DNA of 64,000 bases, from assembly GCA_039000725.1 (NCBI GenBank), contig JAWBNO010000001.1, forward strand, positions 397,152 to 461,151. The letters are read 5' to 3'. Position 1 is the stretch's first letter, and each line of letters opens with the position of its first letter. This stretch comes from Candidatus Aenigmatarchaeota archaeon. Its GTDB lineage: Archaea > Aenigmatarchaeota > Aenigmatarchaeia > CG10238-14 > SpSt-28. The notes beneath the pieces are model-generated. The model saw nothing but the letters and a program-made list of their open reading frames with translations. It searched no databases and was not told where the DNA came from. This document shows positions 1 through 64,000 of the stretch, piece by piece. The translations under genes and the position numbers were made by a program.

Positions 1-162
1 CTATTTCCAAGAACTGCAGCAGTAGTAATGAATCCTGTAGATCATCCATGGGGTGGTAAGAGAAAAAGACCAAGGCCTAGTAAAACAGTTAGTAGACATG
101 CTCCACCAGGTGCTAAAGTTGGAAGTATTTCTCCAAAAAGTAAAAAAATGCAACAAAGTTAG
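1..162 (+). CDS. rpl2: 50S ribosomal protein uL2, C-terminal fragment (5' partial)
   Basis: Hand translation of frame 1: [43 protein letters not shown]...*, which contains the uL2 MNPVDHPxGG and archaeal APPGxKVG motifs. Confidence 0.93.
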
Positions 163-208
163 ATTCTTATTAATTTGATTTTAATATTTATTTTATTAAA
201 ATACCTAA

Positions 209-280
209 GGGTCCGTAGTCTAACGGTTAGGACGCCGCCCTTACAAGGCGGAGGAGGCGGTTCAACTCCGCCCGGACCCA
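209..280 (+). tRNA. tRNA-Val(TAC), no intron, CCA not encoded
   Basis: Acceptor stem GGGTCCG/CGGACCC; anticodon arm CCGCC-CTTACAA-GGCGG; T-loop GGTTCAACTCC. Confidence 0.95.
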
Positions 281-715
281 CTACTCGAAAATTATTTCGT
301 TTTTATCCAACTTCTTTGACACTGATGGAGATGTACAATTTGTATATATTAAAACGAATAGAATATTAGAATTTGATGAAACATTAAAATAGCCAACAGT
401 ACCTTGATTTAAGCTAGGTATTACATTTTGCACATCTTGACTAGTACCATTTTCATAGACTATTTGAAAATTTACTTTCAACGGTATATTGCCAGTATTA
501 ACAATATATCCATATATATATCCGTCTTTGTACTTAACATCTCCATATGTGCTTATTCCTCCATAAGAACAAAGTAATTGTATTTCCGATTGTTGTTGAA
601 TGTTTTGACTTGATGTTCTAGTAAATCCAGTACCCCATGTGATTATAATTGCTGCTATAGCGATAGTAAATCCTATTAAAAGAATCTCTGCCACAAACGG
701 ACTTATACCTTTCAT
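281..715 (-). CDS. Archaeal type IV pilin-like protein
   Basis: Class III signal peptide MKG|ISPFVAEILLIGFTIAIAAII followed by a beta-rich domain with a Cys pair. Confidence 0.88.
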   Translation of the reverse strand: MKGISPFVAEILLIGFTIAIAAIIITWGTGFTRTSSQNIQQQSEIQLLCSYGGISTYGDVKYKDGYIYGYIVNTGNIPLKVNFQIVYENGTSQDVQNVIPSLNQGTVGYFNVSSNSNILFVLIYTNCTSPSVSKKLDKNEIIFE

Positions 716-1137
716 AACTTAACCTCAAGTGTCACACCAGGACAATCTGTGTAAAATGTGTATTTCAAAAATCCAGGTTCAATATTATCTAAAATAAAAC
801 TAGTAGAAGTTCCTGGATTTGATAAAGCTTCTACAGATCTTGTTATATAGTTCGTTGGATTAGGATAATAGAAGGTAACATTTAGAATCTTTAGTTTAAC
901 TGGACCAAGGTTATAAATACTTATAAAGAAAGTTTTACTCGTTTCATTATAGTACGAAAAATCAACTTTTAAACTACCAGAAGCCATTGAACATCTCCTA
1001 AATTGCTCCGTTTCTTCTTCACTTGGTAAACCGCCTCTAACAAAACTTGAACCCCAAAAAGCTAATATTCCAGCTAGTGTCATTGTTATGGCTATTAATA
1101 ATACAGTTGCAACCAACGGACTAATACCTTTTTTCAT
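712..1137 (-). CDS. Archaeal type IV pilin-like protein
   Basis: Class III signal peptide MKKG|ISPLVATVLLIAITMTLAGIL; 4-nt overlap with the next pilin gene. Confidence 0.9.
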   Translation of the reverse strand: MKKGISPLVATVLLIAITMTLAGILAFWGSSFVRGGLPSEEETEQFRRCSMASGSLKVDFSYYNETSKTFFISIYNLGPVKLKILNVTFYYPNPTNYITRSVEALSNPGTSTSFILDNIEPGFLKYTFYTDCPGVTLEVKL

Positions 1138-1167
1138 AAAAATCTTTATATTTTGTATAATAAAAAT

Positions 1168-1797
1168 TTAAAATCTCTTAAGATATTTCAGTCTTAGATT
1201 TAAAATCTCTAAATATTTCAGTTCTTTCAGATATAGATGTTCTTCTAAGATTTCGAAAGTTTTTTTCAATTTTTCTATAGCATCTAAATCACTTTCCTTA
1301 ATTTTTCCGTATTCTTTTAGTAAATTAGAGCTTTTTGGAATGAAAAAAGATTTTACTATTGGAATATCTTTGTTATTTTCGGCTATTTTATCTATTTCTC
1401 TTAAAACTGCATATAGGTGTTTACAAGCAATATAATCATTATGATACTTTAAGAATGGACAATCATGAGAGTAAGATTCTGGATATAAATATCCTTTCTT
1501 CTCTATATAAGAATACTTTATTTTAAAGTTATATTTCTCATCTTTTCCAGATGTATAAACTATGAAATCAAAGACAATATTATTTATTTTTTTACCTAAG
1601 AGATCAATTATGGAATGTAAAAAATCTTCTGAAATATTAAGAACTGCATTAACGTATGGTTTATATGGATAATACACAGCATCTAAGTATTTTCTTGGAT
1701 CAAATTTTTTATCTATATATATCCTATACTCTTTTGAAAATTCTTCTTGTTTCAAGTATAAGTAGTCCAAGTATTCTTTAAAGCTAGTTTTCGGCAT
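1168..1797 (-). CDS. Hypothetical protein with SWIM-like zinc finger
   Basis: YSHDCPF-x9-CKHLYAV resembles the SWIM CxC-xn-CxH motif with His as first ligand. Confidence 0.55.
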   Translation of the reverse strand: MPKTSFKEYLDYLYLKQEEFSKEYRIYIDKKFDPRKYLDAVYYPYKPYVNAVLNISEDFLHSIIDLLGKKINNIVFDFIVYTSGKDEKYNFKIKYSYIEKKGYLYPESYSHDCPFLKYHNDYIACKHLYAVLREIDKIAENNKDIPIVKSFFIPKSSNLLKEYGKIKESDLDAIEKLKKTFEILEEHLYLKELKYLEILNLRLKYLKRF

Positions 1798-1836
1798 ATG
1801 AAAAATTCCTACAGAAAAGTATTTATTGTTAATGTT

Positions 1837-1910
1837 TGGGCCTGGCGGGATTCGAACCCGCGACCAACCGGTTAAGAGCCGGCTGCTCTACCATGCTGAG
1901 CTACAGGCCC
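1837..1910 (-). tRNA. tRNA-Lys(CTT), no intron, CCA not encoded
   Basis: Reverse complement GGGCCTGTAGCTCAGCATGGTAGAGCAGCCGG-CTCTTAA-CCGGTTGGTCGCGGGTTCGAATCCCGCCAGGCCCA. Confidence 0.95.
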
Positions 1911-1945
1911 ATTCAATATATTTTAGGAAAACACCTAAAAAAGTT

Positions 1946-2308
1946 ATGAGATTAAAAGATAGATACTATCTAATTAGGCAATTGACTAATTTAATTGAAG
2001 AAATGAATAAAGATTTAGATTTTGTTATAGTCGAAGGGAAGAAAGATAAAAAAGTTCTAAACATTTTAGGATTTAAGAAAAAGATATTACTACTAAGTTC
2101 AAGATTGATACTAAAAGGAAAGTTTACTATTTTGACAGATTTTGATAAAGAGGGCAAAAGATTAGAAAAGATTTTGTTAGAAAAATATGGCGATAAGAAT
2201 TTTGTGAGAATATATAGAAAAAAGTTTTACGAGTTATTAGAAGAATATAATATCAAAGAAATTGGAGATTTGGAGAAATCTATAAAAGAAGTTTCTAATC
2301 TATTTTGA
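1946..2308 (+). CDS. Small stand-alone TOPRIM domain protein (RNase M5/primase-like)
   Basis: VIVEGKKD and LTDFDKEG TOPRIM motifs; start moved to ATG 1946 because the longer ORF overlaps tRNA-Lys. Confidence 0.8.
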   Translation: MRLKDRYYLIRQLTNLIEEMNKDLDFVIVEGKKDKKVLNILGFKKKILLLSSRLILKGKFTILTDFDKEGKRLEKILLEKYGDKNFVRIYRKKFYELLEEYNIKEIGDLEKSIKEVSNLF

Positions 2309-3911
2309 ATCTAGTTATAGCTCCTATACCACCCATACTTTTAAATTGTTTACCTTCTTCTGTGTCTTCAGAAACGATATTAATTTTGGCGCCAAGGCTT
2401 TCAGCTTTTTCTATAATTTCGTCGCTAATTTCACTTTCGTACTCTTTTTTCATCTCTTCCCCACAAATTTCACATAAAACTTTTTCATCTCTTTTCACAT
2501 ATTTTTCACTTTTGTGTCCATTTATACAAACAAAACCAGCCTTCAAATAATCAAAATCTTCTGATATAATAAGTTCATCAATAGCATTATATTCTAGCGC
2601 CTTTAACACTTTGTTTAAGCCAATAATGGCATTTTCTCCTCTCTTTAAAGCTAAAAACAGTTTATTTAAAATCGATTTTTCTTTAATTATTTCTGCTTGT
2701 TGTAATACATCTTCACTTCTTTTTACTAACTCTTCTAAGCCATATTCATCTGTATAGCCAACATCTTTTATTCCAAGAATTTTATTTTTTATTTGATAAT
2801 TCAAATAGTCCTCTTCTTTTAATCTTTCTTTAATCGGGCCAGGCCCACCAATTAAAACACCCAGAACATTTTCTTCAAGAAATATAGAAGATGCTACTTC
2901 TCCTACTTTAGTTAAAAACTCATTTATAGCGTCTTCTCTCAGTCTATCATATCTTCCTTGAGAATTATGTACTAATAGAAAATTGGCAAGATAATTTCCA
3001 TATGGCTCAACTTCTAGGTCATAAAAGAATACAGAAGCCTCTATTTCACTATCACTTATATTTTTAATTTTCTTTTCTATTAATTTTTCCTTCTCTAAAA
3101 CTAATACAGTATCTCCTTTGGCTAGATCTTCTACTCTTTTTTCTTTAATTTCACCATTTTCTTTAACAAATATAATATGATCGTAACTTGCAATTATGCT
3201 ATCTTTTTCGAAGAAAATTTTTTTAGCTTTATCAACGTGTCTTTTGAATACTTCTTTAACTTTCCCAATTTTAATAGAATTTTCTATAAAGTCGAAGCAA
3301 AGAACCTCGTCACCCTTTTTAATTTTGTTTATTGGAATTTTTTGGTAAGAAGAATTTATTATTTCTGTCGATCTATGTAAACACATACCACCTTTAACAG
3401 TTTTGCTTGGAACTGTTGACTCCAATCTCTTCCTAACAATAATTTTTTTACCTTTTAAAACTCCTATAGTAGCTTCTTTTGCATCCAAAACTATTAATCC
3501 ATAAACATCTTTTTCTTTAATCATATCTCTTAAAGGATCTAAGACAAAAACTTGATCACACCAATATATTTTTGTTTCAAGTTTTTCTGGAGGTTCTATA
3601 GACCAAAGTTTTATATCTTCTTTTCCTTCTACAGGAGATACATTTCCAGCAAATACAACTAATCCATTGGGCGGGGTTTGTTTAAATAATCTCAAATGTT
3701 GAATTATCTTTTCTAAAGCAGCTACAACATTCTTTCTAGTATTTTTACTCTTTATGTTCTCTGCAGTAGATCTTTCTTCAATAAGTTGATTTATTACTTC
3801 TATTAAATTATATCCCGCAGGAATATAAACAGAAACCAATTCAGTATGTCTTCCTTTAATTTTTTCTAGTTCTTTAATAAGTTTTTTAAGTTTAGTAGAG
3901 TTTTCGCTAAA
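2295..3911 (-). CDS. prf1: Peptide chain release factor aRF1 with mini-intein; 5' end lacks a canonical in-frame start
   Basis: KGRHTELVSVYIP, NIKS, YWCDQVF, GGPG and GGIGAITRF motifs; frame is open up to 3911 (TTT) with a TAA directly upstream. Confidence 0.93.
   Translation of the reverse strand, partial: FSENSTKLKKLIKELEKIKGRHTELVSVYIPAGYNLIEVINQLIEERSTAENIKSKNTRKNVVAALEKIIQHLRLFKQTPPNGLVVFAGNVSPVEGKEDIKLWSIEPPEKLETKIYWCDQVFVLDPLRDMIKEKDVYGLIVLDAKEATIGVLKGKKIIVRKRLESTVPSKTVKGGMCLHRSTEIINSSYQKIPINKIKKGDEVLCFDFIENSIKIGKVKEVFKRHVDKAKKIFFEKDSIIASYDHIIFVKENGEIKEKRVEDLAKGDTVLVLEKEKLIEKKIKNISDSEIEASVFFYDLEVEPYGNYLANFLLVHNSQGRYDRLREDAINEFLTKVGEVASSIFLEENVLGVLIGGPGPIKERLKEEDYLNYQIKNKILGIKDVGYTDEYGLEELVKRSEDVLQQAEIIKEKSILNKLFLALKRGENAIIGLNKVLKALEYNAIDELIISEDFDYLKAGFVCINGHKSEKYVKRDEKVLCEICGEEMKKEYESEISDEIIEKAESLGAKINIVSEDTEEGKQFKSMGGIGAITRFKID
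2964..3383 (-). mobile_element. Mini-intein (140 aa, no homing endonuclease) in aRF1
   Basis: Starts CLHRSTEI, block B-like ASYDHIIF, block F FYDLEV, ends LLVHN followed by Ser. Confidence 0.92.
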
Positions 3912-3931
3912 TTATATTCACCCTAAAATAT

Positions 3932-4261
3932 CTATTCTCTTATTATTTCAACAAAAGAAGGAGCAAGAATTAAATAACCGTCCTGAGTTCCAACAATATC
4001 TATTTTGTTTTGTTTACAATTTCTTTTTAGTTTTTCCAATAAAGTTTGCATATAGCCAAAATCCTTTTTTTGTAATTCTTGGGTTTTAACAATAACTATC
4101 ATTTGTCTAGCCAACCTAATTATTTTATCAACATCTTCACTTTTGTTTAATTTTTCTATTTTTATTTTGAGCTTTTCCTCTTCTTTTATTTCCTCTTCTG
4201 GTACTATTTCTATCTCTCCTTCACTTTCTTTTTTAGAAGGGAAAAAATCACTAAACGCCAT
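3932..4261 (-). CDS. sepF: Cell division protein SepF (archaeal type)
   Basis: Amphipathic N-terminus, acidic linker, core ending DIVGTQDGYLILAPSFVEI. Confidence 0.72.
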   Translation of the reverse strand: MAFSDFFPSKKESEGEIEIVPEEEIKEEEKLKIKIEKLNKSEDVDKIIRLARQMIVIVKTQELQKKDFGYMQTLLEKLKRNCKQNKIDIVGTQDGYLILAPSFVEIIRE

Positions 4262-4310
4262 GCATATTTTTTGTTTCTAAATATTTAAATGCCTATCCTT
4301 TAATTACAAT

Positions 4311-4979
4311 ATGGAAATTTTAGGGATAAACATATATTGGTTAGGTCATGCGTGTTTCAAAGTTGAAGGAAGAGTCACAGTCTATATAGATCCTTTTCAA
4401 ATAAAGTTTCCAAAAGAGAAAGATGGGGATATAGTTTTAATAACACACGATCATTTTGATCACTGTAGTATAGACGATATAAAAAAGATAATACACCCCC
4501 AAACTGTTATAATTGCAGCTAAAATGTGTAAAGGGAAAATAGACAATCTAAAAGGAAGTGTTAATACGATCATGTATTTTGAACCAGGTGATAGTATTAA
4601 TGTTAATGATGTTATAATAAAAGCTGTACCTTCTTATAATGTTAACAAATTTAGGTCTCCAGGTCAAGTTTTTCATCCAAAAGATTCTAAATATTTGGGA
4701 TTTATAATCGACATTAATGGAGTAAAAGTTTATCATGCCGGAGATACAGATTTAATTCAAGAAATGTGTGAATTTGGAAGAATAGATGTAGCAATTTTAC
4801 CTGTTAGTGGAGTATACGTAATGACAGTTGAAGAGGCAGTTGAGGCAGTAAAAATTTTAAAACCAAAATTTGCTATACCTATGCATTATGGTTCTATAGT
4901 AGGTAGCGAAAAAGACGCAGAAAAATTTAAGAGCTTGGCATCTCAATTTACTAGAGTAGAAATATTAAAAAAAGAATAA
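4311..4979 (+). CDS. Metallo-beta-lactamase fold hydrolase
   Basis: LGHACF, THDHFDH, YHAGDT and IPMHYG motifs. Confidence 0.9.
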   Translation: MEILGINIYWLGHACFKVEGRVTVYIDPFQIKFPKEKDGDIVLITHDHFDHCSIDDIKKIIHPQTVIIAAKMCKGKIDNLKGSVNTIMYFEPGDSINVNDVIIKAVPSYNVNKFRSPGQVFHPKDSKYLGFIIDINGVKVYHAGDTDLIQEMCEFGRIDVAILPVSGVYVMTVEEAVEAVKILKPKFAIPMHYGSIVGSEKDAEKFKSLASQFTRVEILKKE

Positions 4980-4996
4980 AAAAAGAAAATTTTATT

Positions 4997-5173
4997 TTAT
5001 ACATCGGCAGCTCTTAAAGTTTTTCTTCCGTTTGCTTCTGCTCTTTTAACAGCTTCTTTAACCATTTCTACGACTTTTTTGTTTAGTGCATCAAAGAATT
5101 CATCTGATATTCTTACATCTCCAGCAACTTCTCTTACTGCTGACTTAACTACTAAGTTTGCTTCTTTTGCCAT
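4997..5173 (-). CDS. Short histone-fold protein (58 aa, truncated alpha3 type)
   Basis: RISDEF...AVKRAEANGRKTLRAADV histone-fold motif; GGTGA SD 5 nt before ATG 5173. Confidence 0.85.
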   Translation of the reverse strand: MAKEANLVVKSAVREVAGDVRISDEFFDALNKKVVEMVKEAVKRAEANGRKTLRAADV

Positions 5174-5229
5174 CAAACTCACCCAATTTATTTTTGTTTA
5201 GAATATTTAAAAATAGGTTTTTAAAACGA

Positions 5230-6309
5230 TTAAGAAACATATTCAAAATTTAATTTTAGTTCACTTGCAATCTTATAAGCTTTTTCAATTTCGTTTTTAT
5301 TCAAAACTCTTGATATTTCTCTAAATTTTTCAATTTCATTTTTCACTAAATAATCTGGCCTATATTGTTTCATTACATTTACTAACGCATTTTTACAATT
5401 TTCGGAAATCCAAGTTAAAACTTTATTAGTACAACATTCAATATGATTAGGTAAAACAAGATGCCTTATAATAATTGGATCTTCATTTTCATACATCATT
5501 TTAATATTTCTACCTACAATTTCAAAGTAATTTTCAACTAAAGATAACCTTTTAGCACATTCATTATTTCCATATTTAAAATCAGGAAGCCAAATATCAA
5601 CTAAGTCTAAAAGAATTTTCATAGTTTCTATAGAAGCATAGGCATTACTATTCCATAGTATTGGTACATTAATATCTAGAAATTTCAAAGATTCTACTAT
5701 AGTATGCAAATGTTGATCAGGATTTCCACCAACAAAATTTATATTTCTAGCTCCTTCTTCTCTCAACCTTCTTTCAATTATTGATAGTTTTTTTGAATCT
5801 ACAATAAATCCATTTTCACTAAATTGACTTATTTCCCAATTTTGACAATATGCACACTTAAAATTACATCCACAAAAAAATATTGTTCCACTAGGTATCA
5901 AAGGAGTTTCTTCGCCTAAATGTAAAAAATAGGAAGAAACGTATGTTTTATTAAGAAGGTTGCAAAAACCTCTTTTTTCAAACCTATTTACTAAACATCT
6001 TCTTTCACACATTCTGCATGGGTTTAAAAGTCTTTTACTTAATTCTATTTTTAATTCTAAAAAGTTACATCCTTTTTTTGAAGTTTGTGAAAATTCTTTT
6101 ATTTCAATTTTACTTTCTTTTATATCTTTTAAGATTTTTTTAAATTCTTTTGAATACTTCTCATGCAATTTCCACAATTCTTTTTCTTCCAAATTTTTTA
6201 TTTCCTCTTCACTAACTTCAATATAAATATTTTTACAAATTAAAAATTTTGCAGGCTTTATGTTTTTATCAACTAAGTAATACCAACTTAATATTTCATC
6301 TATTTCCAT
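5230..6309 (-). CDS. Radical SAM protein, PflX-like family
   Basis: CRMCERRC, HLGEE, SGTIFFCGCNFKCAYCQNWEISQ, PDFKYGN and IIRHLVLP motifs. Confidence 0.88.
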   Translation of the reverse strand: MEIDEILSWYYLVDKNIKPAKFLICKNIYIEVSEEEIKNLEEKELWKLHEKYSKEFKKILKDIKESKIEIKEFSQTSKKGCNFLELKIELSKRLLNPCRMCERRCLVNRFEKRGFCNLLNKTYVSSYFLHLGEETPLIPSGTIFFCGCNFKCAYCQNWEISQFSENGFIVDSKKLSIIERRLREEGARNINFVGGNPDQHLHTIVESLKFLDINVPILWNSNAYASIETMKILLDLVDIWLPDFKYGNNECAKRLSLVENYFEIVGRNIKMMYENEDPIIIRHLVLPNHIECCTNKVLTWISENCKNALVNVMKQYRPDYLVKNEIEKFREISRVLNKNEIEKAYKIASELKLNFEYVS

Positions 6310-6310
6310 A

Positions 6311-6820
6311 TTATTTTTTAAAAGTCCATTCTTTTTCTTTTACCCCAGCCCTTTTGTTTTCAACTCGAGCTAATACAAACAAAAGGTCTGAAAGTCTGTT
6401 AAAGAATGGAATTAAATCTTTAACTTTAGCTTCAACACAAGCTCTTTCAACTCTTCTACAAATAGCTCTAGCTACTTGTAAAGCAGAAGAAGAATGAGTG
6501 CCGGTAGGATAAATAAAATGTTTTAAGGGTTCCAATTCATTCTCATATTTTTTTATTTCTTCTTCAATAAAGGTTGTATTTTCTTTTCCAAATTCAATAT
6601 TTTCTCCAAAAAGTTTAGCTCCAATAAGAAATATTTTATTTTGTATTTCTTCTAAAGTCTTATCAACATCTTCATTTTTTGTTAGAGACCTACATAAACC
6701 TATATAGCTGTTGAGTTCATCTATTTCGCCAATTAGTTTTATTATGGGAGCATTCTTTTCTATTTTTGTTCCTCTAAAACAGGTTAGTCCATCATCACCA
6801 TTTCCGAATTTAGACTTCAT
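6311..6820 (-). CDS. pduO: ATP:cob(I)alamin adenosyltransferase, PduO type
   Basis: GDDGLT, GEIDELNSYIG, ARAICRRVER and NRLSDLLFVLAR motifs. Confidence 0.92.
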   Translation of the reverse strand: MKSKFGNGDDGLTCFRGTKIEKNAPIIKLIGEIDELNSYIGLCRSLTKNEDVDKTLEEIQNKIFLIGAKLFGENIEFGKENTTFIEEEIKKYENELEPLKHFIYPTGTHSSSALQVARAICRRVERACVEAKVKDLIPFFNRLSDLLFVLARVENKRAGVKEKEWTFKK

Positions 6821-6841
6821 AATTTTACTAAATTTCTATAT

Positions 6842-9430
6842 TTAAGAAATTAAACAAGCAGCCCAACCACAATTTAAGCAATTGACACATCCCGCTTGAT
6901 AAACTAAATTGTTTGATCCACAATTTGGACATTTTTCAATTTTGTTATTAACATCATTAACTTTAATATTATTGGAGTTAATTTCTTTAATCATTCCTGG
7001 CTCTTCTAGTCCAAATTTCTTTAAAATTTTCAAGGTTTCGTTTTTTATAAGTTTCATATATTCTTTGATTCTATTTTCTTCTACATTTCCCTTAACATAT
7101 AAAACTTGCTTTGATTTACTACCTTCTCTATATATTGTTATTCCTTTACAACCTAAGTGATAAGCAGCTATATAGGCTTGTAGAACATCTTCAACAGTTG
7201 CAAAAGAAGGCATATTTATAGTTTTACTAATAGAAGTTGTAATCCATAGTTGTGCTGCGGCTTGTGCTCTAACATGATCCCACCAAGGAATATCCAATGC
7301 AGTAACAAAAATTTTTCTCATTTCTTCTGGTATTTCTTCTATACCCTGTACACTACCGGCGTTTTCTGCAATTTTTCTAAGTAGTTCTTCTGAATAAAGC
7401 CCAATTTGTTTCAGCTGTCTTTCAAATTCTATGTCTGTATAGAAGAAACTACCAACGGTAACCCTTTTCTCAAAGACTAAAGAAAATTGTGGTTCTATAC
7501 CACTAGAAACATCAAAAAACATGGAAATAGAACCAGTTGGAGCTATTGAAGTTACTTCAATATTTCTAATTCCATGCTTTATTATTTCTTGTTGTAGTTC
7601 TTCCCAATCTAAGTTCCATATTTGAGGATGGTAAAATCCTTCAATTGGCATTTCTCCCTTTTTATAAGATGTCTTATCATAATAAGGAAAAACTCCTCTT
7701 TCTTTAGCTCTTTCTACAGAAGCTTTCATTGCATAGTATGTTAAAAATTCAGATACTCTTTCTATAAATTTAAATCCTTCTTCAGAGCTATATGGGATTT
7801 TTAAGGCAAACATTGCATCTGCTAAGCCCATATATCCTAAACCAATTCTTCTAACAGCTTTGCTAGCTTTATCAATTTTTTCTATTGGATATTTATTTAC
7901 ATCGATAATGTTGTCTAAAAACCTATAAGCAACTTCAATAGTTTTTCTATAATTTTCCCAATCAAAATATGCCTCTCCTTTTTCATCAAATTTAATAAAA
8001 GCATAAAGGTTTATTGATCCTAAATTACAAGATTCATATTCATATAAAGGCTGCTCACCACAAGGATTAGTTGCTCTTATTAATCCTCTAAATTCTTTTT
8101 GAACATTCCTTCTATTAATATTGTCTAAAAATAGAACACCAGGGTCTGCGGTTTTCCATGCCATTGTTGCTATATCATTGAGTAAAATTTTTGGGTCTAT
8201 ATAGTTGACAACCTTTCCATTTCTCGGGTTTATTAAAGCATATTTTTCACCTTTTTTATATGCTTCCCAGAATTTTTCATCAAGCATAACAGAAATATTG
8301 AAATTTTCAAATTCTCCTTCTTTTTCCTTAGCATGAATAAATTTTAAAATATCAGGATGCCAGCTTTCTAGAATTCCCATATTTGCTCCTCTTCTTTTTC
8401 CACCTTGTTTAACAACTTCAGTTACAACATCTATAATTTTCATGAAACTTACAGGACCACTTGCAACTCCTGTAGTACTAGCAACTATATCTCCTTCTGG
8501 TCTTAGTTTAGAATAATTTATTCCTACGCCACCACCAGATTTAAATATCAACGCACATTCTTTAGCAGCTTCCATTATACTTTCCATGTTATCTTCAATT
8601 CCAATAACAAAACAAGCAGATAATTGACCTAATTTAGCTCCGGCATTAAATAATGTTGGAGAATTAGGTAGAAATCTTTTACTTACCATTAAATCAAAGT
8701 ATTCTTTAAAATTATGGTAATATTCATTAAATTCCCCATTTTTTAACATTTCTAAAAATTTAGACCAACTTACTTTCATTTTACCTTGTTGATTTAGTTC
8801 ATCGTATAAGCTTTTCATTCTTTCTAAATGATATCTATTCCAAAATATTTTTTCATCATTGTTAAAGAATCCAAGTTTCTCTTCATATTCTTCAGCATTA
8901 AATTCTTCTTTTTCCCAAATTCTTTGTTTACCTTCTTTATCAAATACTCTTTTATCATAAATTATATCTGGAATAACAACTAGCATAGCAACTCTTTCAA
9001 ACATTTGTTTAGGTCCCTCAACCAACTTACCTTCCTCATTTTTTAGTAAGTATCTGCTCGCGATAAGCCTTAAAGCGTTTGTTGAAAACTTTTTAGCTAC
9101 TTGTTCCTCGTAAAAACCTTGTAAAATGGAAATTTTTTCATTTCTTATTTCTTCTTTTTTCTTTCTGTAAGTAATATAAGCTTTAGCAGTTTTATAGTGT
9201 CCATTTTCTACCAAAACTTTTTCTACTAAATCTTGAATTTGTTCTACATTTGGGATTTCTCCAGGTTTAATTTGTTTTTCTAAAATCTCAACAACTTTAT
9301 CAGCAAGTTTATAGGCAAGTTCTTTATCTTTTCCCCCAACAGATTGAGCAGCTTTCCAAATAGCTTCTGCAATTTTTGTTTTATCAAATGGAACTATTCT
9401 TCCATCCCTTTTTCTAACTTTTTCTATCAT
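6842..9430 (-). CDS. nrdJ: Adenosylcobalamin-dependent (class II) ribonucleotide reductase with N-terminal ATP-cone and C-terminal zinc ribbon
   Basis: VRKRDGR ATP-cone, PNSPTLFNAG, LSACF, QGGKRRGANM, TNPCGEQ, IAPTGSIS and terminal CPNC...CLNCGWAAC. Confidence 0.93.
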   Translation of the reverse strand: MIEKVRKRDGRIVPFDKTKIAEAIWKAAQSVGGKDKELAYKLADKVVEILEKQIKPGEIPNVEQIQDLVEKVLVENGHYKTAKAYITYRKKKEEIRNEKISILQGFYEEQVAKKFSTNALRLIASRYLLKNEEGKLVEGPKQMFERVAMLVVIPDIIYDKRVFDKEGKQRIWEKEEFNAEEYEEKLGFFNNDEKIFWNRYHLERMKSLYDELNQQGKMKVSWSKFLEMLKNGEFNEYYHNFKEYFDLMVSKRFLPNSPTLFNAGAKLGQLSACFVIGIEDNMESIMEAAKECALIFKSGGGVGINYSKLRPEGDIVASTTGVASGPVSFMKIIDVVTEVVKQGGKRRGANMGILESWHPDILKFIHAKEKEGEFENFNISVMLDEKFWEAYKKGEKYALINPRNGKVVNYIDPKILLNDIATMAWKTADPGVLFLDNINRRNVQKEFRGLIRATNPCGEQPLYEYESCNLGSINLYAFIKFDEKGEAYFDWENYRKTIEVAYRFLDNIIDVNKYPIEKIDKASKAVRRIGLGYMGLADAMFALKIPYSSEEGFKFIERVSEFLTYYAMKASVERAKERGVFPYYDKTSYKKGEMPIEGFYHPQIWNLDWEELQQEIIKHGIRNIEVTSIAPTGSISMFFDVSSGIEPQFSLVFEKRVTVGSFFYTDIEFERQLKQIGLYSEELLRKIAENAGSVQGIEEIPEEMRKIFVTALDIPWWDHVRAQAAAQLWITTSISKTINMPSFATVEDVLQAYIAAYHLGCKGITIYREGSKSKQVLYVKGNVEENRIKEYMKLIKNETLKILKKFGLEEPGMIKEINSNNIKVNDVNNKIEKCPNCGSNNLVYQAGCVNCLNCGWAACLIS

Positions 9431-9482
9431 TTTGTGCACCAAGAAGTAACTTAAGTTTCTTTCCTATTTTAAATTTTTTTAT

Positions 9483-9719
9483 TTACTTGTTTATAGATTT
9501 TGAAGAATATGAAAAAACATCTAGAGTAATTAAGATTATGTTACTACCTCTTATTAAGTAACAATTGTTGTCATCATCGCATAAAATTATATTTCCTACA
9601 CCACCATGTTTACTTTTTTCTACTTTTTCTAATCTTCCTTCTATTTCACTATCATCTATAGTTTTTACTCTTACTTTTTTACCCTCATATCTTCTTAAAT
9701 ATGAAATCACGTCATTCAT
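9483..9719 (-). CDS. Sm-like (LSm/SmAP) protein
   Basis: Sm1 GKKVRVKT...EGRL...NIIL and Sm2 LIRGSNIILI. Confidence 0.8.
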   Translation of the reverse strand: MNDVISYLRRYEGKKVRVKTIDDSEIEGRLEKVEKSKHGGVGNIILCDDDNNCYLIRGSNIILITLDVFSYSSKSINK

Positions 9720-9742
9720 ATTTAAATTAAACTTAAAAACTA

Positions 9743-12397
9743 TTAACCCTTTTTTAATCTTTCTTCAATTTTTTTATGCAATTCTAGAAGCAATTTTTTC
9801 CTATCTTCCATTAAAACCACATCGCTTTCACTTAAAGCAAACAAGTTATGTGCAAAAGGAGAAGGAACATCTAAAATAGGTAAAAATTCTAATTTTATTT
9901 TTCCTTTTTCTATATCTTCCAAAATTTTTTTAGAATTCTTTACATCCATAAAATCTTCTAGAATTTCTCTATAGGTTTCTTCTAAAACTGGAAATCTCTC
10001 TAGATTTTTAACAATTTTTATAAGTTTTTCTGCATTTATTTGCTGTTTTTCTATAGAGATTTCATGTCCCTTATAATTTCTAAGAATCATTAGACTTCTA
10101 GTGGCAACATGTCTAAACTTTCTTTTGAGGAGTTCAGTATTTATTAAAGATTTCTTTAATAGATCTTCAAAATTTTTACTATTAACTAATTTAATTACTT
10201 TTTTCGAATCAATTAAAGGTTTAGGCTTTACTAATATCCAACCCTTTTCTTCTAATGGTATAGAAAGAACAAAACCGTTATCATTAATAGCAATTCCTAT
10301 TCCTTTTCCAACTTTTTTCATTAAAGCATAACCATAAGCTCTACTTAATGCATCATTAATTCTTCTTCCAAATAAAGTGTGAAATATTATATGCTGGTAA
10401 TTGTTTTCAATCACATTTTCTATCAAAATTGTTTTATTACTAGGAAGATTTTTTATACCATATTTTCTTAAAAACTCTAACTCTAGCTTTAAATAATTAT
10501 AAACATTCTTAGCCACATTTTCATTTGCCAAATATTCTTTTTTTAAATAATTAATAACTTCTTTTTCTCTTTTTTTCTCAATCATTTTCATGATTTTTTC
10601 TCTGAATTTAGCAATTTCTAATGCTAAATCATAATTTAAAGGCAATTGCTCGCTAAACCAACTTGGTATAGTCGGTCTTTTTTCTTTGGTAGGTAAAACA
10701 TAACAAGTACTTTTTTTAGCTTTGACAAATTCATAAGTTTTTCCACCAAGAACAAAAATATCCCCCTTAACTAATCTTTCCAAAAAACCTTCTTCTATAA
10801 AACCTACAAATTTTCCATCTAAAGTTTTAACTTTAATTTTTACTTCATCTGGTATTGTACCAACATTTAAAGTATAAATAACTCTTGCATATTTTCCCTT
10901 TCTACCAAATTGCATGTTTTTTTCATCTAGCCAAATTTTTCCATAGACTTTATAATCCTCTAAAGTATGATATTTACCTGCTAAATATTCTAGAACTCTA
11001 TAAAAAGTTTCAAAAGATAGATTTGAAAAAGGATAAGCCCTTTTTATTAAATTGTAAGCTTCATTTACATTCCATTTCTTTTCTAAAGACATTCCTAATA
11101 AATGTTGAGCTAAAACATCTAAGCAATTTTTAGGCATTTCAAATCTATCTAACCAATATTCATAACATTTTTTTGTCATTACTAAGCATTCTATTAAATC
11201 ATCTCTATCTAAGCAAATTATTCTTCCTTTAGAAATTTCTTTTAATGAATGCCCTGCTCTTCCAATTCTTTGCATCAATCTTGAAACACTTTTTGGAGAG
11301 CCAATTTGAATGACTAAATCAATATATCCAATATCTATTCCCAATTCTAAGCTTGTGCTAGATATAACAACCTTTAACTTACCTTCTTTCAATCTATTTT
11401 CAACATCAAATCTAATGTCTCTACTTATACTTGAATGGTGGACTCCAGTTACTTCATCTAAATATTTAGAGGGAAATAATTGTTTTAGATGATAATGAAC
11501 TCTTTCTGCACCACTTCTCGTATTTGTAAAAACTAATGTTGTTCTATGTTTAGAAATTAATTCATCCAAAGTTTTATATAAACTTTTATTTATTTCATCG
11601 GCAGAAGAAAATAGTAAATCATTTGAAGGAACAATAACTTTTATATCTATTGGTTTAACAAATCTAGCATCAACTATATAACATTCTCTAGGTTTACCAT
11701 TTTCAATACCAACCAAAAATTTTGCAGCCTCTTCTAAAGGTTCTAGGGTAGCTCCCGCACCGATTCTTACAAATGGTTTTTCAACATAATTTTGTAATCT
11801 TTCTAGGGAAATTGTTAAGTGTATACCTCTTTTTGAATTTGCTAATTCATGAATTTCATCTAATATTACCCATCTAACTTTTTTTAATTTTTCTTTGAAT
11901 TTTTTAGTTGAAAGAATTATTGCCAATGTTTCTGGTGTAGTTATTAATATGTGAGGAGGATATTTTAGTTGTTTTTGTTTTTCGCTAGCTAATGTATCTC
12001 CAGTTCTAATTCCAACTCTTATTTCTTGTAAATTAATTCTTTTTTTCTTAGCAATTTCTTCTATACCTTTTAAAGGAATAAGTAGGTTCTTTTTTATATC
12101 ATTTGCTAATGCCCTCAAAGGAGAAACATATATACAATAAACATAATCTTCCAGCTTATTCTCTCTTGCAAGCCTAATTAATTCATTTATTATAGAAAGA
12201 AAACAAGCCAAAGTTTTTCCAGAACCTGTTGGAGCAGTTATCAATGTATTTTTTCCTTCATGAATTAATTTAATTCCAAATAATTGAGGTAAAGTAAATT
12301 TTTTAAATGTTTTTTTAAACCATTCTCTAACACAATCTTCTAAAATTAAAAATATTTCTTTTTCTTTTACTTGCTGGTTAATGGGTTTTACTAACAT
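9743..12397 (-). CDS. lhr: Lhr family ATP-dependent helicase
   Basis: APTGSGKT, TTPET, DEIH, HHSS, SSLELGIDIG, QRIGRAGH and IPSWFSE motifs; start probably ATG 12397. Confidence 0.93.
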   Translation of the reverse strand: MLVKPINQQVKEKEIFLILEDCVREWFKKTFKKFTLPQLFGIKLIHEGKNTLITAPTGSGKTLACFLSIINELIRLARENKLEDYVYCIYVSPLRALANDIKKNLLIPLKGIEEIAKKKRINLQEIRVGIRTGDTLASEKQKQLKYPPHILITTPETLAIILSTKKFKEKLKKVRWVILDEIHELANSKRGIHLTISLERLQNYVEKPFVRIGAGATLEPLEEAAKFLVGIENGKPRECYIVDARFVKPIDIKVIVPSNDLLFSSADEINKSLYKTLDELISKHRTTLVFTNTRSGAERVHYHLKQLFPSKYLDEVTGVHHSSISRDIRFDVENRLKEGKLKVVISSTSLELGIDIGYIDLVIQIGSPKSVSRLMQRIGRAGHSLKEISKGRIICLDRDDLIECLVMTKKCYEYWLDRFEMPKNCLDVLAQHLLGMSLEKKWNVNEAYNLIKRAYPFSNLSFETFYRVLEYLAGKYHTLEDYKVYGKIWLDEKNMQFGRKGKYARVIYTLNVGTIPDEVKIKVKTLDGKFVGFIEEGFLERLVKGDIFVLGGKTYEFVKAKKSTCYVLPTKEKRPTIPSWFSEQLPLNYDLALEIAKFREKIMKMIEKKREKEVINYLKKEYLANENVAKNVYNYLKLELEFLRKYGIKNLPSNKTILIENVIENNYQHIIFHTLFGRRINDALSRAYGYALMKKVGKGIGIAINDNGFVLSIPLEEKGWILVKPKPLIDSKKVIKLVNSKNFEDLLKKSLINTELLKRKFRHVATRSLMILRNYKGHEISIEKQQINAEKLIKIVKNLERFPVLEETYREILEDFMDVKNSKKILEDIEKGKIKLEFLPILDVPSPFAHNLFALSESDVVLMEDRKKLLLELHKKIEERLKKG

Positions 12398-12580
12398 AAA
12401 AATTATTTTTTGTGTGAATTTATTGTTTTTGACCAGTTTTGTTTTTTCGACCATTTTGAAAACTAAACATTTTAAATAAATATTCTATATTCTTCCTGAA
12501 TATTTTTATTGTTTCCATTCTCTTTAAGTGGGTTTTAATTTTTTAGTCTCAAAAAAATTCTTTCGTAGACTATGCGTTTT

Positions 12581-12720
12581 GAATCACGCCTTTCTGAACC
12601 TAAAAATTTTTAAATAATCCTTTTCTTCTCTATTTTAGGTAGATTTTTAGAGACTACCTAAGACAGAGCGATGTTGTAATCTTAAGGTGTATATTCATTT
12701 TGAAGGGCGTAAAAAGATTC
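12581..12720 (+). other. Nested inverted-repeat element (possible structured RNA)
   Basis: GAATC-ACGCCTTTC pairs with GAAGGGCGT-aaaaa-GATTC, enclosing CTCT-a-TTTTAGGTAG / CTACCTAAGA-c-AGAG. Confidence 0.4.
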
Positions 12721-12840
12721 TCTTGTCAAAAAGAAAATAATTAATTGGTAATTGATATTTTGGATAAAAGGTTAAAGCCCAACAGCTCTAAAAAAAGAAT
12801 ACATTTATCATGCAGGCTTTTTAAAGATAAGAAAATAAAA

Positions 12841-14265
12841 TTATGGACAATTGGCAGTAAGAAAACAATTATAACCAGTAAGTGGAGCTGAAACGCACCG
12901 CTCATCACACGTCCCATCAGAACATCTGTAACAGTAGTAGTTGTCTCCACAACCTATACAATTATCATAACTGTAACAACTTACTATTTGTGACGATGAA
13001 TATCCGCATCCCCCACTCGAACAGCTATAATCTCTATATTCTTTATATTCAGTGTCCCTACAATACCAGCCATCATAATTATTGCAATTATATGTTTTAC
13101 TTCCATAACTACTACCACTTGGATAATATTCTACTAAAGTTGTACTACTAGAACAATAATCTGTGTAAGTGTTATAAACATTACAAGTTGAGCTTGTCCC
13201 ACTACAGCCAGTATAATCAGTTACAGTTCCTTGAGTAAATGGATAATCTCCACCATCTGTATCGGTAGATGCCTTTTGTGTACAATCTTCCACCAAAGAT
13301 CCTAAAGAATAAGTACAACTACAAGAAGAAGAAGAAACATAATAATCTAGATAAGAGTATATCTTATTATCACCACCACATACATTTCTACAAATATCTT
13401 GAGTATCACAATTTACAGTAGAATATGTATACACACAAGCGCCATTAGAGCAGTAATAATCTCTATTTTCTGCAGGATCAGAACCGCAACCTGGATTATT
13501 TCCATAATTATGACAACCATCATAACTATTGCAATTTTCTATAGACGAATCAGAATAAGCGCACGCACCATTACTACAGTAATAATCTCTTAAGTATCTA
13601 TAATCTCCACTGCAATAATAATAATCATAACTATTGCAATTTTCCGATTGAATTACCGAGTAAGTGCAATAACCGAAAGGAGCATTACAATAATAATTTC
13701 TATTTTCCCTAATATCTCCAGAGCAATACCAACCATCGGCTTGACAACCTGCCTGAGAACCATAATATACGGCAGTACCCTTTAGGTAAATTTTTCCATC
13801 ACTTGAGTTAAATACTAATAAGTTAATATCATTAGAGGCGTTTCTTACTACAAAATTTTTTGTTGTTATTGATGGGTTATTGTTTTCTACAAAACCACCA
13901 TAAATTTGGCCTAAGGTTCTATTTATTGCAAACAAAATATGTGAGGAATTACCTAAAATAAAACTATTTTTCCACCCACTCTGATAAACAGAGGTAGTTA
14001 TACTAAAGGAAGAAGAATTTAAATAAAGGTTACCCTCGGAACTTACTATTAGCAAATAGGCGTTTTGATCGTTGTAAATAACAAACCATGGAGGATTAAA
14101 ATTTATTCCACAAAATTGAGGGTCCATATTTATATTTAAAAATTCATAATGATGGCTAGTTATAGATTTTTCTTTATCTAATAAATCTGGAATAGCAATG
14201 GGAAAAACGTTTGATAGTAGAAAGAATAAAATGGTAAGTAAAATCAAATTGTAGATAGGTTTCAT
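12841..14265 (-). CDS. Secreted Cys/Tyr-rich repeat protein
   Basis: Signal peptide; repeats of the form NCNSYDxxYCSGDxRxxRDYYCSNGACxY; one DTDGG...TDYC...LVEYY module. Confidence 0.85.
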   Translation of the reverse strand: MKPIYNLILLTILFFLLSNVFPIAIPDLLDKEKSITSHHYEFLNINMDPQFCGINFNPPWFVIYNDQNAYLLIVSSEGNLYLNSSSFSITTSVYQSGWKNSFILGNSSHILFAINRTLGQIYGGFVENNNPSITTKNFVVRNASNDINLLVFNSSDGKIYLKGTAVYYGSQAGCQADGWYCSGDIRENRNYYCNAPFGYCTYSVIQSENCNSYDYYYCSGDYRYLRDYYCSNGACAYSDSSIENCNSYDGCHNYGNNPGCGSDPAENRDYYCSNGACVYTYSTVNCDTQDICRNVCGGDNKIYSYLDYYVSSSSCSCTYSLGSLVEDCTQKASTDTDGGDYPFTQGTVTDYTGCSGTSSTCNVYNTYTDYCSSSTTLVEYYPSGSSYGSKTYNCNNYDGWYCRDTEYKEYRDYSCSSGGCGYSSSQIVSCYSYDNCIGCGDNYYCYRCSDGTCDERCVSAPLTGYNCFLTANCP

Positions 14266-17200
14266 CTAGCCCACCCTTATAATTACGTTTTTATTCACAG
14301 CATCTAATTGTATTCTAATAAAATTGTTAGAATCTGCTATGTTTGAAACAAGAAGATTAGAACTTATATTGACGTTTGTTGCATTAACCCAGTTAACATT
14401 TATTATATTTCTCGAGCTATCGACTATTCTTTGACTACCAATATAATATCCTTGGCTTGAATAAATTGCTTGAGTAGCATTAATATCTCCAACTACATCT
14501 AATTTTTTAATTGGTGAAGTAGTTCCTATACCGACATTACCATTGTACCCCGAGATTACAGGTCCATTACTTCCTAGTTTTATATGGGCTTGAGTGCTAT
14601 CTTGTAAGCCATAAATGCCTAAAGTATTAGCTGTATCGATATCAGTAAGGAAAACATCATCACCTATAATTAAGTTTTGACCTCCTGGGCCAAATACATC
14701 TTGTGCCCTTATAGTTCCAGCAACATCTAATTTATAGCTTGGTGAAATTGTTCCAATACCAACATTACCATAGAAAATTGAATACTTAGTTGAATTATCA
14801 AAAGATGCAATTGGTTCATTACCAATAATCCCGTTGATTTCAAACCTATCTGTCATTAATTCTAGTCTATTAGCCCATCTGTTAAATCTGGATTCTTTGC
14901 CATAGTTAGTATTATAGAATCTTATAAATGGTTGGCCAGAATTATCAGACAATCGAAGATTACCTTTAATATCAAGTTCAGCTTGCGGATTTGTTGTTCC
15001 AATACCAACTTTGCCGAAGAAATAAGTATTTTGATTTATGTCTACTTCCAATGCTGCTTTCCATTGTGAACCATCATAATATGATAAATGAAGTCTATTT
15101 GGTTCACTATAGGTTGATCCTCTTTTCATTAAAGACCAGTAAGTATTTCCCTCTATCCAATTTATAGATCCAGAATCTGCAAGATTACCTCCAGTAGTTA
15201 CAATTTTTATTTGAGGTGAAGCAGTGTTGCTAAGTTTAATATTTCCACTAACATCTAACTTTTCTGTTGGTGAAGTTGTTCCTATACCAACGTTGCCTGG
15301 GAAGTAAACATTTTTAGCTCCCCATCCAACATCTTTACCTATCGTGAATAAACCAGCATTATAGGTAATTGCCGAAAGGCTATGACCTTCATCAACAAAT
15401 GTAATACTAGATGTGTCAAGAGCATTTAAAAGTAGGTTTGTATTAAATCCTCCAGAAGTTTTCCATCCTCCTGTAGCTGGATAATCTTGCGCAAGTGATC
15501 CGACTGCTAATCCATAGGTTGTTGTCCAAGCATTTTCTGTTGCTACTCCTATTCTTGCTCTATCATTAACATCTAATTTTACTTGTGGATTTGTAGTTCC
15601 AATTCCAACTCTATCATTAGCTGAATCTACATATAAAGTTCCACTATCTATATTCATTGGACCAGCAGCAGTAATTTGATTAATATTAGCCAAATTTCTA
15701 GAGCTATCAACTATTTGAGTTGTGCCAATATAATATCCTTGGCTTGAATAAATTGCTTGAGTAGCATTAATATCTCCAACTACATCTAATTTTTTAATTG
15801 GTGAAGTAGTTCCTATACCGACGTTGCCCATAAAATATGAGTTCTCAGTTGCAACACTTCTAAGACTCGCATTTACAATTAGATAATCATAACCTACAGT
15901 TAAGGCGTATCTTCTTGGTTTATCTGTTTCATTCCAGTTTCTAACATATAATATTATTTCATCCTGACCAGCATCATCTCCAGCTTCTAGTATCATTCTT
16001 GATTGAGTCCCAGAAACATTTCCAATTATTCTTAACCAATCATTTGAGTGTGCAGGTAATTCTAAGTAAGCTCCACTACTTCCACCTTGACCCCCACCTA
16101 TTATAAAAGTTCCTGCAACTTTACCAGATATAGTCCCACTCGGATCTAGATAGAATGTTGAATTTTCTCTGTCATAATATATGGAAGAGTTAATATTCCC
16201 AGCAACATCCAATTTTTGAGTTGGTGAAGTAGTTCCAATTCCAATATTTGTTCCTGTATCGTAAATTATCGATTGAGATATACCAGTTGAACTTCTTTTT
16301 ATTAAATAGTTGCTTGATATTGAGCTAATATTTCCACTCCAATATGGATCTGTTTCAGTTAAAGTTGGCCATGCACTTCTACAGTCATTTCCTATACAAA
16401 TTTGAGAAGCTCTTACAGATTGAGTTGCATTTATATTAGTTGCATTAACCCATCTCCACCTATTGGTTAAACTACCTAAATCATAAGTATTATCACTAGA
16501 AGGAATTAAATTAGTTCCAACATTAGCTATATTTTGCAATACTCTTCCAGAAGTTATCACTGTGCTTCCTCCTATATTTAAGTTGCCACTCATAGAAATA
16601 GCTTGTATATTTTCCAGATTTCTACTGCTGTCAACTATTCTTTGACTACCAACATAATATTCAGTTGCATTAACTCTAGTCCCATTCAAAAGAACACCAT
16701 AAATATTTCTAGAGCTATCAATTACAGTAGTACCACCTATGTTTAAGCTACCACTCATTGCAATATTTCCTATATTAGCCAAATTTCTAGAGCTATCAAC
16801 TATTTGAGTTGTGCCAATATAATATCCTTGGCTTGAATAAATTGCTTGAGTAGCATTTATATCTCCAACTACATCTAATTTTTTAATTGGTGAAGTTGTT
16901 CCTATACCGACATTACCTTTTAAATAAATTTGTCCACTCCCCATAAATCTTGCCACTTCAGATGAATAAGCAAGATTTTGACAAGCACCACCTCCACAAG
17001 AATTACCCCAGATAGAAAACCTATCACCAACATCGTCATCTATATACAATCTTAAATCTAAATTCCCATCAGTGGTAGTAGGTACAAATAGGGCAGTATC
17101 ACTACTGTCTGTGTGTAAAGGCGGAACATTAGCTGGAGTATAGGCATCAGTACCTGTTATATATAAAGTTCCTTTTGTATGAAGAGTGCCTTTGGGTGTC

Positions 17201-20200
17201 GTCGTCCCGATGCCGACGTTGCCTTCAGACTGATAAATTACACTATTACCCAAAGTTGATGAAGAAGTCCAAATTGGAATATAATTAGTGCTTCCACTTC
17301 CATTAACAACTCCTTGAGTAGCATTAATTTGAATGCAAGTTAAAGTATCTCCTATTGCTTGAACTGCATATCCAGCAGGACAAGCAGGAGGATAATTAGT
17401 TAAATTACCCCAACCTAGAAAATCTGTTCCAAAAGCTATACTTATTGTTCTGCTTGTTGACAAATCACCACCTCCAGTTAATCCTGCTCCAGCAGTTATA
17501 CTTGGATATCCAGATAATTTGCTCCATGCTATTCCTGCTGTTGCTGAAATATCTGCATTTGTAATGGTCCCATCAGCAATCTTAGCACTAGTAACAGCAT
17601 TATCGGCTAATTCATTTGTTCCTACAACTCCTGCTCCCAATTGAAGATTATTATAGGTACCAGAAACATCCCCATTAAAATTAGTTGCTGTAGTTAATAC
17701 CAAATTACCTCCAGAATAAACACTATCACCATACACATTATCACCATACACATTTACTCCATACACATTCCTCCATTTATTACTAGAATTACCCAAATCA
17801 AATTGATTGGTAAAAATAGGAATCATACTTCCATTAACATTTAAAGTAGCAACATTAACATAGCTCAAATTACCAGCAATAAAAACATTTTTATTAAACC
17901 AAACATTTTCATTAAATGTTTGTGGTTGAGTCCATACTTGACTTCTATTTAACCAAGCTATATTACTATCTAACCTTGCAGAAGAAATTATTCCAGAAAC
18001 AATTTGACTAGCATCAATAGCAATGCTAACATTGCTTGCAGAAGTTATTCTTCCATATTGATCAACTTGAATTTGAGGTACTTGTGAAGCAGAACCATAA
18101 GTCCCTGCTGTTACACCAGATGTAGCTAAGCTAATTGTTGGTATCCATCCCTCTCCTGGTGTTCCTGAAACAACAATTCCAGTTCCTGCAGTTATATTCT
18201 TAATATAGTCTCCTTCTGTATCTGTTCCTAAATAAATAGTTTCCCAAACAGGTTGATTATTCGCACCTTGCGATTTTAAGAATTGTCCACTATTTCCAAA
18301 AGATAAAGAACCTATTGTGCTACTTCCAGTCCAATAAGCTAAAGCATTTGTTGTTCCTGAACCAGAAACATTTCCAACTCCAGCTGTTGCATTAATTTGT
18401 ATGCATTCATACGTTCCACCACCGATTACTCTTAAGGCAAATCCAACTGGACAAGAGGTTTGATTTATTTTAGCTAAAGTTACGTTGTTATTAGCTATCA
18501 TGCTAGTTGTTATGCTATCAACTTGACCTTCATTTACAAATCTTGAATCGTAAGCAGAACCAGTATAATAAGGTGTAGTTAGTGTTAAATAATTGTTTTG
18601 GTCTAAAGCAAAAACAGAAGTATTATAATTAAATCCAATTGTTCTTGAACTTCCACTTCCACTTACAGTAATTGGTGCATTTGTATTAATTGTATCAATT
18701 ACTTGATTGTTACCTTGATAAATAACACTTGCTCTTACAGATTGAGTTGCATTTACATTAGTTGCATTAACCCATCTCCACCTATTGGTTAAACTACCTA
18801 AATCATAAGTATTATCACTAGAAGGAATTAAATTAGTTCCAACATTAGCTATATTTTGCAATACTCTTCCAGAAGTTATTATTTGAGTTGTGCCAACATA
18901 ATAACTATTAGCATAAATATTGCTGCTAGCATTTACATTAGTTGCATTAATCCAATTTGCATTGTAAATTGAATAACCTTGCATGTTAACATTTCCAGAA
19001 GGAGAAAAAGTTCCATATATGTTAACTGCATATATATTTTTCCACCTATTACTAGAGCTACCTAAATCATAAGAATTATCACTAGAAGGAACAAAATGTG
19101 TATTAATTCCTATTGCTGAACCAGTATCATAGATGTATCTTGAAGTTTGAATACCATCTTCTTCAGTTGTGGTTCCAGGGTAAATTTGTCCAGCAACATA
19201 TAACCTTCCTTGACTATCTACACTTAATTTTTCTTGTCCAGCATTGTGCCCTCTTATTAAATATCCAGTAAATCCACTTCTACAAGCAATATAAGCAGTT
19301 GGTGCTGTTGTTGGAGTAGTGGTTGTTCTTACTCTTATCCAATAAGCAGAAACTTCATTAACGGTATCTGTAGCCCAATCTGTCGGAGAAGACCAGGTAA
19401 CAGTTCCATCTCTCGTTAAATTCTTTGTTTCATCAGAGCTTAAAGTTAAAGTATTCCATACTCCATTACCTACTGAATACTCCCAAACTAAATTTAAACC
19501 TGCTCCTGCAGTAGCAATATCGAATTGTAGTTGATAGAATTTACCAGTTGTTAGACCAAAATACATTATATCATCAGTATCAGCCAATAAAGTAAATGCT
19601 GAACCACCAGATTGGCAAGCTGTTGTTGTTCTATCTGTAAATGCTGATCCATCATAATAGAAAACTTTTGAAAGAGTAGCATCTGCCATGCTTAACCTCA
19701 GAGCATCTCCTGTAAATAGGCTATAAGCTTGTGAACCATAGAAAATATAGCCAGTTCTTGCGCTATCTGTGTAACCTTGAATTGCAGTTCCTGAACCTGA
19801 AGTTATTTGAGCAAAAACACCACTCGCTCCTTGGAAATATCCACCCCATGACATTAAGCTATTGCCTCTTACTCCATAATGAGAGTCACTATATCCATAA
19901 ATTCCTGGACTTGTTTTTGAAGAACCATAAATTGCTTGTCCATAGTCAGATGAATAGGAACCAAAAGTATAAGAATATAAACCTCTTGAAGAGAAAGCAT
20001 AAACATAATATATTAAGCTTTTTGCTTCTGGAATCCAAGATGAGCCATCCCAATACACATGGTTTGAGATATCTGTAGTTGAGTTTAAGTAAATGTCATC
20101 ACTTTCCAAACCTCCCCCTCTTTCAATTATTATCCAATAATAAGTATTGGTTGTTAAAGAAGAGTGTCTTAAACCGAAATAATACCATGCTCCACTTGTT

Positions 20201-22347
20201 GAAATCCTATTTGCATAAAGAGTTTGACCAGTGGCTAAACTGCTTCCAGGAACTCCCCCGTTGTCCGAATACAATCTTACTCTTATCCAACCATTTACAG
20301 CAGCCTTTATACTCCTCTTTATATAAAGTGCAACACCTGCTATATTAGTATAGCTACCAGAATTGAACCTAAAACCTTCCATAGTCCAATTTAATTCTTC
20401 AGGAATTTGTCCTGTTGTTTGAGATGCAATTACATTATCATTTGAAACTATATAAGCTATTTGAGAACCTTCTGAATTAAGATTTTTCCTTACATCCAAA
20501 GTGTAGCCTGCATCCCCCCCACCTATTCTCAAGCCAGTGGAAGTTAATGTCATTATCTCAGTACCAGTAGAAACCGAAGTTCCACCAATTCTCCATCTAA
20601 ATCTGCTGTTAGACCAATCTGTTAATGTTCCTGATTCTATTCCAGTGCCATAGGTATTTGAATACCAGTATATTTTATCTCCTGTTTCGTCATAAAAATC
20701 AATTTGCCCACCAGAGCCTAAAACTATATCTCCTCTTAGGTTTGCTGAAGTTCCTGATGAAGCTGGGTTAATGTAATAAGTTGTTCCTTCATCATATATA
20801 GCTTCACTAATGTAAATACTTCCGGTAGCATTAATATCTCCAACTACATCTAATTTTTTGATTGGTGAAGTTGTTCCAATTCCAACATTACCCAAAAAGA
20901 AAACATTTCTGTTATAATCCCAGTCTATGGGAATCATCGAACCAATTAATCTACTTCCACTATAAAAAGAAGGAGAATAGTAAGCAATTTCTCTAATAAT
21001 TAGCTCCCATGTTGTACCAGCACTTCTATTTAATTCTATATCTATTCTTAAATATCGCCTCCATAAACTATTGGTGGGTATTATTCTAGTACAATCGAAA
21101 CATCCAATAACTGAGTTAATTTCTTTAAGGACTCCTACATTATTTGTAATCTGGAAATCATCAGCGTGTTCTACCTTTAGATAACTAATAGAGGGTGCGT
21201 GTTGTAGATATAAAACTAATTGTTGAGCAGGAGTTACATAGTTACCACCAAAATCATAATATAATCTTATTCTAGAATTATCTGGAGTATAATTATAATT
21301 AATTAAAGCAATAGCAGTAGATGGTTTTCCATCTGTTAAATAACCCCAAGTAGCAGCAGTAGTTATGTCTTCCCAATCGGTTCCATTCCATTTTTCAACT
21401 TTATATGGAGTTCTAAATCCTAAAGCATTATCTACATAAGGTGTCATTGTCAATAAGTTTGATCCAGAAGCACTAATACCTGTAGCAGAATTTGGAGTAA
21501 CGGTATCAACTATCACACTTTCTGTACTTCTTATACTTCCAGCAACATCCAATTTTTGAGTTGGTGAAGTTGTTCCAATTCCAACTCTATCATTAGTTGA
21601 ATCTACATATAAAGTTCCACTATCTATATTCATTGGACCAGCAGCAGTAATTTGATTAATATTAGCCAAATTTCTAGAACTATCAATAACATTAGTACCA
21701 CCTATTTGCAATGCACCGCTAACAATGTTTAAATTACCGCTTGTTATCCATACATTTCCTTGTGTTTGATTAATAAAAGAATTTCCTAAAGTTGAAGAAG
21801 AAGTCCAAATTGGAATATAATTAGTGCTTCCACTTCCAGTAACATTTCCATACAAATTAATATCAACACAAGTAACACTCCCATCTACATTAATAACTTG
21901 AATTGCTTTACTACCACTACAACTTCCAGTAATTCTTTTTTGAGTTTCTGTAAAATTAACTCCAAGAATTATATTTCCAGATAGGCTTTGAGTAGAAACA
22001 TTTAAACCAGAACCAATAGGTGTTATTATTGATGGATAATTAGTTAAATTACCCCAACCAAGTTTTCCCACCCAGTTAACATTTAAATCATAACCACTTA
22101 ATAAATTCCAAGGTACTATTCCCCCTCTTAAAGTTCCACTGAAATAAATATCTCCAATAACATGTAAAGGATATAAAGGAAAACTAGTATTAATTCCAAG
22201 GTAAGTAACATTAGTAATGTTAAATCCATACATGTTTAAACTAACATCAATTGGTTTGATTTGGCTTAAAGGATGGCTTTGTTCTTGAGCAAAAGAAATA
22301 GAAAAAATTAGTAGGAATAGTAAGGTTAATGAAATTACCCACTTCAT
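14266..22347 (-). CDS. Giant (2693 aa) secreted surface/adhesin-like protein with tail-fibre-like GNVGIGTTSP repeats
   Basis: Signal peptide; about ten (GN/DR/GK)VGIGTTxPxxxLDVxG units; PSSDNxYDLGS repeats; GVTAGTYGSASQVPQIQVDQYGRITSA and NAVTSAKIADGTIT fibre motifs; rich in G/S/T/N. Confidence 0.9.
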   Translation of the reverse strand: MKWVISLTLLFLLIFSISFAQEQSHPLSQIKPIDVSLNMYGFNITNVTYLGINTSFPLYPLHVIGDIYFSGTLRGGIVPWNLLSGYDLNVNWVGKLGWGNLTNYPSIITPIGSGLNVSTQSLSGNIILGVNFTETQKRITGSCSGSKAIQVINVDGSVTCVDINLYGNVTGSGSTNYIPIWTSSSTLGNSFINQTQGNVWITSGNLNIVSGALQIGGTNVIDSSRNLANINQITAAGPMNIDSGTLYVDSTNDRVGIGTTSPTQKLDVAGSIRSTESVIVDTVTPNSATGISASGSNLLTMTPYVDNALGFRTPYKVEKWNGTDWEDITTAATWGYLTDGKPSTAIALINYNYTPDNSRIRLYYDFGGNYVTPAQQLVLYLQHAPSISYLKVEHADDFQITNNVGVLKEINSVIGCFDCTRIIPTNSLWRRYLRIDIELNRSAGTTWELIIREIAYYSPSFYSGSRLIGSMIPIDWDYNRNVFFLGNVGIGTTSPIKKLDVVGDINATGSIYISEAIYDEGTTYYINPASSGTSANLRGDIVLGSGGQIDFYDETGDKIYWYSNTYGTGIESGTLTDWSNSRFRWRIGGTSVSTGTEIMTLTSTGLRIGGGDAGYTLDVRKNLNSEGSQIAYIVSNDNVIASQTTGQIPEELNWTMEGFRFNSGSYTNIAGVALYIKRSIKAAVNGWIRVRLYSDNGGVPGSSLATGQTLYANRISTSGAWYYFGLRHSSLTTNTYYWIIIERGGGLESDDIYLNSTTDISNHVYWDGSSWIPEAKSLIYYVYAFSSRGLYSYTFGSYSSDYGQAIYGSSKTSPGIYGYSDSHYGVRGNSLMSWGGYFQGASGVFAQITSGSGTAIQGYTDSARTGYIFYGSQAYSLFTGDALRLSMADATLSKVFYYDGSAFTDRTTTACQSGGSAFTLLADTDDIMYFGLTTGKFYQLQFDIATAGAGLNLVWEYSVGNGVWNTLTLSSDETKNLTRDGTVTWSSPTDWATDTVNEVSAYWIRVRTTTTPTTAPTAYIACRSGFTGYLIRGHNAGQEKLSVDSQGRLYVAGQIYPGTTTEEDGIQTSRYIYDTGSAIGINTHFVPSSDNSYDLGSSSNRWKNIYAVNIYGTFSPSGNVNMQGYSIYNANWINATNVNASSNIYANSYYVGTTQIITSGRVLQNIANVGTNLIPSSDNTYDLGSLTNRWRWVNATNVNATQSVRASVIYQGNNQVIDTINTNAPITVSGSGSSRTIGFNYNTSVFALDQNNYLTLTTPYYTGSAYDSRFVNEGQVDSITTSMIANNNVTLAKINQTSCPVGFALRVIGGGTYECIQINATAGVGNVSGSGTTNALAYWTGSSTIGSLSFGNSGQFLKSQGANNQPVWETIYLGTDTEGDYIKNITAGTGIVVSGTPGEGWIPTISLATSGVTAGTYGSASQVPQIQVDQYGRITSASNVSIAIDASQIVSGIISSARLDSNIAWLNRSQVWTQPQTFNENVWFNKNVFIAGNLSYVNVATLNVNGSMIPIFTNQFDLGNSSNKWRNVYGVNVYGDNVYGDSVYSGGNLVLTTATNFNGDVSGTYNNLQLGAGVVGTNELADNAVTSAKIADGTITNADISATAGIAWSKLSGYPSITAGAGLTGGGDLSTSRTISIAFGTDFLGWGNLTNYPPACPAGYAVQAIGDTLTCIQINATQGVVNGSGSTNYIPIWTSSSTLGNSVIYQSEGNVGIGTTTPKGTLHTKGTLYITGTDAYTPANVPPLHTDSSDTALFVPTTTDGNLDLRLYIDDDVGDRFSIWGNSCGGGACQNLAYSSEVARFMGSGQIYLKGNVGIGTTSPIKKLDVVGDINATQAIYSSQGYYIGTTQIVDSSRNLANIGNIAMSGSLNIGGTTVIDSSRNIYGVLLNGTRVNATEYYVGSQRIVDSSRNLENIQAISMSGNLNIGGSTVITSGRVLQNIANVGTNLIPSSDNTYDLGSLTNRWRWVNATNINATQSVRASQICIGNDCRSAWPTLTETDPYWSGNISSISSNYLIKRSSTGISQSIIYDTGTNIGIGTTSPTQKLDVAGNINSSIYYDRENSTFYLDPSGTISGKVAGTFIIGGGQGGSSGAYLELPAHSNDWLRIIGNVSGTQSRMILEAGDDAGQDEIILYVRNWNETDKPRRYALTVGYDYLIVNASLRSVATENSYFMGNVGIGTTSPIKKLDVVGDINATQAIYSSQGYYIGTTQIVDSSRNLANINQITAAGPMNIDSGTLYVDSANDRVGIGTTNPQVKLDVNDRARIGVATENAWTTTYGLAVGSLAQDYPATGGWKTSGGFNTNLLLNALDTSSITFVDEGHSLSAITYNAGLFTIGKDVGWGAKNVYFPGNVGIGTTSPTEKLDVSGNIKLSNTASPQIKIVTTGGNLADSGSINWIEGNTYWSLMKRGSTYSEPNRLHLSYYDGSQWKAALEVDINQNTYFFGKVGIGTTNPQAELDIKGNLRLSDNSGQPFIRFYNTNYGKESRFNRWANRLELMTDRFEINGIIGNEPIASFDNSTKYSIFYGNVGIGTISPSYKLDVAGTIRAQDVFGPGGQNLIIGDDVFLTDIDTANTLGIYGLQDSTQAHIKLGSNGPVISGYNGNVGIGTTSPIKKLDVVGDINATQAIYSSQGYYIGSQRIVDSSRNIINVNWVNATNVNISSNLLVSNIADSNNFIRIQLDAVNKNVIIRVG
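14438..16911. repeat. Dispersed direct repeat A inside giant gene (98-nt core; copies 14438-14535, 15725-15822, 16814-16911; partial copy near 20826-20892)
   Basis: First two copies read identical and the third has 2 mismatches; encodes VGIGTTSPIKKLDVVGDINATQAIYSSQGYYIG. Confidence 0.92.
15596..21686. repeat. Dispersed direct repeat C inside giant gene (115 nt; copies 15596-15710 and 21572-21686)
   Basis: 2 mismatches by eye; encodes DSSRNLANINQITAAGPMNIDSGTLYVDSxNDRVGIGT. Confidence 0.9.
16409..18879. repeat. Dispersed direct repeat B inside giant gene (149 nt; copies 16409-16557 and 18731-18879)
   Basis: 1 mismatch by eye; encodes ITSGRVLQNIANVGTNLIPSSDNTYDLGSLTNRWRWVNATNxNATQSVRA. Confidence 0.92.
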
Positions 22348-22475
22348 CTTTCTAACCCTCTTTTTATTAATTCTAAAATTGCTTCTTTTTTTGTTCTTAG
22401 TCCTTTTTTTAGCATGTATTCTTTAATTTTTCTATCCATTTCATCATCCAGTATTATTGGAAATATTTTGGACAT
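22344..22475 (-). CDS. Ribbon-helix-helix (CopG/Arc-like) DNA-binding protein, 43 aa (not in ORF track)
   Basis: MSKIFPIILDDEMDRKIKEYMLKKGLRTKKEAILELIKRGLER fits the strand-helix-G-turn-helix RHH pattern; its TGA overlaps the giant gene ATG (ATGA). Confidence 0.8.
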   Translation of the reverse strand: MSKIFPIILDDEMDRKIKEYMLKKGLRTKKEAILELIKRGLER

Positions 22476-22487
22476 AAAATCAACTAC

Positions 22488-22562
22488 TACTAAGTAGTAT
22501 ACTAATTAGTAATATTATACTTATCATACTAATTAGTAGTATTATTACTATAAATACTTTTC
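22488..22562 (-). promoter_or_regulatory. BRE/TATA promoter overlapped by an array of palindromic TACTAATTAGTA operators
   Basis: Minus-strand GAAAAG (22557-22562) and TTTATA (22549-22554); perfect palindromes at 22500-22511 and 22527-22538; one-mismatch copy at 22488-22499. Confidence 0.7.
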
Positions 22563-22674
22563 TATTCAAAAACATAAATTTTCAAGTTTTCAAAAGAACG
22601 CTTTCAAAAAATTTTCCTTTTAATTTAAGTTTTTTAAATAGGTTTGAAAATAAAATTCATATTGGGTGAATGTT

Positions 22675-25600
22675 ATGGGAATAAAAGAAAGAATTGTAAA
22701 AATTAATGATTTTGTTTGGGAAATACCAAAAATAAAACCATGTATGAAAGTTCCTGGTAGAGTTTATCTTTCTGAGAAGTTGTTAAAAGAAGTAGAAGAA
22801 GGGGCATTAGAGCAAGTATCTAATGTTGCTTGCTTGCCAGGAATTCAAAAATATTCATTAGCAATGCCAGATATGCACTTCGGTTATGGTTTTTGTCTTC
22901 CAGGGAATTCTAGGGTTTATCTAAATTTTGGAACTTATTTAAATATAAATGAAATAAAGGAAAACCAAAAAGTTATAGTTTTTAATCCAAAAGAAAGAAT
23001 TTTGGAAGAATCTAAAGTAGTTAAATTTTATTGTTTAGAGCCTTATACCAAATTAATAAAGATAAAAACAAAGTTTGGTTTTGAATTAAAAGCAACTTCA
23101 GATCACCCAATTTTAACAATAAATGGGTTTTTACCATCAGAAAAAATAGAAGTAGGGGAAAAAATATTTGTTTCTCCATTTGAAGGCGTTAAATATGAAG
23201 AGCCATCTGATGAAATAATATTAAGTGAAGAAGATTTAGTAAAGAAAATGAAGAAGTTAGGTTTTTCTGAGGAAAGAGTAAAAATAAATTTGAAAAAATT
23301 GAAATCTAGAGATTTAATTCCATTAAGATATTCAAGTTCAAAACTCCCCTACTTACTAAAGTTGATTGGTTTTCTGCTGGGAGATGGATTTATGAATTTT
23401 ATTGGAAAAAGAAAAGATGGTATTATTGATTTTGCTTCTTCAAAAAAAGAAAATTTGGAGTTAATAAGAAATGATATTATTGCTCTAGGTTATACACCTT
23501 CAAAAATTTATGAATTTAAAAGAGAAAAATATACTTATTATGTTGTTTATGTTAATGCATCTTCGCTATTATGTTTACTTTATGCTTTAGGAATACCAAT
23601 AGGAAAAAAAGTTGAACAAAAGTTTGATGTACCAAAATGGATATTCAATTGTAAGTTATGGCAAATAAGATTGTTTTTAGCTGCCTTTTTTGGAGCAGAG
23701 CTGAGAATTCCATATAAAAGAAAAGATAGAAACCTATTTTTACCATTAACTTTGCAGCAAAATAAAAAAGAATTGAAAAATGGAATTAAATTCTTATCTT
23801 CAATATCGAAACTTCTAAGTTTATTTGATGTAAAAAGTGTAATTAGAGTTAGAAAAAAAAGAAGAAAAAATTATGAAATAGAGTTGAGAATTAATTCTCA
23901 AATAGATAATCTTATAAGATTTTTCAAGCACATAAATTATGAATATAATTTAAAAAGAAGATTAATGGCTAATATTTCGCTCCTTTATTTAATCTACTAT
24001 AAAAAGCTTCTAGAGGAAAAATTGAAGAAAGTTGAGATGATAAAAAATTTATCTCATTTAAAAAGTTCAGAAATTGCCGAAATTTTGGGTATGGATTTAA
24101 GGTATATTCAATTTGTTAGAACTAAAATTAGAAGAGGGGAAGAATTAATTGTAAAATTGCAAAAAGATGAAGTAATAAGTTTTGAGAATTTTATTCAATC
24201 ATTAAAAGTTGTTTCTCCTGATATATTTTTAGATGAAGTAGTTGAAGTAGAAGGATGCGAGAGTTTAGAAAAAGTTTATGATATAACAGTTGAAAGTGAG
24301 TTTCATAATTTTATAGCAAATGGAATTATAGTTTCTAATTGCATAGGAGGAGTTGCTGCCTTAGATTATTATGAAGGCGGAATTTCACCTGGAGGAGTAG
24401 GTTATGACATAAACTGCCTTAGCAAAGATGCAAAAATTCTTTCTAAGTATGGTTATTATAAAGAAATTCATGAATTTGAAAATGAAATAGAGGAAGAAAG
24501 AATAAAGTGTATGAATTTTGAAGAAAAAAGAGAAGAAGATACGGGAATAATAAGGTTTATAAAAATTAAGCCAAAGAACAAAGTATTTAAGTTGAGAACT
24601 TTTGGTGGCTATGAAATAATAGCTACGGAAGATCATCCATTTTATACACCATATGGAATGGTTCCTTTGAAATACATAAAAGAAGGTAATATAGTTGCGA
24701 TGTATACTTTTAAAGGTGTTAAATATGAAGAACCAACAGATGAAATAATTATTGATGAAGAAAAAATAAAAAGTTTGGACATACCATGTGACAAAGAAAA
24801 AGTTATATTTGAGCTTAAAAAAAGAAATTTGTTGCCTTTGAGGATGAATTCTAAAAAATTACCAATTCTAATTAAAGTTTTGGCATATAATGTGGGTGAT
24901 GGAACTTTGTTCTTTACAAAAAATAGCAATAAAGGTTATGCATGGTTTTATGGAAAAAAAGAAGATTTAGAATTAATAAGAAAAGATATTCTAGAGTTAG
25001 GTTTTAAGCCATCTAAAGTTTATTCAAGAAAGAGAAAACATAGAATAAGAAATAAGCATAGCTTTGTTAATTTTGAAACTGTAGAATACGGTTTTAAAGT
25101 ATCTTCTAATTCTTTCGTTACTCTTTTATACGCTCTAGGAGCTCCTTTAGGAGAAAAAACAACGAAAGAGTTTTCAGTTCCCGATTGGCTACTTAAATCT
25201 CCTCTTTGGTACAAGAGATTATTTTTAGCTTGTTTTTTTGATGCTGAAATGAGTAAGCCTAAGGTAATGAAAAATCATAATTATACATTTTACATGCCTT
25301 ATGTATCAATTAACAAATCTACAAAATTAATTGAAAATGGAAGGAAATTTATTACTCAAATAGCCTTTCTTTTAAGAGAATTTGGAATAAGGTGCAAAAT
25401 TAGAGAGGCGGAAGAGTATAACAATAAAAAATCTGGAAAAACTAAAAGTATTAAACTTTTAATATATTCTGATACTGAAAATTTACTTAGACTTTATGAG
25501 TTAATAGGTTTTGAATATAGTTTGGAAAAGAAAAGGTTAGCAGCTGCAGCCATACTTTATCTTAGACTAAAAAACATAATAGTTAACTTAAGAGCAAATG

Positions 25601-27072
25601 TAGAAAGACAAGCGATTGTTCTTTATAACAACGGATTTACACTATCTCAAATTAATGAAGTTCTAGTGAATGAATTTGTAAATGAGAGATTTATAGAAAG
25701 ATCTGTATATGAGGGAAGAAAAACAAAACCAAGAATATCTTTCAACTTTCCACGATTTGAAGAATTTGTTGAAAAAATAACTAAGGGTTTAGGGAATAGT
25801 GGAATGGTTTGGGATATAGTATTGAGTAAAGAAGAAATAGATTTTGATGATTTTGTTTACGATTTTACAGTTGCTCATAATGATCACAATTTTATTGCAA
25901 ATAACTTTGTAGTATCAAATTGCGGTGTAAGACTTTTAAGAACAAATTTAACTTTAGATGACATAAAACCAAAACTAAAAGATTTGCTAGAAGAAATATT
26001 TAGAAATGTTCCATCTGGAGTTGGGGAAGAAGGTAAAATTAAATTATCTATTTCTCAATTGGATGAAGTTTTGAGAAATGGAGCAAAATGGGCAGTTGAA
26101 AATGGCTATGGTTTTGAGAAAGATTTGGAATATTTAGAAGAAAATGGATGTATGAAAACTGCAAATCCAGAAAAAGTTTCAATCGAAGCTAAAAAAAGAG
26201 GCGCTCCACAATTAGGCACTTTAGGTGCAGGTAATCACTTTTTGGAAATTCAAGCCGTTAATAGAATATTTTTACCAGAAATAGCTAAGATTTTTGGAAT
26301 TGAAAAAGAGAATCAAATTTGTGTTATGATACATACAGGATCTAGAGGATTAGGACATCAAGTTTGCACAGATTATTTAAGAATTATTGAACACAAATTT
26401 AGAGATGAAATAAGAAAGTTGCCGGATAGAGAATTAGCTTATACTCCAGCAGGAACTAAAGAGCAAGAAGATTATTTTGCTGCTATGTCTTCAGCAGCTA
26501 ATTATGCTTGGGCCAATAGACAAATGATAACACATTGGGTAAGAGAAAGTTTTGTTAAAGTTATGAAAATGAAGTTAGAAGAAATAGGATTGGAAATAAT
26601 CTATGATGTAGCTCATAATATTTGTAAAATAGAAGAGCATGAAATAGATGGAGTTAAGAAAAAAGTTTTTGTTCATAGAAAAGGGGCAACAAGATGTTTT
26701 CCTAAGGGAAGAATGGAATTACCAGCAAAATATAGAAATATAGGTCAGCCCGTTTTAGTTGCTGCTTCAATGGCCACTCCAAGCTATGTCCTTATTGGTA
26801 CAGAAAAAGCAGCTGAAACATTTTATTCTACTGCCCATGGATCTGGTAGGGTAGAGTCTAGAGCAAAGGCTTTAAGGGAAGTTAGAGGAGAGGAAGTTTT
26901 GAGAGAATTATCTCAAAAAGGAATTTTGGCTAAAGCAGCAAGTATGAAAGTTTTATCTGAAGAAAGACCTCAAGCATATAAACTCTCAACTGAAGTAGTA
27001 GATGTTTTAGAAAAATCTGGAATAAGCAAGAAAGTTGTTGAATTAAGACCCATCGCTGTAATGAAAGGTTAG
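22675..27072 (+). CDS. rtcB: tRNA-splicing/RNA repair ligase RtcB with two inteins
   Basis: MPDMHFGYGF, GGVGYDIN|CGVRL, LGTLGAGNHFLE, HTGSRG, VHRKGAT, STAHGSGR and AYK motifs; GGTGA SD 5 nt before ATG 22675. Confidence 0.96.
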   Translation: MGIKERIVKINDFVWEIPKIKPCMKVPGRVYLSEKLLKEVEEGALEQVSNVACLPGIQKYSLAMPDMHFGYGFCLPGNSRVYLNFGTYLNINEIKENQKVIVFNPKERILEESKVVKFYCLEPYTKLIKIKTKFGFELKATSDHPILTINGFLPSEKIEVGEKIFVSPFEGVKYEEPSDEIILSEEDLVKKMKKLGFSEERVKINLKKLKSRDLIPLRYSSSKLPYLLKLIGFLLGDGFMNFIGKRKDGIIDFASSKKENLELIRNDIIALGYTPSKIYEFKREKYTYYVVYVNASSLLCLLYALGIPIGKKVEQKFDVPKWIFNCKLWQIRLFLAAFFGAELRIPYKRKDRNLFLPLTLQQNKKELKNGIKFLSSISKLLSLFDVKSVIRVRKKRRKNYEIELRINSQIDNLIRFFKHINYEYNLKRRLMANISLLYLIYYKKLLEEKLKKVEMIKNLSHLKSSEIAEILGMDLRYIQFVRTKIRRGEELIVKLQKDEVISFENFIQSLKVVSPDIFLDEVVEVEGCESLEKVYDITVESEFHNFIANGIIVSNCIGGVAALDYYEGGISPGGVGYDINCLSKDAKILSKYGYYKEIHEFENEIEEERIKCMNFEEKREEDTGIIRFIKIKPKNKVFKLRTFGGYEIIATEDHPFYTPYGMVPLKYIKEGNIVAMYTFKGVKYEEPTDEIIIDEEKIKSLDIPCDKEKVIFELKKRNLLPLRMNSKKLPILIKVLAYNVGDGTLFFTKNSNKGYAWFYGKKEDLELIRKDILELGFKPSKVYSRKRKHRIRNKHSFVNFETVEYGFKVSSNSFVTLLYALGAPLGEKTTKEFSVPDWLLKSPLWYKRLFLACFFDAEMSKPKVMKNHNYTFYMPYVSINKSTKLIENGRKFITQIAFLLREFGIRCKIREAEEYNNKKSGKTKSIKLLIYSDTENLLRLYELIGFEYSLEKKRLAAAAILYLRLKNIIVNLRANVERQAIVLYNNGFTLSQINEVLVNEFVNERFIERSVYEGRKTKPRISFNFPRFEEFVEKITKGLGNSGMVWDIVLSKEEIDFDDFVYDFTVAHNDHNFIANNFVVSNCGVRLLRTNLTLDDIKPKLKDLLEEIFRNVPSGVGEEGKIKLSISQLDEVLRNGAKWAVENGYGFEKDLEYLEENGCMKTANPEKVSIEAKKRGAPQLGTLGAGNHFLEIQAVNRIFLPEIAKIFGIEKENQICVMIHTGSRGLGHQVCTDYLRIIEHKFRDEIRKLPDRELAYTPAGTKEQEDYFAAMSSAANYAWANRQMITHWVRESFVKVMKMKLEEIGLEIIYDVAHNICKIEEHEIDGVKKKVFVHRKGATRCFPKGRMELPAKYRNIGQPVLVAASMATPSYVLIGTEKAAETFYSTAHGSGRVESRAKALREVRGEEVLRELSQKGILAKAASMKVLSEERPQAYKLSTEVVDVLEKSGISKKVVELRPIAVMKG
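22894..24339 (+). mobile_element. Intein 1 in RtcB (482 aa) with LAGLIDADG homing endonuclease
   Basis: GYGF|CLPGNS...ATSDHPI...LIGFLLGDG...FLAAFFGAE...VYDITV...IVSN|CIGGV. Confidence 0.93.
24415..25920 (+). mobile_element. Intein 2 in RtcB (502 aa) with LAGLIDADG homing endonuclease
   Basis: YDIN|CLSKDA...ATEDHPF...LAYNVGDG...FLACFFDAE...VYDFTV...VVSN|CGVR. Confidence 0.95.
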
Positions 27073-27249
27073 TTTAGTTTCTCTATAAAAATTGAAAAAG
27101 ATGAAAAAATAATAGAGTTAATTTTTAAATTATTGCAAAAATAATAGAGATCAGGTAAATATTCTGTAAAATAAAGCCGGAATATAGAATAATTGGGTTT
27201 TCGGAAATAAGAGAAATAATTGGAATAATAAGACCAAATAGATAAGAAA

Positions 27250-27387
27250 TTACCTAAAAGTACCTTTTTTCCTATTTCTTAAATTTTTAGTATGATATTC
27301 ACACTCATGACAAACCCACTCTCCTAAAATAAATTCTAAAGCAAAGTTTCCACAATTAGGACATTTTTTATGAGCTTTAGACTTCAT
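27250..27387 (-). CDS. Small CPxCG zinc-ribbon protein, 45 aa (not in ORF track)
   Basis: MKSKAHKKCPNCGNFALEFILGEWVCHECEYHTKNLRNRKKGTFR; starts 5 nt after the ogg stop. Confidence 0.7.
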   Translation of the reverse strand: MKSKAHKKCPNCGNFALEFILGEWVCHECEYHTKNLRNRKKGTFR

Positions 27388-27392
27388 ATTTT

Positions 27393-28010
27393 TTATTTTT
27401 CTGGAAAATTTTTAGTTTCATGAAAAAAGATACAAAAATCTAGCTCAACTAATGATATATTAATCTTAATTGCCATGTTTTCCAATAAATCTTCTATTTC
27501 CAAATATTTTTTTCTAGTTAAATTTTTTGGAATTTCTTTAATTAAATTGAATTTTTTCAAAAAATTTAAAACATGTCTATCTATTATGGCTAGATTTTTG
27601 CATCCAATATTTCTTAAAAAATGTGAAGCTTCTTTATAACCAATTCCATAGAAGTTTTTAACCAATATTTCTCTAAATTGTTTAGAACATTCTATTTTTT
27701 CTAATATGTCCATTTTTTCTCTGTTTTTAATTATAAAGGAAGCTCTTAAATTGTAAAATCTATATCCAAGTTTTTTTAATTTTTCTTTCAATTCTCTTTC
27801 ATTCAAAAAAAGAAAATCTTTTCCAATATTTTTCCAAATAAAAAGAGTTTTTTGTAAAGAATTGCCTGCAACTAAAATACAAAAGCAAAGTTCTATAAAT
27901 TTTTCTTCCTTAGAAAGTTTGGAATAGGATTCAAAAATTCTAATTCTTCTTTTTATTTCATCTTCATGTTTTTCATATATTCTTTTTATTACTTTTTCCC
28001 AATTCTCCAT
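27393..28010 (-). CDS. ogg: 8-oxoguanine DNA glycosylase/AP lyase (archaeal Ogg)
   Basis: ELCFCIL, GYRFYNLRA, HhH motif GIGYKEASHFLRNIG, AIIDRHV. Confidence 0.92.
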   Translation of the reverse strand: MENWEKVIKRIYEKHEDEIKRRIRIFESYSKLSKEEKFIELCFCILVAGNSLQKTLFIWKNIGKDFLFLNERELKEKLKKLGYRFYNLRASFIIKNREKMDILEKIECSKQFREILVKNFYGIGYKEASHFLRNIGCKNLAIIDRHVLNFLKKFNLIKEIPKNLTRKKYLEIEDLLENMAIKINISLVELDFCIFFHETKNFPEK

Positions 28011-28035
28011 AAATTAACTTTATTAAATTATAATT

Positions 28036-28899
28036 ATGAGAGCTATTTCTTTGTTCGATCCATGGAAAAATAGTTTATGTACTTGCCCTAAGAAGTATAG
28101 TTTTTCTCCTTATGTTGGTTGTATTCACTCTTGTTTATACTGTTATGCTTCTAGTTATATAAGACATTTTAATTTTCCAAGAATTAAAGAAAAAATAATT
28201 TTGAGAGTAAATAAAGATTTAAGAGAAATTGATAAAAGTCTTTATATTTCAGCATCTAATAGTTCAGATCCATATCAAAAATTGGAGGAAAAATTGAAAA
28301 TATTTAGGGAGTGTTTGAAAATATTTAAGAATAATGGTTTGAAAGTTCTAATATTAACCAAATCAAATTTGGTTTTAAGAGATATAGATATTTTGAAAAG
28401 AATGAATGTTATTGTTAGTATTACTATAACAACTTTGGATGAAAAAATTTCTTGTAAGATAGAACCTAATGCACCATCCCCTTTTAAAAGATTAGAAGCT
28501 TTAGAGAAACTATCAAAAGAAAACATACCCACAGTTTTAAGAATAGATCCTATAATTCTAGGTTTGAATGATAACATTGAAGATTTGATATTAAAAGCAA
28601 AAGAAATTGGGGTAAGACATATTGTTTCCAGTACTTATAAAGCGAGATTAGATAATTGGAAGAGAATGTTTAAAAAATTTCCAAAAGAAATGAAAAGATT
28701 GAAAAAATTTTATTTTGTTTTAGGAGAAAAAATTTCAGGAAGTTACTATTTGCCTAAGGTTATTAGAGAAAAAGTTATGAAAAAAGTTAAGAATTTAGTT
28801 GAAAAAAATGGTTTGACTTTTGGTTGTTGTAGAGAAGGTTTTGCATATTTGAATTCAAAATCGTGTGACGGTTCACATCTATTTTATGCTTCATCCTGA
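28036..28899 (+). CDS. Radical SAM protein (SplB-like family)
   Basis: PYVGCIHSCLYCYA, SSDPY, LTKS and IEPNAPSP motifs. Confidence 0.85.
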   Translation: MRAISLFDPWKNSLCTCPKKYSFSPYVGCIHSCLYCYASSYIRHFNFPRIKEKIILRVNKDLREIDKSLYISASNSSDPYQKLEEKLKIFRECLKIFKNNGLKVLILTKSNLVLRDIDILKRMNVIVSITITTLDEKISCKIEPNAPSPFKRLEALEKLSKENIPTVLRIDPIILGLNDNIEDLILKAKEIGVRHIVSSTYKARLDNWKRMFKKFPKEMKRLKKFYFVLGEKISGSYYLPKVIREKVMKKVKNLVEKNGLTFGCCREGFAYLNSKSCDGSHLFYASS

Positions 28900-30293
28900 A
28901 TATATTCTTTTCCTTCTTTTAGCTTGTTAAACGCATTTCTTAGTTCTTTTCCTAGATATAAAGCATGGTCAAAAGTCGAAAAGAAAGTACCACCTTTTAA
29001 TGCTTGATAAATATCCCGAAAGTTTTCACTTTCTAATTTTAAAGTTATGGTAGAATTGTCAGGAGTTCTATGCTCTAACTTAATTTTTTTGCCATCTTTA
29101 GAAATTAAAAAATTACCTTTTGGATCTTGAACAAAAAACTTTAGTTTTTCCCTATTTTCATTTATAACTCTTTTAGCATTATTCCAATCATGCTCATAAA
29201 TATGGGCACTAAAACTAATACTTGTAATACTACCAATTGAAAAATTTGCATTAGTTCTTTTATTGATTTCGTTAACTATTTTCTTTGCTAATTCTATTTG
29301 GGCAATAAAGTTTACTGGCCAAGCAGCATACATATCATTACTTCTTAAAAATACTGTATGTGAATAATAATTTTCAGTTATAGTTCCTTGTATAGCTATT
29401 ATGCAAGGTGGATTTTTACTTTTTTGATCTATTTCATGGTCCCAACTTACAACTAATGCTCTTCTAGAATATGGAGATTTGGAAAGTTTTTCAATTAAAT
29501 ATTCTAATTGATTTTTTCCAAATCTATGTTTAAAAATTCTTTCTCCATAAGTATATTCTACTGTTTCAGGCTTTTCCGGATTCAATACTTGATTTATATG
29601 ATTTTCAAAATCTTTTTTTGGAATATATTTAAAAAATTCTTCTTCTATTTTGTAGTCATTGCCATATAAGCCTAAAGTAACCATTACATTTAAATATTCT
29701 TTTTGCGGTTCTTCATGTTCACTAAATTTGATTGAGCCAAATCTCATTATTAAATCCAAAATTTTAATCCATGCTCTAAAAACACTGGTTTCATATATGT
29801 AATGACCGCTTAATGGAAATAACCAAGAATTTAGTTCACTTTCTTCTTCTAAGTTAATTTCAATTAATTCTCTTACATTTTCACAGTTTTCATTATAATT
29901 TTCTTCTATTGTTTTTTCTAAAATGTTAAAATTTTTGTTAACAAACTCTTTTCTTAAATCTATTAACTTAACAGTTTTTACAATTTTTTCTATTTTTTCT
30001 AAAGGAAAAAGAATTTTTATACTATTTAAATCTTTTTTTTCAAAAACTTTTACTAGATTTTCACCACTTGAGCTTAGATCAGCTCCAAATAATATTAATG
30101 TATCAACTTTTGGATTTTTTGCAAGTGTTTCTAAAATCAAATTTATTCCATATGAAGTATAAGTAGTGCCAATAATTCCAATTTTTTGTCTAACATTTTC
30201 ATTCAAATTTTTAATTATATCTTCTTTTTTTGACCATAGTGTTGAAATTGCAATATTGCTATCTTTATTTATTTGAATAATATCCTTTTTCAT
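28884..30293 (-). CDS. thyA: Thymidylate synthase (ThyA fold) fused to N-terminal MtrA-like and C-terminal DUF4346-like domains
   Basis: Core YTYGER, SRRA, PPC, LRSNDM, SAHIYE; N-terminal STLWS...GINLIL...NPKV..LILFG; C-terminal DPKGNF...HALYLGKEL...YIQD. Confidence 0.82.
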   Translation of the reverse strand: MKKDIIQINKDSNIAISTLWSKKEDIIKNLNENVRQKIGIIGTTYTSYGINLILETLAKNPKVDTLILFGADLSSSGENLVKVFEKKDLNSIKILFPLEKIEKIVKTVKLIDLRKEFVNKNFNILEKTIEENYNENCENVRELIEINLEEESELNSWLFPLSGHYIYETSVFRAWIKILDLIMRFGSIKFSEHEEPQKEYLNVMVTLGLYGNDYKIEEEFFKYIPKKDFENHINQVLNPEKPETVEYTYGERIFKHRFGKNQLEYLIEKLSKSPYSRRALVVSWDHEIDQKSKNPPCIIAIQGTITENYYSHTVFLRSNDMYAAWPVNFIAQIELAKKIVNEINKRTNANFSIGSITSISFSAHIYEHDWNNAKRVINENREKLKFFVQDPKGNFLISKDGKKIKLEHRTPDNSTITLKLESENFRDIYQALKGGTFFSTFDHALYLGKELRNAFNKLKEGKEYIQDEA

Positions 30294-30314
30294 AAATTAA
30301 TTTCTTTTTAAAGA

Positions 30315-30983
30315 TTATAACAAATTTAATCTAATTTTAAGAACTTCTAAAAACATTTTAAATGGAGTTAAAAAATTAATTTTACTTTTTCCAGTTTTTC
30401 TTTCAGAATAAATTATGGGAATATCTATAAATTTAAAACCTAATTTTTTAGCTTTGTATAAAAATTCTACATCCCAAGCCCAAGAATTTGCTTCAAAGTT
30501 AACATATTCCTTAACTTTTTTTCTAAATCCTCTCATTGTGGATTGTGTCTCTTCTTTAAGACCAAAGAGTAAAAATACAAAGATCTTGAAAATTTTGCCA
30601 AGAATTTTTCTATAAAATGGATCTTTTCTTAACCTTTTAGTGTTTACTATATCATATTTTTTTAGGTTTTCAATAATCTTAGGAATTTTGTTTACAGGAT
30701 ATTGTAAGTCAGAATCTATCAAAATAATATATCTTCCTCTAGCATTTTTCAAGCCATCTCTTATTGCAGATCCTTTACCTTTCTTATTGAATCTTTTTAT
30801 AACGATACCATTAATCTTTAGTTTTTTCATAAATTTTTTAGCTACTTCAGCAGTATTATCTAGAGAGTCATCAACAATTATAACTTCATAATTTTTCAGT
30901 TTCAGCTTTTTTATTTCTTTTAAGAATTCTGGAATAAGCTTTTCTTCATTAAATGTCGGAACTATAATCGAAATATTTTTCAT
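30315..30983 (-). CDS. GT2 glycosyltransferase (polyprenol-phosphate glycosyltransferase-like)
   Basis: SIIVPTFNEE, IIVDD, GKGSA, IDSDLQY and ERKTGKSK motifs. Confidence 0.9.
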   Translation of the reverse strand: MKNISIIVPTFNEEKLIPEFLKEIKKLKLKNYEVIIVDDSLDNTAEVAKKFMKKLKINGIVIKRFNKKGKGSAIRDGLKNARGRYIILIDSDLQYPVNKIPKIIENLKKYDIVNTKRLRKDPFYRKILGKIFKIFVFLLFGLKEETQSTMRGFRKKVKEYVNFEANSWAWDVEFLYKAKKLGFKFIDIPIIYSERKTGKSKINFLTPFKMFLEVLKIRLNLL

Positions 30984-30992
30984 TTTATCACT

Positions 30993-31361
30993 TTATGATT
31001 TTAAAACTAAAAAGACGCCTACAGAAATTAAAACTATCCCAACAAACTTCAATAAAGTCAAGTTTTCATTTAATAAAAATTTACTAAGTAAAGCAATTAT
31101 TACATATCCAATTGCTAGCATAGGATAGGCGGTACTGAGTTCTATTTTAGATAATATTACTAGCCAAATCAAAGTTGCTATTAAATAAAAAACAATTCCA
31201 ATGAAAACAAATTTTTCAAATATAATTGAAAAGAGTTTTCTACTAAATATGTCTTTAATTTCAAGAGGTCCTAAATTGTTCATTCCATGCTTTAAGCTTA
31301 TCTGCCCAAACACACCAAAAAGAATTGACGTCAAAATTAATATTAAGGTTTTTGGCTCCAT
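30993..31361 (-). CDS. SMR/EamA-type 4-TM protein (ArnE/ArnF-like flippase)
   Basis: GQISLKHGM, WLVILSKIELSTAYP, LLNE and GIVLISVGV. Confidence 0.85.
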   Translation of the reverse strand: MEPKTLILILTSILFGVFGQISLKHGMNNLGPLEIKDIFSRKLFSIIFEKFVFIGIVFYLIATLIWLVILSKIELSTAYPMLAIGYVIIALLSKFLLNENLTLLKFVGIVLISVGVFLVLKS

Positions 31362-31369
31362 TTTTATTT

Positions 31370-31978
31370 TTATTTTTTCTTAATAAAGCGCGTTATAATT
31401 TTTCTAAATATTATGTAAGAAATAAATGAAAGAAATACCACTAAAACGATTAATGTAAATAATTTTTGAATAATAGGTATAGATATTTCTCCAAAAATAT
31501 AACCCAAAGATATTAAAAGAGACGACCAAACAAAAGATCCTATAAATGTGTAAAATATATATTCTGCTAAGTTCATTTTTAATAAGCCGGCAGGAATAGA
31601 TATAAGTTCTCTAATACCTGGAATCATTCTTCCAATTAAAACAGCTAATTTACCATACCTTTTGAACCATTTTTCAGCTACTTCAATTTTTTTCTTGTCT
31701 ATTAAAATTTTTTTGCCATACTTTTCTATAAATTTTCTTCCAAAGTATAATGATAAAAGATAGTAGAATATTGCTCCTATAGTTGTTCCAATTGTTGCAA
31801 AAAATATTCCATAAATTAAACCAAAAGTTCCTAGTCGATAAAAAGAGATTAAATATCCACCAATAGGAAGAACCATTTCGCTTGGAATAGGAGGTAAGAT
31901 ATACTCTAGTATAGTTCCTAAAAAAATACCTAAAAAGACTTTTTCTCTCAAAACTTCAATTATGACGTTTTCAAACAT
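31370..31978 (-). CDS. DedA family membrane protein
   Basis: PPIPSEMVLPIGG, WFKRYG and GRMIPGIRELISIPAG; start probably ATG 31978. Confidence 0.92.
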   Translation of the reverse strand: MFENVIIEVLREKVFLGIFLGTILEYILPPIPSEMVLPIGGYLISFYRLGTFGLIYGIFFATIGTTIGAIFYYLLSLYFGRKFIEKYGKKILIDKKKIEVAEKWFKRYGKLAVLIGRMIPGIRELISIPAGLLKMNLAEYIFYTFIGSFVWSSLLISLGYIFGEISIPIIQKLFTLIVLVVFLSFISYIIFRKIITRFIKKK

Positions 31979-32069
31979 TTTTATAATTTTGCTTTCGTTT
32001 ATAAAAAACTGTAAAAAATCAATTACAATTATTTTTTCAAATTTTATATTATAATTCACTAAGTATAAT

Positions 32070-33050
32070 ATGATAAAAAAGATAATACTAGTTATACTGT
32101 TTTTATTTTGCTTGATTTTTAATACTACTAAAGCTCAAATAACTTTAATACCAGAAACTACATCTTTTATTTTAGTTTCAATTAGATTAAACTTGATAGA
32201 TTCAGATAAAGACTATACTCAAAGTAAACAATACATAGGAATTTTGGGTGATAAAAAGAGAATTGATATATTTTGGGATGCAAATTACGAACCGAAGATA
32301 ACAGACCCTTCTCTACTAAACATAAATGTTACTTGTTGGTTAAATTGTGAAGCAAGAAATTCTTCTGAATTATATCTCTGTCAGAATTATCAAAGTTGTA
32401 ATTATGTAGGACCTACAGGATTTGCCTATTGCTCAATACAAAATCCAAATTATAACTATAGTGCTCAAAATAAGATACTATGTAAATTTTCAAATCCAAA
32501 TTATCCAGAATTAGAGTTTGTTTTATCAGATGGTAGTTATCCAAGAAGGGCTTTCTATCCAATTAGATACTCAATTTCTTCTATTGGAGGTGTATATCAA
32601 GTTGGTTCTACTATAAGTTTTCCAATAATTTTTCTATCTTACAGTTTTTTAAAATCAAACTATACAGCATTTATTTACTTAAGGCCAGAGGATATCGGAG
32701 AAATATATGTTGATAATACTTATAATACAACAAAAGTTCTTAAATATGGCGAGATAGATACGGTATACCCTACAATAGTATTTTTAACTAAAAAAGACAA
32801 TATAATTTTTTATATTAATTCTACCTCTAACGAATTACCATCATTTAATTCTATAGATAGTTGTCCAAGCCCCCAAATTATTCTAGGTAAAGATGCACAT
32901 TTAAGCTTAATAGACGGTAAATGCATTTATTCTTTCGAGGTGATCTCAGGTTCAACATACTACAGTATGCCAGAATATGATCAGCTTTTTGCTTTTATAA
33001 TTATTCTGACATCTGTTATGGTTTTTTGTTTAATTTTGAAATTTAGATGA
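32070..33050 (+). CDS. Secreted, C-terminally anchored surface protein with PEF-CTERM-like tail
   Basis: Signal peptide, many N-x-S/T sequons and Cys; ends SMPEY + TM helix + KFR. Confidence 0.7.
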   Translation: MIKKIILVILFLFCLIFNTTKAQITLIPETTSFILVSIRLNLIDSDKDYTQSKQYIGILGDKKRIDIFWDANYEPKITDPSLLNINVTCWLNCEARNSSELYLCQNYQSCNYVGPTGFAYCSIQNPNYNYSAQNKILCKFSNPNYPELEFVLSDGSYPRRAFYPIRYSISSIGGVYQVGSTISFPIIFLSYSFLKSNYTAFIYLRPEDIGEIYVDNTYNTTKVLKYGEIDTVYPTIVFLTKKDNIIFYINSTSNELPSFNSIDSCPSPQIILGKDAHLSLIDGKCIYSFEVISGSTYYSMPEYDQLFAFIIILTSVMVFCLILKFR

Positions 33051-33759
33051 ATTTTTGTAATCCAGGTTTAATTTTTTCAGTTTCTATTAAAACAAGGTCT
33101 TTATTTAAAGGAAAACAAACATTAAAAACAGGTATACTATCAATCCAGGCAAACTTTGTTCCTTTATGAGAATGACCATGAATAACCAAGTTTGGTTTTG
33201 TTTCTAAAATAATTTTTTCGAGCTCTAAGCTTCCAAGATTTTGATAAAATAGCGGATTTTCTCCAGTAAGAGTTTTATATGTTGAGGAATAGTGAGTAAT
33301 TAGTATTTTAAATCCGTTGTAATTTTTTAGTACACTTCTGATTTTTTCCGCCCTGCTTTTATAAATTTGTTCAATATTTGGTATATTTGCTTTTTGCCAT
33401 TTGGTTGGCTCATCTAAACATCCAGTAGAACCATATATTAGAATATTTTCGTTACCCACCTTTAGTTCTATGAAGCTATCGTCTAAAAATCTAATTTTAT
33501 CAATCTCGCTTTTTAAAACTTCTCTGTATTCTTCAAATTCCGTATTTCCAAATACGGCAATTATAGGAGAAAAAAATTTCCCAAAAAAGGCATTATATAT
33601 TTTTTTGTATTCTTCCACCTGTTTTTCTATTGTGTCTCTTTCTACCATATCACCAGCTAGTACTATTAAATCTACATTTCTTTCTATTTTTTCCAGAGAG
33701 TAAAGAAAATCTTGATAATATATGGGGGAGTGAACATCTGAAGTAGCTAATATTCTCAT
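33043..33759 (-). CDS. Calcineurin-like metallophosphoesterase
   Basis: SDVH, LAGD, GNTE, ITHY and HGHSH motifs; start ATG 33759. Confidence 0.9.
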   Translation of the reverse strand: MRILATSDVHSPIYYQDFLYSLEKIERNVDLIVLAGDMVERDTIEKQVEEYKKIYNAFFGKFFSPIIAVFGNTEFEEYREVLKSEIDKIRFLDDSFIELKVGNENILIYGSTGCLDEPTKWQKANIPNIEQIYKSRAEKIRSVLKNYNGFKILITHYSSTYKTLTGENPLFYQNLGSLELEKIILETKPNLVIHGHSHKGTKFAWIDSIPVFNVCFPLNKDLVLIETEKIKPGLQKFI

Positions 33760-33804
33760 AAAAATGTATTTATATTTAAAGTTATTAATGCTAACAAGAT
33801 AATT

Positions 33805-34023
33805 ATGAAGGAACAAGAAATTAAAGAAGTTAAAGAAGAAATAGAGAAATTAAAAAAGGAGCAAAAAATTTTCGAAAAAAGAATTAAAAAACTTGCTTAT
33901 AATAGAATAGATTACTTAATAAAAAGGGAAATAGCATCTATAGCAGGATGGGCTTCTTTACTAACAAAAAGAGTTATTAAAATTGAAAAAGAACTAAAAA
34001 AGATTAAAAAAAACTTTTATTGA
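33805..34023 (+). CDS. Hypothetical coiled-coil protein
   Basis: 72-aa ORF filling the gap, K/E-rich like other genes in the window. Confidence 0.6.
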   Translation: MKEQEIKEVKEEIEKLKKEQKIFEKRIKKLAYNRIDYLIKREIASIAGWASLLTKRVIKIEKELKKIKKNFY

Positions 34024-34050
34024 AATCTTATTTTTTCTTAATTATTATAT

Positions 34051-34123
34051 AGCCCCGTCGTCTAGTGGTTAAGGATGCCGGGCTCTGGACCCGGAGACCC
34101 AGGTTCGAATCCTGGCGGGGCTA
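34051..34123 (+). tRNA. tRNA-Gln(CTG), no intron, CCA not encoded
   Basis: Acceptor AGCCCCG/CGGGGCT (A1-U72, typical of archaeal tRNA-Gln); anticodon arm CCGGG-CTCTGGA-CCCGG. Confidence 0.95.
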
Positions 34124-35065
34124 TTTCGGATATATTCCTTTTTTCATTATTACTCTATCTACCCTAACAGCAACCCCTTTCTTGTTTTCATACATTTTTT
34201 TGCTGTTCATTTTTGCTATTCCGATGGCAACTAACTCGTTTTTTAAACTCATTATTGCAACTAATTCCCCTTCTTTTATATCTTCCTGTATCCTAGAAAT
34301 ACCAGTAGGAAATAGTGGTGCCCCGTTACATAAACTAGGAATAGCAGAATCTTTAACGAAAACTTTTTTAACATGATCTATAGCATGCTCTATAGGTATC
34401 AAGATTTCTTTTAAAATTTTTTCATTTCCATTTTTCCAAAATTCATATGCGTCTTTTATTTTTATAAGAGAATGAGAAAGTTTTTCATCAAAATTGCCAA
34501 CTTTTATTCTTCTTAATTCAGACATATGTGCCCCTACTCCATAAGCTTTTCCTATATCATCAACTAACTTTCTTATGTAAGTTCCAGATTCTACTTTTGT
34601 ATGAAATAAAACATCCCTCCCTTCAACTTCCAATATTTTAAAGAATACGACTTCTCTAATTCTAGGTTTTCTAGAAACAGCAGACTTTTTAGGTGGAATT
34701 TGTGTTATTTTTCCCACAAATTTTTGTTCTATAATTTTTTTTAAAACATCTAAATCAAAATCTTTATGCATATGCATAACTCCGACATACTCTTTATACA
34801 ATTTTTGAAATAGTATAGCGCATTTAACACCGTCATTTAATAGAACAGGTAATAAACCAGTAACTTTCGGATCTAAAGTTCCTATGTGAGCAACTTTTCT
34901 TGCTTCAAAAATTTCTTTAATCCATAAGCTAATTTGATGGCTTGTCGGACCAGAGTGTTTATCAACTAATATTAAACAATTTTCTATTAACTCCTCAATA
35001 TTCCTTTCTTCTGGTCTTTTCCCAAAATTTTCATCTGTTTCTTCTTCATCTTTTATTAGCCACAT
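34121..35065 (-). CDS. cbf5: H/ACA RNA-guided pseudouridine synthase Cbf5
   Basis: GPTSHQ, HIGTLDPKVTG, SGTYIRKL, HMSELRR and a C-terminal PUA domain. Confidence 0.95.
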   Translation of the reverse strand: MWLIKDEEETDENFGKRPEERNIEELIENCLILVDKHSGPTSHQISLWIKEIFEARKVAHIGTLDPKVTGLLPVLLNDGVKCAILFQKLYKEYVGVMHMHKDFDLDVLKKIIEQKFVGKITQIPPKKSAVSRKPRIREVVFFKILEVEGRDVLFHTKVESGTYIRKLVDDIGKAYGVGAHMSELRRIKVGNFDEKLSHSLIKIKDAYEFWKNGNEKILKEILIPIEHAIDHVKKVFVKDSAIPSLCNGAPLFPTGISRIQEDIKEGELVAIMSLKNELVAIGIAKMNSKKMYENKKGVAVRVDRVIMKKGIYPK

Positions 35066-35080
35066 AAATAAAATTTGTTT

Positions 35081-35239
35081 TTAACTAGTTTTTATTTTGT
35101 TTTTCATTTCTTCAATTTCCTTCTTAAATCTAAGAATAGTTTTGAGTAGATTTTCTTCTTCAACCCTTAAAATTTTACAGCACTCTTTTAATATCTTTTC
35201 TTTTCTTTTCAAATTTTCCCATTCTTCTTTACTAATCAT
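35081..35239 (-). CDS. 52-aa protein paralogous to the C-terminal helical segment of the upstream AlaRS (not in ORF track)
   Basis: MISKEEWENLKRKEKILKECCKILRVEEENLLKTILRFKKEIEEMKNKIKTS; ATGA overlap with alaS stop; AAGGTG SD. Confidence 0.8.
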   Translation of the reverse strand: MISKEEWENLKRKEKILKECCKILRVEEENLLKTILRFKKEIEEMKNKIKTS

Positions 35240-37548
35240 TTATACACCTTTTTTAATTTTTTCCATTCTTTAAATAAATTATCAATAGCTTCTAAAATTT
35301 TGTTCTCATCGACATTCAAAATTTTACAACATTCTTCAAGTATTTTCTCTTTCTTCTTTAAATATTGATAGGCAACGATATCACTACAAAATTCTATTCT
35401 ATCAACTCCGTCAGAAATCCTTTTAGTTCTAATTATAGTAATATAACCAACCTCTTTAGTTGATTTAAGCATATTATGAGTTCCGCTACAAGCTTCTATA
35501 TCCTCTTCTCCAATAGAAACAATTCTGACATTTTTTTCCGGTATAGCACCACCTTGATATATTCTAAATCCATATCTTTTTTCTGCTTCAACTCTGGGCA
35601 AAATTTCAACTTTTATTGGAAGATCTTTCTCTACAATTTCATTAGCATATTTTTCTATTTTCTCTACAATTTCATCACTCAAACTTTCAAAGTGTGTAAT
35701 ATCTAGTCTTGCCTTATCTTCTCTAACTTCACTTCCATCTTGCCATACCCATTTTCCTATAACTTTTCTGGCTGCGGCGTTAATTATATGTGTAGCAACG
35801 TGATGTTTGGAAATTTTTATTCTTCTATCTTTATCAATTCTACATTTAACTAAATCACCTTCTTTTAGAGAAATTTTCTTATTTTCAAGAACATGAATTA
35901 TAGTTTTTCCAATTTTAACCACATCTAAAACTTTATATTCATCTATGTATCCGATGTCGCAATCTTGTCCACCTTGTCTTGGAAAGAAAGCAGTTTTGTC
36001 GAGAATTATCTTATTTCCATCTTCAATTTTAATTACTTTAGCCTCGAATTCAAATATATTTTCATAGTATAAAGGTACTGTTTCTATATCATATTTTTTC
36101 GCCTCACCAATTTTAATCTCCTTAGCAGAATGTTTCTTATTTAAAATTTGGTAAAATTCTTTAGTAGGTTCTTTCCCTAATTTTTCTGGAGGAATACCAT
36201 ATGTGTCATAAATTTTGACTAATTCCTCTGTACTTATTTCTCTATTTTTATAAATTTCAACAATTCTTTGATTTTTCTTTTTTGTTTCTTCATATTTTTT
36301 TCTTTCCGCATCTATTACTGTGTATATTTCATTCTCGCTTTCTTTTAGTTCTGGAAAAACGGGTTTTAAATATTCTGCATGCCAAATCGATACTTCACCT
36401 AAGTCTATATTTTTAAAGTGCTTCTCTATCAAGTCTAAACTTCTTCTCAATATAACTCTAAGAAAATATCCGGCTTTAGAATTGCTTGGCAAACCACCAT
36501 CAGAAATCGCAAAAGCCAAAGCTCTAGAATGATCTAAAACAGCATACATAGCTTGTATTTTTTCTATTTTTTCAGAAAAAACATTTTCATCAATATTCAT
36601 TTTTTCTAGAACTTCCTTTTTAGCCTTCTTAAAGTCAGATAAGTCTTCTACATTTAGTTTACCAGAAATGATTGAATATCTTTTTAAAACTTCTTTATCA
36701 ATTTTAAGCCCAGCTTTATTTAAGAATTTGTGTATCGCATCTCCAAAAACTGCATCATACGCTGTTAATGTAGCTTGAGAAAACCAAGCTAGTCTTTCTA
36801 ATCCCCAGCCAACATCTATTACTTTCATTGGCAATTCTTCTAATTTGTTTTTCCAGGTAAAATACATAAAGCCAGAATTGCTTAATTCTAAGCCATATGA
36901 AAACGTTTCTATATAGGGACCCAGAGCAGAAAAATCTGGCATAGTCCACAAGTCTTCAACATATATGAGTTTTTCTTTAGGTATTTTCATCTCTTCTGTT
37001 AAGAACCTAAAATTTAATTCAATAGTTTCGTCCTTCCAATATCCTTCCTTCGGCCAGTTAAAGGCATGCTGACCAGGCATTACAAAAGCAGTAAAATGCC
37101 TTCCCGTTATACCTACATTAAGAATATCATTAAACCTTAAACACACTTGAGGAACTATTAGAGGATTTGCTGGATATTCAAAAATCATAATTCCATTATC
37201 AAATCTTTGAAAGTTTACTATTGAAGCAATATTATAGTAAATATCTTCTCTCCATCTAGCTAAAACCGGATATCTTGGTATTGATGTGTGACCATTTTTA
37301 ACAAAGAATTCTTCCATTTTTTTCCAAACTTCTATATAACTCATTTTTTTGGCAATATTTTTTTCTATAAAACCATATTCTTCTCCACATTCAGGATCTG
37401 GACAATGCTCTCTATCTTCAATACTCCAAAAGCCCTTACCACAAATAGGACAAACTTTTCTTTTAAAACCTTCTCTTTCAAATAGTTCAACTTTCCAATA
37501 TTTTTCAGGTTCTTTTTGAAAAATTTTGAGTAAGTCTTTTTTATCCAT
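35236..37548 (-). CDS. alaS: Alanine--tRNA ligase, archaeal type, lacking the C-terminal DHHA1 (C-Ala globular) domain
   Basis: CPICGKGFWS, YPVLARWR, NVGITGRH, DVGWGLER, editing motifs HVATH and ACSGTH; only 770 aa. Confidence 0.95.
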   Translation of the reverse strand: MDKKDLLKIFQKEPEKYWKVELFEREGFKRKVCPICGKGFWSIEDREHCPDPECGEEYGFIEKNIAKKMSYIEVWKKMEEFFVKNGHTSIPRYPVLARWREDIYYNIASIVNFQRFDNGIMIFEYPANPLIVPQVCLRFNDILNVGITGRHFTAFVMPGQHAFNWPKEGYWKDETIELNFRFLTEEMKIPKEKLIYVEDLWTMPDFSALGPYIETFSYGLELSNSGFMYFTWKNKLEELPMKVIDVGWGLERLAWFSQATLTAYDAVFGDAIHKFLNKAGLKIDKEVLKRYSIISGKLNVEDLSDFKKAKKEVLEKMNIDENVFSEKIEKIQAMYAVLDHSRALAFAISDGGLPSNSKAGYFLRVILRRSLDLIEKHFKNIDLGEVSIWHAEYLKPVFPELKESENEIYTVIDAERKKYEETKKKNQRIVEIYKNREISTEELVKIYDTYGIPPEKLGKEPTKEFYQILNKKHSAKEIKIGEAKKYDIETVPLYYENIFEFEAKVIKIEDGNKIILDKTAFFPRQGGQDCDIGYIDEYKVLDVVKIGKTIIHVLENKKISLKEGDLVKCRIDKDRRIKISKHHVATHIINAAARKVIGKWVWQDGSEVREDKARLDITHFESLSDEIVEKIEKYANEIVEKDLPIKVEILPRVEAEKRYGFRIYQGGAIPEKNVRIVSIGEEDIEACSGTHNMLKSTKEVGYITIIRTKRISDGVDRIEFCSDIVAYQYLKKKEKILEECCKILNVDENKILEAIDNLFKEWKKLKKVYK

Positions 37549-37581
37549 TTCTATATTTTGAATCGAAAGTTATTAAAAGCA

Positions 37582-39054
37582 TTAGTTTATTTTTTGAAAT
37601 AGAATCTCTTCTTTTTTGGGTTTTCCTTCAAAATCTTTAAATCTACAATTATTTAGACTAATTTTTTCGTTAATACCTAGTTGCTTTCTTATTTTCTCAG
37701 AGGTTTCTGGCATAAAGGGGTATATTAAAATAGATATTACTCTTAGTCCTTCTAAAAGATTATAGATTGCATTAGAAAGTTCTTTTCCTTCTAGTTTCCA
37801 AACCTCTTTCTCATTTATATATTTATTGCATTCTCTAATGAAATTCCATATTTCTTGAAGAGCCAAATCTACTCTAAAGTTTTCCATATATTTTGTAATT
37901 TTTTCTAAATTCAGCTTTTTTTCTAATTCTGGGCTACCTTCAATTTTACCTTCAAATTTTTCTGCTAAACTTAAAACCCTCCATACAAGATTTCCCAGAT
38001 CATTAACAAGTTCTCCATTTATCCTTTCTTTGAGAGCTTCTTCGTTAAAATCACCATCTTCACCAAAAGGAACTTGTCTAACTAGAAAATATCGTATTGC
38101 GTCTAAGGGATATTTTTTAGAAAGCTCTAAAGGATCAATTACATTACCCAAGCTCTTGCTCATTTTTTCTCCTTTTACGGTCCAAAAACCATGAGCAAAT
38201 ACATGTTTTGGCAACTCTATCCCAGCAGATAGAAGCATAGCAGGCCAAATAGCGCAATGAAACTTTACTATGTCTTTCCCTATTAAATGAACATCCGCTG
38301 GCCAAAATTTCTTAAACTTTTCTTCATCCCAACCAAAACCAATTCCACTAAGATAGTTTATTAAAGCATCAAACCAAACATAGAATACCTGATTTTCATC
38401 TATAGGAAATTTTATTCCCCACTTTTGGGTTTGTCTAGAAATACTTATGTCATTAAAAGCGGTTTTTATGTATCTAATAACTTCTTCCCTTCTTTTTTCA
38501 GGTAAAATAAAGTCAGGATGTTCTTCTATGTATTTAAGTAAGGATTCTTTATATTTACTTGCTCTAAAGAAATAATTTTCTTCTTCTAAAATTTTGGGTT
38601 CTACTTTGTGAATAGGACATTTACCATCAACCAAATCTGATGGTGAAAGAAAGGCTTCACACCTAACACAATAATATCCGACATATTTTCCCTTGTATAT
38701 GTCTCCCTTTTCATATACCCTTCTAAAGAATTCATAAACAGCTTTCTTATGTCGGTCTTCAGTGGTTCTTATAAAGTCATCAAAGCTTATATTTAATTTT
38801 TTAAAGGTTTCTCTCCAAGTTTCAGCCATTTTATCGACATATTCTTTAACGTCTTTTCCTTCCTTTAAAGCAGCATCTACACTTTTTTGACTATTTTCAT
38901 CAGTTCCAGTTAAGAAGAAAACCTCCTCTCCTTTAATTCTATGCCATCTAGCAAGAATATCAGCAATTAAGGTTGTATAAAAACTTCCTAAATGTGGCTT
39001 ATCATTTACATAGTATATTGGAGTAGTAACGTAGAATTTCCTTAGCTTAATCAC
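37582..39054 (-). CDS. metG: Methionine--tRNA ligase (short form, single zinc knuckle, no C-terminal domain)
   Basis: YVTTPIYYVN, HLGS, GTDE, YVWFDALINY, IGKDI and KMSKSLGN. Confidence 0.95.
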   Translation of the reverse strand: MIKLRKFYVTTPIYYVNDKPHLGSFYTTLIADILARWHRIKGEEVFFLTGTDENSQKSVDAALKEGKDVKEYVDKMAETWRETFKKLNISFDDFIRTTEDRHKKAVYEFFRRVYEKGDIYKGKYVGYYCVRCEAFLSPSDLVDGKCPIHKVEPKILEEENYFFRASKYKESLLKYIEEHPDFILPEKRREEVIRYIKTAFNDISISRQTQKWGIKFPIDENQVFYVWFDALINYLSGIGFGWDEEKFKKFWPADVHLIGKDIVKFHCAIWPAMLLSAGIELPKHVFAHGFWTVKGEKMSKSLGNVIDPLELSKKYPLDAIRYFLVRQVPFGEDGDFNEEALKERINGELVNDLGNLVWRVLSLAEKFEGKIEGSPELEKKLNLEKITKYMENFRVDLALQEIWNFIRECNKYINEKEVWKLEGKELSNAIYNLLEGLRVISILIYPFMPETSEKIRKQLGINEKISLNNCRFKDFEGKPKKEEILFQKIN

Positions 39055-39084
39055 CCCCTATAAAATAACTATAGATAATTTATC

Positions 39085-39825
39085 TTATAAAAATTTTTTC
39101 ATATCTTTGATTGAATTTAAAATAGCGTAAGCCTTAACTTTTTTCTTCATTTTATCTACACCACTTCTGACAAAAACGAATTCGGCATTAATAGATTTTG
39201 CAAATTCGCTATCTGCTTTTATTTCGTCACCAAAATGTACAGCTTTTCCTATTATAAGTTTTTTAACAAATTTAGAAATATATTTTGAAGGTTTTCCAAC
39301 CATTATTGCCTTTTTATTGCTACAGTACTCAAGACCAGCTATAATCAATCCCGTTCCAGGTACGCGCTTATTTTTGAAATTCCAGATTTTTCCTGTAGCA
39401 GTTGTATATAAGTCAGAACCCTTTTCTAAAAGATTTAATACCTTGCTTGCCTTCCAATAATTAAATTCTGTATCGTGACCAACTACAACAGCATCTACAT
39501 CATTACTAGAAATTTTTACTCCGTTTTTTTCTAATTCTTTTTTTAAACCTTTCCCTATAGGATAGACCTTCTTGTTTTTTAAAATCATAGCAGCGACATA
39601 ACTGCTAGTTATCAATTTTTCTTTTTCTATCTCAATTCCCCCATTTTTTAATATTTTTATTATATCATCCCTATCCAGGTATGTAAAATTAGAGACAATT
39701 ATTATATTCTTATTCATTTTTTTTAATTTTTCAAAAATTTTATCTGTCCCATTAAATAGGTTTGGAAAATTCCATAAAGTTCCATCTAAATCAAAAATAT
39801 AAGTATCAAATTTTTTAAAGTTCAT
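39085..39825 (-). CDS. HAD-IIA family hydrolase (NagD-like)
   Basis: FDLDGTLW, VSN, PGTG, VGKPS, GDEIKAD and VRSG. Confidence 0.88.
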   Translation of the reverse strand: MNFKKFDTYIFDLDGTLWNFPNLFNGTDKIFEKLKKMNKNIIIVSNFTYLDRDDIIKILKNGGIEIEKEKLITSSYVAAMILKNKKVYPIGKGLKKELEKNGVKISSNDVDAVVVGHDTEFNYWKASKVLNLLEKGSDLYTTATGKIWNFKNKRVPGTGLIIAGLEYCSNKKAIMVGKPSKYISKFVKKLIIGKAVHFGDEIKADSEFAKSINAEFVFVRSGVDKMKKKVKAYAILNSIKDMKKFL

Positions 39826-39852
39826 TTTAAATTAATTACATAAAGATTTAAA

Positions 39853-39926
39853 TAGCCCCCATCCTGTTCATCTGCTTCATTGTTAGCTTGAAGCTATCTC
39901 TGCAGAGGCTTTGGTAGGATGGGGGA
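39853..39926 (-). ncRNA. Candidate H/ACA-like guide sRNA with K-turn
   Basis: Minus strand: CCCCCATCCT / pocket ACCAAAGCC / TCTGC-A-GA-G-A-TAGCTT-C-AAGCTA-A-C-AAT-GA-A-GCAGA / pocket TGAAC / AGGATGGGGG-CTA; GC-rich island in AT-rich intergenic DNA. Confidence 0.68.
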
Positions 39927-39949
39927 TAAAAATATTTTTTAATTAAATT

Positions 39950-40561
39950 TTATATTTTGTAAAGAAGCTTAGCCATATCTTTTAATTTTCTTATTTTTAT
40001 TTTTGCTAATGGCTTTTTTGGAGAAATATAGTATACTAAACTTTTCTTTAAAAAACAAAGGTCAGATTGTTTACATGCAAGAACATCATTATAAGAATCA
40101 CCCAAGTATAAAGTTATTCCATCCTTTTTTAAATTTTTAACTAAATTTTCTTTATCTTTAGAATTTAAGCTTTTTCTACTATTTGAAGCATAAATTTCAA
40201 CTTCTAAGTCAAAATCGTGTTTTTTTAACAAATTTTTGTAAAAGTTTATAGTATCTCTAATTAGAATTTCATTACTACTCGAAATTATATATAGATTAAA
40301 TTTTTTTTTATAACATACATACATAATATTCAAAAGACCGTAATCTGTGTATTTTATAATTTCATCTTTTTCCAATTTTTCTAGCGATAGAAATTCCTTT
40401 ATTAGATTTTTTGGATTAATTCCATTAATTCCATATTTCTTTATAGAGTGTATTATTGTGGAATTTAAAATACTAAAATATCTATATGGGAAATATAATA
40501 AGTGTTTAGATCTTTCAAAAATTACTCCATCCCAATCAAGAATAAGATAAATTTTTTTCAT
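39950..40561 (-). CDS. HAD superfamily hydrolase
   Basis: DWDGVI, IISS and YLGDSYND. Confidence 0.78.
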   Translation of the reverse strand: MKKIYLILDWDGVIFERSKHLLYFPYRYFSILNSTIIHSIKKYGINGINPKNLIKEFLSLEKLEKDEIIKYTDYGLLNIMYVCYKKKFNLYIISSSNEILIRDTINFYKNLLKKHDFDLEVEIYASNSRKSLNSKDKENLVKNLKKDGITLYLGDSYNDVLACKQSDLCFLKKSLVYYISPKKPLAKIKIRKLKDMAKLLYKI

Positions 40562-40594
40562 AACCGTATTTTTATAAGAAAAGATTTATGTTTT

Positions 40595-40759
40595 TTATAA
40601 TAAAAGAAATCTTATAGCTATTAATAAAATTCCAATTCCAATCGAAAAATATATTAAATTTTTAGGAGTAATTTTAATTTTCGATTCTTCTTTTTCTCCA
40701 TATCTTATTAAACCACTAACACCTGCTGGTAAATAGATCTTGTCTTTTTGTTTGGCCAT
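40595..40759 (-). CDS. secG: Preprotein translocase subunit Sec61beta, 54 aa (not in ORF track)
   Basis: MAKQKDKIYLPAGVSGLIRYGEKEESKIKITPKNLIYFSIGIGILLIAIRFLLL; GLIRY...IKITP plus one TM helix. Confidence 0.9.
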   Translation of the reverse strand: MAKQKDKIYLPAGVSGLIRYGEKEESKIKITPKNLIYFSIGIGILLIAIRFLLL

Positions 40760-40800
40760 ATTTTACTTAGATATTAAAAATTAAAACTTTAACTAATTTT

Positions 40801-42486
40801 ATGTGGAAGAGTGATATTACAAAAATTTTACGTGATGTAGGAATAAATGCTCAAGAAAAAGACATTCAAATACCAGATAATCCAAACTTTGGAGATTTTT
40901 CATATCCGGTTTTTAATTTGGCAAAAGAACTTAAAAAAAATCCAATAGAATTAGCAAAGGAAATAGTTTCTAAAATACAAGTAACCAAACACCCTTACAT
41001 AATTAAGGTAGAAGCAGTTAATGGTTATGTTAATTTTTTCATATACTGGGAAAAATGTTCTGAATTAATAATAAAAAAGCTATTAAATTTAAAAAAGTTG
41101 GATTTTGGTAAAAGAGAAAAAGTTATGGTAGAATTTTCTCAGCCAAATCCAGTACATTCTATGCATATAGGCCATGCTAGAGGAACTTTTATAGGTGATT
41201 CTCTTTCCAGAATTTTAGATTTTTGTTCTTATGATGTTCTAAAGGCAAACTATATGAATGATGTTGGTCTTCAAGTTGCTAAATTGGTTACTGCTTATTT
41301 GCTTTGGTACAAAGGAAAGAAGCCAGACAAAAAAGAAGATTATTGGTTGTGGGAAATTTATGTAAGATTTCATGAAGAAGCTAAGAAAGATCCAAGCCTA
41401 GAAGAAAAAGCTAGAGAAATTCTAAGAAAATATGAAATAGAAAAAGACCCAGAAATAGTTAAAATATGGAATAAGTTAGTTAGATGGTGTGTTAGGGGTT
41501 TTGAGAAAACATATAGAAGACTAAAAATAAATTTTGACGTTTGGTTCTATGAGCACGATTTTAGAGATATAGGAAAAGATTTAATATATCAAAGTTTGGC
41601 TAAAGGTATATCATTTAAAGATGAGAGTGGTGCAATAATTGCAAAATTAGATAATTATGGCTTACCAAATACTGTAATATTAAGATCTGATGGAACAGGT
41701 TTATATTTTACAAGTGATTTGGGATTAACTTATCATAAGTTCGAAAAATATAAGTTGGACAAGGCAATTTGGGTTGTATCATCGCAACAATCATTATACT
41801 TAAAACAACTATTTACTTTTTTAAATTTGTTTGGTTTTACTTGGGCCAAAAATTGTTATCACTGCTCTTTCGAGCACGTTAATTTACCAGAAGGAAAAAT
41901 GTCTTCTAGAGAAGGAAAAGCAATTTTATTGGATGAAGTTTTAGATATGTTGGAAAAAAAGGTTAGAGAAGAAGTAAAAAAAAGAAATTCAAATAAAGAT
42001 GAAAGAAAAATAATATCTGTTTCTAAGAAAATATCACTAGGTGCTATAAAGTATTCTATATTGAAAATCCAACCAGAAGATCAAATAATATTTGAATGGG
42101 AAAAAATGCTACAATTAGAAGGAAAAACGGGACCATATATTCAATATGCATGTATAAGATGTTTAGGAATTTTGAATAAAGTAAAAAAGTTTGAGGAAAA
42201 ATACGTTTGTTTGAATTTAAGTGATGAAGAAAGAAGTTTGATTAAAAAATTAAATGAATTTACGTATGTAGTTGAAAAATGTGCCAGAGAACTTAAGCCC
42301 TATTATCTAGCTAATTATTTGTATGAGCTTGCTGTAGTTTTTAATAACTTTTACGAAAAAGTGCCTGTATTAAAAGAAAACGATATAGATAAAAGAAATT
42401 TTAGGTTAACATTAGTAAAAACCTGCGAAAAAATATTAAGAACAGGTTTAAGTCTTTTGGGAATAGAAGTTCCTGATTTCATGTAA
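40801..42486 (+). CDS. argS: Arginine--tRNA ligase
   Basis: VEFSQPNPVHSMHIGHAR, NDVGLQ, RSDGTGLY, KMSSREG, GPYIQYA and DALR-type C-terminus. Confidence 0.96.
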   Translation: MWKSDITKILRDVGINAQEKDIQIPDNPNFGDFSYPVFNLAKELKKNPIELAKEIVSKIQVTKHPYIIKVEAVNGYVNFFIYWEKCSELIIKKLLNLKKLDFGKREKVMVEFSQPNPVHSMHIGHARGTFIGDSLSRILDFCSYDVLKANYMNDVGLQVAKLVTAYLLWYKGKKPDKKEDYWLWEIYVRFHEEAKKDPSLEEKAREILRKYEIEKDPEIVKIWNKLVRWCVRGFEKTYRRLKINFDVWFYEHDFRDIGKDLIYQSLAKGISFKDESGAIIAKLDNYGLPNTVILRSDGTGLYFTSDLGLTYHKFEKYKLDKAIWVVSSQQSLYLKQLFTFLNLFGFTWAKNCYHCSFEHVNLPEGKMSSREGKAILLDEVLDMLEKKVREEVKKRNSNKDERKIISVSKKISLGAIKYSILKIQPEDQIIFEWEKMLQLEGKTGPYIQYACIRCLGILNKVKKFEEKYVCLNLSDEERSLIKKLNEFTYVVEKCARELKPYYLANYLYELAVVFNNFYEKVPVLKENDIDKRNFRLTLVKTCEKILRTGLSLLGIEVPDFM

Positions 42487-42514
42487 TTTTTTAATTGTTT
42501 TTATAAATTGTAGT

Positions 42515-43780
42515 ATGGGAAGATTAAGTATAAAACCACCAAAAGGAACCAGAGATTTGTTTGGAGAAGAAGCCATAATTTTTGAAAAATTAATAGACAA
42601 TATTAAAAATATCTTTGAAAAATACGGTTTTGAACCTTTATACACTCCATCTTTTGAAAGTTTTGAGTTACTTTCAGTTAAAGGTGGTTTGGGAGAAGCA
42701 GTTAAAGATGAAATATATTATTTTAAGGATAAGTCAGAAAGAGAGCTTGGATTAAGATTTGATTTAACTATGCCTTTAGTTAGATTTATTTCCAATAATC
42801 CAAATATTCCTAAACCATACAAAAGATATGCTATAGGTCCTGTTTGGAGGTACGATAATCCTCAAGCTTATAGATATAGGGAGTTTTGGCAAGCTGATAT
42901 AGATATTGTTGGTTCTTATTCTCCGATATCTGATGCAGAGTGTTTAGCTTGTGTCTCAGAAATTTTAGAGAGTTTAGGAATAAAAGATTTTGTGATTAGA
43001 ATTAATGATAGAAGAGTTCTTGAAAAATTGTTGATAGAAAAGGTCCCATTAGAAAAAATAAATCAAGTTTTTAGAATTTTGGATAAGATGGATAAAATTG
43101 GCAAAGAGGGAGTTTCAAAAGAGTTAGAAAATTTAGGTATAGATTCTTCTATAATAAATACTTTAGATATTGGAGGGATTTTTGAGGAAGTTTTGAGATA
43201 TTTAGAAGAAAAATGTTATGATTGTGTTCGTGATTTGAAACAACTATATGAATATTGTTCTTATTATGGTATAGAGAAAAAACTAAAGCTAGACTTGTTT
43301 TTAGTTAGGGGTTTAGATTACTATACTTCTTTTGTATTCGAAATAGATTTGGGTAAAAGAATATCTTTTGGTGGAGGAGGAAGATACGATAATCTAATAG
43401 AAATATTAAGTGGAGAAAAAGTTCCAGCTACAGGGATTTCTATAGGTTTAAGTAGACTTTTTGACTATATTAAGGAAACTGGAAGATTTAAAACTAAAGA
43501 TTTTCGTGTGTATGTGGCTTATTTGAAAAAATTAGAAAAAGAAGCAATTGGTATTGTACAAGAGTTAAGAAGAAATGGATTTATAGCTGATATTAACTTA
43601 ATTGAAAGAAAATTAGATAAGCAATTAGAGTATGCGGACAAAAAGAACTATAAATTAGCTATTATAATAGGAGAAAAAGAAACTAAGGAAGGCAAAATTA
43701 TTGTTAAAGATATGGAAAAAAGAGAAGAATTTTCGATAGATAGAAAAAGAATTTTAGAGTTTTTAAAAAAACGAATTTAG
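42515..43780 (+). CDS. hisS: Histidine--tRNA ligase
   Basis: PKGTRD, LRFDLT, RYREFWQ, VRGLDYYT and GGGRYD. Confidence 0.96.
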   Translation: MGRLSIKPPKGTRDLFGEEAIIFEKLIDNIKNIFEKYGFEPLYTPSFESFELLSVKGGLGEAVKDEIYYFKDKSERELGLRFDLTMPLVRFISNNPNIPKPYKRYAIGPVWRYDNPQAYRYREFWQADIDIVGSYSPISDAECLACVSEILESLGIKDFVIRINDRRVLEKLLIEKVPLEKINQVFRILDKMDKIGKEGVSKELENLGIDSSIINTLDIGGIFEEVLRYLEEKCYDCVRDLKQLYEYCSYYGIEKKLKLDLFLVRGLDYYTSFVFEIDLGKRISFGGGGRYDNLIEILSGEKVPATGISIGLSRLFDYIKETGRFKTKDFRVYVAYLKKLEKEAIGIVQELRRNGFIADINLIERKLDKQLEYADKKNYKLAIIIGEKETKEGKIIVKDMEKREEFSIDRKRILEFLKKRI

Positions 43781-43798
43781 AGGTTTATAAATACACAA

Positions 43799-43884
43799 GC
43801 GGGGGTCGCCTAGCCTGGTCAATGGCGCCAGCTTGAGGTGCTGGTGGCTTAGTGCCTTCGTGGGTTCAAATCCCACCCCCCGCA
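43799..43884 (+). tRNA. tRNA-Leu(GAG), long variable arm, CCA not encoded
   Basis: Acceptor GCGGGGG/CCCCCGC; anticodon arm CCAGC-TTGAGGT-GCTGG; variable arm GGC-TTAGT-GCC; GGTTCAAATCC. Confidence 0.95.
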
Positions 43885-44362
43885 CTCATTTTTATGAAGA
43901 GCTATTTAGTTTTAAGGGAATTTTTTGACATAAAGAGCTAGGTTCTTTAAAATAAAAAAAATTTAATAATAAATAAAATTTTTACATAAAAGCTTAAGAA
44001 GAGATTATTTTAAGGTATCGAAATTTATTTGCTATTGGTTTTTGTTATTTGGAGTTTCTTTAACTTTTAATAGATTCACCTATAGATTTTTTATAAATGT
44101 TATATATTCTATTCAAAAAACAGAACAGCGCGCATCAGCTATAATCTTAAATTTTGTAGTAGTACGATTCAGCTACTATTATTTAGAATTTAAGAGGTTG
44201 AAATAGAAAGCTTTAAATTTTTTATTAAGTATAGAAGTAGCCTTTTAAAGGAGTTGAATAGGTATAAATTTAAAATAAGAACCAAAAAATAACTTTATAA
44301 TTTATACTTATAAGACGAGTTTACCATAACTATTTTTAAACCTACTGTCAAAATATAAGTTT

Positions 44363-44728
44363 ATGACCAAGCCAACAGGACCTACAAACCCAAAGTTAAA
44401 AGAATTGATAGGACTTTTAAAAAAGAAATGGTTAGAAACAAAAAAACCTTTATGGAAAGATTTAGCTGAAAGATTAAGCAAACCCACAAGAAAAAGAGCT
44501 GAAGTTAATTTAGGTAAAATAAATAAATACGCTAAGGATGGAGAAATAGTTATAGTTCCTGGAGCTGTTTTAAGTGGGGGTGAATTTGAAAGAAAATTAA
44601 CAATAGCTGCTTGGAGATTTTCTTATAAGGCAAAAGAAAAGGCTGAAAAAGCAGGTAGTAAATGTATGTCCATAGAAGAGCTAATTAAAGTAAATCCTAA
44701 GGGAGCTAAAATTAGGATCATGGTGTAA
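44363..44728 (+). CDS. rpl18e: 50S ribosomal protein eL18
   Basis: TNPKL, RKRAEVNLGKI, VPGAVL and AAWRFS. Confidence 0.95.
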   Translation: MTKPTGPTNPKLKELIGLLKKKWLETKKPLWKDLAERLSKPTRKRAEVNLGKINKYAKDGEIVIVPGAVLSGGEFERKLTIAAWRFSYKAKEKAEKAGSKCMSIEELIKVNPKGAKIRIMV

Positions 44729-44730
44729 AT

Positions 44731-45153
44731 ATGAAAGTTTATGATGCTACTAATCAAATAGCTGGAAGGTTGGCGACAAGAGTAGCTAAAGATATATTAA
44801 ATGGAGAAACGGTGGTTATAGTTAATGCCGAAAAAGCTGTTTTGTCTGGAAAGGAAGAAACAAAATTTAAAGAATATAAGCAAAAAATAGATCGAGGGGA
44901 TGTCAAGAAGGGACCATTTTATCCAAAATATCCAGATGCTATCTTAAGAAGAATAGTTAGAGGAATGATACCTTGGCATAAACCTAAAGGAAGAAAAGCA
45001 TTTAAAAGACTAAAGGTTTATATTGGCGAACCAGAAGAATTTAAAAATAAGGAAAAAATAAGATTAGAGGATGCGGATGTTTCAAAACTTAAGTGCGACT
45101 ATATAACTCTAGAACAATTAAGTTTGATGCTGGGGGCTAAAAAAAGATGGTAA
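44731..45153 (+). CDS. rpl13: 50S ribosomal protein uL13
   Basis: GRLAT, VNAEKAV, GPFYPKYPD and VRGMIP. Confidence 0.96.
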   Translation: MKVYDATNQIAGRLATRVAKDILNGETVVIVNAEKAVLSGKEETKFKEYKQKIDRGDVKKGPFYPKYPDAILRRIVRGMIPWHKPKGRKAFKRLKVYIGEPEEFKNKEKIRLEDADVSKLKCDYITLEQLSLMLGAKKRW

Positions 45154-45572
45154 AAAAAGAAAAAATTGTTTTAGAAGTTGGTAAAAGAAGACTTGCTGTA
45201 GCCAGGGCTTTAGTAAAAGCTGGTACAGGCAAAGTTTTTATTAATTCTAAGCCTCTAGAGTTTTGGGGTACAGACGTTCTTAGAATGTGGATAAGAGAAC
45301 CACTAATTCTTGCCGGTGATTCTATAAAAAATATTGATATAGAAGTAAATGTTAAGGGAGGAGGAATTGTTGGACAAGCTGAAGCTATAAGGCAAGCTAT
45401 AGCTAAAGGGTTAGTTAGCTACCTGAAGGATAAAAAATTGAAAGAAAAATTTATGAAGTACGATAGAAATTTGTTGGTATATGATCCTAGGAGGAACGAG
45501 CCCCATCATTCTAGTGGAAGAGGAGCGAGTAAAAGAGGTTCTAGAAGACATAAGCAACGTTCAAAAAGATAA
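45147..45572 (+). CDS. rps9: 30S ribosomal protein uS9
   Basis: GKRRLAVARA, VKGGGIVGQAEA, YDRNLLVYDPRR and QRSKR. Confidence 0.96.
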   Translation: MVKKEKIVLEVGKRRLAVARALVKAGTGKVFINSKPLEFWGTDVLRMWIREPLILAGDSIKNIDIEVNVKGGGIVGQAEAIRQAIAKGLVSYLKDKKLKEKFMKYDRNLLVYDPRRNEPHHSSGRGASKRGSRRHKQRSKR

Positions 45573-45587
45573 GTTTCTATTTAAAGT

Positions 45588-46451
45588 ATGAGAAAGACAG
45601 AGAGAAAACTTTTTGGAATAGATTTATTTGATGAAAAAGAAGCTGAGTTTTTTGTTATTGGTCTAAAATACACTAAATATTCTGAAAAAATATTAAATGA
45701 ATTCAGAAAATGGAGTGAATATGTTGAACCATTTGATATAATTAAAGAAAAAAATCTCTCTGAAAATTTAAAAATTTTTGATTTAGGTAATTTTGATTGG
45801 TATGGAGCAAAAAACACAGTAAGAAGATTAATAAATGAAGGAAAAATTCCAATAATATTATCTCGTGGTCATTTTCCAACTTTTTTAATTTTAAGTAATC
45901 TTAAAAACTTTAAGCTAATTGTTTTTGATGCACATGCTGACTGTAAGGAAAGATATATTGATGAGATTATAGAATTCGATACAATTTATGAAGAAGAAAA
46001 TAAAATTAAATTCAACGGAGCAACTTGGCTTAGAAGGTTTTTAGAAAAAAATAGGGTTGATGTTTTATTAATAGGTGTAAGAAGTTTAGATGAAGATGAA
46101 TTTAATTTTTTAAAAAGAAGTAATGTATTATATTTTTCTCCCGCTGATTTAGAAAAGGAAGAAACTTTTGAAATTATAAGGAAATTCACCAAAGACAATA
46201 ATTTGTATTTAAGTATTGATGGGGATGTTTTTGATCCAAGTCTTTTTTCTTCAACTGATTATCCAGAGCCAGAAGGAATAAATTTAACTCATTTTAGAAA
46301 GATTTTAGATTCCATAGAAGGAAAAGTCATAGGAGTAGATTTTTGTTGCTTTAATTTAGATGGTCTAGTAAAACAATCATATATCTTTGCTTCTAAGTGT
46401 TTGTATTTGGTTTTGTATCAAATTTTAAAAAACAAAATATCATTGAGGTAA
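45588..46451 (+). CDS. Ureohydrolase (agmatinase/arginase) family protein, divergent
   Basis: FDAHAD, IGVRS, YLSIDGDVFDPS and PEPEG. Confidence 0.82.
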   Translation: MRKTERKLFGIDLFDEKEAEFFVIGLKYTKYSEKILNEFRKWSEYVEPFDIIKEKNLSENLKIFDLGNFDWYGAKNTVRRLINEGKIPIILSRGHFPTFLILSNLKNFKLIVFDAHADCKERYIDEIIEFDTIYEEENKIKFNGATWLRRFLEKNRVDVLLIGVRSLDEDEFNFLKRSNVLYFSPADLEKEETFEIIRKFTKDNNLYLSIDGDVFDPSLFSSTDYPEPEGINLTHFRKILDSIEGKVIGVDFCCFNLDGLVKQSYIFASKCLYLVLYQILKNKISLR

Positions 46452-48935
46452 CTCTATAGCTAAAACTTTTGTCTCCCCTTCTTCTAAAGTACAGCCATAA
46501 AGCTTATCTGCATGTTTTAACGTTATATCATTATGAGAAATTACTATAAATTGAGTATTTTTAGATTCTTTTTTTAACCATTCTGCAACTTTTAAAGTAT
46601 TTTCTTTGTCTAGCGCGGCATCAATTTCATCTAATAAATAAAACTCAGATGGAGAAAATCTTTGTAATGCAAAAAGAAAAGCTATTGCCGTTAAAGTTTT
46701 TTCACCACCAGAAAGGGCATCAATATTTATTGGTCTTTTTTGAGGAAATGTTGCTTCTATTATAAGTCCAGAATCAAGATTATTTTCATCTTCTAATCTT
46801 AAAGAACCCTCTCCATTACACATTTCTTTAAATATTTTACTAAACTCCTCACTAACTTTATTTAAAGTCGAAAAAAACACTTCTCTTTTTTTACTTTCAA
46901 TTTCTTCAATCATCTTTAATACAGATTTCTTCTCATCAAGTATCTTATCATATTTGATTTTTAGATCTTCAAATTCTTTTTTAAACTGTTCATATTCTTC
47001 TAAAGCCTTAAAATTGACATTTCCTATTTTATTCAATTCTTCTTCAACTTCTTTTATCCTTTTTTCTAACTGTTTTATGTCAAGATCAATTATTTCTCCA
47101 CCAACATATTTTTCAACTTCTTTTTTAACATTTTCTAATTCTGTTTCTAATTTAGCTTTTTCAATGGCATACTTATTTTGTTCCATTTCTAGATTAATTC
47201 TCCTATCTTGCAATTTTCTTCTTAGTTCTCTCAATCTCTCAATTTCTCTTTCAGAAGATATTCTTACTTTTTCTAAATCAATTATCTTTTTACTTTCTTC
47301 AGAAACTTTAAGTTCTTTTAATCTTTTTTCAATCTCTTCTTCTTCTTTTTTCAAATTTTCTAATTCGGACAAATAATTTATTTTTGCTTGTCTGTATTTC
47401 TCTATTTCTTCCTTATCTAATCTTAATGATGAACTCTCTTTAACTAAATATCCTCCAGTCATTGCTCCACTTCTTTCTATTAAATCACCATCCAAAGTAA
47501 CCATCCTAACTCTTCCTATACCTATATTTTTTGCTACATCTAAGTTTTCTATAATTAGAGTATTTCCAAAAACAAAATCTATTGCTGGTTGAAACTTTCT
47601 ATCATAAGAAATCAACTTGCTAGCTAAACCTATTACTCCTTCCTTATCTAATAATTCTTTTTCTTTAAATTCTTGAGGTTTTATTTTGTTGAGTGGAATA
47701 AATGTCGCTCTTCCAATTTTCTCTCTTTTTAAAAAATCTATACAAGTTATAGCAACATCTTCATTTTCTACAACTATATCATACAAATGTTGAGCTGCTG
47801 CAACTTCTATTGCGACTTTGTATGTATCTTCAACTTTAATTAAGTCTGCTATAGTACCATAAACTCCTCTAATTTTTAAATTTAAAATTTCCTTAACAGG
47901 TCTACTCATTTCTCTAGTAAATTCTTGTCTTTTTGCTTCAAGCATTTCAAGCTTAGCAATTAAATTTTCCAGTCGCTCAATTTCTTTTTTAGTTACGTCG
48001 ATTCTTTCTCTTATCAATATCAATCGTGTTCTTAATTTACTTGCTTCATCTTCAATAGCAGCTCTTTTAGAAAATTCTATTATATTTTTAACAATTTCTT
48101 TCAACGAATTTTCATATTCGAAAAGTTTTTGCTCCTTTTCTTTTATTTCATTTTCACATTCTTCTATCTTTTTCTTAATTTCTTCTATCTTTTTCTCTAT
48201 TTCTTTCAATTTTTCTGTAATTATTTCTTCTTTTTTCTTCCAGTAAGAGGCTTTAAGATTTAGCAATTCTTTTTGTAAATTCTGATACTTTAAAACCAAG
48301 TTTTTTTCCTCTTCCAATTTTTTAAATATTTCATATTTTTGTGTAACAATTATTTCAACTTCTCTCAATTTTTTGTCAACCTCTTCTAAATCTCTTAAGG
48401 CCTTTTCTTTTTTATCATTATACTCTGCAATACCAGCAATTTCATCTATAATTTCTCTTCTTTCTAGGGGTGACATTTCAATTACTCTTGTTACATCTCC
48501 CTGTTGAATTATATTATAACCATCTGGCCTTACTTTAATTAGGGAGAGCAATTCCAAAACCTTTTCTCTAGTTGTATTTTTCCCGTTTATTTTATAGACC
48601 GTATACCCGTTTCTATTAACTTTTCTCGTTATTGATATTTCACTATCTTCAAAAGGGAAAATTTTTTTTGAGTTATCTAGATATAGTGTAACACTTGCAT
48701 ACTCAGCTGGTTTTTTTGTTTCAGTACCCCTAAATATTAATTCTGTCAATCTATCAGCCCTCAAACTCTTAGCTGATATTCTACCCAAAACAAAAGAAAC
48801 AGCATCAATTATGTTAGATTTTCCACTCCCATTCGGGCCAGTAATTATATTTAAGTTTGGAGAAAATGGTATTGAAATTTTTCTGTTAAAGCTTTTAAAA
48901 CCTTGCAATGTAATTCTTGTTATATACGTTCTCAT
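46440..48935 (-). CDS. smc: Chromosome segregation protein SMC, short-armed (831 aa)
   Basis: GFKSF, GPNGSGKSN, QG Q-loop, hinge GRATFIPL/VTLDGD/GAMTGG, LSGGEK, LDEIDAALD and VISH. Confidence 0.95.
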   Translation of the reverse strand: MRTYITRITLQGFKSFNRKISIPFSPNLNIITGPNGSGKSNIIDAVSFVLGRISAKSLRADRLTELIFRGTETKKPAEYASVTLYLDNSKKIFPFEDSEISITRKVNRNGYTVYKINGKNTTREKVLELLSLIKVRPDGYNIIQQGDVTRVIEMSPLERREIIDEIAGIAEYNDKKEKALRDLEEVDKKLREVEIIVTQKYEIFKKLEEEKNLVLKYQNLQKELLNLKASYWKKKEEIITEKLKEIEKKIEEIKKKIEECENEIKEKEQKLFEYENSLKEIVKNIIEFSKRAAIEDEASKLRTRLILIRERIDVTKKEIERLENLIAKLEMLEAKRQEFTREMSRPVKEILNLKIRGVYGTIADLIKVEDTYKVAIEVAAAQHLYDIVVENEDVAITCIDFLKREKIGRATFIPLNKIKPQEFKEKELLDKEGVIGLASKLISYDRKFQPAIDFVFGNTLIIENLDVAKNIGIGRVRMVTLDGDLIERSGAMTGGYLVKESSSLRLDKEEIEKYRQAKINYLSELENLKKEEEEIEKRLKELKVSEESKKIIDLEKVRISSEREIERLRELRRKLQDRRINLEMEQNKYAIEKAKLETELENVKKEVEKYVGGEIIDLDIKQLEKRIKEVEEELNKIGNVNFKALEEYEQFKKEFEDLKIKYDKILDEKKSVLKMIEEIESKKREVFFSTLNKVSEEFSKIFKEMCNGEGSLRLEDENNLDSGLIIEATFPQKRPINIDALSGGEKTLTAIAFLFALQRFSPSEFYLLDEIDAALDKENTLKVAEWLKKESKNTQFIVISHNDITLKHADKLYGCTLEEGETKVLAIELPQ

Positions 48936-48998
48936 ATTATTTTCACTTTTTGTAAAATTTAACTATAAACAATTTATAATAATAAAAAAATATAGATT

Positions 48999-51900
48999 AT
49001 GTCTAATGGAGAAGTGAAGCTAAAAGTTGGGGAACTTACTTCAAAAGAAGAAGCAGGTAGAGGTATTGCTAGAATAGATAGTGAAATTATGAAAAAAATA
49101 GGAGTTAGAGAAGGAGATATTATCGAATTAGAAGGAACTAAAAAAACTGGTGCTATAGCGAGAAGGGCTTATCCTGCTGATATAGGATTAAATATTATTA
49201 GAATAGATGGAATAACAAGAAGAAATGCTGGTGTTGGTGTTGGTGAAAGTGTTATTGTAAGAAAGGCAAATGCAGTTGAAGCAAAAAAAGTTGTTTTAGC
49301 ACCGGCAGATCCCGGAATAGTTTTAAATTTTAGTCCTCATATGATTAAAGAAAACCTATTTGGTAGACCAGTAAACAAAGGGGATATAGTTGTACCTTCC
49401 CCAGCTTATAGAAGAAGAGCAAACACTTTTTTTGAAGAATTTTTTGGAGCAGATTTTGAAGAATTATTTTTCAATCCTTTTCCTTCAGAAGTAAGATTGA
49501 TAGTTGTAAATACAGACCCAACAAATAAGATTGTTTATATCGGGGAAGCTACAGAAATTGAAGTTTTGAGAAAAATGCCAGAATCTTTGAAAATGGAAGC
49601 TAAGGTACCAGTTGTAACTTATGAAGATATAGGTGGTATGAAGCCTGTTGTAGAGAAAGTTAGAGAAATGATTGAATTGCCATTAAGATATCCAGAAATA
49701 TTTGAAAGACTTGGAATTGAGCCACCAAAGGGAGTTCTTTTATATGGACCCCCAGGAACAGGAAAAACATTACTAGCTAGAGCAGTAGCTAATGAGAGTG
49801 GTGCATACTTTATTTCTGTCAATGGACCAGAGTTTTTATCTAAATTTTATGGTGAGTCGGAAAGCAATTTAAGAAAGATTTTTGAAGAGGCAGAAAAAAA
49901 CGCACCAGCAATTATATTTTTTGATGAGATAGATGCTATAGCACCAAAAAGAGAAGAGGTTACAGGGGAAGTAGAAAGAAGAATAGTTTCTACTTTACTA
50001 ACTTTGATGGATGGATTAAAAAGCAGAGGAAAAGTAATTGTTATTGCAGCAACTAATAGACCAGATGATATAGATCCTGCTTTAAGAAGACCTGGTAGAT
50101 TTGATAGAGAAATAGAAGTTCCTGTTCCAGATAGGGATGGTAGATTAGAGATTCTTAAAATTCATACAAGAAATATGCCATTAGCTAAGGATGTTAATTT
50201 AGATGAAATAGCAGACAAAACACATGGATATGTTGGTGCAGATTTAATGGCTTTATGTAAGGAGGCAGCGATGAGTGCTTTAAGAAGAGTTTTGCCAGAA
50301 ATTAGAGAAAAATTGAAAGAAGGACAAGAATTATCTAAGGATATTTTAGAAAAACTAGTAGTAACAAAACAAGATTTTGAAAATGCTTTAAGAGTTGTTG
50401 AGCCTTCTGCAATGAGAGAAGTTTTGGTAGAGGTACCAAAAGTCAAATGGGAAGATATAGGAGATTTGGATGAAGCTAAAAGAATTTTAAAAGAAATGGT
50501 TGAATGGCCCTTGAAGTATAGAGATGCTTTTGAAAGAATGGGTATAGAGCCACCAAGAGGAATATTGTTGTATGGTCCTCCAGGAACTGGAAAAACGCTT
50601 CTTGCAAAAGCGGTAGCTAATGAGAGTGGTGCTAATTTTATAGCTGTAAAGGGACCAGAATTACTAAGCAAATGGTTTGGTGAAAGTTTACCTTATAATG
50701 AAGATGTACTAATAATAGAAAATGGGATTCCTAAATTTGAAAAAATTTATAAAATTGTTGAAAATGGAAATGGAAGAAATATAATTGCCCCAACTATTAC
50801 TGATAATTTAAACGCAAAAAATTCTAAAGTAATTGGTTTCTTTAAACATCCTGCACCTCCTTATCTTTATAAAATTAAAACAGAGACTGGAAGAGAAGTT
50901 ATGGTAACCAAAGATCATAGCTTATTTATAAAATGGAATGGAGGTTTAAAGGAAGTAAAAGCTGAGTTTTTGATACCTGGAGAAAGCAGGATAGCTATAC
51001 CTCGCAGGCTTATTGCGCCGGAATCAATTAGTTCAATTAACATATTGGATTTCCTTAGAAAAAACGATTATAATCTTTATATAAGAAACCATGCTTATTA
51101 TACGAATAAAGCAGTAAAAAAAATTGGAAAAAAGAAAGCTTCAAAAATCCTAGGAATAGAGGAAAAGAACTTGTATTATTATTTAAGGGGTGGTGCCCTT
51201 AAAGTATCTAAATTCCTTAAACTTATGGAAGCATCAAATATTAGTTTCAATCCAAAAAAACTCAGGATTAGTTCATATTTCTCTTCAAATCAAATACCAG
51301 CGCTATTTGAGTTTTCAGAAGATTTTTGTACATTTCTAGGATTATGGATTGCTGAAGGAGCGTTTTTAGGAAAAACAAGCTTAAGATTAAGTATTTCAAA
51401 AAAAGAAACCAAAATCAAAAAATTAATCCAAAAGTTGTTTGGTCATGTAACAGTTTGTAATAAAGGAAATGGAACTGATATTATTATAGGTTCAAAAGTG
51501 TTGAGAATTTTCTTAGAAAAGATTTTAGGATTGAAAAGTGGTGCAAAAAACAAGAGAGTACCTCCAATTGTTTTTGGATTATCTCTTAGGAATATTGCTG
51601 CTTTCTTAAGAGGTTATTTTAGTGGAGATGGATATGTTGGAAAAAGAACAATTGAAGTTTCAACAATAAGTAAAAAACTTGCAAATGATATATTAACATT
51701 ACTTTTATATTTTGGAATTGTAGCAAGATGTTATAGAAAAAAGGAATGGAATGGAACATTAAGTTATAGAATTTGTATAACTTGGAACAAATTCATGGAA
51801 ACATTTGTTGAAAAAATTGGATTTATTGACAATGAAAAAAATTATAAAATAAGAAATTACCTAAAAAGTATTCATATTAAAAGAAAAAAACTAAGCCCAG

Positions 51901-52631
51901 AAAGATTTATTGAAAAAGATATTTATTGGGATCTTGTAGTTGAAAAAAAGAAAGTCCCGTATAACTTTCCATATGTATATGATATTGGAATAAATCCAAC
52001 AGAAAGATTTATTGCTGGCTTTGGTTGTGTTTTAGTTCATAACTCAGAAAAAAGAATTAGAGAATTGTTTAGAAGAGCTAAACAGGTTGCACCATGTATA
52101 ATATTTTTTGATGAGATAGATGCCTTAGCTCCAAGAAGGGGTATAGGTATGCATGAAGCCACAGAAAGAATAGTATCTCAGCTGTTAACTGAAATATCTG
52201 GAATAGAAGATATAAAGAACATAGTAATTATTGCTGCAACAAACAGGCCAGACTTGGTAGATCCGGCTCTATTAAGACCTGGAAGAATTGAAAAGTTGGT
52301 TTATATACCACCTCCAGATGAAAAAGGAAGATTGGAAATATTTAAAATTCATACAAAAAAGATGCCTTTGGCTAAAGATGTTAATTTAGAAGAATTGGCA
52401 AAAAGAACTGAGGGCTATTCCGGAGCAGATATAGAGGCGCTATGTAGAGAGGCAGCATTAAACGCCTTAAGAGAAGATATAAACTCAAAAGAAGTTAAGC
52501 TAAAACACTTCGAAGAAGCAATGAAAAAAGTAACACCAAGCATTACTAAGGAGATGGTTGAATACTACAAAAGATTTGAGGAAAGAAAGAAAGAAATGAA
52601 GGAAGAATCTCAACAAATATATATTGGTTAA
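48999..52631 (+). CDS. cdc48: CDC48/VCP family AAA+ ATPase with intein in D2
   Basis: N-domain, two [15 protein letters not shown] modules and C-terminal YIG (HbYX-like). Confidence 0.96.
50685..52043 (+). mobile_element. Intein (453 aa) with LAGLIDADG homing endonuclease in CDC48
   Basis: KWFGE|SLPYNE...VTKDHSL...LGLWIAEG...[10 protein letters not shown]...VYDIG...LVHN|SEKRIR. Confidence 0.93.
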
Positions 52632-52665
52632 TCTTTTATATTGTAAAAAGTTTTAAGATATATAA

Positions 52666-53442
52666 ATGACTAAAGTTGTATCTATACTTTCTGGTAAAGG
52701 AGGCACAGGCAAAACTACAGTATCAATTAATCTTTCCTTGGCTCTTAAAAAACTTGGCTATAAAGTAATATTATTAGATGGAAATGTAAGCATGCCACAT
52801 TTATCGACATATCTGGGAATTAATAGCTATAAGTATAGTTTAAATGATTTTTTATCTGGAAAAGATTTTGATAGAGAAGCTTTTGTGAATTACAACGGTA
52901 TTAAAGTTCTTATTTCTAGCCCAAATTTAGAGGATCTTTCTGGAATAGATTTAAAAAGAATGAAAAAAATTGTTGATAATATAAAGAACTTGGAAAAACC
53001 AGACTTTATAATAATAGATGGTCCGCCTGGATTAGGTAGAGAAGTTATAAGTGTAATAGAAGTTTCTGATGAAATCATAATAGTTGTTCAACCATTTGAA
53101 CAACATTATATAGATGCCATCAAAATTAAAGAACTGGCTAGCTCATTGGGAAAGAAAAATTTAAAGGTAATATTAAATAACGGTTTTTGGGTATCAGAGA
53201 AAAAAATTGAAGAAGTGGAGAAAATTATTAACTTAGAAGTTTTGGGATTCATACCGCATAACAAATCTTTAATGTATTCACTATTAAGCAGGATTCCAAT
53301 ATTTGAAAATAATCCAAATAGTATAGTTTCTGAAATTTTTACTGAAATAGCATGTAAAATAAGTAAAGAAGATTATAAGGAAAGTTTGAAATTAAAATTC
53401 TATAAGAAAATGAAAGACCTATTTTCTATGGTATTTATTTAG
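52666..53442 (+). CDS. minD: MinD/ParA family ATPase
   Basis: SGKGGTGKTT deviant Walker A, IIDGPPG and a C-terminal amphipathic segment. Confidence 0.85.
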   Translation: MTKVVSILSGKGGTGKTTVSINLSLALKKLGYKVILLDGNVSMPHLSTYLGINSYKYSLNDFLSGKDFDREAFVNYNGIKVLISSPNLEDLSGIDLKRMKKIVDNIKNLEKPDFIIIDGPPGLGREVISVIEVSDEIIIVVQPFEQHYIDAIKIKELASSLGKKNLKVILNNGFWVSEKKIEEVEKIINLEVLGFIPHNKSLMYSLLSRIPIFENNPNSIVSEIFTEIACKISKEDYKESLKLKFYKKMKDLFSMVFI

Positions 53443-53459
53443 AAAATTAAAGTGTATTT

Positions 53460-54185
53460 ATGAAAGTAGTTAGAAATATAGGAAAAATCCTTTTAGCAAT
53501 ATTGTTTTCTATATTTTTTACATTTACTATAGTTTTGTATATCTTTTTAGATTTGACTTCATATCAAAATTTAAAAAATTTGGCTATTGAAATTTTTTCT
53601 AAACAAAAAATGCTTAACTTGACTGAAAATGAAAAAATTGTAGCAATTGAAAATTTGAAAATTTTGTGTGAAAATAAAAGCTTTATTCAAATCAATATGG
53701 GAGAAAATATAAAAATAGATTGTAGTAGAGTTAAAACTTTGAATGTAGAAAATTTTGATAGTCAACTTGTGGATATTTATCTAGAAAACTTGTATTATAA
53801 AACATATAACTGTACAATTTTAGATTGTTTTCAAAACAAACAGTTAACTTATTTCTTAAGTTTTCAATTTAGATTGGAAATAGAAAAGTATTTTAAGTAT
53901 TTAATTATAATTACAATAGTTATCGCATCTTTTTATCTTTTTGTACTAGAAAGTTGGAAAGAAAGAGCACTTCATTTTACTTCAATATTTATAGTTTTTG
54001 GATTAACGCCTCTAATTTTAGACATATCTTCTTATTATGTTAAGGACGAGATGGCTGCTAATATATTAAACTTATTGAAAGATAGAGTTTATTTCCTTTT
54101 TTACTTTTTATACATAGGAATATTTTTGTTAATAATTGTTCTATTATTCGAGTTTAAAAAGCTCTTATATTCAAAGAAGAAATAA
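53460..54185 (+). CDS. Hypothetical membrane protein
   Basis: One N-terminal and three C-terminal hydrophobic segments flanking a Cys-containing loop. Confidence 0.75.
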   Translation: MKVVRNIGKILLAILFSIFFTFTIVLYIFLDLTSYQNLKNLAIEIFSKQKMLNLTENEKIVAIENLKILCENKSFIQINMGENIKIDCSRVKTLNVENFDSQLVDIYLENLYYKTYNCTILDCFQNKQLTYFLSFQFRLEIEKYFKYLIIITIVIASFYLFVLESWKERALHFTSIFIVFGLTPLILDISSYYVKDEMAANILNLLKDRVYFLFYFLYIGIFLLIIVLLFEFKKLLYSKKK

Positions 54186-54190
54186 TTATT

Positions 54191-54616
54191 ATGTTAGTCA
54201 AGGATGTAATGAACAAAAATGTAGTAGTAGCAAAACCTATAGTGACTCTAAGGGAAGCATCAAAAGTTATGGGAGAAATGAATATGGGTAGCCTAGTGGT
54301 AATGGAAGATGATAAGATTGTTGGAATTATAACTAGTACAGACATATTAAAGGCTATTGGTGATGGAAAAGATCCAGATAAGACCTTAGTTAAAGATGTA
54401 ATGAGTAAGGATGTAATAACAATTCAGGCTGATGAAGATGTTAGTAAAGCTGTGGAGATTATGGTTCAGCATAAAATTAAAAGATTACCAGTTATGATGA
54501 ATGATAAGTTAGTTGGAATAATTACAGTAAGCGACATAGCAATAATAGAACCTAAAATAATTTCTAAGTTCGCTTCTTTAATATCTTTAAACGCTTTTAA
54601 GTTTAGTGGAGCTTAG
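54191..54616 (+). CDS. CBS domain pair protein
   Basis: VKDVM x2, IVGIITSTD, IKRLPV and LVGIITVSD. Confidence 0.92.
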   Translation: MLVKDVMNKNVVVAKPIVTLREASKVMGEMNMGSLVVMEDDKIVGIITSTDILKAIGDGKDPDKTLVKDVMSKDVITIQADEDVSKAVEIMVQHKIKRLPVMMNDKLVGIITVSDIAIIEPKIISKFASLISLNAFKFSGA

Positions 54617-55377
54617 TATTTATAATAAAAAACTAGTAACCCGTTTTCATCCCTAAGAAATATTTTGTCGCTCTTTTTATCAAAGATATTATACTTACTT
54701 TCTAAAATATAATCACAATCATCAAAACTTCTAATACAAATTATAACTTCTTTGTTTGGAGTAATATTAAAGTTTTTAATATACAAAACATTATGATTCT
54801 CGTCTTCAATATACCATTTGTTGAGGTTTATCGAAAAATTACAAATATTTTTTATAATTAGTTTTTCATTATCTATATAATAAAAATTTACTTTTATACA
54901 GCTAGAATAGTTAGATCTTTTCCAAATTCCAATCCCTCTTTCTATTGCGTAATTTTCTGCATCTAAAAGTTCATTCTTATATTTGGATACTTCATTTATT
55001 TTATAAGTATGCGCCAACCCATTTTTAACAATTTCAACATTTATATTTCTCTTATTCCAAAAAACATAGGCTAATAATCTTCCATAGGGGTCTCTAATTC
55101 CATTTTCGTATTCCAAAGAAATTTTTTCACCAACTAACATTTCAAGATAATTTTTAGCTTCATCAAAGTATCTTTTTCCTTTTTCTGGAGCATTTATTCC
55201 TATCAGTCTAACTTTTTCACCATTTGAAAGCTCTATAGTATCCCCATCTATAATTCTAATTATTTCATATTTTCTTTGAAAAAATAACCCCGTCACAGAA
55301 TAATAGTTATTAAGGAGAAAAAGAAGTACAGTTATAATAAAGGCAAAAATTAAAGGCTCAATTCTTTCAATTTTCAT
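54613..55377 (-). CDS. Membrane-anchored thermonuclease (SNase) with C-terminal lamin-tail-like domain
   Basis: N-terminal TM, IIDGDTI, VRLIGINAPE, RDPYGRLLAYV, GLA, GIW; C-terminal IKN...LNKWYIED...LRDENG. Confidence 0.88.
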   Translation of the reverse strand: MKIERIEPLIFAFIITVLLFLLNNYYSVTGLFFQRKYEIIRIIDGDTIELSNGEKVRLIGINAPEKGKRYFDEAKNYLEMLVGEKISLEYENGIRDPYGRLLAYVFWNKRNINVEIVKNGLAHTYKINEVSKYKNELLDAENYAIERGIGIWKRSNYSSCIKVNFYYIDNEKLIIKNICNFSINLNKWYIEDENHNVLYIKNFNITPNKEVIICIRSFDDCDYILESKYNIFDKKSDKIFLRDENGLLVFYYKY

Positions 55378-55382
55378 ATATT

Positions 55383-55610
55383 TCAGTTTTTTTCTTTTAA
55401 GTTAAATATACCTCTGGAAAAAGATTCCTCATCAATTCTACCAAATTTCTCAATCATTTCACTAATTTTTTCATCTTTGTATCTATTTACACACTCTTTA
55501 CATATTATGACAATCTTTTTGCTTTCTTCATCCCCTATTTTGAAAACTAGATCGTTATTCCCACAAATATCGCATTTTCCGTAAAATGTGGCGGAAATCT
55601 TATATCTCAT
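55383..55610 (-). CDS. Small zinc-finger protein
   Basis: GKCDICG...ICKEC. Confidence 0.7.
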   Translation of the reverse strand: MRYKISATFYGKCDICGNNDLVFKIGDEESKKIVIICKECVNRYKDEKISEMIEKFGRIDEESFSRGIFNLKEKN

Positions 55611-55648
55611 AAAAATCTTGATTTAGAAATATATAAGAGTTAAATAAT

Positions 55649-56056
55649 TTATACCTTAAATTCTTCCCAATAAACCTTCTTTTTTTCCACAGCTTCTCTA
55701 ATTTTTCTTTCCCTTTCATTTAGTTTTGATTTACCACTTTTTACCTCAACAAAAGTTATACCTTTTACTTTACCTTCTGACAAACCATCAAAAACTATAA
55801 AATCTATAGGATCTCCTAACCATCTCACATCGTGTGGATTGTGTTTAAAAGTCTTTATAATTGGAACTAATTTTTCCACAGTTTTTCCAGATAAACTTCG
55901 AGCGCTTCTTTCTATAGCCTCTCTTTTAATTTTTTCTTCAATTTCTTCTATATGTTTTCTTACTCTATCTTCAAATTTAAACTTCCATTCTAAGTTTTTT
56001 ATTAAAAAATATATAGTTGTAAGAAAAAGAAATGTTATCAAAAGCCATTCAATCAT
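55649..56056 (-). CDS. Holliday-junction-resolvase-like PD-(D/E)XK endonuclease with N-terminal TM helix
   Basis: GKTVEKLVP, LGDPIDFIVFDG and FVEVKSG. Confidence 0.88.
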   Translation of the reverse strand: MIEWLLITFLFLTTIYFLIKNLEWKFKFEDRVRKHIEEIEEKIKREAIERSARSLSGKTVEKLVPIIKTFKHNPHDVRWLGDPIDFIVFDGLSEGKVKGITFVEVKSGKSKLNERERKIREAVEKKKVYWEEFKV

Positions 56057-56116
56057 AGAATATATTGATGGAAACGTTAAAAATTTAAATAGAAATTTAG
56101 AAAAAGGTTGATGGGT

Positions 56117-56443
56117 ATGAAGACTAAAAATATAGGAATTGACCTAAAATCGCCGGAAAAAGAGTGCAACGATGTAAAGTGTGCTTGGCACGGAAAGGTT
56201 AAGGTTAGAGGTAAGATGGTAGAAGGTGTAGTAGTATCTGTTAGGCCACAAAAGACTGCAATTATCGAAATTGAATATGCTCATTACTTACCAAAATATG
56301 AAAGATATGAGAGAAGACATTCGAGACTATATGCCCATTTACCACCATGTATTTTAGTTAAGGAAGGTGATAAGGTTATTATAGGTGAAACAAGAAAACT
56401 TAGTAAAACAAAATCTTTTGTAGTTCTTCAAAAGGTGGAATAA
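56117..56443 (+). CDS. rps17: 30S ribosomal protein uS17
   Basis: CNDVKCAWHG, KYERYERR, AHLPPC and GETRKLSKTKSFVV; start may be 56111. Confidence 0.95.
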   Translation: MKTKNIGIDLKSPEKECNDVKCAWHGKVKVRGKMVEGVVVSVRPQKTAIIEIEYAHYLPKYERYERRHSRLYAHLPPCILVKEGDKVIIGETRKLSKTKSFVVLQKVE

Positions 56444-56842
56444 ATGAAGGGTATATCTTCTTCAGTAACAAAAGCTTTGAATGTTGGTAGTTATGTAGTT
56501 TGTGCAGATAATACTGGTGCTAAGATGGTACAAATAATTGCAGTAAAAACCTATAAGGGAAAAAGAAGAAGAATTCCTAAGGCTGGAGTTGGTGATTTAG
56601 TTAAAGTTGTAGTAAAGAGTGGGGATGTCAAGGTTAGAAAACAAATATTCGATGCCGTAATTATTAGGCAAAGAAAGGAGTACAGAAGAGCTAATGGTAT
56701 TAGAATATCTTTTGAGGATAATGCTGTAGTTATAGTAAATGAAGAAGGCGAACCAAAAGGGACTGAAATTAGAGGACCAGTAGCTAAGGAGGCTGTTGAA
56801 AGATTTTCTTCTATTGGAAAAATAGCTTCAATGGTGGTTTAA
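56444..56842 (+). CDS. rpl14: 50S ribosomal protein uL14
   Basis: CADNTGAK, AGVGD, FEDNAVV and GPVAKEA. Confidence 0.97.
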   Translation: MKGISSSVTKALNVGSYVVCADNTGAKMVQIIAVKTYKGKRRRIPKAGVGDLVKVVVKSGDVKVRKQIFDAVIIRQRKEYRRANGIRISFEDNAVVIVNEEGEPKGTEIRGPVAKEAVERFSSIGKIASMVV

Positions 56843-56844
56843 AA

Positions 56845-57222
56845 ATGAAAAGACCCAAATCTAAAAAACCAAGAAAACAAAGAAAATTTTTGATTGAAGC
56901 ACCTTTGCATATAAGAAGAAAGATGATATCTTCTCATTTATCTAAGGAATTGAGAGAAAAGTATAAGAGAAGAAGCATTCCTCTTAGGAAAGGTGATGAA
57001 GTTAAGATTATGAGGGGTGAATTTAAGGGAAAAATAGGAAAAGTCGTAAAAATAGATACTAAGAAATATAAAGTTTATGTTGATGTTGCTAAGAAAAAAA
57101 GAACAGTTGGAACAGAATATTTAGTACCTATATCACCTAGCAATTTAATGATTATAAATTTAAATTTAGAAGATAAATACAGGCAAAAAATATTGGAGCG
57201 TGGTAAGAGTGGCACATCTTAA
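56845..57222 (+). CDS. rpl24: 50S ribosomal protein uL24
   Basis: PRKQRK, APLH, LSKELR and KOW RKGDEVKIMRG. Confidence 0.96.
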   Translation: MKRPKSKKPRKQRKFLIEAPLHIRRKMISSHLSKELREKYKRRSIPLRKGDEVKIMRGEFKGKIGKVVKIDTKKYKVYVDVAKKKRTVGTEYLVPISPSNLMIINLNLEDKYRQKILERGKSGTS

Positions 57223-57916
57223 AAGATTGGTAGCACCAGAATATTGGCCTACACATACTCGAGGTTATACTTGGACATACGCTCCATCACCAGGACCTCA
57301 TAAAAAAGACGAATGTATACCTCTAGCTATAATCGTTAGAGATGTTTTAAAATTGGCTGAAACAGGAAAGGAAGCAGAAAAGATCATTAAAGCAGGAGAA
57401 ATAAAAGTTGATGGGAAAATTAGAAAAGATCCGAGGTATCCTGCTGGATTACTTGATGTTATATCTATACCTAAAATAAACAAACACTACAGAATAATTC
57501 CGTTTAAGAAAGGTTTAAAACTCATAGAAATAGAAGAAAGTGAGGCTAATAAAAAAATTGTTAAAATTTTGAATAAGAAGAGTATTAAGGGAGGTAAAAC
57601 TCAACTAAATCTTAATGATGGCAAAAATATTATTGTTTCTGATGGTAAATACAAAACACATGATTCTTTGCTAATCGAACTTCCTACATTAAAAATTATG
57701 GACCATATAAAGTTGGAAAATGGGGTATTAGTTTTAATTACATCCGGAGAAAAAAGTGGAAAAATCGGTAAAGTTACTAAAATTTATGAGGGAAAATTTA
57801 ATGTTAAACCAAAAATTGAGTGTGAAATAGAAAATCAAAAAACGGAAGTTTTAAAGGAATATGCAATTTGTGTTGGTAGAGAAAAACCCATGATAAAGGT
57901 TGTTGAATATGAATAA
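57200..57916 (+). CDS. rps4e: 30S ribosomal protein eS4
   Basis: HLKRL, PSPGPH, VDGKIRKD, GLLDVI and QLNLNDGKN. Confidence 0.96.
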   Translation: MVRVAHLKRLVAPEYWPTHTRGYTWTYAPSPGPHKKDECIPLAIIVRDVLKLAETGKEAEKIIKAGEIKVDGKIRKDPRYPAGLLDVISIPKINKHYRIIPFKKGLKLIEIEESEANKKIVKILNKKSIKGGKTQLNLNDGKNIIVSDGKYKTHDSLLIELPTLKIMDHIKLENGVLVLITSGEKSGKIGKVTKIYEGKFNVKPKIECEIENQKTEVLKEYAICVGREKPMIKVVEYE

Positions 57917-58409
57917 GATGAGAGAAATAAGAATAGAAAAAGTAGTACTTAATGTTGGCTGTGCTGGGGATTTAGATAAGATAGAAAGAGCCAAGAAGAT
58001 GTTAGAAATGCTTACGGGTAAAAAACCTGTTGTGACAAAATCTAGAAAAAGGTCTACATTTGGTATTGCTAAAGGTAAACCTGTTGGAGTTAAAGTAACT
58101 TTAAGAAAAAAAGATGCTGAGGATTTTTTAAAAAAGATCTTAGAAGCCAAAAAGAATACCATATCATCTAGACAAATTGATAATAATGGAAATTTTAGTA
58201 TTGGTGTTGCTGAATACTTTGAGCTTCCGGGTGTTAAATATAACCATGAAATAGGAACTCTAGGTTTTGATGTTACAGTAACCTTAGAAAGACCTGGATA
58301 TAGAGTTAAAAGGAGAAAGATCAAAAAATCTAATATAGGTAAAAATCATAAAATTAAAAAAGAAGAAACAATCGAATGGTTAAAAGCGAGGGGAGTAAAT
58401 GTTTTATGA
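57909..58409 (+). CDS. rpl5: 50S ribosomal protein uL5
   Basis: NKMREIRIEKVVLNVG, KVTLR, GNFSIGV and RPGYRV. Confidence 0.96.
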   Translation: MNKMREIRIEKVVLNVGCAGDLDKIERAKKMLEMLTGKKPVVTKSRKRSTFGIAKGKPVGVKVTLRKKDAEDFLKKILEAKKNTISSRQIDNNGNFSIGVAEYFELPGVKYNHEIGTLGFDVTVTLERPGYRVKRRKIKKSNIGKNHKIKKEETIEWLKARGVNVL

Positions 58410-58578
58410 CGAAAAACTATTAGAGTTCGTGGAAAAAATAAATGGTATAGCTCTTAGAAAGGCAGAAACTTCTAGGGATATTGAAGGAGTATATTCAAGA
58501 ATTCTTGAAAATTTACCAAATATTCAGGATTTCGAAGATGTTAGTGCTTTAGAAATTCTAGGAGAATTAGGTGGATAG
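58399..58578 (+). CDS. Orphan 59-aa acidic protein between rpl5 and rps14 (not in ORF track)
   Basis: [59 protein letters not shown]; GAGGGGAG SD; overlaps the rpl5 end and stops 2 nt before rps14. Confidence 0.68.
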
Positions 58579-58580
58579 AC

Positions 58581-58727
58581 TTGAAACAAAGGAAGTTCGG
58601 AAAAACAACTCATAGATGTAAAAGATGTGGCTCTACTAGAGGAGTAATAAGAAAATATGGAATAAATCTGTGTAGAAAGTGTTTTAGAGAAGTGGCCGAA
58701 GAAATTGGATTTAAGAAATACAGTTAA
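58581..58727 (+). CDS. rps14: 30S ribosomal protein uS14, zinc-binding (not in ORF track)
   Basis: TTG start; [45 protein letters not shown]. Confidence 0.96.
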
Positions 58728-58732
58728 ATATT

Positions 58733-59569
58733 ATGATAGAGATTATTTCTTTGATAATATTATTTTTTGGTCTACTAATAGCTTCTTACTATGACTTAAA
58801 AACGACAGAAATTCCTGATAAGTTTGCCTATATTTTTTTATCAATTGGTGTTATCTTATTTATTGTTAACAGCTATATAAACAACTTTAATAATTTTATT
58901 GACAACTTTATAATTTCTCTATTAATTTCTACAATTGGTTTTATTATGTATTTTTTTGGACAATGGGGCTTAGGCGACTCTTTTCTATTAGCATCATCAA
59001 CATTTTTTCTATTTTTCAAAACTTCAAAATCTTTTTTTATCTATCCGCAATTAGATTTTTTTTCCAATCTAATTATAGTTGGTTCATTTTACATACCACT
59101 TTATTCTTTACCAGGATTTTTAAGAGACAAAAAAGCAAAGAAGTTATTTATAAATAGAGTTAAAGAATTTTCTTCTAGAATTCTGTTTTTAATTTTTCTA
59201 TTTTCTATATTATTTTTAGTAATTTCTTTCTATTTATTAAAACAAATTTTTATCAGACCATTGATTTTTGTGGTAACATTTACTTTGTTTTTAAATTACC
59301 TTTGGATATATCTTAAAGCTTGCGAAAAAATGTTTATAAAAAGGATTAAAGTTAATGAGTTAAAAGTAGGCGACGTACTTCTTGAAAGTAAAAGATGGGA
59401 CGGAATAGATAAAAAAGAAATAGAAAAAATAAAGAAAGCCAGAAAAAAATACGTATATATTAAAAATGGTGTTGCTTTTGCTCCAGTTTTTCTTATTTCT
59501 TTAATAGTGACATTACTAATTGGTAATCTCTACTCTTATATTTTGGAATTTTTTTGGCTTTTATTATAA
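58733..59569 (+). CDS. A24 family prepilin/prearchaellin peptidase
   Basis: ASYYDLKTTEIPD, GQWGLGD (GxGD), and a C-terminal LKVGD...AFAPVF segment. Confidence 0.88.
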   Translation: MIEIISLIILFFGLLIASYYDLKTTEIPDKFAYIFLSIGVILFIVNSYINNFNNFIDNFIISLLISTIGFIMYFFGQWGLGDSFLLASSTFFLFFKTSKSFFIYPQLDFFSNLIIVGSFYIPLYSLPGFLRDKKAKKLFINRVKEFSSRILFLIFLFSILFLVISFYLLKQIFIRPLIFVVTFTLFLNYLWIYLKACEKMFIKRIKVNELKVGDVLLESKRWDGIDKKEIEKIKKARKKYVYIKNGVAFAPVFLISLIVTLLIGNLYSYILEFFWLLL

Positions 59570-59585
59570 ACAGAATAACTAATAA

Positions 59586-60725
59586 ATGATAGCCGATGAC
59601 ATAAAAATAAGAAAAATTTTTGCATGCAATTCAAAACCAACTATTGAAGTAGAAGTTGTAACAAAAAAAGGAAAATTTTATGCTTCTGTCCCTTTTGGTA
59701 CTAGTACTAGCAAATATGAGGTTGTTTATAAAGATGTTAAAGAAGTCATATCAATATTTCATCAAATAAAAAAATATTTCATAGATAGCTTTAAGAATCA
59801 AGAAGAGGTAGATTTATTACTACATTCTATAGACGAAACTCAAGATTTTAGAAAAATTGGTGGAAATTTAAGTTTAGGAATTTCTTTAGCTTTTCTGAAG
59901 GCTTTTGCTGCTGAGGAGGGAGTTGAAGTATATCAGTATTTGACTTCAAAACCAACAATACCTAAGCCTGTTTGTAATGTAGCTGGTGGATGGAAAGGCC
60001 AAAGTGATATTCAAGAGTTTTTAGTTCTACCTTTACATCAAGAATCTTTTAGAGAGTCTATTGAAGAAATTTCTAGTCTGTATTTAAAACTTGGAGAATA
60101 TTTAAGTAAAAAAGATAAGAGCTTTAAATTTGGAAAAAACATAGAATCTGCTTGGATTACAAATTTAAAAACAGAAGAAATACTTCAAATTCTTAGAGAA
60201 ATAAAAACAGAAAATTTAGTATTAGGGTTAGATGTAGCAGCCAGTAACCTTTGGAATGGAGAAATGTATGTTTATAGAGATAAAGTTTTGTCTACAATGC
60301 AGCAATTAGAGTATATTGACTCATTAATTAGAGAATTTAAGATATTCTATGTTGAAGATCCTTTCCATCAAGACGATTTTGTAAGTTTTTCTGTCTTAAC
60401 CAAAAATGTAAGAGGTTTGGTTGTTGGTGATGATCTTTATGCAACAAATGTTAATAGATTGAAAATGGGATTGGATATAAAAGCCACGAATGCAGTTTTA
60501 GTTAAACCAAATCAAATAGGCACAGTAACAGACACAATAAAATTTGTAAAAGAAGCAAGAAAAAACAATCTTAAAGTTGTAATATCTCATAGAAGTGGTG
60601 AAACAGATGATACTATTTTATCTCATTTAGCTGTAGGATTGAATGCAGATTATTTTAAATTGGGTATTTCTGGAGAAAGAATAGTAAAAATAAATGAAAT
60701 GATAAGAATAGAGGAAAAAATTTAG
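59586..60725 (+). CDS. eno: Enolase, short and divergent
   Basis: PTIEVEV, IQEF, LDVAAS, EDPF, VGDDL, KPNQIGT and SHRSGET. Confidence 0.88.
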   Translation: MIADDIKIRKIFACNSKPTIEVEVVTKKGKFYASVPFGTSTSKYEVVYKDVKEVISIFHQIKKYFIDSFKNQEEVDLLLHSIDETQDFRKIGGNLSLGISLAFLKAFAAEEGVEVYQYLTSKPTIPKPVCNVAGGWKGQSDIQEFLVLPLHQESFRESIEEISSLYLKLGEYLSKKDKSFKFGKNIESAWITNLKTEEILQILREIKTENLVLGLDVAASNLWNGEMYVYRDKVLSTMQQLEYIDSLIREFKIFYVEDPFHQDDFVSFSVLTKNVRGLVVGDDLYATNVNRLKMGLDIKATNAVLVKPNQIGTVTDTIKFVKEARKNNLKVVISHRSGETDDTILSHLAVGLNADYFKLGISGERIVKINEMIRIEEKI

Positions 60726-61261
60726 TATAAGTATCTACTTTTTTCCCATTCATCAGAAACTACTTTGAAGATTTGATGTAACTCTTTTAGTCTCTGTAAA
60801 TCATCTCTACAATGTTCTATAATTTTATCTCTATTTTCTGACTTTCCTTCTAAGTATTCTTGATACAACATTAAAGTATCCTTTCCTTTCAATTCTAGGT
60901 TTTTTTCCAAGCCAAAAAACAAGCTTATATTTTCTAAGCTATTACTAGAAAGTCTTAATTTTTCTCTTGCAAATTTTAGAAGGTCTATTATCTTAAGCGA
61001 ATTAAATATAGATACATCCAAACCAAATTTTAGACATCTTGTTAATAAAAATGGAATATCAAAATCAGAATTCCAAATATATATTTTATCGTTTTTAATT
61101 TCCTTCAAAAAGTCTAAAAAACTTTCTAATACATTTTTTTCCATTTTAGGAGAATCTACAAAAAAGAATTTTTCTTCTTCATTTACAATTAAACCAATTA
61201 CTATAACTGATCCTATATCAGCATACAAATTTGTCGTTTCTATATCTAGATAAACTGTCAT
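60722..61261 (-). CDS. RNase H-like DEDD exonuclease domain protein (YprB-like)
   Basis: YLDIETT, WNSDFDIPFL, IDLL and IEHCRDD. Confidence 0.85.
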   Translation of the reverse strand: MTVYLDIETTNLYADIGSVIVIGLIVNEEEKFFFVDSPKMEKNVLESFLDFLKEIKNDKIYIWNSDFDIPFLLTRCLKFGLDVSIFNSLKIIDLLKFAREKLRLSSNSLENISLFFGLEKNLELKGKDTLMLYQEYLEGKSENRDKIIEHCRDDLQRLKELHQIFKVVSDEWEKSRYLY

Positions 61262-61314
61262 ATTCTATATTGTTGTTTAGTAAAAAATCTTTAAATATTT
61301 CCTATACTTTTTCT

Positions 61315-61617
61315 TTAGGAAAATTTTTCTATAGTGTAATTTTTCTTTTTTGAGTATTTTTTAATTAATTTTTCTACTTTATCATTTAATTCGGCTTGGA
61401 ATAAATTTTCTCCGTAAATATTTTGTGCTAAGATTATAACACCTAAGGATGCAGCCTCTTCTATTAGCCTCTTTTGTGTCTCTCTATACTTTTTTTCGTA
61501 ATACTTTATTTTTTCGATTATTTCATCTATATCTGAGCAATCTACAGTATAAGAAATACCTCTAAACAAAACATAGCAGTTTCCCTTTCCAAATATTATT
61601 TTAACTTTTTCTTTCAT
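61315..61617 (-). CDS. Hypothetical protein
   Basis: 100-aa ORF coupled to the upstream gene; no recognised motif. Confidence 0.6.
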   Translation of the reverse strand: MKEKVKIIFGKGNCYVLFRGISYTVDCSDIDEIIEKIKYYEKKYRETQKRLIEEAASLGVIILAQNIYGENLFQAELNDKVEKLIKKYSKKKNYTIEKFS

Positions 61618-61618
61618 A

Positions 61619-61951
61619 CTAGAATTTCATTAGAGTATCTACCAGCTTCTTTGCAGCTTCTTTTGTTTCTGTATCAGTAGGTCTTAGTATTTCTTCTATT
61701 ACCTTTTCTATCGCTTTTCTCTTTTCTGCTTCACCAATTTCAACTATTGCTTTAAATGGCTCTTCAACTTTTCCTAGTTTTTCTTCAACTTTTTTTAATT
61801 CTTTTGCTAGTTGAGCTATTGCAACCCAGAGTTGAGCTATTCTTACATCGTCTGCTTGTGTATATGCATATCTATAACAACTAACCTTTTCTAAAACTTC
61901 CTTTAAAACTTCCTTTATTTCAGGTTGCAAGTTTTCTTTCCAATCTGCCAT
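61619..61951 (-). CDS. Hypothetical helical protein
   Basis: 110-aa ORF with typical composition; YAYTQADDVRIAQLWVA segment and coiled coil. Confidence 0.72.
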   Translation of the reverse strand: MADWKENLQPEIKEVLKEVLEKVSCYRYAYTQADDVRIAQLWVAIAQLAKELKKVEEKLGKVEEPFKAIVEIGEAEKRKAIEKVIEEILRPTDTETKEAAKKLVDTLMKF

Positions 61952-62009
61952 AAACTTTTATGTAGAGAAAAGCTTAAATGCTTTTATTATCTTTAAGTAA
62001 AAACAATTT

Positions 62010-62834
62010 ATGAAAATATATTTAGGTCCTGGTGGAAATTGTATAACGGCAAAAGATTCTAAAACAGAAAGTTCTTTTGAGAGATTGAAAGAGCTAGGAT
62101 TAAACGCTCAAGAAATAGAATTTGTTAGAAATATTTACATAAAAGAAAAAGATGCAGAAAGATTAGGAAACTTGGCTAAAAGTTATGGTATAAAACTCAG
62201 CGTTCATGCACCATACTTTATAAATTTACTTTCTGATGATAGTAAAAAAGTGGAAGCTTCAATAAAAAGAATTATTAATAGTATAAAAGTTGCAGAAATT
62301 TTGGAGGCGGAATATGTTGTTGTTCATGCTGCATATTATGGAAAGTTTTCAAAAGAAGAAGCAATGGAAAAAATGAAAAACATAACTCGTAGAATTTTAG
62401 AGGAAATGGACAAACTGAAAATAAAGAAAACAAAATTAGCTTACGAAACAATGGCTAAGGAAAGCCAATTTGCTGGCTTAGAAGATTTGTTAAAATTAAA
62501 AAAAGAAATCAAATCTAAGAATTTTACAGTTTGTGTTGATTTTGCTCATATATTTGTTAGAGAAAATGGAAGCATAGATTATAAAAGAATTTTTGACATG
62601 ATTAAAGATTTTGATTTTATACATTCTCACTTTTCTAATGTAAAGTACAATGTTAACACAAAAAAATTTATGGATGTTCATCTTCCTATAAATTCCCATC
62701 CTCCATTTGAAGAATTAGCTAAGGAAGTTATAAGAAGAAAAATTAACATAGCTATAATTTCAGAAAGTCCTAAACTTGAATTAGATAGTTTAAAAATGAA
62801 GGATATTTTTGAGAAACTTGGTTATAAATTTTAA
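62010..62834 (+). CDS. nfo: Endonuclease IV (AP endonuclease family 2)
   Basis: EIEFVR, SVHAPYFINL, VVHAAYY, ETM, DFAH, HSHFS and ISESP. Confidence 0.92.
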   Translation: MKIYLGPGGNCITAKDSKTESSFERLKELGLNAQEIEFVRNIYIKEKDAERLGNLAKSYGIKLSVHAPYFINLLSDDSKKVEASIKRIINSIKVAEILEAEYVVVHAAYYGKFSKEEAMEKMKNITRRILEEMDKLKIKKTKLAYETMAKESQFAGLEDLLKLKKEIKSKNFTVCVDFAHIFVRENGSIDYKRIFDMIKDFDFIHSHFSNVKYNVNTKKFMDVHLPINSHPPFEELAKEVIRRKINIAIISESPKLELDSLKMKDIFEKLGYKF

Positions 62835-63228
62835 ACAAGTAATTTGTAACCAATCTTGCTTCTTTTTCTATTTTTTCTCTACTTTTTTTGTATATATCCC
62901 CCAGATAATCTTGAGCAGCATGGACATATTCATGAATTAAAGTTTTTATTTTATGATAATATGGTAGACTATAATCTATACTTATTTCTTTTTTAACGGG
63001 ATCATATAAGCCTAGAATTTTTGCTAATGGCCTATAAATAACTTGTATATAGTTTCCTAGCTTTCTTACGAAAACAGCCCAAATTTCTGGAAGTTTTTTA
63101 TATTCTATTCTAACATTATCTAGAACATCTTTAGGTATTTTATAATACTTTGATACTAAATTTTTAACAGTTTCCAAGTCTTTATCTTTTATTCTACTTT
63201 CATATAGAAAATCCAAAAGATATCTCAT
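62770..63228 (-). CDS. Zincin-like (HExxH) hypothetical protein
   Basis: LGLYDP...TLIHEYVHAAQ...EKEA; 3' end overlaps nfo on the opposite strand. Confidence 0.72.
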   Translation of the reverse strand: MRYLLDFLYESRIKDKDLETVKNLVSKYYKIPKDVLDNVRIEYKKLPEIWAVFVRKLGNYIQVIYRPLAKILGLYDPVKKEISIDYSLPYYHKIKTLIHEYVHAAQDYLGDIYKKSREKIEKEARLVTNYLFKIYNQVSQKYPSFLNYLIQV

Positions 63229-63250
63229 TTAAATAAATGTAGAATTAAGC

Positions 63251-63484
63251 TTATATAATTTGCTCTTCTCTCCACTTTCTTTCTATTTCTTCTTTCTTTT
63301 TCCCACAATTTGAACAACTTTCACTCAAAATGACTATTTCTTCTCTAACTTTGTGATAACTAGTTTTTCTACCACCTCTAACAGCACTTCTTTTAGCTAC
63401 ATAAGTTCCAGGCCTTTTCAAAATTTCAATAGTTTCAGATCCACAAAAAGGACATTCCCAAATCTCTTTTTCTATAAACACCAT
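63251..63484 (-). CDS. Small basic zinc-ribbon protein downstream of rps6e
   Basis: CPFCG...CSNCG with a basic insert; AGGAGG SD; ATG 63484 lies 1 nt after the rps6e stop. Confidence 0.75.
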   Translation of the reverse strand: MVFIEKEIWECPFCGSETIEILKRPGTYVAKRSAVRGGRKTSYHKVREEIVILSESCSNCGKKKEEIERKWREEQII

Positions 63485-63485
63485 T

Positions 63486-63890
63486 CTATTTCTTCTCCTC
63501 CTTACTTTCTTTTTTTGGAATAAGTTCTTCAAGACTTTTTTCTCCTTTTTTTACAACCTTACAATTTATTTGGACTATATCTTCTGATATCGTATTACCT
63601 CTAACAGTTTTTTTCTTTCTTTGACCTTTTTTTAGTGGATGAAATCCAGGCGGTTTAGAAAGAAGCACCTTCTTCTTCACCATACCTTCTACTTCAGGAT
63701 GCATAGGAAATCCATCTTTGTCGGTACCTCCAGTTATTTTTAATATATATCCTGGTAAACCTATTGAAGAAGCATCGAACTCTTCTCCTATTTTTTTGCC
63801 AATAAGAAAGGTAGCCTTATTTTTTTCTATTTCTATTTGATATGCTTTTCTAGTTTCTGGATCACTTATTACAATCTTATATCCTGCCAT
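63486..63890 (-). CDS. rps6e: 30S ribosomal protein eS6
   Basis: KIVISDP, GKKIGE, ITGGTDKDGFPM and TVRGN...QIN. Confidence 0.96.
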   Translation of the reverse strand: MAGYKIVISDPETRKAYQIEIEKNKATFLIGKKIGEEFDASSIGLPGYILKITGGTDKDGFPMHPEVEGMVKKKVLLSKPPGFHPLKKGQRKKKTVRGNTISEDIVQINCKVVKKGEKSLEELIPKKESKEEKK

Positions 63891-63940
63891 ACATTATACA
63901 ATGTTTTTTAAGATTTAAAATATTTTGTTAACATATTTTT

Positions 63941-64000
63941 ATGAACTTTAAGGTTAATCCTTGGGAAGTTGAAGGTAAAGTTGATTATGATAAGCTAGCT
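63941..64000 (+). CDS. trpS: Tryptophan--tRNA ligase, N-terminal fragment (3' partial)
   Basis: MNFKVNPWEVEGKVDYDKLA matches the archaeal/eukaryotic TrpRS N-terminal VxPWxV...DYDKL motif. Confidence 0.8.
   Translation, partial: MNFKVNPWEVEGKVDYDKLA

What the first reader, a model, noticed from the sequence alone, without database searches (positions are those of the whole stretch)
3840..3925. aRF1 has no in-frame start codon: possible prfB-like +1 frameshift autoregulation of an archaeal release factor
Seen: the minus strand reads TAGG-GTG-AAT-ATA-ATT-TAG-C-GAA. The aRF1 frame is TAA-TTT-AGC-GAA-AAC... and encodes 24 codons (FSENSTKLKKLIKELEKIKGRHTE), including the conserved aRF1 N-terminal helix. 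No ATG/GTG/TTG occurs until 3839, which is already inside the conserved TELVSVYIP strand. The only nearby canonical start (GTG 3921) opens a 4-codon ORF ending ATT-TAG-C, and a +1 slip gives TTT-AGC in the aRF1 frame. Known: bacterial prfB (RF2) is autoregulated by a +1 shift at CTT-TGA-C to TTT-GAC, helped by an upstream SD. Inference: an analogous stop-codon-sensing feedback loop on the archaeal release factor, which I do not know to be described. Caveats: tRNA-Ile re-pairing on UUU is weaker than in prfB, and the GGGTGA lies 5 nt rather than 3 nt from the shift codon. Alternatives are a non-canonical start or a single-base error (TTG to TTT at 3911-3909 would give a normal start 6 nt after the SD, as for rps14).
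Basis: partly seen in the sequence, partly recalled or inferred. Interest (0 to 1): 0.82.

Follow-up and report, generated by a model that had tools for sequence, protein, structure and literature searches.

The report
Archaeal release factor with shifty start
The gene for the protein that ends translation in this small hot-spring archaeon has no normal start codon; it begins at a conserved ATT-stop-C signal that probably lets the cell sense how much of that protein it already has.

Summary
The aRF1 frame (2298-3911, minus strand) opens at TTT 3911-3909, directly after a TAA. Its first in-frame ATG/GTG/TTG is codon 25. An SD-like GGGTGA sits 5 nt upstream of ATT-TAG-C, which overlaps TTT-AGC. 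A contig from another study matches 3839-3958 exactly.

The same layout recurs in relatives: SD-like G-run, 5-7 nt, A-TTT-(AG/AA/GA)-N. I found it in 58 of 106 aRF1 loci of the window's order (23 of 43 genera) and in 1 of 89 loci from other orders of the class. Closest named records are Candidatus Aenigmatarchaeota. All three stop codons occur. C follows the stop in 45 of 59 cases, the rarest context after ordinary G000 stops (38 of 549). No other G000 gene shares the layout.

Best reading (0.62): a prfB-like +1 shift at AUU-stop that senses aRF1 level. This is inferred from comparison only. The SD sits at initiation distance, so ATT itself may be the start.

This would be a new variant of a known kind: bacterial RF2 uses CUU-UGA-C and giant-virus RFs use CUU-UAG/UAA-C.

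The parts
2295..3911 (-). aRF1 reading frame from TTT to the stop codon (2295-2297). It is 538 codons long and has no in-frame canonical start before codon 25.
   Evidence: Pfam eRF1_1 2.9e-16, eRF1_2 5.7e-33, eRF1_3 6.8e-20; NIKS-like and YxCxxxF-like motifs were read in the translation and their names are recalled
3918..3923 (-). SD-like GGGTGA, complementary to the 3' tail of the genome's own 16S rRNA
   Evidence: The 16S tail reads GGATCACCTCCT. GGTG lies 5-8 nt before starts genome-wide. GGTG is conserved at -11 to -8 in 19-23 of 24 genus representatives.
3919..3921 (-). GTG, a possible start of a 4-codon ORF0 (GTG-AAT-ATA-ATT). It lies inside the SD-like element.
   Evidence: An in-frame GTG three codons before ATT is present in 45 of 59 motif loci and absent in 14.
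3907..3912 (-). ATT-TAG: the proposed P-site codon (possibly the start codon itself) followed by the stop codon that is sensed
   Evidence: A-TTT-A is invariant in all 59, with TAA 37, TAG 21 and TGA 1
3906..3906 (-). C after the stop (proposed weak termination context)
   Evidence: C follows the stop in 45 of 59. Among AAY/AGY/GAY second codons C:T is 45:4, against 395:611 for the same codon families in the rest of the N-domain. C follows 38 of 549 stops of long ORFs in G000.
3909..3911 (-). TTT, first codon of the aRF1 frame and the codon reached by a +1 shift from ATT
   Evidence: It aligns with the Met of ATG-start homologues. TTT lies 20 codons before the anchor in 42 of 59; ATG lies 20 codons before it in 52 of 136.
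3912..3914 (-). TAA that closes the aRF1 frame directly upstream of TTT; a TGA stands two codons further up
3932..4276 (-). Upstream SepF-like ORF ending in TAG, 8 nt before the SD-like element. It is probably co-transcribed.
   Evidence: PF04472 E 1.7e-4, below the cut-off. An RNA-library contig spans 3857-4053 (X14 record 2); DNA carry-over is not excluded.
2964..3383 (-). Mini-intein (140 aa) inside the catalytic loop, between GGM and SQ. It is part of the gene but not of the start signal.
   Evidence: PF14890, 35.0 bits, just below its 35.8-bit cut-off; C...HN|S junctions conserved in 14 intein-bearing relatives

Best explanation
The aRF1 mRNA carries a recoding signal at its very start. 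An SD-like element places a ribosome on AUU, with a stop codon (UAG here; UAA or UGA in relatives) in the A site, followed by C. If aRF1 is plentiful, it terminates this 1-codon ORF0 (4 codons if ORF0 starts at the GUG). If aRF1 is scarce, the ribosome waits, shifts +1 onto UUU and reads AGC-GAA onward to make aRF1. That is a negative feedback loop like bacterial prfB.

Shown: the sequence layout, its conservation, its restriction to this one gene, and the unusual stop context.

Inferred: that a +1 shift occurs, that aRF1 level controls it, and which codon starts ORF0. I favour AUU itself, roughly 0.37 of the 0.62; GUG three codons upstream takes roughly 0.25.
For: 1. There is no other way into the frame. 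Stops lie 1 and 3 codons upstream, and the first canonical in-frame start is codon 25, inside the conserved core. Codons 2-19 are open only in this frame. Across six genus-g1 comparisons they show 35 synonymous and 20 non-synonymous codon differences.

2. The motif is conserved. It stands in 59 of 195 loci: 58 of 106 in the order (23 of 43 genera, including all 18 loci of family f5) and 1 of 89 in other orders.

3. The overlapping stop is what is kept. The +4/+5 bases are AA (37), AG (21) or GA (1), never another pair, while the encoded residue varies among N, S, K and D. A at -1 is invariant.

4. C follows the stop in 45 of 59 cases. C:T is 45:4, against 395:611 elsewhere in the same genes and 13:10 at the second codon of ATG homologues. 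C is the rarest base after ordinary stops in G000, at 38 of 549.

5. The form NUU-stop-C with UUU in the +1 frame matches CUU-UGA-C of RF2 and CUU-UAG-C / CUU-UAA-C of giant-virus RFs (PMC3521657, passages read).

6. The layout is specific. Of 142 SD-N4-8-ATTT-stop sites in G000, only the aRF1 site has a closed frame upstream, a long ORF downstream and no nearby start.

7. Evidence for AUU as the start. ATG homologues of the same order have GGTG-N5-8-ATG, mostly N6, and the motif has GGTG-N6-ATT. The Pyrococcus abyssi aEF1A mRNA also has GGUG-N6-AUG (PMC6237735, passage). 14 of 59 loci have no in-frame GTG. L033 reads GTG-GAT-TGA-ATT-TAA, and in L056 the GTG is out of frame.

8. The sequence is not an error or an edit at consensus level.
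Against: There is no direct evidence of frameshifting, of the N-terminus or of feedback.

AUU to UUU re-pairing is weaker than CUU to UUU. tRNA-Ile would keep 2 of 3 pairs and an initiator tRNA only about 1 (my reasoning from anticodons, not tested).

The SD-like element is 5-6 nt from the shift codon, not the 3 nt that stimulates prfB shifting. It therefore looks like an initiation signal rather than a shift stimulator.

Use of AUU as an archaeal start codon was not shown here. One passage reports that Sulfolobus aIF1 discriminates against non-canonical starts (PMC6237735).

The GTG is kept in frame at exactly N6 in 45 of 59 loci. Only 1 of 46 has a stop between GTG and ATT, against about 4.5 expected. 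That estimate is my hand calculation from the column frequencies, not a run call. Both points lean towards the GUG version.

Related genomes are not independent, so the Fisher P overstates. On a single-domain tree the trait needs at least 14 changes. This fits easy gain and loss, but it also means deep conservation is not proven.

The motif class of 59 includes 8 loci that I moved by hand. They have an incidental in-frame TTG or ATG either upstream of the SD or 5-6 codons inside the gene.
Confidence: 0.62

Rival explanations
1. ORF0 starts at the GUG inside GGGUGA and has four codons (Met-Asn-Ile-Ile here). Peptidyl-tRNA-Ile on AUU slips +1 onto UUU when UAG is read slowly. This is a sub-variant of the best explanation, and its 0.25 lies inside the 0.62.
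For: GTG stands exactly three codons before ATT in 45 of 59 loci. Spacing is constant at N6 even though the spacer letters differ. Only L033 has a stop between GTG and ATT. The product would be 23 codons to the anchor, a length also seen in 13 of 136 canonical homologues. tRNA-Ile re-pairs better on UUU than an initiator tRNA would (reasoning).
Against: 14 of 59 loci have no in-frame GTG. L033 has GTG-GAT-TGA, and in L056 the GTG is out of frame. The GTG has no SD of its own because it is part of the SD-like element, and the letters upstream are A/T-rich. ATG homologues use the same GGTG as an SD at N5-8.
Confidence: 0.25
2. There is no frameshift and no sensing. The ribosome positioned by the SD starts directly in the aRF1 frame at UUU (or reads AUUU as one start), simply giving a weak start that keeps aRF1 low. 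The overlapping stop is incidental.
For: TTT sits at GGTG-N7, inside the genome's SD-to-start range of N5-8, and aligns with the Met of ATG homologues. One G-to-T change from a TTG start gives TTT. L087 has A-TTG-AAA at the homologous place. Weak starts on translation-factor genes are known, such as infC AUU (recalled).
Against: UUU differs from AUG at two positions, and I recall it as nearly inactive as a start in E. coli surveys (not checked here). This reading does not explain the invariant A at -1, why +4/+5 is always a stop-forming pair and includes one GA, or why C follows in 45 of 59.
Confidence: 0.15
3. AUU-stop acts as a start-stop decoy or roadblock, with no shift. It holds or discards ribosomes, and aRF1 is made by rare initiation or re-initiation nearby, possibly coupled to termination of the upstream gene.
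For: In many relatives the upstream gene, a class-I aminoacyl-tRNA synthetase, ends 11-13 nt before TTT, a layout typical of translational coupling. Minimal AUG-stop ORFs that stall ribosomes are known in plants (recalled, not checked).
Against: No start-like codon lies in the aRF1 frame near the site in 51 of 59 loci. If aRF1 scarcity only stalled ribosomes there, the loop would be self-defeating. The upstream context differs between lineages (SepF-like, synthetase or none) while the motif stays the same.
Confidence: 0.07
4. Assembly or sequencing error, or a pseudogene.
For: A single base change (TTT to TTG) or a one-base deletion would give an ordinary start. The genome is a metagenome bin (89.9% complete).
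Against: An identical sequence stands in a contig of another study (X4 record 12, 0 differences). The motif is present in 59 loci from many genomes. The frame is intact over 538 codons with all three eRF1 domains. It is the only aRF1 match in G000.
Confidence: 0.01

Closest known systems
Bacterial prfB (RF2) programmed +1 frameshift, CUU-UGA-C with an upstream SD
   Same: The gene encodes a class-I release factor. The main frame is +1 to a short ORF0. The shift site has the form NUU-stop-C with UUU in the new frame, and an SD-like element lies upstream. The implied logic is the same: slow termination gives more factor. The prfB description is from PMC3521657 (passages read) and from recall.
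   Different: The protein family is unrelated (aRF1/eRF1 fold). The P-site codon is AUU, not CUU. Any of the three stops is used, fitting an omnipotent factor. ORF0 is 1 or 4 codons rather than about 25. The SD is 5-6 nt from the shift codon, not 3 nt. ORF0 may have no canonical start at all.
Mimivirus R726 / Megavirus mg280 eRF1-like release factor (Jeudy et al. 2012, PMC3521657; passages read)
   Same: It is an eRF1/aRF1-family factor whose gene needs a +1 shift at CUU-UAG-C or CUU-UAA-C. UAG-C is a rare stop context in that genome, as stop-C is here.
   Different: It is viral, not cellular. It also needs a UGA readthrough. The shift lies well inside a longer 5' region, and the codon is CUU, not AUU. 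That paper states that such switches are absent from archaeal and eukaryotic homologues.
Plant eRF1-1 autoregulation by readthrough and nonsense-mediated decay (PMC5397192; title and start of abstract seen in the listing only)
   Same: Negative feedback on an eRF1-family factor that works through the efficiency of reading a stop codon in its own mRNA.
   Different: The stop is at the 3' end of the gene. The output goes through mRNA decay, and there is no frameshift.
infC (IF3) AUU start-codon autoregulation in bacteria (recalled, not checked here)
   Same: A translation-factor gene with a conserved AUU at the start position.
   Different: In infC, AUU is in frame and is sensed by IF3 itself. 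There is no adjacent stop and no change of frame.
Minimal start-stop ORFs (AUG-stop) and 'shifty stop' +1 sites of Euplotes (AAA-UAA/UAG) (both recalled, not checked here)
   Same: A stop codon right after a start or a slippery codon acts as a pause or shift signal.
   Different: Those are eukaryotic, do not sit on the release-factor gene, and do not combine the start and the shift in one codon.

Membership tests
prfB-type autoregulatory +1 frameshift of a class-I release factor | The gene encodes a class-I release factor | tested here: met
   Pfam eRF1_1, eRF1_2 and eRF1_3 all score above their cut-offs. It is the only such match in G000.
prfB-type autoregulatory +1 frameshift of a class-I release factor | The main frame has no start of its own and lies +1 to a short upstream ORF that ends in a stop | tested here: met
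   51 of 195 homologous loci have no in-frame canonical start, and all 51 carry the ATT-stop overlap.
prfB-type autoregulatory +1 frameshift of a class-I release factor | Shift codon CUU whose tRNA re-pairs on UUU | tested here: inconclusive
   The codon is ATT in 59 of 59 loci, never CTT. UUU is the +1 codon, as in prfB. The quality of re-pairing was not tested.
prfB-type autoregulatory +1 frameshift of a class-I release factor | The stop is one that the encoded factor reads, in a weak context (C next) | tested here: met
   TAA 37, TAG 21, TGA 1, with C next in 45 of 59. C follows 38 of 549 ordinary stops in G000. All three stops end long ORFs in G000. That stop-C is weak for this aRF1 is inferred, not measured.
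prfB-type autoregulatory +1 frameshift of a class-I release factor | SD-like element 3 nt upstream of the shift codon | tested here: not met
   GGTG is followed by 6 nt (GGTGA by 5 nt) before ATT in 45 of 59 loci. This is the spacing of SD to ATG in relatives.
prfB-type autoregulatory +1 frameshift of a class-I release factor | The frameshift actually occurs and responds to factor level | not testable with these tools
   The organisms are uncultured. Only contigs of one RNA library covered the site.
aRF1 (archaeal class-I release factor) | GGQ catalytic motif | tested here: not met
   The loop reads GGM followed (after the intein) by SQ. In the order it is GG-M/W/A/Y/F in 84 of 84 loci where the residue is visible, against Q in 23 of 26 loci in other orders. 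A Gln two residues on (GGxSQ) may replace it, as described for VLRF-1 families in PMC6514570.
aRF1 (archaeal class-I release factor) | Stop-codon recognition motifs of domain 1 (NIKS, YxCxxxF) | tested here: met
   ENIKSK and YWCDQVF were read in the translation. The motif names are from PMC3521657.
Intein (Hint domain) | Cys at the first residue, His-Asn at the end, Ser/Thr/Cys as the next residue, and a Hint fold | tested here: met
   C...HN|S junctions. PF14890 scores 35.0 bits (cut-off 35.8) and PF01079 is weak. Intein-free relatives join GGM directly to SQ.

The most novel reading that the evidence does not exclude
The shift happens on the initiating ribosome itself. The SD places initiator tRNA on the near-cognate AUU, the very first A-site codon is a stop, and competition between aRF1 and a +1 slip onto UUU decides whether aRF1 is made. 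That would be a one-codon ORF0 that merges start-codon choice, termination sensing and frameshifting. It arose in a lineage whose release factor has also given up the universal GGQ for GGxSQ.
Probability: 0.35. Interest if true: 0.92.

Novelty: new variant of a known kind. Interest (0 to 1): 0.85.

Why it matters
Autoregulation of a release factor by a frameshift at its own stop codon is a textbook case in bacteria (RF2). It has been shown once for an eRF1-like gene of giant viruses. The paper on that case states that the switch is absent from archaeal and eukaryotic homologues (PMC3521657).

My searches of the held library found no report for archaea:
- aRF1 + frameshift + archaea gave 21 papers, none relevant by title.
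- Programmed ribosomal frameshifting + archaeal + release factor + autoregulat gave 6 papers.
- DPANN + frameshift + release factor gave 0 papers.
- Aenigmarchaeota + release factor gave 3 papers.
- The 2021 review of archaeal recoding has no occurrence of aRF1 or prfB.

If real, this would be a third, independent invention of NUU-stop-C on a release-factor gene. It would be the first in a cellular organism with an omnipotent factor, and it would have the shortest possible ORF0.

There are practical consequences too. Gene callers will truncate or misplace the start of aRF1 in about half of the genomes of this Aenigmatarchaeota order. The site also offers a compact natural sensor of termination capacity for archaeal or eukaryote-like systems.

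The side finding bears on how far the catalytic loop of release factors can vary: the whole order lacks GGQ and often carries an intein in that loop.

Tried and rejected
**Sequencing error or editing.** Rejected. The reservation is that read laying gave contigs only and did not show 69 rows.

**Readthrough from an upstream in-frame start.** Rejected. Two stops (TGA, TAA) lie within three codons upstream in the aRF1 frame.

**Transcriptional slippage.** Unlikely. The T run is only 3 long (4 with no flanking run). The RNA-library contig (X14 record 2) shows no indel among the rows displayed.

**A local RNA structure as stimulator.** None found. Window 3846-3940 folds at -3.9 kcal/mol, z = +0.95, and 168 of 200 shuffles fold at least as well. 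I did not run a consensus fold on the relatives.

**Other genes with the same device in G000.** None found. The four best of 142 candidate sites all have ordinary ATG starts nearby.

**A conserved 'promoter' just upstream.** My first reading (note) was wrong. The conserved stretch is the 3' end of a class-I aminoacyl-tRNA synthetase gene.

**A leaderless mRNA starting at the GTG.** Not supported, for the same reason.

**Spread outside the class.** Of the 58 loci that have an anchor, 17 carry the motif. All 17 are titled Aenigmatarchaeota or 'uncultured'; one of the 'uncultured' records is titled as a Gammaproteobacteria bin. None of the records titled Woesearchaeota, Altiarchaeota, Hadarchaeia, Nanoarchaeia, Iainarchaeum, Micrarchaeia, Methanosarcinales or Sulfurovum carries it. 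L245 had no anchor.

**Tree.** FastTree on 152 N-domain residues of 195 loci gave at least 14 changes of state. It did not recover the order as one clade, so I draw no conclusion on a single or multiple origin.

**Closed or unused tools.** Supplements of papers were not opened. Structure and complex prediction, the atlas and the large protein searches were not used, because the family was clear from Pfam.

**Rows left out of counts.**
- L136 and L245 had no anchor.
- L074, L145, L180, L187 and L192 touch a contig edge but have ATG starts and were kept as canonical.
- Eight loci (L027, L033, L034, L044, L050, L060, L066, L093) were moved by hand from 'canonical+motif?' to the motif class, and 12 others to canonical, after I read each one.
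- L031 sits on a 2.7-kb contig of a genome that has a second aRF1. It is 90% identical to the window's protein and may be contamination. It is counted in the 58.
Full report
**What is there.** On the minus strand a SepF-like ORF (3935-4276) ends with TAG at 3934-3932. Eight bases later comes GGGTGA (3923-3918), then ATATA, then ATT-TAG-C (3912-3906). The only long frame is TTT (3911-3909)-AGC-GAA and so on, down to a stop at 2297-2295, 538 codons. It holds eRF1 domains 1, 2 and 3 above Pfam's cut-offs, plus an intein. In that frame TAA stands directly before TTT and TGA two codons further up. The first in-frame ATG, GTG or TTG is codon 25, inside the conserved block GRHTELVSVYIP.

**Not an error.** The stretch occurs in hot-spring metagenomes of several studies. 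I laid contigs of three DNA runs from three studies and one RNA library. X4 record 12 covers 3839-3958 without a single difference. Among the rows the tool displayed, no substitution or indel falls within 3901-3927 in any run; 69 rows were not shown. A more diverged strain (X9 record 19, 21 differences over 310 nt) has changes at 3891, 3895, 3900 and 3928 on either side of the motif, but none is listed inside it. An RNA-library contig spans 3857-4053, across the end of the SepF-like ORF and the aRF1 start. This fits co-transcription, though DNA in that library cannot be excluded.

**The motif is conserved in relatives.**
- I collected the 5' ends of aRF1 from every genome of the window's order held in the collection. 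That gave 106 loci from 105 of 118 genomes.
- I added 90 loci from other orders of the same class.
- Loci were anchored on the GRHTEL block. 51 of 195 have no in-frame canonical start at least 13 codons before the anchor, and all 51 have an in-frame TTT with A before it and AA, AG or GA after it.
- After reading 20 ambiguous loci one by one, I placed 8 more in this class. Their only canonical in-frame codons lie upstream of the SD, 1 nt after it, or 5-6 codons inside the conserved helix.
- The totals are 59 motif loci and 136 canonical loci: ATG 131, GTG 3, TTG 2.
- 58 of the 59 lie in the window's order (23 of 43 genera, including all 18 loci of family f5). One lies in another order.
- The nearest named public records are titled Candidatus Aenigmatarchaeota. 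In that named set 17 of 58 loci have the motif, none of them titled as another archaeal phylum.

**What exactly is conserved.** I used one representative per genus (24) and aligned on TTT.
- A-T-T-T-A at -1 to +3 is invariant.
- +4 is A or G.
- +5 is C in 18 of 24.
- G-G-T-G at -11 to -8 is present in 19 to 23 of 24.
- The six letters in between vary.

Over all 59, the triplet that overlaps TTT and the next codon is TAA (37), TAG (21) or TGA (1, L077). The residue encoded in the aRF1 frame varies: Asn 27, Ser 21, Lys 10, Asp 1. So the stop is kept, not the amino acid.

The base after the stop is C in 45 of 59. For AAY, AGY and GAY second codons, C:T is 45:4. The same codon families give 395:611 in the rest of the N-domain of the same loci and 13:10 at the second codon of ATG homologues. 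In G000, C is the rarest base after the stops of 549 long ORFs (38, or 7%, against 14.8% C in the genome). Kinship inflates any P value, so I rest on the size and consistency of the effect rather than on the test.

**Specificity.** G000 has 142 sites of the form SD-like tetramer, 4-8 nt, ATTT plus a stop-forming pair. Only the aRF1 site combines a stop directly upstream in the TTT frame with a long ORF downstream and no start nearby. The next four candidates all have ordinary ATG starts. All three stop codons end long ORFs in G000 (TAA 328, TGA 125, TAG 96). So no stop is reassigned, and one omnipotent factor is expected.

**How it most likely works.** The form NUU-stop-C, with UUU as the +1 codon, on the gene of a class-I release factor matches two known sites. 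One is the bacterial RF2 site (CUU-UGA-C). The other is the site of the giant-virus eRF1-like genes (CUU-UAG-C and CUU-UAA-C; PMC3521657, passages read). I therefore take the best explanation to be a +1 shift that competes with termination by aRF1 and so feeds back on aRF1 synthesis (confidence 0.62). This is an inference from anatomy and conservation. Nothing here shows a shifted product.

**Where ORF0 starts.**

In favour of GTG:
- It lies exactly three codons before ATT in 45 of 59 loci, with constant spacing.
- Only L033 has an in-frame stop between GTG and ATT. From the column frequencies I estimate by hand that about 4.5 would be expected.

Against GTG:
- 14 loci have no in-frame GTG.
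- L033 reads GTG-GAT-TGA-ATT-TAA.
- In L056 the GGTG is 7 nt from ATT, so its GTG is out of frame.
- The G-run is complementary to the 3' tail of this genome's 16S rRNA, GGATCACCTCCT.
- GGTG lies 5-8 nt before starts across G000, with a mode at 5-6.
- ATG-start homologues in the same order keep GGTG-N5-8-ATG, mostly N6.
- The characterised Pyrococcus abyssi aEF1A leader also has GGUG-N6-AUG (PMC6237735).

ATT therefore sits exactly where a start codon is expected. The element is at initiation distance, not the 3-nt distance that stimulates shifting in prfB. I slightly favour AUU as the start, that is a one-codon ORF0. The two versions predict different N-termini and can be told apart by experiment.

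In many relatives the upstream gene is a class-I aminoacyl-tRNA synthetase that ends 11-13 nt before TTT. So the site is internal to an operon, not at a 5' end.

**Rivals.**
- Direct initiation at UUU explains the position but not the invariant A, the stop-forming pair or the C (0.15).
- A start-stop decoy without a shift leaves no way into the frame (0.07).
- Error or pseudogene is excluded for practical purposes (0.01).
- No local RNA structure stands out.

**Evolution.** On a quick tree of the N-domain the trait needs at least 14 changes. The tree does not recover the order as a clade, so I do not infer an origin from it. A one-base route exists: L087 has A-TTG-AAA as its start at the homologous place. 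L234 has GGTG-N5-ATT-TAG-C, so its GTG falls in the aRF1 frame. That is how a lost, or never needed, shift would look.

**Comparison with what is known.** See Closest known systems and Membership tests.
- Met here: release-factor gene, main frame +1 to a short ORF ending in a stop, UUU as the landing codon, C after the stop, and conservation.
- Not met: the CUU codon and the 3-nt SD spacing.
- Not testable here: the shift itself.

It works like prfB as far as sequence can tell, but it is an independent invention on an unrelated protein fold. In the searched library I found no report of it for archaea. The 2012 giant-virus paper says the mechanism is absent from archaeal homologues. Paper supplements were closed and not seen.

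**Side finding.** The catalytic loop of this aRF1 is not GGQ.
- It reads GGM, then a 140-residue mini-intein (2964-3383), then SQGRY.
- Intein-free relatives read GGMSQ, GGWSQ or GGASQ.
- In the order the residue after GG is M, W, A, Y or F in 84 of 84 loci where it is visible, and never Q.
- In other orders of the class it is Q in 23 of 26 loci and W in 3.
- A Gln two residues further on may take over. A GGxSQ loop is described for VLRF-1 families (PMC6514570).
- The order that lost GGQ is also the order that holds the ATT-stop device. Within the order both start types have GGxSQ, so I claim no causal link.

**Verdict.** It is a new variant of a known kind, with high interest (0.85).

Noticed in passing
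window 2955-3395 (-); loci L001-L030, L107, L112: The aRF1 catalytic loop is GGM...SQ, not GGQ. Across the order it is GG-M/W/A/Y/F in 84 of 84 visible loci, while other orders of the class have Q in 23 of 26. A Gln two residues on (GGxSQ) may act instead.
   Followed up: partly
window 2964-3383 (-): A 140-aa mini-intein is inserted exactly between GGM and SQ of the catalytic loop. Relatives carry larger inteins at the same place, with open frames of 732 to 982 aa, and others carry none at about 400-410 aa.
   Followed up: partly
G000 C1:382940-385070 (L256): The 16S rRNA gene is over-long (the Rfam match spans 1987 nt). It carries an extra stretch of about 100 nt between the conserved GGTAGCCGTA block and the 3' tail GGATCACCTCCT. 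This may be an intervening sequence.
   Followed up: no
L018:2-1471, L025:1995-3464, L027:3-1469: In several families aRF1 follows a class-I aminoacyl-tRNA synthetase gene (Pfam tRNA-synt_1 plus Anticodon_1). That gene's stop lies 11-13 nt before TTT, with a conserved ...KDL.KMHNI(V/I) end. In the window's genus the upstream gene is a SepF-like ORF instead.
   Followed up: partly
L031 (G107:C113) and L054 (G107:C172): One genome bin holds two aRF1 genes. One is 90% identical to the window's protein and sits on a 2.7-kb contig, so it is probably contamination from the window's genus.
   Followed up: no
L234 and L087: L234 has GGTG-N5-ATT-TAG-C, so its GTG is in the aRF1 frame. L087 starts with A-TTG-AAA at the homologous position. 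These may be intermediate or reverted states of the device.
   Followed up: partly
window 1836-1911 (-) and 1802-2308 (+): A tRNA-Lys(CTT) gene lies just downstream of aRF1. A 168-codon frame on the other strand overlaps it. I did not examine this further.
   Followed up: no
window 3573-3804: Contigs of runs X4 and X9 show a 230-nt stretch of the aRF1 N-domain replaced by a diverged version of the same length (table 5). This points to co-existing strains or recombination among them.
   Followed up: no

What the first reader, a model, noticed from the sequence alone, without database searches (positions are those of the whole stretch)
2950..3400. Release factor catalytic loop reads GGM-SQ instead of the universal GGQ
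Seen: after removing the intein the loop is VPSKTVKGGM|SQGRYDRLRE, aligning with the usual archaeal VPGKxxxGGQSxxRxxR. Met occupies the Gln position and a Gln sits two residues downstream. The decoding domain (NIKS, YxCxxxF) is canonical. Known: GGQ is near-invariant in class 1 release factors and its Gln is N5-methylated, while GG(x)SQ loops typify the Vms1-like (VLRF1) clade. Inference: this lineage may terminate translation with a shifted catalytic Gln, or without the canonical Gln and its methylation.
Basis: partly seen in the sequence, partly recalled or inferred. Interest (0 to 1): 0.75.

Follow-up and report, generated by a model that had tools for sequence, protein, structure and literature searches.

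The report
Release factor without its universal glutamine
The only translation-termination factor of this tiny hot-spring archaeon, like that of a whole branch of its phylum, has lost the glutamine thought to be universal in such factors, together with the enzyme that methylates it.

Summary
The minus-strand gene at 2295-3912 is the only eRF1-family gene in a 705-kb, 90%-complete Aenigmatarchaeota genome. A 140-residue class-1 mini-intein (2964-3383) splits its catalytic loop. The spliced loop reads GGM-SQGRYDRLR, with Met (3384-3386) where every described class-1 release factor has Gln.

Met is not an intein or assembly quirk:
- Contigs from four other runs carry the same codon.
- I read the loop in 119 genomes of the phylum. 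79 lack Gln there (GGM, GGW, rarely F/Y/A), with or without an intein; 40 keep GGQ.
- The release-factor glutamine methyltransferase Mtq2 tracks the motif: above cut-off in 36 of 40 GGQ genomes against 2 of 79 non-Gln genomes.
- Four GGQ genomes lie inside an otherwise GGW family, and all four keep Mtq2.

A Gln sits two residues downstream in 101 of 108 distinct non-Gln sequences. Seven have no Gln there, so a shifted catalytic Gln cannot be obligatory.

Best reading: a working release factor in which a bulky hydrophobic residue replaces methyl-glutamine. I found no paper describing this.

In passing: 42 of 158 of these aRF1 genes, this one included, begin SD-ATT-stop with the reading frame at +1. 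That looks like RF2-style autoregulatory frameshifting.

The parts
2295..3912 (-). aRF1 gene. It is the only eRF1-family gene of the genome. It runs from the ATT at 3912-3910 to the stop at 2297-2295.
   Evidence: Best PDB sequence match is Halobacterium aRF1 4af1, E 2.2e-69.
3919..3923 (-). Shine-Dalgarno-like GGGTG, 6 nt upstream of the ATT. This is the same spacing as GGTG-to-ATG in relatives with an ordinary start.
3907..3912 (-). ATT (3912-3910) followed at once by an in-frame TAG (3909-3907). The aRF1 frame continues at +1 (AGC 3908-3906). Putative initiation and +1 frameshift site.
   Evidence: There is no in-frame ATG/GTG/TTG before the TTG at 3839, and stops at 3912-14 and 3918-20 close the aRF1 frame upstream.
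3747..3758 (-). NIKS stop-codon recognition motif.
3546..3566 (-). YxCxxxF motif (YWCDQVF).
3384..3392 (-). Gly-Gly-Met: the GGQ position, with Met (3384-3386) in place of Gln. Last residues of the N-extein.
2964..3383 (-). 140-aa class-1 mini-intein. It has Cys1, an S-x-x-H block B and a C-terminal HN, and no endonuclease domain.
   Evidence: dN/dS is 0.083 against the closest differing relative.
2958..2963 (-). +1 Ser (the conserved S of GGQS) and the Gln two residues after the Met.
2298..2957 (-). Rest of the C-extein: the remainder of the M domain (GRYDRLRE...) and the C domain, which carries a Cys/His-rich insert.

Best explanation
The gene encodes the organism's single, functional, omnipotent class-1 release factor. 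It is made as an intein-containing precursor, and ordinary class-1 protein splicing joins ...KGGM to SQGRYDRLR....

In this aRF1, and in a large sub-clade of Aenigmatarchaeota, the glutamine of the 'universal' GGQ motif has been replaced by a bulky hydrophobic residue. That residue is Trp in most families and Met in the window's order. The methyltransferase Mtq2, whose known job is to methylate that glutamine, has been lost with it.

Inferred mechanism:
- Peptidyl-tRNA hydrolysis still depends on the two invariant glycines and the main-chain NH at the third position. These place the loop and the water in the peptidyl-transferase centre.
- The Trp/Met/Phe/Tyr side chain takes over the 'packing' role ascribed to the (methylated) Gln side chain, so no methylation is needed.
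- The Gln two residues on, and the Tyr five residues on, co-vary with the loss. They probably help to hold water or rRNA, but they are auxiliary rather than essential.

Shown here: the sequence facts, single-copy status, purifying selection, phylogenetic spread, and co-loss of Mtq2.
Inferred: splicing, release activity, and the roles of the side chains.

The confidence given is for the whole statement, mechanism included. That the sole aRF1 of this clade really lacks the canonical Gln I hold at about 0.95.
For: - Single copy. Only one eRF1-family locus was found in the own genome, and no bacterial RF domain. Of 371 genomes of the phylum, 344 have an aRF1 match at E <= 1e-20; most rows show one match, or two where an intein splits the gene.
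- Real codon. The Met codon is present in all 7 other same-genus genomes with the gene. Contigs of 4 other runs show no difference at 3384-3386 and no indels.
- Lineage-wide and independent of the intein. Of 119 genomes read, 79 lack Gln. Among 108 distinct non-Gln sequences the residue is W 56, M 49, and A, F, Y once each; 93 of the 108 have no intein.
- Constraint. GG and the following Ser are invariant in alignment A1. dN/dS of the exteins is 0.04-0.09. NIKS and YxCxxxF are kept. All three stop codons end long open frames: TAA 249, TGA 86, TAG 80.
- Co-loss of Mtq2. TIGR00537 is above its 87-bit cut-off in 36 of 40 GGQ genomes and in 2 of 79 non-Gln genomes; those two are partial matches inside ~380-aa frames. 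The four genomes of family f38 with a strong Mtq2 match are exactly its four GGQ genomes read here. In the own genome the best TIGR00537 matches are Trm5b, two PIMT, Trm14 and an unassigned class-I methyltransferase, all far below cut-off.
- Literature. [quoted passage not shown] Haloferax Mtq2 methylates the aRF1 GGQ Gln (PMC6144793, passages).
- Co-variation. The +2 residue is Gln in 101 of 108 non-Gln sequences against 3 of 60 GGQ sequences. The +5 residue is Tyr in 84 of 93 against 15 of 60.
Against: - There is no biochemical evidence of any kind that these proteins release peptides. Splicing is not shown either.
- The genome is 89.9% complete, so a second factor could lie in the missing tenth. 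This is made unlikely by about 79 relatives showing the same picture.
- The phylogenetic contrasts are few. The tree needs only two changes of the GGQ label, and relatives are not independent, so the Mtq2 association rests on about two evolutionary events.
- One sequence has Ala at the position (GGASQ), which does not fit a 'bulky plug'.
- The near-constant downstream Gln (101 of 108) fits a shifted catalytic Gln as well as an auxiliary one.
- From recall, not seen here: Gln substitutions in yeast and E. coli release factors are reported as lethal or strongly deleterious in vivo.
- Two non-Gln genomes have a methyltransferase scoring just above the Mtq2 cut-off (G267 90.6 bits, G034 87.5 bits).
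Confidence: 0.55

Rival explanations
1. Shifted catalytic glutamine. The Gln two residues downstream (GGxSQ, as in aVLRF-1 and acVLRF-1) reaches the peptidyl-transferase centre and does the job of the canonical Gln. The residue at the old position is only a spacer.
For: [quoted passage not shown]
- The +2 Gln is present in 101 of 108 distinct non-Gln aRF1 sequences, against 3 of 60 GGQ sequences.
- Two GGQ families carry GGQSQ, a plausible intermediate.
Against: - 7 of 108 non-Gln sequences have no Gln at +2 (six GGWSA, one GGMSS) and are still the only aRF1 found in those loci.
- The loop has the same length as in GGQ forms. PMC6514570 says the VLRF-1 loop is longer.
- The old position is not free to vary. 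It is W or M in 105 of 108 sequences, which is not what a spacer would show.
- Mtq2 is gone, so a shifted Gln would be unmethylated.
Confidence: 0.28
2. The aRF1 of this clade only recognises stop codons and is catalytically dead, like Pelota/Dom34. Another enzyme hydrolyses the peptidyl-tRNA.
For: - Loss of the catalytic Gln is the hallmark of inactive relatives such as Dom34 (PMC6514570, passage).
- The genome is incomplete (89.9%).
Against: - No other eRF1-family or bacterial RF-domain gene was found in the own genome.
- The GG pair, the Ser and the downstream Arg residues remain invariant and the loop length is fixed. PMC6514570 describes poor conservation and free loop length in inactive families.
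- dN/dS of the exteins is 0.04-0.09.
Confidence: 0.06
3. Artefact or special case: an assembly error, a paralogue beside a normal GGQ aRF1, a residue imposed by the intein, or a recoded codon read as Gln.
Against: - The same codon is in 7 other same-genus genomes. Contigs of four other runs show no difference there.
- 93 of 108 distinct non-Gln sequences have no intein.
- No second copy was found.
- Five different residues encoded by unrelated codons occupy the position, so a single codon reassignment cannot restore Gln.
Confidence: 0.02

Closest known systems
Canonical archaeal/eukaryotic class-1 release factor aRF1/eRF1 (e.g. Halobacterium aRF1 PDB 4af1, Aeropyrum aRF1 3agk/3vmf, human eRF1 1dt9)
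   Same: - Three-domain architecture, with NIKS and YxCxxxF.
- The GG pair, the Ser after the third loop residue, and the Arg-rich helix after the loop.
- C domain ending in a GGIGxxxR[FY] motif.
- Single copy per genome.

   Different: - The third residue of GGQ is Met (Trp, Phe, Tyr or Ala in relatives) instead of the Gln described as universal.
- The +2 residue is Gln and the +5 residue Tyr, instead of the usual Ala/Ser and Phe.
- The Mtq2 methyltransferase is absent.

aVLRF-1 / acVLRF-1 (Vms1-like release factor clades; Burroughs & Aravind 2019, PMC6514570)
   Same: The loop motif reads GGxSQ (passage). There is a weak Pfam acVLRF1 match to the segment after the loop (26.1 bits).
   Different: - The acVLRF1 score is below the cut-off (27.1).
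- This protein has the stop-codon recognition N domain and groups with aRF1 orthologues.
- Its loop is not lengthened.
- It is the only eRF1-family protein of the genome, not an accessory rescue factor.
Pelota/Dom34 and the baeRF-1 families, which lack the Gln
   Same: No Gln at the canonical position.
   Different: Those families are described as catalytically inactive, with poorly conserved loops and a different N domain (PMC6514570, passage). Here the loop is strictly conserved, the N domain is the decoding domain, and no other release factor was found.
aRF1 inteins inserted between GGQ and S in other DPANN archaea
   Same: Same insertion site (after the third loop residue, +1 Ser), a class-1 intein, in mini and endonuclease-bearing forms. 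Relatives here carry inteins of 133-448 aa at the site.
   Different: The -1 residue is Met, not Gln. Two GGQ Aenigmatarchaeota (G291, G292) carry an intein at the same site after Gln.
Programmed +1 frameshift of bacterial prfB (RF2) and the recoded eRF1-like gene of Mimivirus/Megavirus (PMC3521657)
   Same: For the side observation only: an in-frame stop early in a release-factor gene, a T-rich slip site (ATT-T here; CTT-T in prfB, from recall), an upstream SD-like element, and an ORF continuing at +1.
   Different: - The stop directly follows the presumed initiation codon ATT, so the shift would happen on the initiating ribosome.
- The SD spacing is that of initiation (6 nt), not the 3 nt recalled for prfB.
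- PMC3521657 states that such autoregulation is absent from archaeal and eukaryotic homologues (passage).

Membership tests
aRF1/eRF1 class-1 release factor | eRF1_1, eRF1_2 and eRF1_3 domains in order | tested here: met
   Pfam scores of 60.0, 114.5 and 72.0 bits, all above cut-off. PDB 4af1 matches at E 2.2e-69.
aRF1/eRF1 class-1 release factor | Stop-codon recognition motifs NIKS and YxCxxxF | tested here: met
   TAENIKSK and IYWCDQVF.
aRF1/eRF1 class-1 release factor | Catalytic GGQ tripeptide | tested here: not met
   The loop reads GGM, aligned column for column with GGQ of 4af1. It is therefore an aRF1 orthologue by descent (tree), but it departs from the family's catalytic-motif definition.
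aRF1/eRF1 class-1 release factor | Peptidyl-tRNA hydrolysis at stop codons together with aEF1-alpha | not testable with these tools
   Needs release assays.
aVLRF-1 / acVLRF-1 (GGxSQ clades) | GGxSQ loop motif | tested here: met
   The spliced loop reads GGMSQ. The motif definition comes from PMC6514570.
aVLRF-1 / acVLRF-1 (GGxSQ clades) | Family profile above cut-off, and a domain architecture without the eRF1 decoding domain | tested here: not met
   acVLRF1 scores 26.1 bits against a 27.1 cut-off, and only over residues 317-398. The eRF1_1 decoding domain is present.
Class-1 intein (Hint fold) | Cys/Ser at position 1, C-terminal His-Asn, and a +1 Cys/Ser/Thr | tested here: met
   C177...VHN316 and S317. 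These are conserved in 15 of 15 GGM intein-bearing relatives.
Class-1 intein (Hint fold) | Profile match to the intein splicing domain | tested here: inconclusive
   Intein_splicing scores 35.0 bits against a 35.8 cut-off, E 1.5e-8. Splicing itself was not tested.
Mtq2/HemK2 release-factor glutamine methyltransferase (TIGR00537) | A gene above the family cut-off in the genome | tested here: not met
   The best own-genome match is 33.4 bits against an 87-bit cut-off. The matched frames are Trm5b, PIMT x2, Trm14 and an unassigned methyltransferase.
RF2-type autoregulatory +1 frameshift (side observation) | Early in-frame stop after a T-rich slip codon, an upstream SD-like element, and the ORF continuing at +1 | tested here: met
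   GGTG-N6-ATT-TAG-C, with the aRF1 frame at +1. The pattern is present in 42 of 158 distinct aRF1 5' regions.
RF2-type autoregulatory +1 frameshift (side observation) | Frameshifting shown to occur and to respond to release-factor level | not testable with these tools
   Needs an N-terminal peptide or reporter assays.

The most novel reading that the evidence does not exclude
A major branch of Aenigmatarchaeota ends translation with a release factor that needs no catalytic glutamine at all. A Trp or Met side chain is hard-wired in place of N5-methyl-glutamine, which made Mtq2 dispensable. These lineages would then be a natural experiment on what the 'universal' GGQ glutamine and its methylation are for.

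In addition, many of these aRF1 genes may be autoregulated by a +1 frameshift on the initiating ribosome, at an AUU start codon directly followed by a stop. That would be the first RF2-like feedback loop in Archaea.
Probability: 0.4. Interest if true: 0.9.

Novelty: new variant of a known kind. Interest (0 to 1): 0.8.

Why it matters
[quoted passage not shown] Here the sole release factor of many species lacks that Gln, and the methyltransferase disappears with it. Nature has therefore already done the mutagenesis, inside viable organisms.

This makes several things directly testable:
- the long-debated role of the Gln side chain (catalysis, or packing and exclusion of other nucleophiles)
- the role of its methylation
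- W, M and +2-Gln variants offered by the clade as ready-made constructs

It also matters for annotation. Motif-based checks for 'GGQ' would call these essential genes defective. Gene callers will also truncate the 42 genes that start at ATT-stop.

Tried and rejected
- Second release factor in the own genome. PF03463, PF03464, PF03465 and PF18859 return only this gene or weak unrelated fragments. PF00472 returns nothing.
- Intein-imposed Met. Rejected, because intein-free relatives read GGMSQ.
- Co-variation of the ribosome's peptidyl-transferase centre with the loop type.
  - I compared three short 23S segments around the centre in about 50 genomes. Positions were identified by short motifs and E. 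coli numbering recalled from memory.
  - The unusual variants seen occur in GGQ and non-Gln lineages alike, so no co-variation was found.
  - Many segments were not captured by my patterns, and the rRNAs carry insertions, so this is a weak negative.
- Independent origins. The gene tree puts all non-Gln sequences on one side of a branch (SH-aLRT 83), with two GGQ sequences nested inside. An AU test does not reject monophyly of the non-Gln set (p 0.40). Single loss against several losses, or reversal, stays open. L147 sits on a very long branch.
- Expression. No RNA holder was listed among the public runs. All runs laid were DNA contigs.
- Literature.
  - Searches combined GGQ/aRF1/release factor/Mtq2 with DPANN, Woesearchaeota, Pacearchaeota, Nanoarchaeota, Aenigmarchaeota/Aenigmatarchaeota, frameshift/autoregulation and intein.
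  - No listed paper joins these lineages with a non-Gln loop, Mtq2 loss, an aRF1 frameshift or an aRF1 intein.
  - The library lacks most subscription journals, and supplements were not available.
- PMC2175178 (Shaw & Green 2007) is not held. What I say of Gln-substitution kinetics is recall.
- Earlier notes of this scan describe only the intein site, not the Gln loss.
- Not attempted: a survey of all archaea and eukaryotes for non-Gln loops, Trm112, and structure prediction, which could not show the ribosome-bound geometry.
Full report
**1. What is in the window**

Bases 2295-3912 on the minus strand hold one long open frame. Pfam finds eRF1 domains 1, 2 and 3 in order, all above cut-off. Domain 2 is interrupted by an intein splicing domain that scores 35.0 bits against a 35.8 cut-off.

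The translation reads ...VPSKTVKGGM | CLHRSTE...FLLVHN | SQGRYDRLRE.... The insert has the marks of a class-1 mini-intein:
- It is 140 residues long (2964-3383).
- It starts with Cys and ends with His-Asn.
- It is followed by Ser.

HMMER against solved structures aligns KGGM with KGGQ of Halobacterium aRF1 (4af1, E 2.2e-69). It aligns QGRYDRLR with AQRFARLR. Met (ATG, 3386..3384) therefore sits in the Gln column, the loop length is unchanged, and a Gln lies two residues further on. NIKS (3747-3758) and YWCDQVF (3546-3566) are canonical.

**2. It is neither an artefact nor a paralogue**

- The window lies in a 704,799-base, 14-contig genome estimated 89.9% complete.
- Searches of that genome with eRF1_1, eRF1_2, eRF1_3 and acVLRF1 return only this gene, plus two weak sub-threshold fragments for eRF1_3.
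- The bacterial RF-1 domain returns nothing.
- Contigs assembled from four other public hot-spring runs cover 3384-3386 with no difference listed. No insertion or deletion appears anywhere in 2250-3950.
- Against the closest differing relative, dN/dS is 0.040 for the N-extein, 0.087 for the C-extein and 0.083 for the intein.
- All three stop codons close long open frames in the genome: TAA 249, TGA 86, TAG 80. This is a crude six-frame count.

**3. The missing glutamine is a property of a whole clade**

Among 40 relatives of the same order, 38 have the gene. I read the loop in 30 fetched loci and none shows GGQ:
- GGM before an intein in the same genus and several other genera.
- GGMSQ, GGWSQ, GGFSQ, GGYSQ and GGASQ in intein-free genes.

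I then sampled the phylum: 371 genomes in 40 GTDB families. 344 have an aRF1 match, including 97 of 98 high-quality genomes. I read the loop in 119 genomes chosen to cover 38 of the 40 families. 79 lack Gln and 40 keep GGQS.
- The non-Gln genomes are all those read from the window's order (f1-f7), plus f18, f27, f34-f37, f39 and most of f38.
- One genome (G163, f19) was fetched, but its loop was not captured by my pattern and it is not counted.

Record titles of matching GTDB contigs name Candidatus Aenigmatarchaeota. Thermococcus, Methanomicrobia, Nanohaloarchaea and 'Nanobdellati' records found by the same scan read GGQ.

Pooling everything gives 170 distinct aRF1 sequences, 62 with GGQ and 108 without. 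The 108 carry W 56, M 49, and A, F, Y once each, and 93 of them have no intein. The position is thus still constrained, but to a bulky hydrophobic residue.

**4. Mtq2 disappears with the glutamine**

In Haloferax, Mtq2 methylates the Gln of the aRF1 GGQ. Its orthologues are said to occur in all archaea (PMC6144793, passages read).

I searched the same 371 genomes with NCBIfam TIGR00537 (HemK2/MTQ2; cut-off 87 bits). This model rings above cut-off in the four archaeal control genomes. 127 genomes score above cut-off.
- Among the 119 genomes whose loop I read, 36 of 40 GGQ genomes have such a match.
- The four GGQ genomes without one are 79-87% complete.
- Only 2 of 79 non-Gln genomes have one. 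Both matches are partial and lie inside frames of about 380 residues.

The sharpest contrast lies inside family f38. I picked out its only four genomes with a strong Mtq2 match (G291, G292, G297, G298) for that reason and then read their loops. All four have GGQ, while the five other f38 genomes read have GGW.

In the window's own genome the best matches to the model score 33 bits or less. They belong to Trm5b, two protein-isoaspartate methyltransferases, Trm14 and one unassigned class-I methyltransferase.

Relatives are not independent. On the aRF1 tree the GGQ label needs only two changes, so the association rests on about two evolutionary contrasts, not on 119 data points.

**5. One loss or several**

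A maximum-likelihood tree of 111 aRF1 sequences places all non-Gln sequences on one side of a branch (SH-aLRT 83). The G297/G298 GGQ pair is nested among GGW sequences in a poorly resolved part, and G292 sits on a very long branch. An AU test does not reject a tree with the 75 non-Gln rows held together (p 0.40).

Three scenarios remain open: a single loss, a loss with reversal or replacement, or several losses. Within the non-Gln set, GGW is spread over the deeper branches and GGM forms the bulk of the window's order.

**6. How it probably works**

What stays invariant is what is known to matter for geometry:
- the two glycines
- the Ser after the third residue
- the Arg residues of the following helix (alignment A1)

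A structural paper states that any mutation of the glycines abolishes release. [quoted passage not shown] I therefore think the factor is active and that the Trp or Met side chain fills the pocket that methyl-Gln normally packs. Met resembles a shortened methyl-Gln side chain; this is my inference. Methylation then becomes unnecessary, which fits a lineage with 0.4-1.5 Mb genomes.

Two further changes accompany the loss:
- The +2 residue is Gln in 101 of 108 non-Gln sequences, against 3 of 60 GGQ sequences.
- The +5 residue is Tyr in 84 of 93, against 15 of 60.

The resulting GGxSQ is the motif reported for aVLRF-1 and acVLRF-1 (PMC6514570, passage read). I rank it second for three reasons:
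- Seven non-Gln sequences have no Gln at +2 either (GGWSAN, GGWSAS, GGMSS).
- The loop is not lengthened, as it is in VLRF-1.
- The old position is far from free to vary.

A catalytically dead factor served by another hydrolase is unlikely, given the strict loop conservation and the absence of any other candidate.

I also compared three 23S rRNA segments around the peptidyl-transferase centre. Positions were identified from memory, coverage was patchy, and I found no co-variation with the loop type.

**7. The intein**

Inteins sit at exactly this site, after the third loop residue and with the conserved Ser as the +1 nucleophile.
- 15 distinct GGM sequences carry one, 133-448 residues long.
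- Two GGQ genomes carry one at the same site.
- Earlier notes of this scan describe the same site in other DPANN lineages.

The intein is therefore an ordinary passenger. It tolerates Gln or Met at -1 and does not explain the Met.

**8. A second oddity, seen in passing: the start of the gene**

The aRF1 frame has no ATG, GTG or TTG before codon 25, although the protein is conserved from its second codon on. Stops close the frame directly upstream.

Instead the sequence reads GGTG, six bases, ATT, TAG, C, with the aRF1 frame at +1 (ATT 3912-3910, TAG 3909-3907). In relatives with an ordinary start, the same GGTG lies six bases before an in-frame ATG.

Among 158 distinct aRF1 5' regions:
- 42 have SD + ATT + stop with the ORF at +1. 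That is 41 of 105 non-Gln and 1 of 53 GGQ, and the stop is TAA 21, TAG 19, TGA 2.
- 113 have an in-frame ATG.
- 3 have neither.

In the whole own genome this architecture occurs only at aRF1. One other hit has a normal ATG twelve codons downstream. No indel is seen in other assemblies.

An in-frame stop placed in the A site of a ribosome that has just initiated on a weak AUU codon, in the gene for the protein that reads stops, looks like the prfB/RF2 feedback loop. With plenty of aRF1 the ribosome terminates; with little aRF1 it shifts +1 and makes the factor.

A paper on giant-virus release factors states that such autoregulation is absent from archaeal and eukaryotic homologues (PMC3521657, passage read). 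My searches found no report of one. This is inference from sequence only.

**9. Verdict**

This is an aRF1 orthologue that breaks the family's catalytic-motif rule, across a large Aenigmatarchaeota clade and in step with loss of Mtq2.

I class it as a new variant of a known kind and rate it of high interest. I found no paper describing it in the searchable library. That library lacks most subscription journals and all supplements.

Noticed in passing
window 3906-3923 (minus strand); also L008-L015, L022, L024, L027-L036, L038-L052, L055, L067, L070, L146 and six named loci: The aRF1 gene starts GGTG-N6-ATT-stop, with the reading frame continuing at +1 and no in-frame ATG/GTG/TTG. This holds for 42 of 158 distinct aRF1 5' regions and is unique to aRF1 in the own genome. 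It looks like an RF2-style autoregulatory +1 frameshift on the initiating ribosome.
   Followed up: partly
own genome G000, contig C9 (about 11.2-11.6 kb from one end, minus strand): C9 carries a 23S rRNA segment with the typical bacterial form of the peptidyl-transferase-centre motifs. It is only 71% identical to a same-family relative's 23S. The genome's own 23S fragments lie on C7 (about 35.2 kb). C9 is probably a mis-binned bacterial contig.
   Followed up: partly
L236-L289 (23S rRNA segments of about 50 Aenigmatarchaeota genomes): Many Aenigmatarchaeota 23S rRNAs differ from the usual sequence at two or three normally invariant bases next to the peptidyl-transferase A-site crevice and in the neighbouring conserved loop. 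This is seen in GGQ and non-Gln lineages alike. Several are interrupted by insertions, including the own genome's copy. Positions were judged from memory.
   Followed up: partly
own genome G000 (whole): No Pelota/Dom34 homologue was found with the three eRF1 Pfam domains in this 90%-complete genome. Weak Pelota-like second hits (frames of about 340-350 aa) appear in several relatives of families f5, f1 (g4) and f7.
   Followed up: no
window 3932-4261 (minus strand): A 109-residue, Glu/Lys-rich ORF ends 8 bases upstream of the aRF1 Shine-Dalgarno element on the same strand, so aRF1 is probably co-transcribed with it. Its function was not examined.
   Followed up: no
window 281-1137 (minus strand) and about 205-280 / 1840-1915: Two adjacent ORFs of about 140 residues begin with MKKGISPxVA plus a hydrophobic stretch, which looks like archaeal type IV pilin-like signal peptides. 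Two tRNA-like sequences flank this region. Both were judged by eye only.
   Followed up: no
L081, L118, L122, L217 (families f8, f13): Some GGQ Aenigmatarchaeota read GGQSQ, with Gln at both the canonical and the +2 position. This is a possible evolutionary intermediate toward GGWSQ.
   Followed up: partly

Follow-up and report, generated by a model that had tools for sequence, protein, structure and literature searches.

The alaS locus and its small downstream gene

The window analyzed here, a stretch of 64,000 nucleotides, stems from the genome (about 90% complete) of an Aenigmatarchaeota archaeon. It contains alaS, the gene for an alanyl-tRNA synthetase (AlaRS) of the archaeal type, which is followed on the same strand by a small gene for a microprotein. 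The features of the locus are as follows:

34121..35065, reverse strand: gene for a Cbf5/TruB-type pseudouridine synthase (Pfam DKCLD, TruB_N, TruB_C_2, and PUA)
35081..35239, reverse strand: microprotein gene encoding the helix-loop-helix (HLH) of the second type, HLH2 (ATG ORF, 52 aa plus stop)
35236..35239, reverse strand: ATGA in which the stop codon of alaS overlaps the start codon of the microprotein gene, read in the sequence
35236..37548, reverse strand: alaS, archaeal-type alanyl-tRNA synthetase (ATG ORF, 770 aa)
35239..35370, reverse strand: HLH1, C-terminal HLH of AlaRS (residues about 727-770), assigned by paralogy with the microprotein and by HMM type; homolog of the zipper through which A. 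fulgidus AlaRS dimerizes
35245..35248, reverse strand: Shine-Dalgarno-like GGTG, 5 nt 5′ of the microprotein ATG and within the last alaS codons
37582..39054, reverse strand: gene for methionyl-tRNA synthetase, preceding alaS (Pfam tRNA-synt_1g, and Anticodon_1 on the C-terminal part)

The ATG of the microprotein gene (35237-35239) shares bases with the TGA of alaS (35236-35238), an arrangement suggestive of coupling of the termination-reinitiation type. The GGTG at 35245..35248 is the putative ribosome-binding site; GAGGT, GGAGG, or GGTG occur at equal distance in the junctions of relatives. The arrangement of alaS and the microprotein gene is identical in two independent genomes (G003 and G008), and DNA contigs of runs from other studies were free of indels over the stretch. 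The flanking genes are context only: that of the Cbf5/TruB-type enzyme starts 15 nt past the microprotein stop and lies outside the alaS/microprotein pair, as does that of methionyl-tRNA synthetase. The earlier note on this DNA had described an AlaRS of 770 aa without DHHA1, followed by an ATGA-overlapping ORF of 52 aa, which reading the ORFs and the Pfam matches bore out. Its description of that ORF as unannotated cannot be kept, as close relatives of the microprotein are present in public records, either as "hypothetical protein" or, by JGI, as "alanyl-tRNA synthetase."

Pfam recognizes tRNA-synt_2c (residues 79-575) and tRNA_SAD (674-719) in this AlaRS but no DHHA1, and the protein ends in the HLH at 770 aa. 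The archaeal AlaRS model TIGR03683, compared with alaS read through stops, matched with an E value of 1.1e-227, the match reaching no further than about position 816 of its 902. The HLH1 tail was the end of alaS in 23/23 relatives' loci that were read. Only two HLH matches are present in the window's own genome, the AlaRS tail and the microprotein; DHHA1 was matched three times, by ORFs of 448, 385, and 301 aa that are distinct from alaS and free of HLH matches. Among relatives, the microprotein adjoins truncated (∼780 aa) as well as full-length, DHHA1-bearing AlaRS (the latter in other Aenigmatarchaeota orders), and therefore predates the truncation. One genome, G142, was considered as a case of truncated AlaRS without the microprotein and rejected, its full-length gene being interrupted by a masked stretch.

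The microprotein is a paralog of the AlaRS tail

BLASTP aligned residues 7-46 of the microprotein with residues 727-766 of AlaRS, 20 of the 40 positions being identical and 30 positive (E 5e-9). The best ungapped 40-mer identity (20) exceeded everything observed with 200 composition-preserving shuffles (maximum 14, mean 10.9), and paralogy with the terminal segment of AlaRS, as proposed in the earlier note, is thus well founded. The same applies to its view that the DNA diverged while the protein was kept: across the 40 aligned codons, 74 of 120 nucleotides are identical, third positions agree at only 16/40, and different codons are used at 12 of the 20 identical residues. Judged by these codons, the microprotein is an old duplicate and no assembly repeat. 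These 12 codon differences also led us to reject recent gene conversion as the origin of the common Cys-Cys pair.

A profile of the microprotein matched, in the PDB, 2zvf_A (residues 9-49; E 9.6e-10) and 3wqy_A (745-784; E 2.6e-8). All 28 family members compared with TIGR03683 matched it (best E 7.8e-6), the window's microprotein at model positions 740-782 of 902. With Pfam, the same 28 yielded only sub-threshold matches to coiled-coil families; no curated family thus exists for the microprotein. It is homologous to the HLH that follows the editing domain, that is, to the helical subdomain of C-Ala, and is predicted to form a pair of amphipathic helices with a short loop between them. Having its own ORF and its own start, it is not, however, a covalent part of AlaRS succeeded by a globular DHHA1-like subdomain.

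Distribution, selection, and linkage of HLH2

Public data contain 509 small HLH2 homologs (24-104 aa; E ≤ 1e-3). In a sample of 201 genomes of the phylum, matches in small frames were obtained for 95; the other 106 lack such a match although nearly all have AlaRS, which shows that archaeal AlaRS does not in general need HLH2. Larger frames (240-336 aa) with weak microprotein matches were discarded, these being either pieces of AlaRS or an ORF that resembles a methyltransferase and is unrelated. For the pair G000-G008, dN/dS was 0.06 (dS 0.50), and for the 28 within-genus pairs, synonymous sites were saturated in 15, the 13 computable ratios being all ≤0.31 (range 0.06-0.31). These ratios, which the earlier note had suggested computing, speak against neutral evolution and indicate that HLH2 is under purifying selection; by the evidence of its sequence, the microprotein gene is a real gene.

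The earlier note had also proposed to look downstream of alaS in related genomes, where the ORF is indeed usually present. In the 80 genomes for which coordinates of both HLH2 and AlaRS were listed, HLH2 follows the AlaRS match on the same strand within 150 nt in 55 and at 151-1,000 nt in 13, hence within 1 kb in 68. In the others, it is found on the opposite strand (five), on other contigs (five), or more than 1 kb away (two). ATGA overlaps were present in 12 of the 23 junctions read (loci with alaS upstream), and one was TGATG. Longer overlaps and gaps as wide as about 550 nt also occur among relatives, besides the cases in which the two genes are on different strands or contigs. Where HLH2 is unlinked from alaS, its sequence is still kept. 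One family has two genera in which HLH2 comes after an MBF1-like gene (with a zinc ribbon and HTH_3) that is divergent from ileS.

Within the window's order, a strong archaeal AlaRS match is present in 48/48 genomes with the microprotein; 18/18 genomes without it have only weak archaeal AlaRS matches (E 1e-24 to 1e-55). All four tested of these 18 encode a bacterial-type AlaRS of ∼600 aa without C-Ala. Since the microprotein gene mostly lies next to alaS, the two could be lost in a single deletion.

HLH2 is fused to AlaRS in other archaea

Archaeal alaS loci were collected with an AlaRS alignment and their flanks scanned by HMM. In 40 of 80 loci, from Woesearchaeota, Nanoarchaeota, and Undinarchaeales, HLH2 constitutes the C-terminal end of AlaRS, occupying the last ∼45 residues after HLH1 and a linker of ∼20 residues. 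These AlaRS frames comprise 720-919 aa (three of the 40 are cut) and end 0-9 residues past the microprotein-type HLH; neither a globular subdomain nor DHHA1 was found in the one example checked (L083). Thus, the pieces that are linked and co-inherited as separate genes in Aenigmatarchaeota are one polypeptide in other lineages, as in a split synthetase.

HLH2 is set apart from HLH1 by a higher score with the HMM of the microprotein. This was the case for 37/37 C-terminal segments, which had been chosen by position (median 27.5 vs 8.3 bits with the AlaRS-tail HMM), and for 0/37 inner segments. Microproteins of other orders were also of the microprotein type (17/17), a score that is partly circular because they had been found with the same HMM. 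A quick tree of 149 HLH segments (50 columns) placed all 82 HLH2-type rows on one side of a branch with an SH-aLRT of 100. The AlaRS tail of this genome is of the HLH1 type by HMM, and its microprotein is, by HMM and tree, closer to the AlaRS C termini of Woesearchaeota than to its own AlaRS tail. What had been regarded in the earlier note as a copy of this genome's tail is rather an ancient paralog of the HLH2 type.

Fusions of HLH2 to other proteins were also encountered, two protein clusters with uracil-DNA glycosylase (UDG) and one with a nucleotidyltransferase. HLH2 is N-terminal to a family-4-type UDG in the two clusters and at locus L031. In genome G013, HLH2 overlaps the start of a UDG gene.

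Structure models place HLH2 on HLH1

Modeling AlaRS residues 570-770 together with the microprotein, as the earlier note had recommended, resulted in an ipSAE of 0.83 (0.83, 0.82, and 0.84 in the individual runs), compared with 0.01 for the best of three controls. The mark applied to ipSAE was reached by 58/80 solved complexes and 2/110 mismatched pairs, a benchmark only roughly valid here as our own alignments were supplied to the complex model. The runs agreed in at least 98% of contacts, and the pLDDT of the microprotein was 89. Homologous positions oppose each other in the model (AlaRS 730/734/737 vs microprotein 10/13/17). The predicted interface comprises AlaRS residues 723-769 and, on the microprotein, two runs (7-24 and 28-49) for which an i, i+3/4 pattern is predicted. 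Binding of the microprotein to the AlaRS tail is thus a predicted interaction supported by the model; the passing score may, however, reflect memory of the similar homodimeric zipper in solved structures (2zvf and 3wqy) instead of the affinity of this pair.

For the fused form, HLH1, linker, and HLH2 of a Woesearchaeota AlaRS were modeled as one confident unit of 105 aa (pLDDT 91.2, pTM 0.78), with a linker pLDDT of about 89-92 and HLH2 helices at 71-78 and 83-104. HLH1 of this model superposes on 2zvf_A 737-787 with 1.5 Å over 51 residues. From the confidence values, we infer that HLH1 would pack on HLH2 in cis. A fold search with the 105-aa model returned no match with Z ≥ 5; besides 2zvf, there were generic helical bundles only, plus fragments of human C-Ala, whose Z of 3.7-3.8 is too low for the model to be equated with the longer helical subdomain of eukaryotes.

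The microprotein as a probable subunit of AlaRS

The zipper of the helical subdomain of archaeal C-Ala mediates dimerization, according to the available text of PMC8583063, and charging of tRNA by archaeal and bacterial AlaRS is described as requiring dimerization through C-Ala as well as binding of the elbow (PMC8583063, PMC8887476; available text). The microprotein is probably a trans-encoded HLH2 subunit of AlaRS that zips onto HLH1. HLH2 is an ancient paralog of HLH1, with which the C-Ala domain begins, and in Aenigmatarchaeota has a gene of its own, in most cases coupled to the stop codon of alaS. Packed on HLH1, it would complete a pseudo-symmetric four-helix zipper with the geometry of the homodimeric one and would cover the tail's hydrophobic face, in Woesearchaeota in cis and in this genome in trans. 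The resulting assembly may be a capped alpha-beta monomer or a larger bundle. A small subunit pairing with the tail helices had already been envisaged in the earlier note, and adjacency and coupling, fusion, joint absence (18/18), and the complex model now lend it computational support; its connection with the loss of DHHA1 has to be given up, since the ORF also follows full-length alaS.

A bolder and tentative extension is that HLH2, in cis or in trans, stands in for the zipper of the partner and turns the AlaRS of prokaryotes, normally a homodimer, into a capped monomer (alpha-beta), which might charge ordinary L-shaped tRNA-Ala without an elbow-binding subdomain; in lineages with full-length AlaRS, it might act as a stoichiometric dimerization antagonist.

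An antagonist or regulator in a more general sense, that is, a non-obligate ligand of HLH1 whose level sets the balance between homodimer and capped monomer, appears unlikely. The microprotein does derive from a dimerization element, and the complex model predicts that it covers the same face via homologous positions; it is also present alongside full-length, DHHA1-bearing AlaRS, for which homodimerization should be possible, and about half of the phylum sample does without it. However, the ATGA overlap and very short gaps suggest roughly stoichiometric co-production and not separate control, covalent fusion precludes dosage control in Woesearchaeota, and the microprotein is present in 48/48 genomes of the window's order with truncated archaeal AlaRS.

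We would likewise give little credence to a module independent of AlaRS, in which HLH2 pairs with itself or with some other partner and is close to alaS only because it was duplicated there. Sequence conservation at unlinked sites, for example after the MBF1-like gene, is in line with such a module, and the fusions to family-4-type UDG and nucleotidyltransferase, like the UDG start overlap in G013, would fit a generic pairing module as well. Yet fusion to AlaRS (40/80 alaS loci) is far commoner than the three other fusion clusters, genomes whose archaeal alaS has been replaced yielded no HLH2 (18/18, though a single deletion could remove both genes), and the complex model puts the microprotein on HLH1 (controls 0.01).

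That no separate protein exists, the ORF being a decaying duplication remnant, joined to alaS by frameshift or read-through, or a fused gene split in assembly, is barely credible: the fused form does occur in other phyla and the ATGA junction sets the ORF in the −1 frame beside an A-rich run, but purifying selection and phylum-wide conservation argue against decay, junctions vary in frame, overlap, and gap among relatives so that a single recoding signal cannot be general, Shine-Dalgarno-like motifs precede the starts, and G003, G008, and the indel-free contigs of other studies agree on the arrangement.

Comparison with known systems

AlaRS is said to keep one prototype architecture throughout biology (PMC8583063, PMC8887476; available text). 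Large DPANN lineages would depart from it, with the globular subdomain lost and a second zipper hairpin present, which in Aenigmatarchaeota is a separately encoded microprotein of 35-60 residues and in Woesearchaeota, Nanoarchaeota, and Undinarchaeales is attached. In the literature searched, apart from supplements that might contain such alignments, AlaRS was joined with Aenigmatarchaeota or Woesearchaeota only in a review on DPANN and in the preprint on small-AlaRS, and no description of the HLH1-linker-HLH2 architecture was found. The lineages provide a natural system to ask what the zipper and dimer of AlaRS are for, in three comparable states: full-length with HLH2, truncated with HLH2 in trans, and truncated with HLH2 in cis. 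The microprotein adds a conserved and functionally assignable member to the poorly charted archaeal microproteins, and ORFs now mostly called "hypothetical protein" could be annotated as an AlaRS-associated subunit.

The closest relative of known structure is the C-Ala zipper of Archaeoglobus fulgidus AlaRS (2zvf, 3wqy/3wqz), to residues 745-784 of which the whole microprotein is homologous. Unlike there, the element is here a free 52-aa protein of a second paralogous type, and this AlaRS is without the globular tRNA-elbow-binding subdomain that comes next in A. fulgidus. The AlaRS C termini of Woesearchaeota, Nanoarchaeota, and Undinarchaeales share the HLH2 type and the lack of DHHA1 (one example, L083), but carry HLH2 covalently attached and not in a separate gene. 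The AlaRS of Nanoarchaeum equitans is made of large pieces encoded at unlinked loci, whereas here the genes are coupled and the piece that has been separated is just a terminal hairpin of ∼50 residues. Common to both is a two-gene AlaRS in a DPANN archaeon, the N. equitans subunits being AlaRS-alpha and AlaRS-beta (PMC11392972; available text).

As to the cis form, single-chain ROP is a topological analog without homology, a homodimeric four-helix bundle converted into one chain (1yo7_A, listed at a non-significant rank in the database comparison). Id proteins and LITTLE ZIPPER are microProteins that titrate their target via its own dimerization domain. They resemble the present case, without homology, in that the small protein is the pairing element of the target alone.

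Reduced forms of C-Ala are known from the mitochondrial AlaRS of Caenorhabditis elegans, which keeps a residual C-Ala of ∼54 aa (PMC8887476; available text), from small-AlaRS, which occurs in DPANN (bioRxiv 10.1101/2023.05.29.542759; available text), and from viral mini-AlaRS. They share the loss of the globular subdomain and a short helical remainder, but for none of them do the available parts of these sources report a separately encoded hairpin. Small-AlaRS was seen here in 4/4 tested genomes of the order without the microprotein. The mitochondrial enzyme of C. elegans serves a tRNA without a normal elbow; the three tRNA-Ala genes here, in contrast, specify canonical cloverleaves with G3:U70.

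Structure of the locus

The ORF of alaS encodes 770 aa, and that of the microprotein begins within its stop codon (ATG and TGA overlap as ATGA); GGTG stands 5 nt 5′ of this ATG. The overlap and a ribosome-binding site of its own had been claimed in the earlier note, as had the stop at 770 aa without DHHA1, and both descriptions agree with the ORFs and with Pfam: tRNA-synt_2c and tRNA_SAD were present in the window's AlaRS, whereas DHHA1 was not found.

Row of same-strand translation genes (window 34050-39054)
37582-39054, same strand as alaS: metS, first of the row
37548 to 35236, minus strand: alaS, 770 aa
35239 to 35081, minus strand: microprotein ORF, ATG start, 52 aa
34121-35065, same strand as alaS: cbf5/truB-type pseudouridine synthase, after the microprotein
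34050-34124, opposite strand: tRNA-Gln(CTG) gene, overlapping cbf5 at the final 4 nt of its ORF

The genome (G000; 705 kb in 14 contigs, about 90% complete) contains three tRNA-Ala genes (CGC, UGC, and GGC), all ordinary cloverleaves that have G3:U70 and whose D and T arms are normal. Because these genes are ordinary, the enzyme evidently acts on L-shaped tRNA without the elbow-binding subdomain. A plain ARAGORN run on these contigs, covering genes neither split nor intron-bearing, yielded 26 tRNA genes; Met, Ile, Glu, Cys, Trp, and Tyr had no gene among these.

The microprotein repeats the tail of AlaRS

That the microprotein is a paralog of the end of AlaRS, kept by selection rather than being an assembly repeat, was borne out. 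BLASTP aligned its residues 7-46 with AlaRS 727-766 (20 of 40 identical, 30 of 40 positive, E 5e-9), and when the microprotein was shuffled 200 times, no 40-mer was identical to AlaRS at more than 14 positions. The DNA of the paired segments was identical at 74 of 120 positions, third positions were the same in only 16 of 40 codons, and 12 of the 20 residues common to both hairpins used different codons; by this divergence the repeat is evidently old, and an assembly artefact is ruled out as its source. No indel was seen across the stretch in contigs from the runs of other studies. HLH (helix-loop-helix) matches in the genome were confined to these two hairpins; its three DHHA1 matches lay in ORFs of 448, 385, and 301 aa, none of which is alaS or has an HLH match.

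Of 61 genomes from the same order, 56 had a match to the single protein (E ≤ 10), usually in a frame of 45-70 aa, and the ORF was located 3′ of alaS, where the earlier note had suggested looking for it, in 23 of 30 loci read with 1.5-kb flanks. The junction was ATGA in 12 of these 23; the others were TGATG, longer overlaps, or gaps of up to about 550 nt, and frames differ. All relatives with names are Candidatus Aenigmatarchaeota. The dN/dS was 0.06 between G000 and its relative G008 (dS 0.50) and ≤0.31 in all 13 computable pairs among 28 within the genus; in the other 15, synonymous sites were saturated (pN 0.09-0.32).

Twenty-eight aligned members showed 40-92% identity to the window's microprotein; all 28 matched the archaeal AlaRS model TIGR03683, and no Pfam family fits them. 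The profile matched the A. fulgidus dimerisation domain (2zvf_A residues 9-49, E 9.6e-10) and retrieved 509 proteins of 24-104 aa (E ≤ 1e-3). Among the best 120 of these, NCBI names were "hypothetical protein"; most JGI names were "alanyl-tRNA synthetase" or "hypothetical protein," and two were stray.

At homologous core positions, both hairpins carry a Cys-Cys pair (AlaRS C740-C741, window 35326-35331; microprotein C20-C21, 35177-35182). Both pairs occur only in G000 and the relatives G003 and G008, the tail pair alone in G007; other relatives have Ala, Ser, or Val. Microprotein residues 19-20 and AlaRS 739-740 fall within the interface predicted by the complex model, and co-adaptation, a disulfide, or a metal site is conceivable.

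Separate and fused forms of the second hairpin

The HLH zipper of A. fulgidus AlaRS and its role in dimerisation are described (PMC8583063, PMC8887476), as are reduced C-Ala domains in C. elegans mitochondrial AlaRS (PMC8887476), viral mini-AlaRS, and the small-AlaRS of DPANN (bioRxiv 10.1101/2023.05.29.542759), and an AlaRS encoded by two genes in N. equitans (PMC11392972). These are known; a description of a tandem-HLH AlaRS or of a separately encoded hairpin was not found in full-text searches, which covered main texts.

To survey the fused form, an AlaRS alignment was used to draw 80 alaS loci, each with flanks of 3 kb, from archaeal genomes that have names. In 40, the AlaRS frame (720-919 aa, three cut or short) ended 0-9 residues after a microprotein-type HLH, and none of these 40 had a separate small ORF. 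By record title, 22 were Woesearchaeota, six Nanoarchaeota/Nanoarchaeia, one Undinarchaeales, and 11 bins otherwise titled. Their order is editing domain, tail hairpin (HLH1), ∼20-residue linker, second hairpin (HLH2), and stop; in the one checked with Pfam (L083), DHHA1 was not found. A separate small ORF occurred in eight of the 80 loci, namely seven of the 10 titled Aenigmatarchaeota and one "uncultured archaeon." Loci titled Thermococci, Methanofastidiosum, Micrarchaeota, Bilamarchaeaceae, Baldrarchaeum, and Odinarchaeota, and those of Nitrososphaerales with a detected hairpin, had a single HLH with 95-138 residues after it and lacked a small ORF.

Hairpins were typed with two HMMs (microprotein and AlaRS tail) built from the window's order only, leaving out three cut or short frames (L079, L093, and L141). 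The microprotein HMM was preferred by 37 of 37 Woesearchaeota-type C-terminal segments (median 27.5 versus 8.3 bits) and by none of the 37 inner ones (5.2 versus 43.1 bits); four of five canonical hairpins were tail-type. All 82 HLH2-type rows fell on one side of a branch with SH-aLRT 100 (149 segments, 50 columns) in a quick maximum-likelihood tree of a short alignment, used for the two types and not for finer order. These sequence comparisons support HLH1 and HLH2 as two paralogous types.

A Promethearchaeota record (L142:2083-5070) holds a 995-aa AlaRS frame with weak tandem HLH matches (771-810 and 830-867) and a further 128 residues after them, so that a doubled hairpin may exist alongside the globular subdomain outside DPANN.

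The microprotein ORF predates the truncation

AlaRS was matched in 200 of 201 genomes sampled from the phylum. Of the 44 frames listed for the window's order, 40 did not exceed 830 aa, and their matches stopped around position 785-805 of 902; of the exceptions, G024 is full-length, G012 has internal stops, and the matches of G175 and G185 likewise stop at 785 and 793. Frames in other orders had a median of 932 aa (n=106); both short ones were cut, that of G218 by a contig end and that of G142 by a masked stretch. The latter, a candidate truncated AlaRS of 785 aa (L143, G142:C5:38800-41800), was rejected as a full-length gene broken by a run of N, with a DHHA1-like end.

In many orders outside the window's, full-length alaS is directly followed by a small HLH ORF. 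DHHA1 exceeded the Pfam cut-off in AlaRS of four genomes with the downstream ORF (G112, G203, G024, and G132) and also in G089, which is without a separate ORF. The microprotein ORF thus predates the truncation. Among the rows listed, small frames matched the broader profile in 95 of the 201 genomes (48 in the window's order, 47 in others); nine further rows lie beyond those listed. Where alaS coordinates were listed (80 genomes), the ORF was ≤150 nt downstream on the same strand in 55, 151-1000 nt in 13, and >1 kb in two; it was on the opposite strand in five and on another contig in five.

Joint presence with archaeal alaS

Among 66 genomes of the window's order, archaeal AlaRS was matched strongly in all 48 with the ORF (E ≤ 4.5e-77, in most ≤1e-220), whereas all 18 without it had weak matches only (E 1e-24 to 1e-55). 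The four ORF-less genomes tested each encode, in place of archaeal alaS, a bacterial-type AlaRS of ∼595-606 aa, matching only TIGR00344 2-432 and 551-692, without the barrel domain and C-Ala, which is the small-AlaRS that the preprint describes for DPANN.

Bacterial-type AlaRS in ORF-less relatives of the same order
G031:C1:122729-124474
G045:C9:26089-27843
G019:C5:45573-47315
G053:C2:15211-16950

One genus (g15) holds both states. The pattern shows that alaS and the microprotein behave as a unit; it is no proof of dependence, as one replacement could remove both, usually adjacent, genes together, and the relatives are non-independent.

Predicted pairing and its proposed origin

The pairing with the AlaRS helix proposed in the earlier note is supported by modelling. 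AlaRS 570-770 and the microprotein, with an alignment for each chain, gave ipSAE 0.83, 0.82, and 0.84 in three runs (best of three controls 0.01), passing a mark that 58 of 80 solved complexes had attained, against 2 of 110 mismatched pairs; these counts apply only approximately here. Contact agreement between runs was at least 98% and partner pLDDT 89. The predicted interface comprises AlaRS 723-769, a few editing-domain residues, and both microprotein helices; its most confident contacts join homologous positions (AlaRS-microprotein 730-10, 734-13, and 737-17), which in the model is two-fold zipper geometry. Because the family's homodimeric zipper is solved (2zvf, 3wqy), the pass may reflect resemblance to it.

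The Woesearchaeota C-terminus was modelled with pLDDT 83.7 and pTM 0.69 (160 aa) or 91.2 and 0.78 (105 aa; helices 2-22, 27-49, 56-59, 71-78, and 83-104). HLH1 superimposed on 2zvf_A 737-787 at 1.5 Å over 51 residues, and the linker was modelled with high confidence, which suggests packing of HLH1 on HLH2 in cis. Human C-Ala fragments aligned weakly with helix B and HLH2 of this model (Z 3.7-3.8).

The microprotein is an HLH2 provided in trans and most likely zips onto HLH1 of the truncated AlaRS; the pair may form a capped monomer or an alpha2-beta2 bundle, or may be in a regulated equilibrium. In a parsimonious history, the starting point would be full-length alaS with a separate HLH2 gene downstream. 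Deletion of the globular part with the stop kept would give the form found here, and deletion along with the stop would fuse HLH2 to HLH1, as in Woesearchaeota.

Against a role strictly dedicated to AlaRS speaks that about half of the genomes sampled from the phylum lack the ORF. It also is unlinked from alaS in some genomes, lies in two genera 3′ of an MBF1-like gene adjoining an ileS-like gene, and is rarely fused to uracil-DNA glycosylase (UDG) or nucleotidyltransferase.

At the unlinked loci L015:1495-2121 (G040) and L032:1495-2118 (G038), in genera g8 and g20 of family f5, the microprotein is located about 30 nt 3′ of a 145-aa gene (N-terminal Cys-rich ribbon and HTH_3), which we take to be MBF1-like and which is divergent from a class I synthetase gene whose sequence resembles ileS. 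In two protein clusters, as well as at L031 (G011:C12), HLH2 forms the N-terminal part of a fusion with UDG (PF03167; 233-238 aa), and in one 152-aa protein it is fused to a nucleotidyltransferase (PF01909/PF18765); these UDG clusters and the nucleotidyltransferase fusion include P0121, P0122, and P0123. In G013 (L014:1501-2209, G013:C2), the ORF of a separate microprotein extends over the UDG start, with an overlap of about 35 nt.
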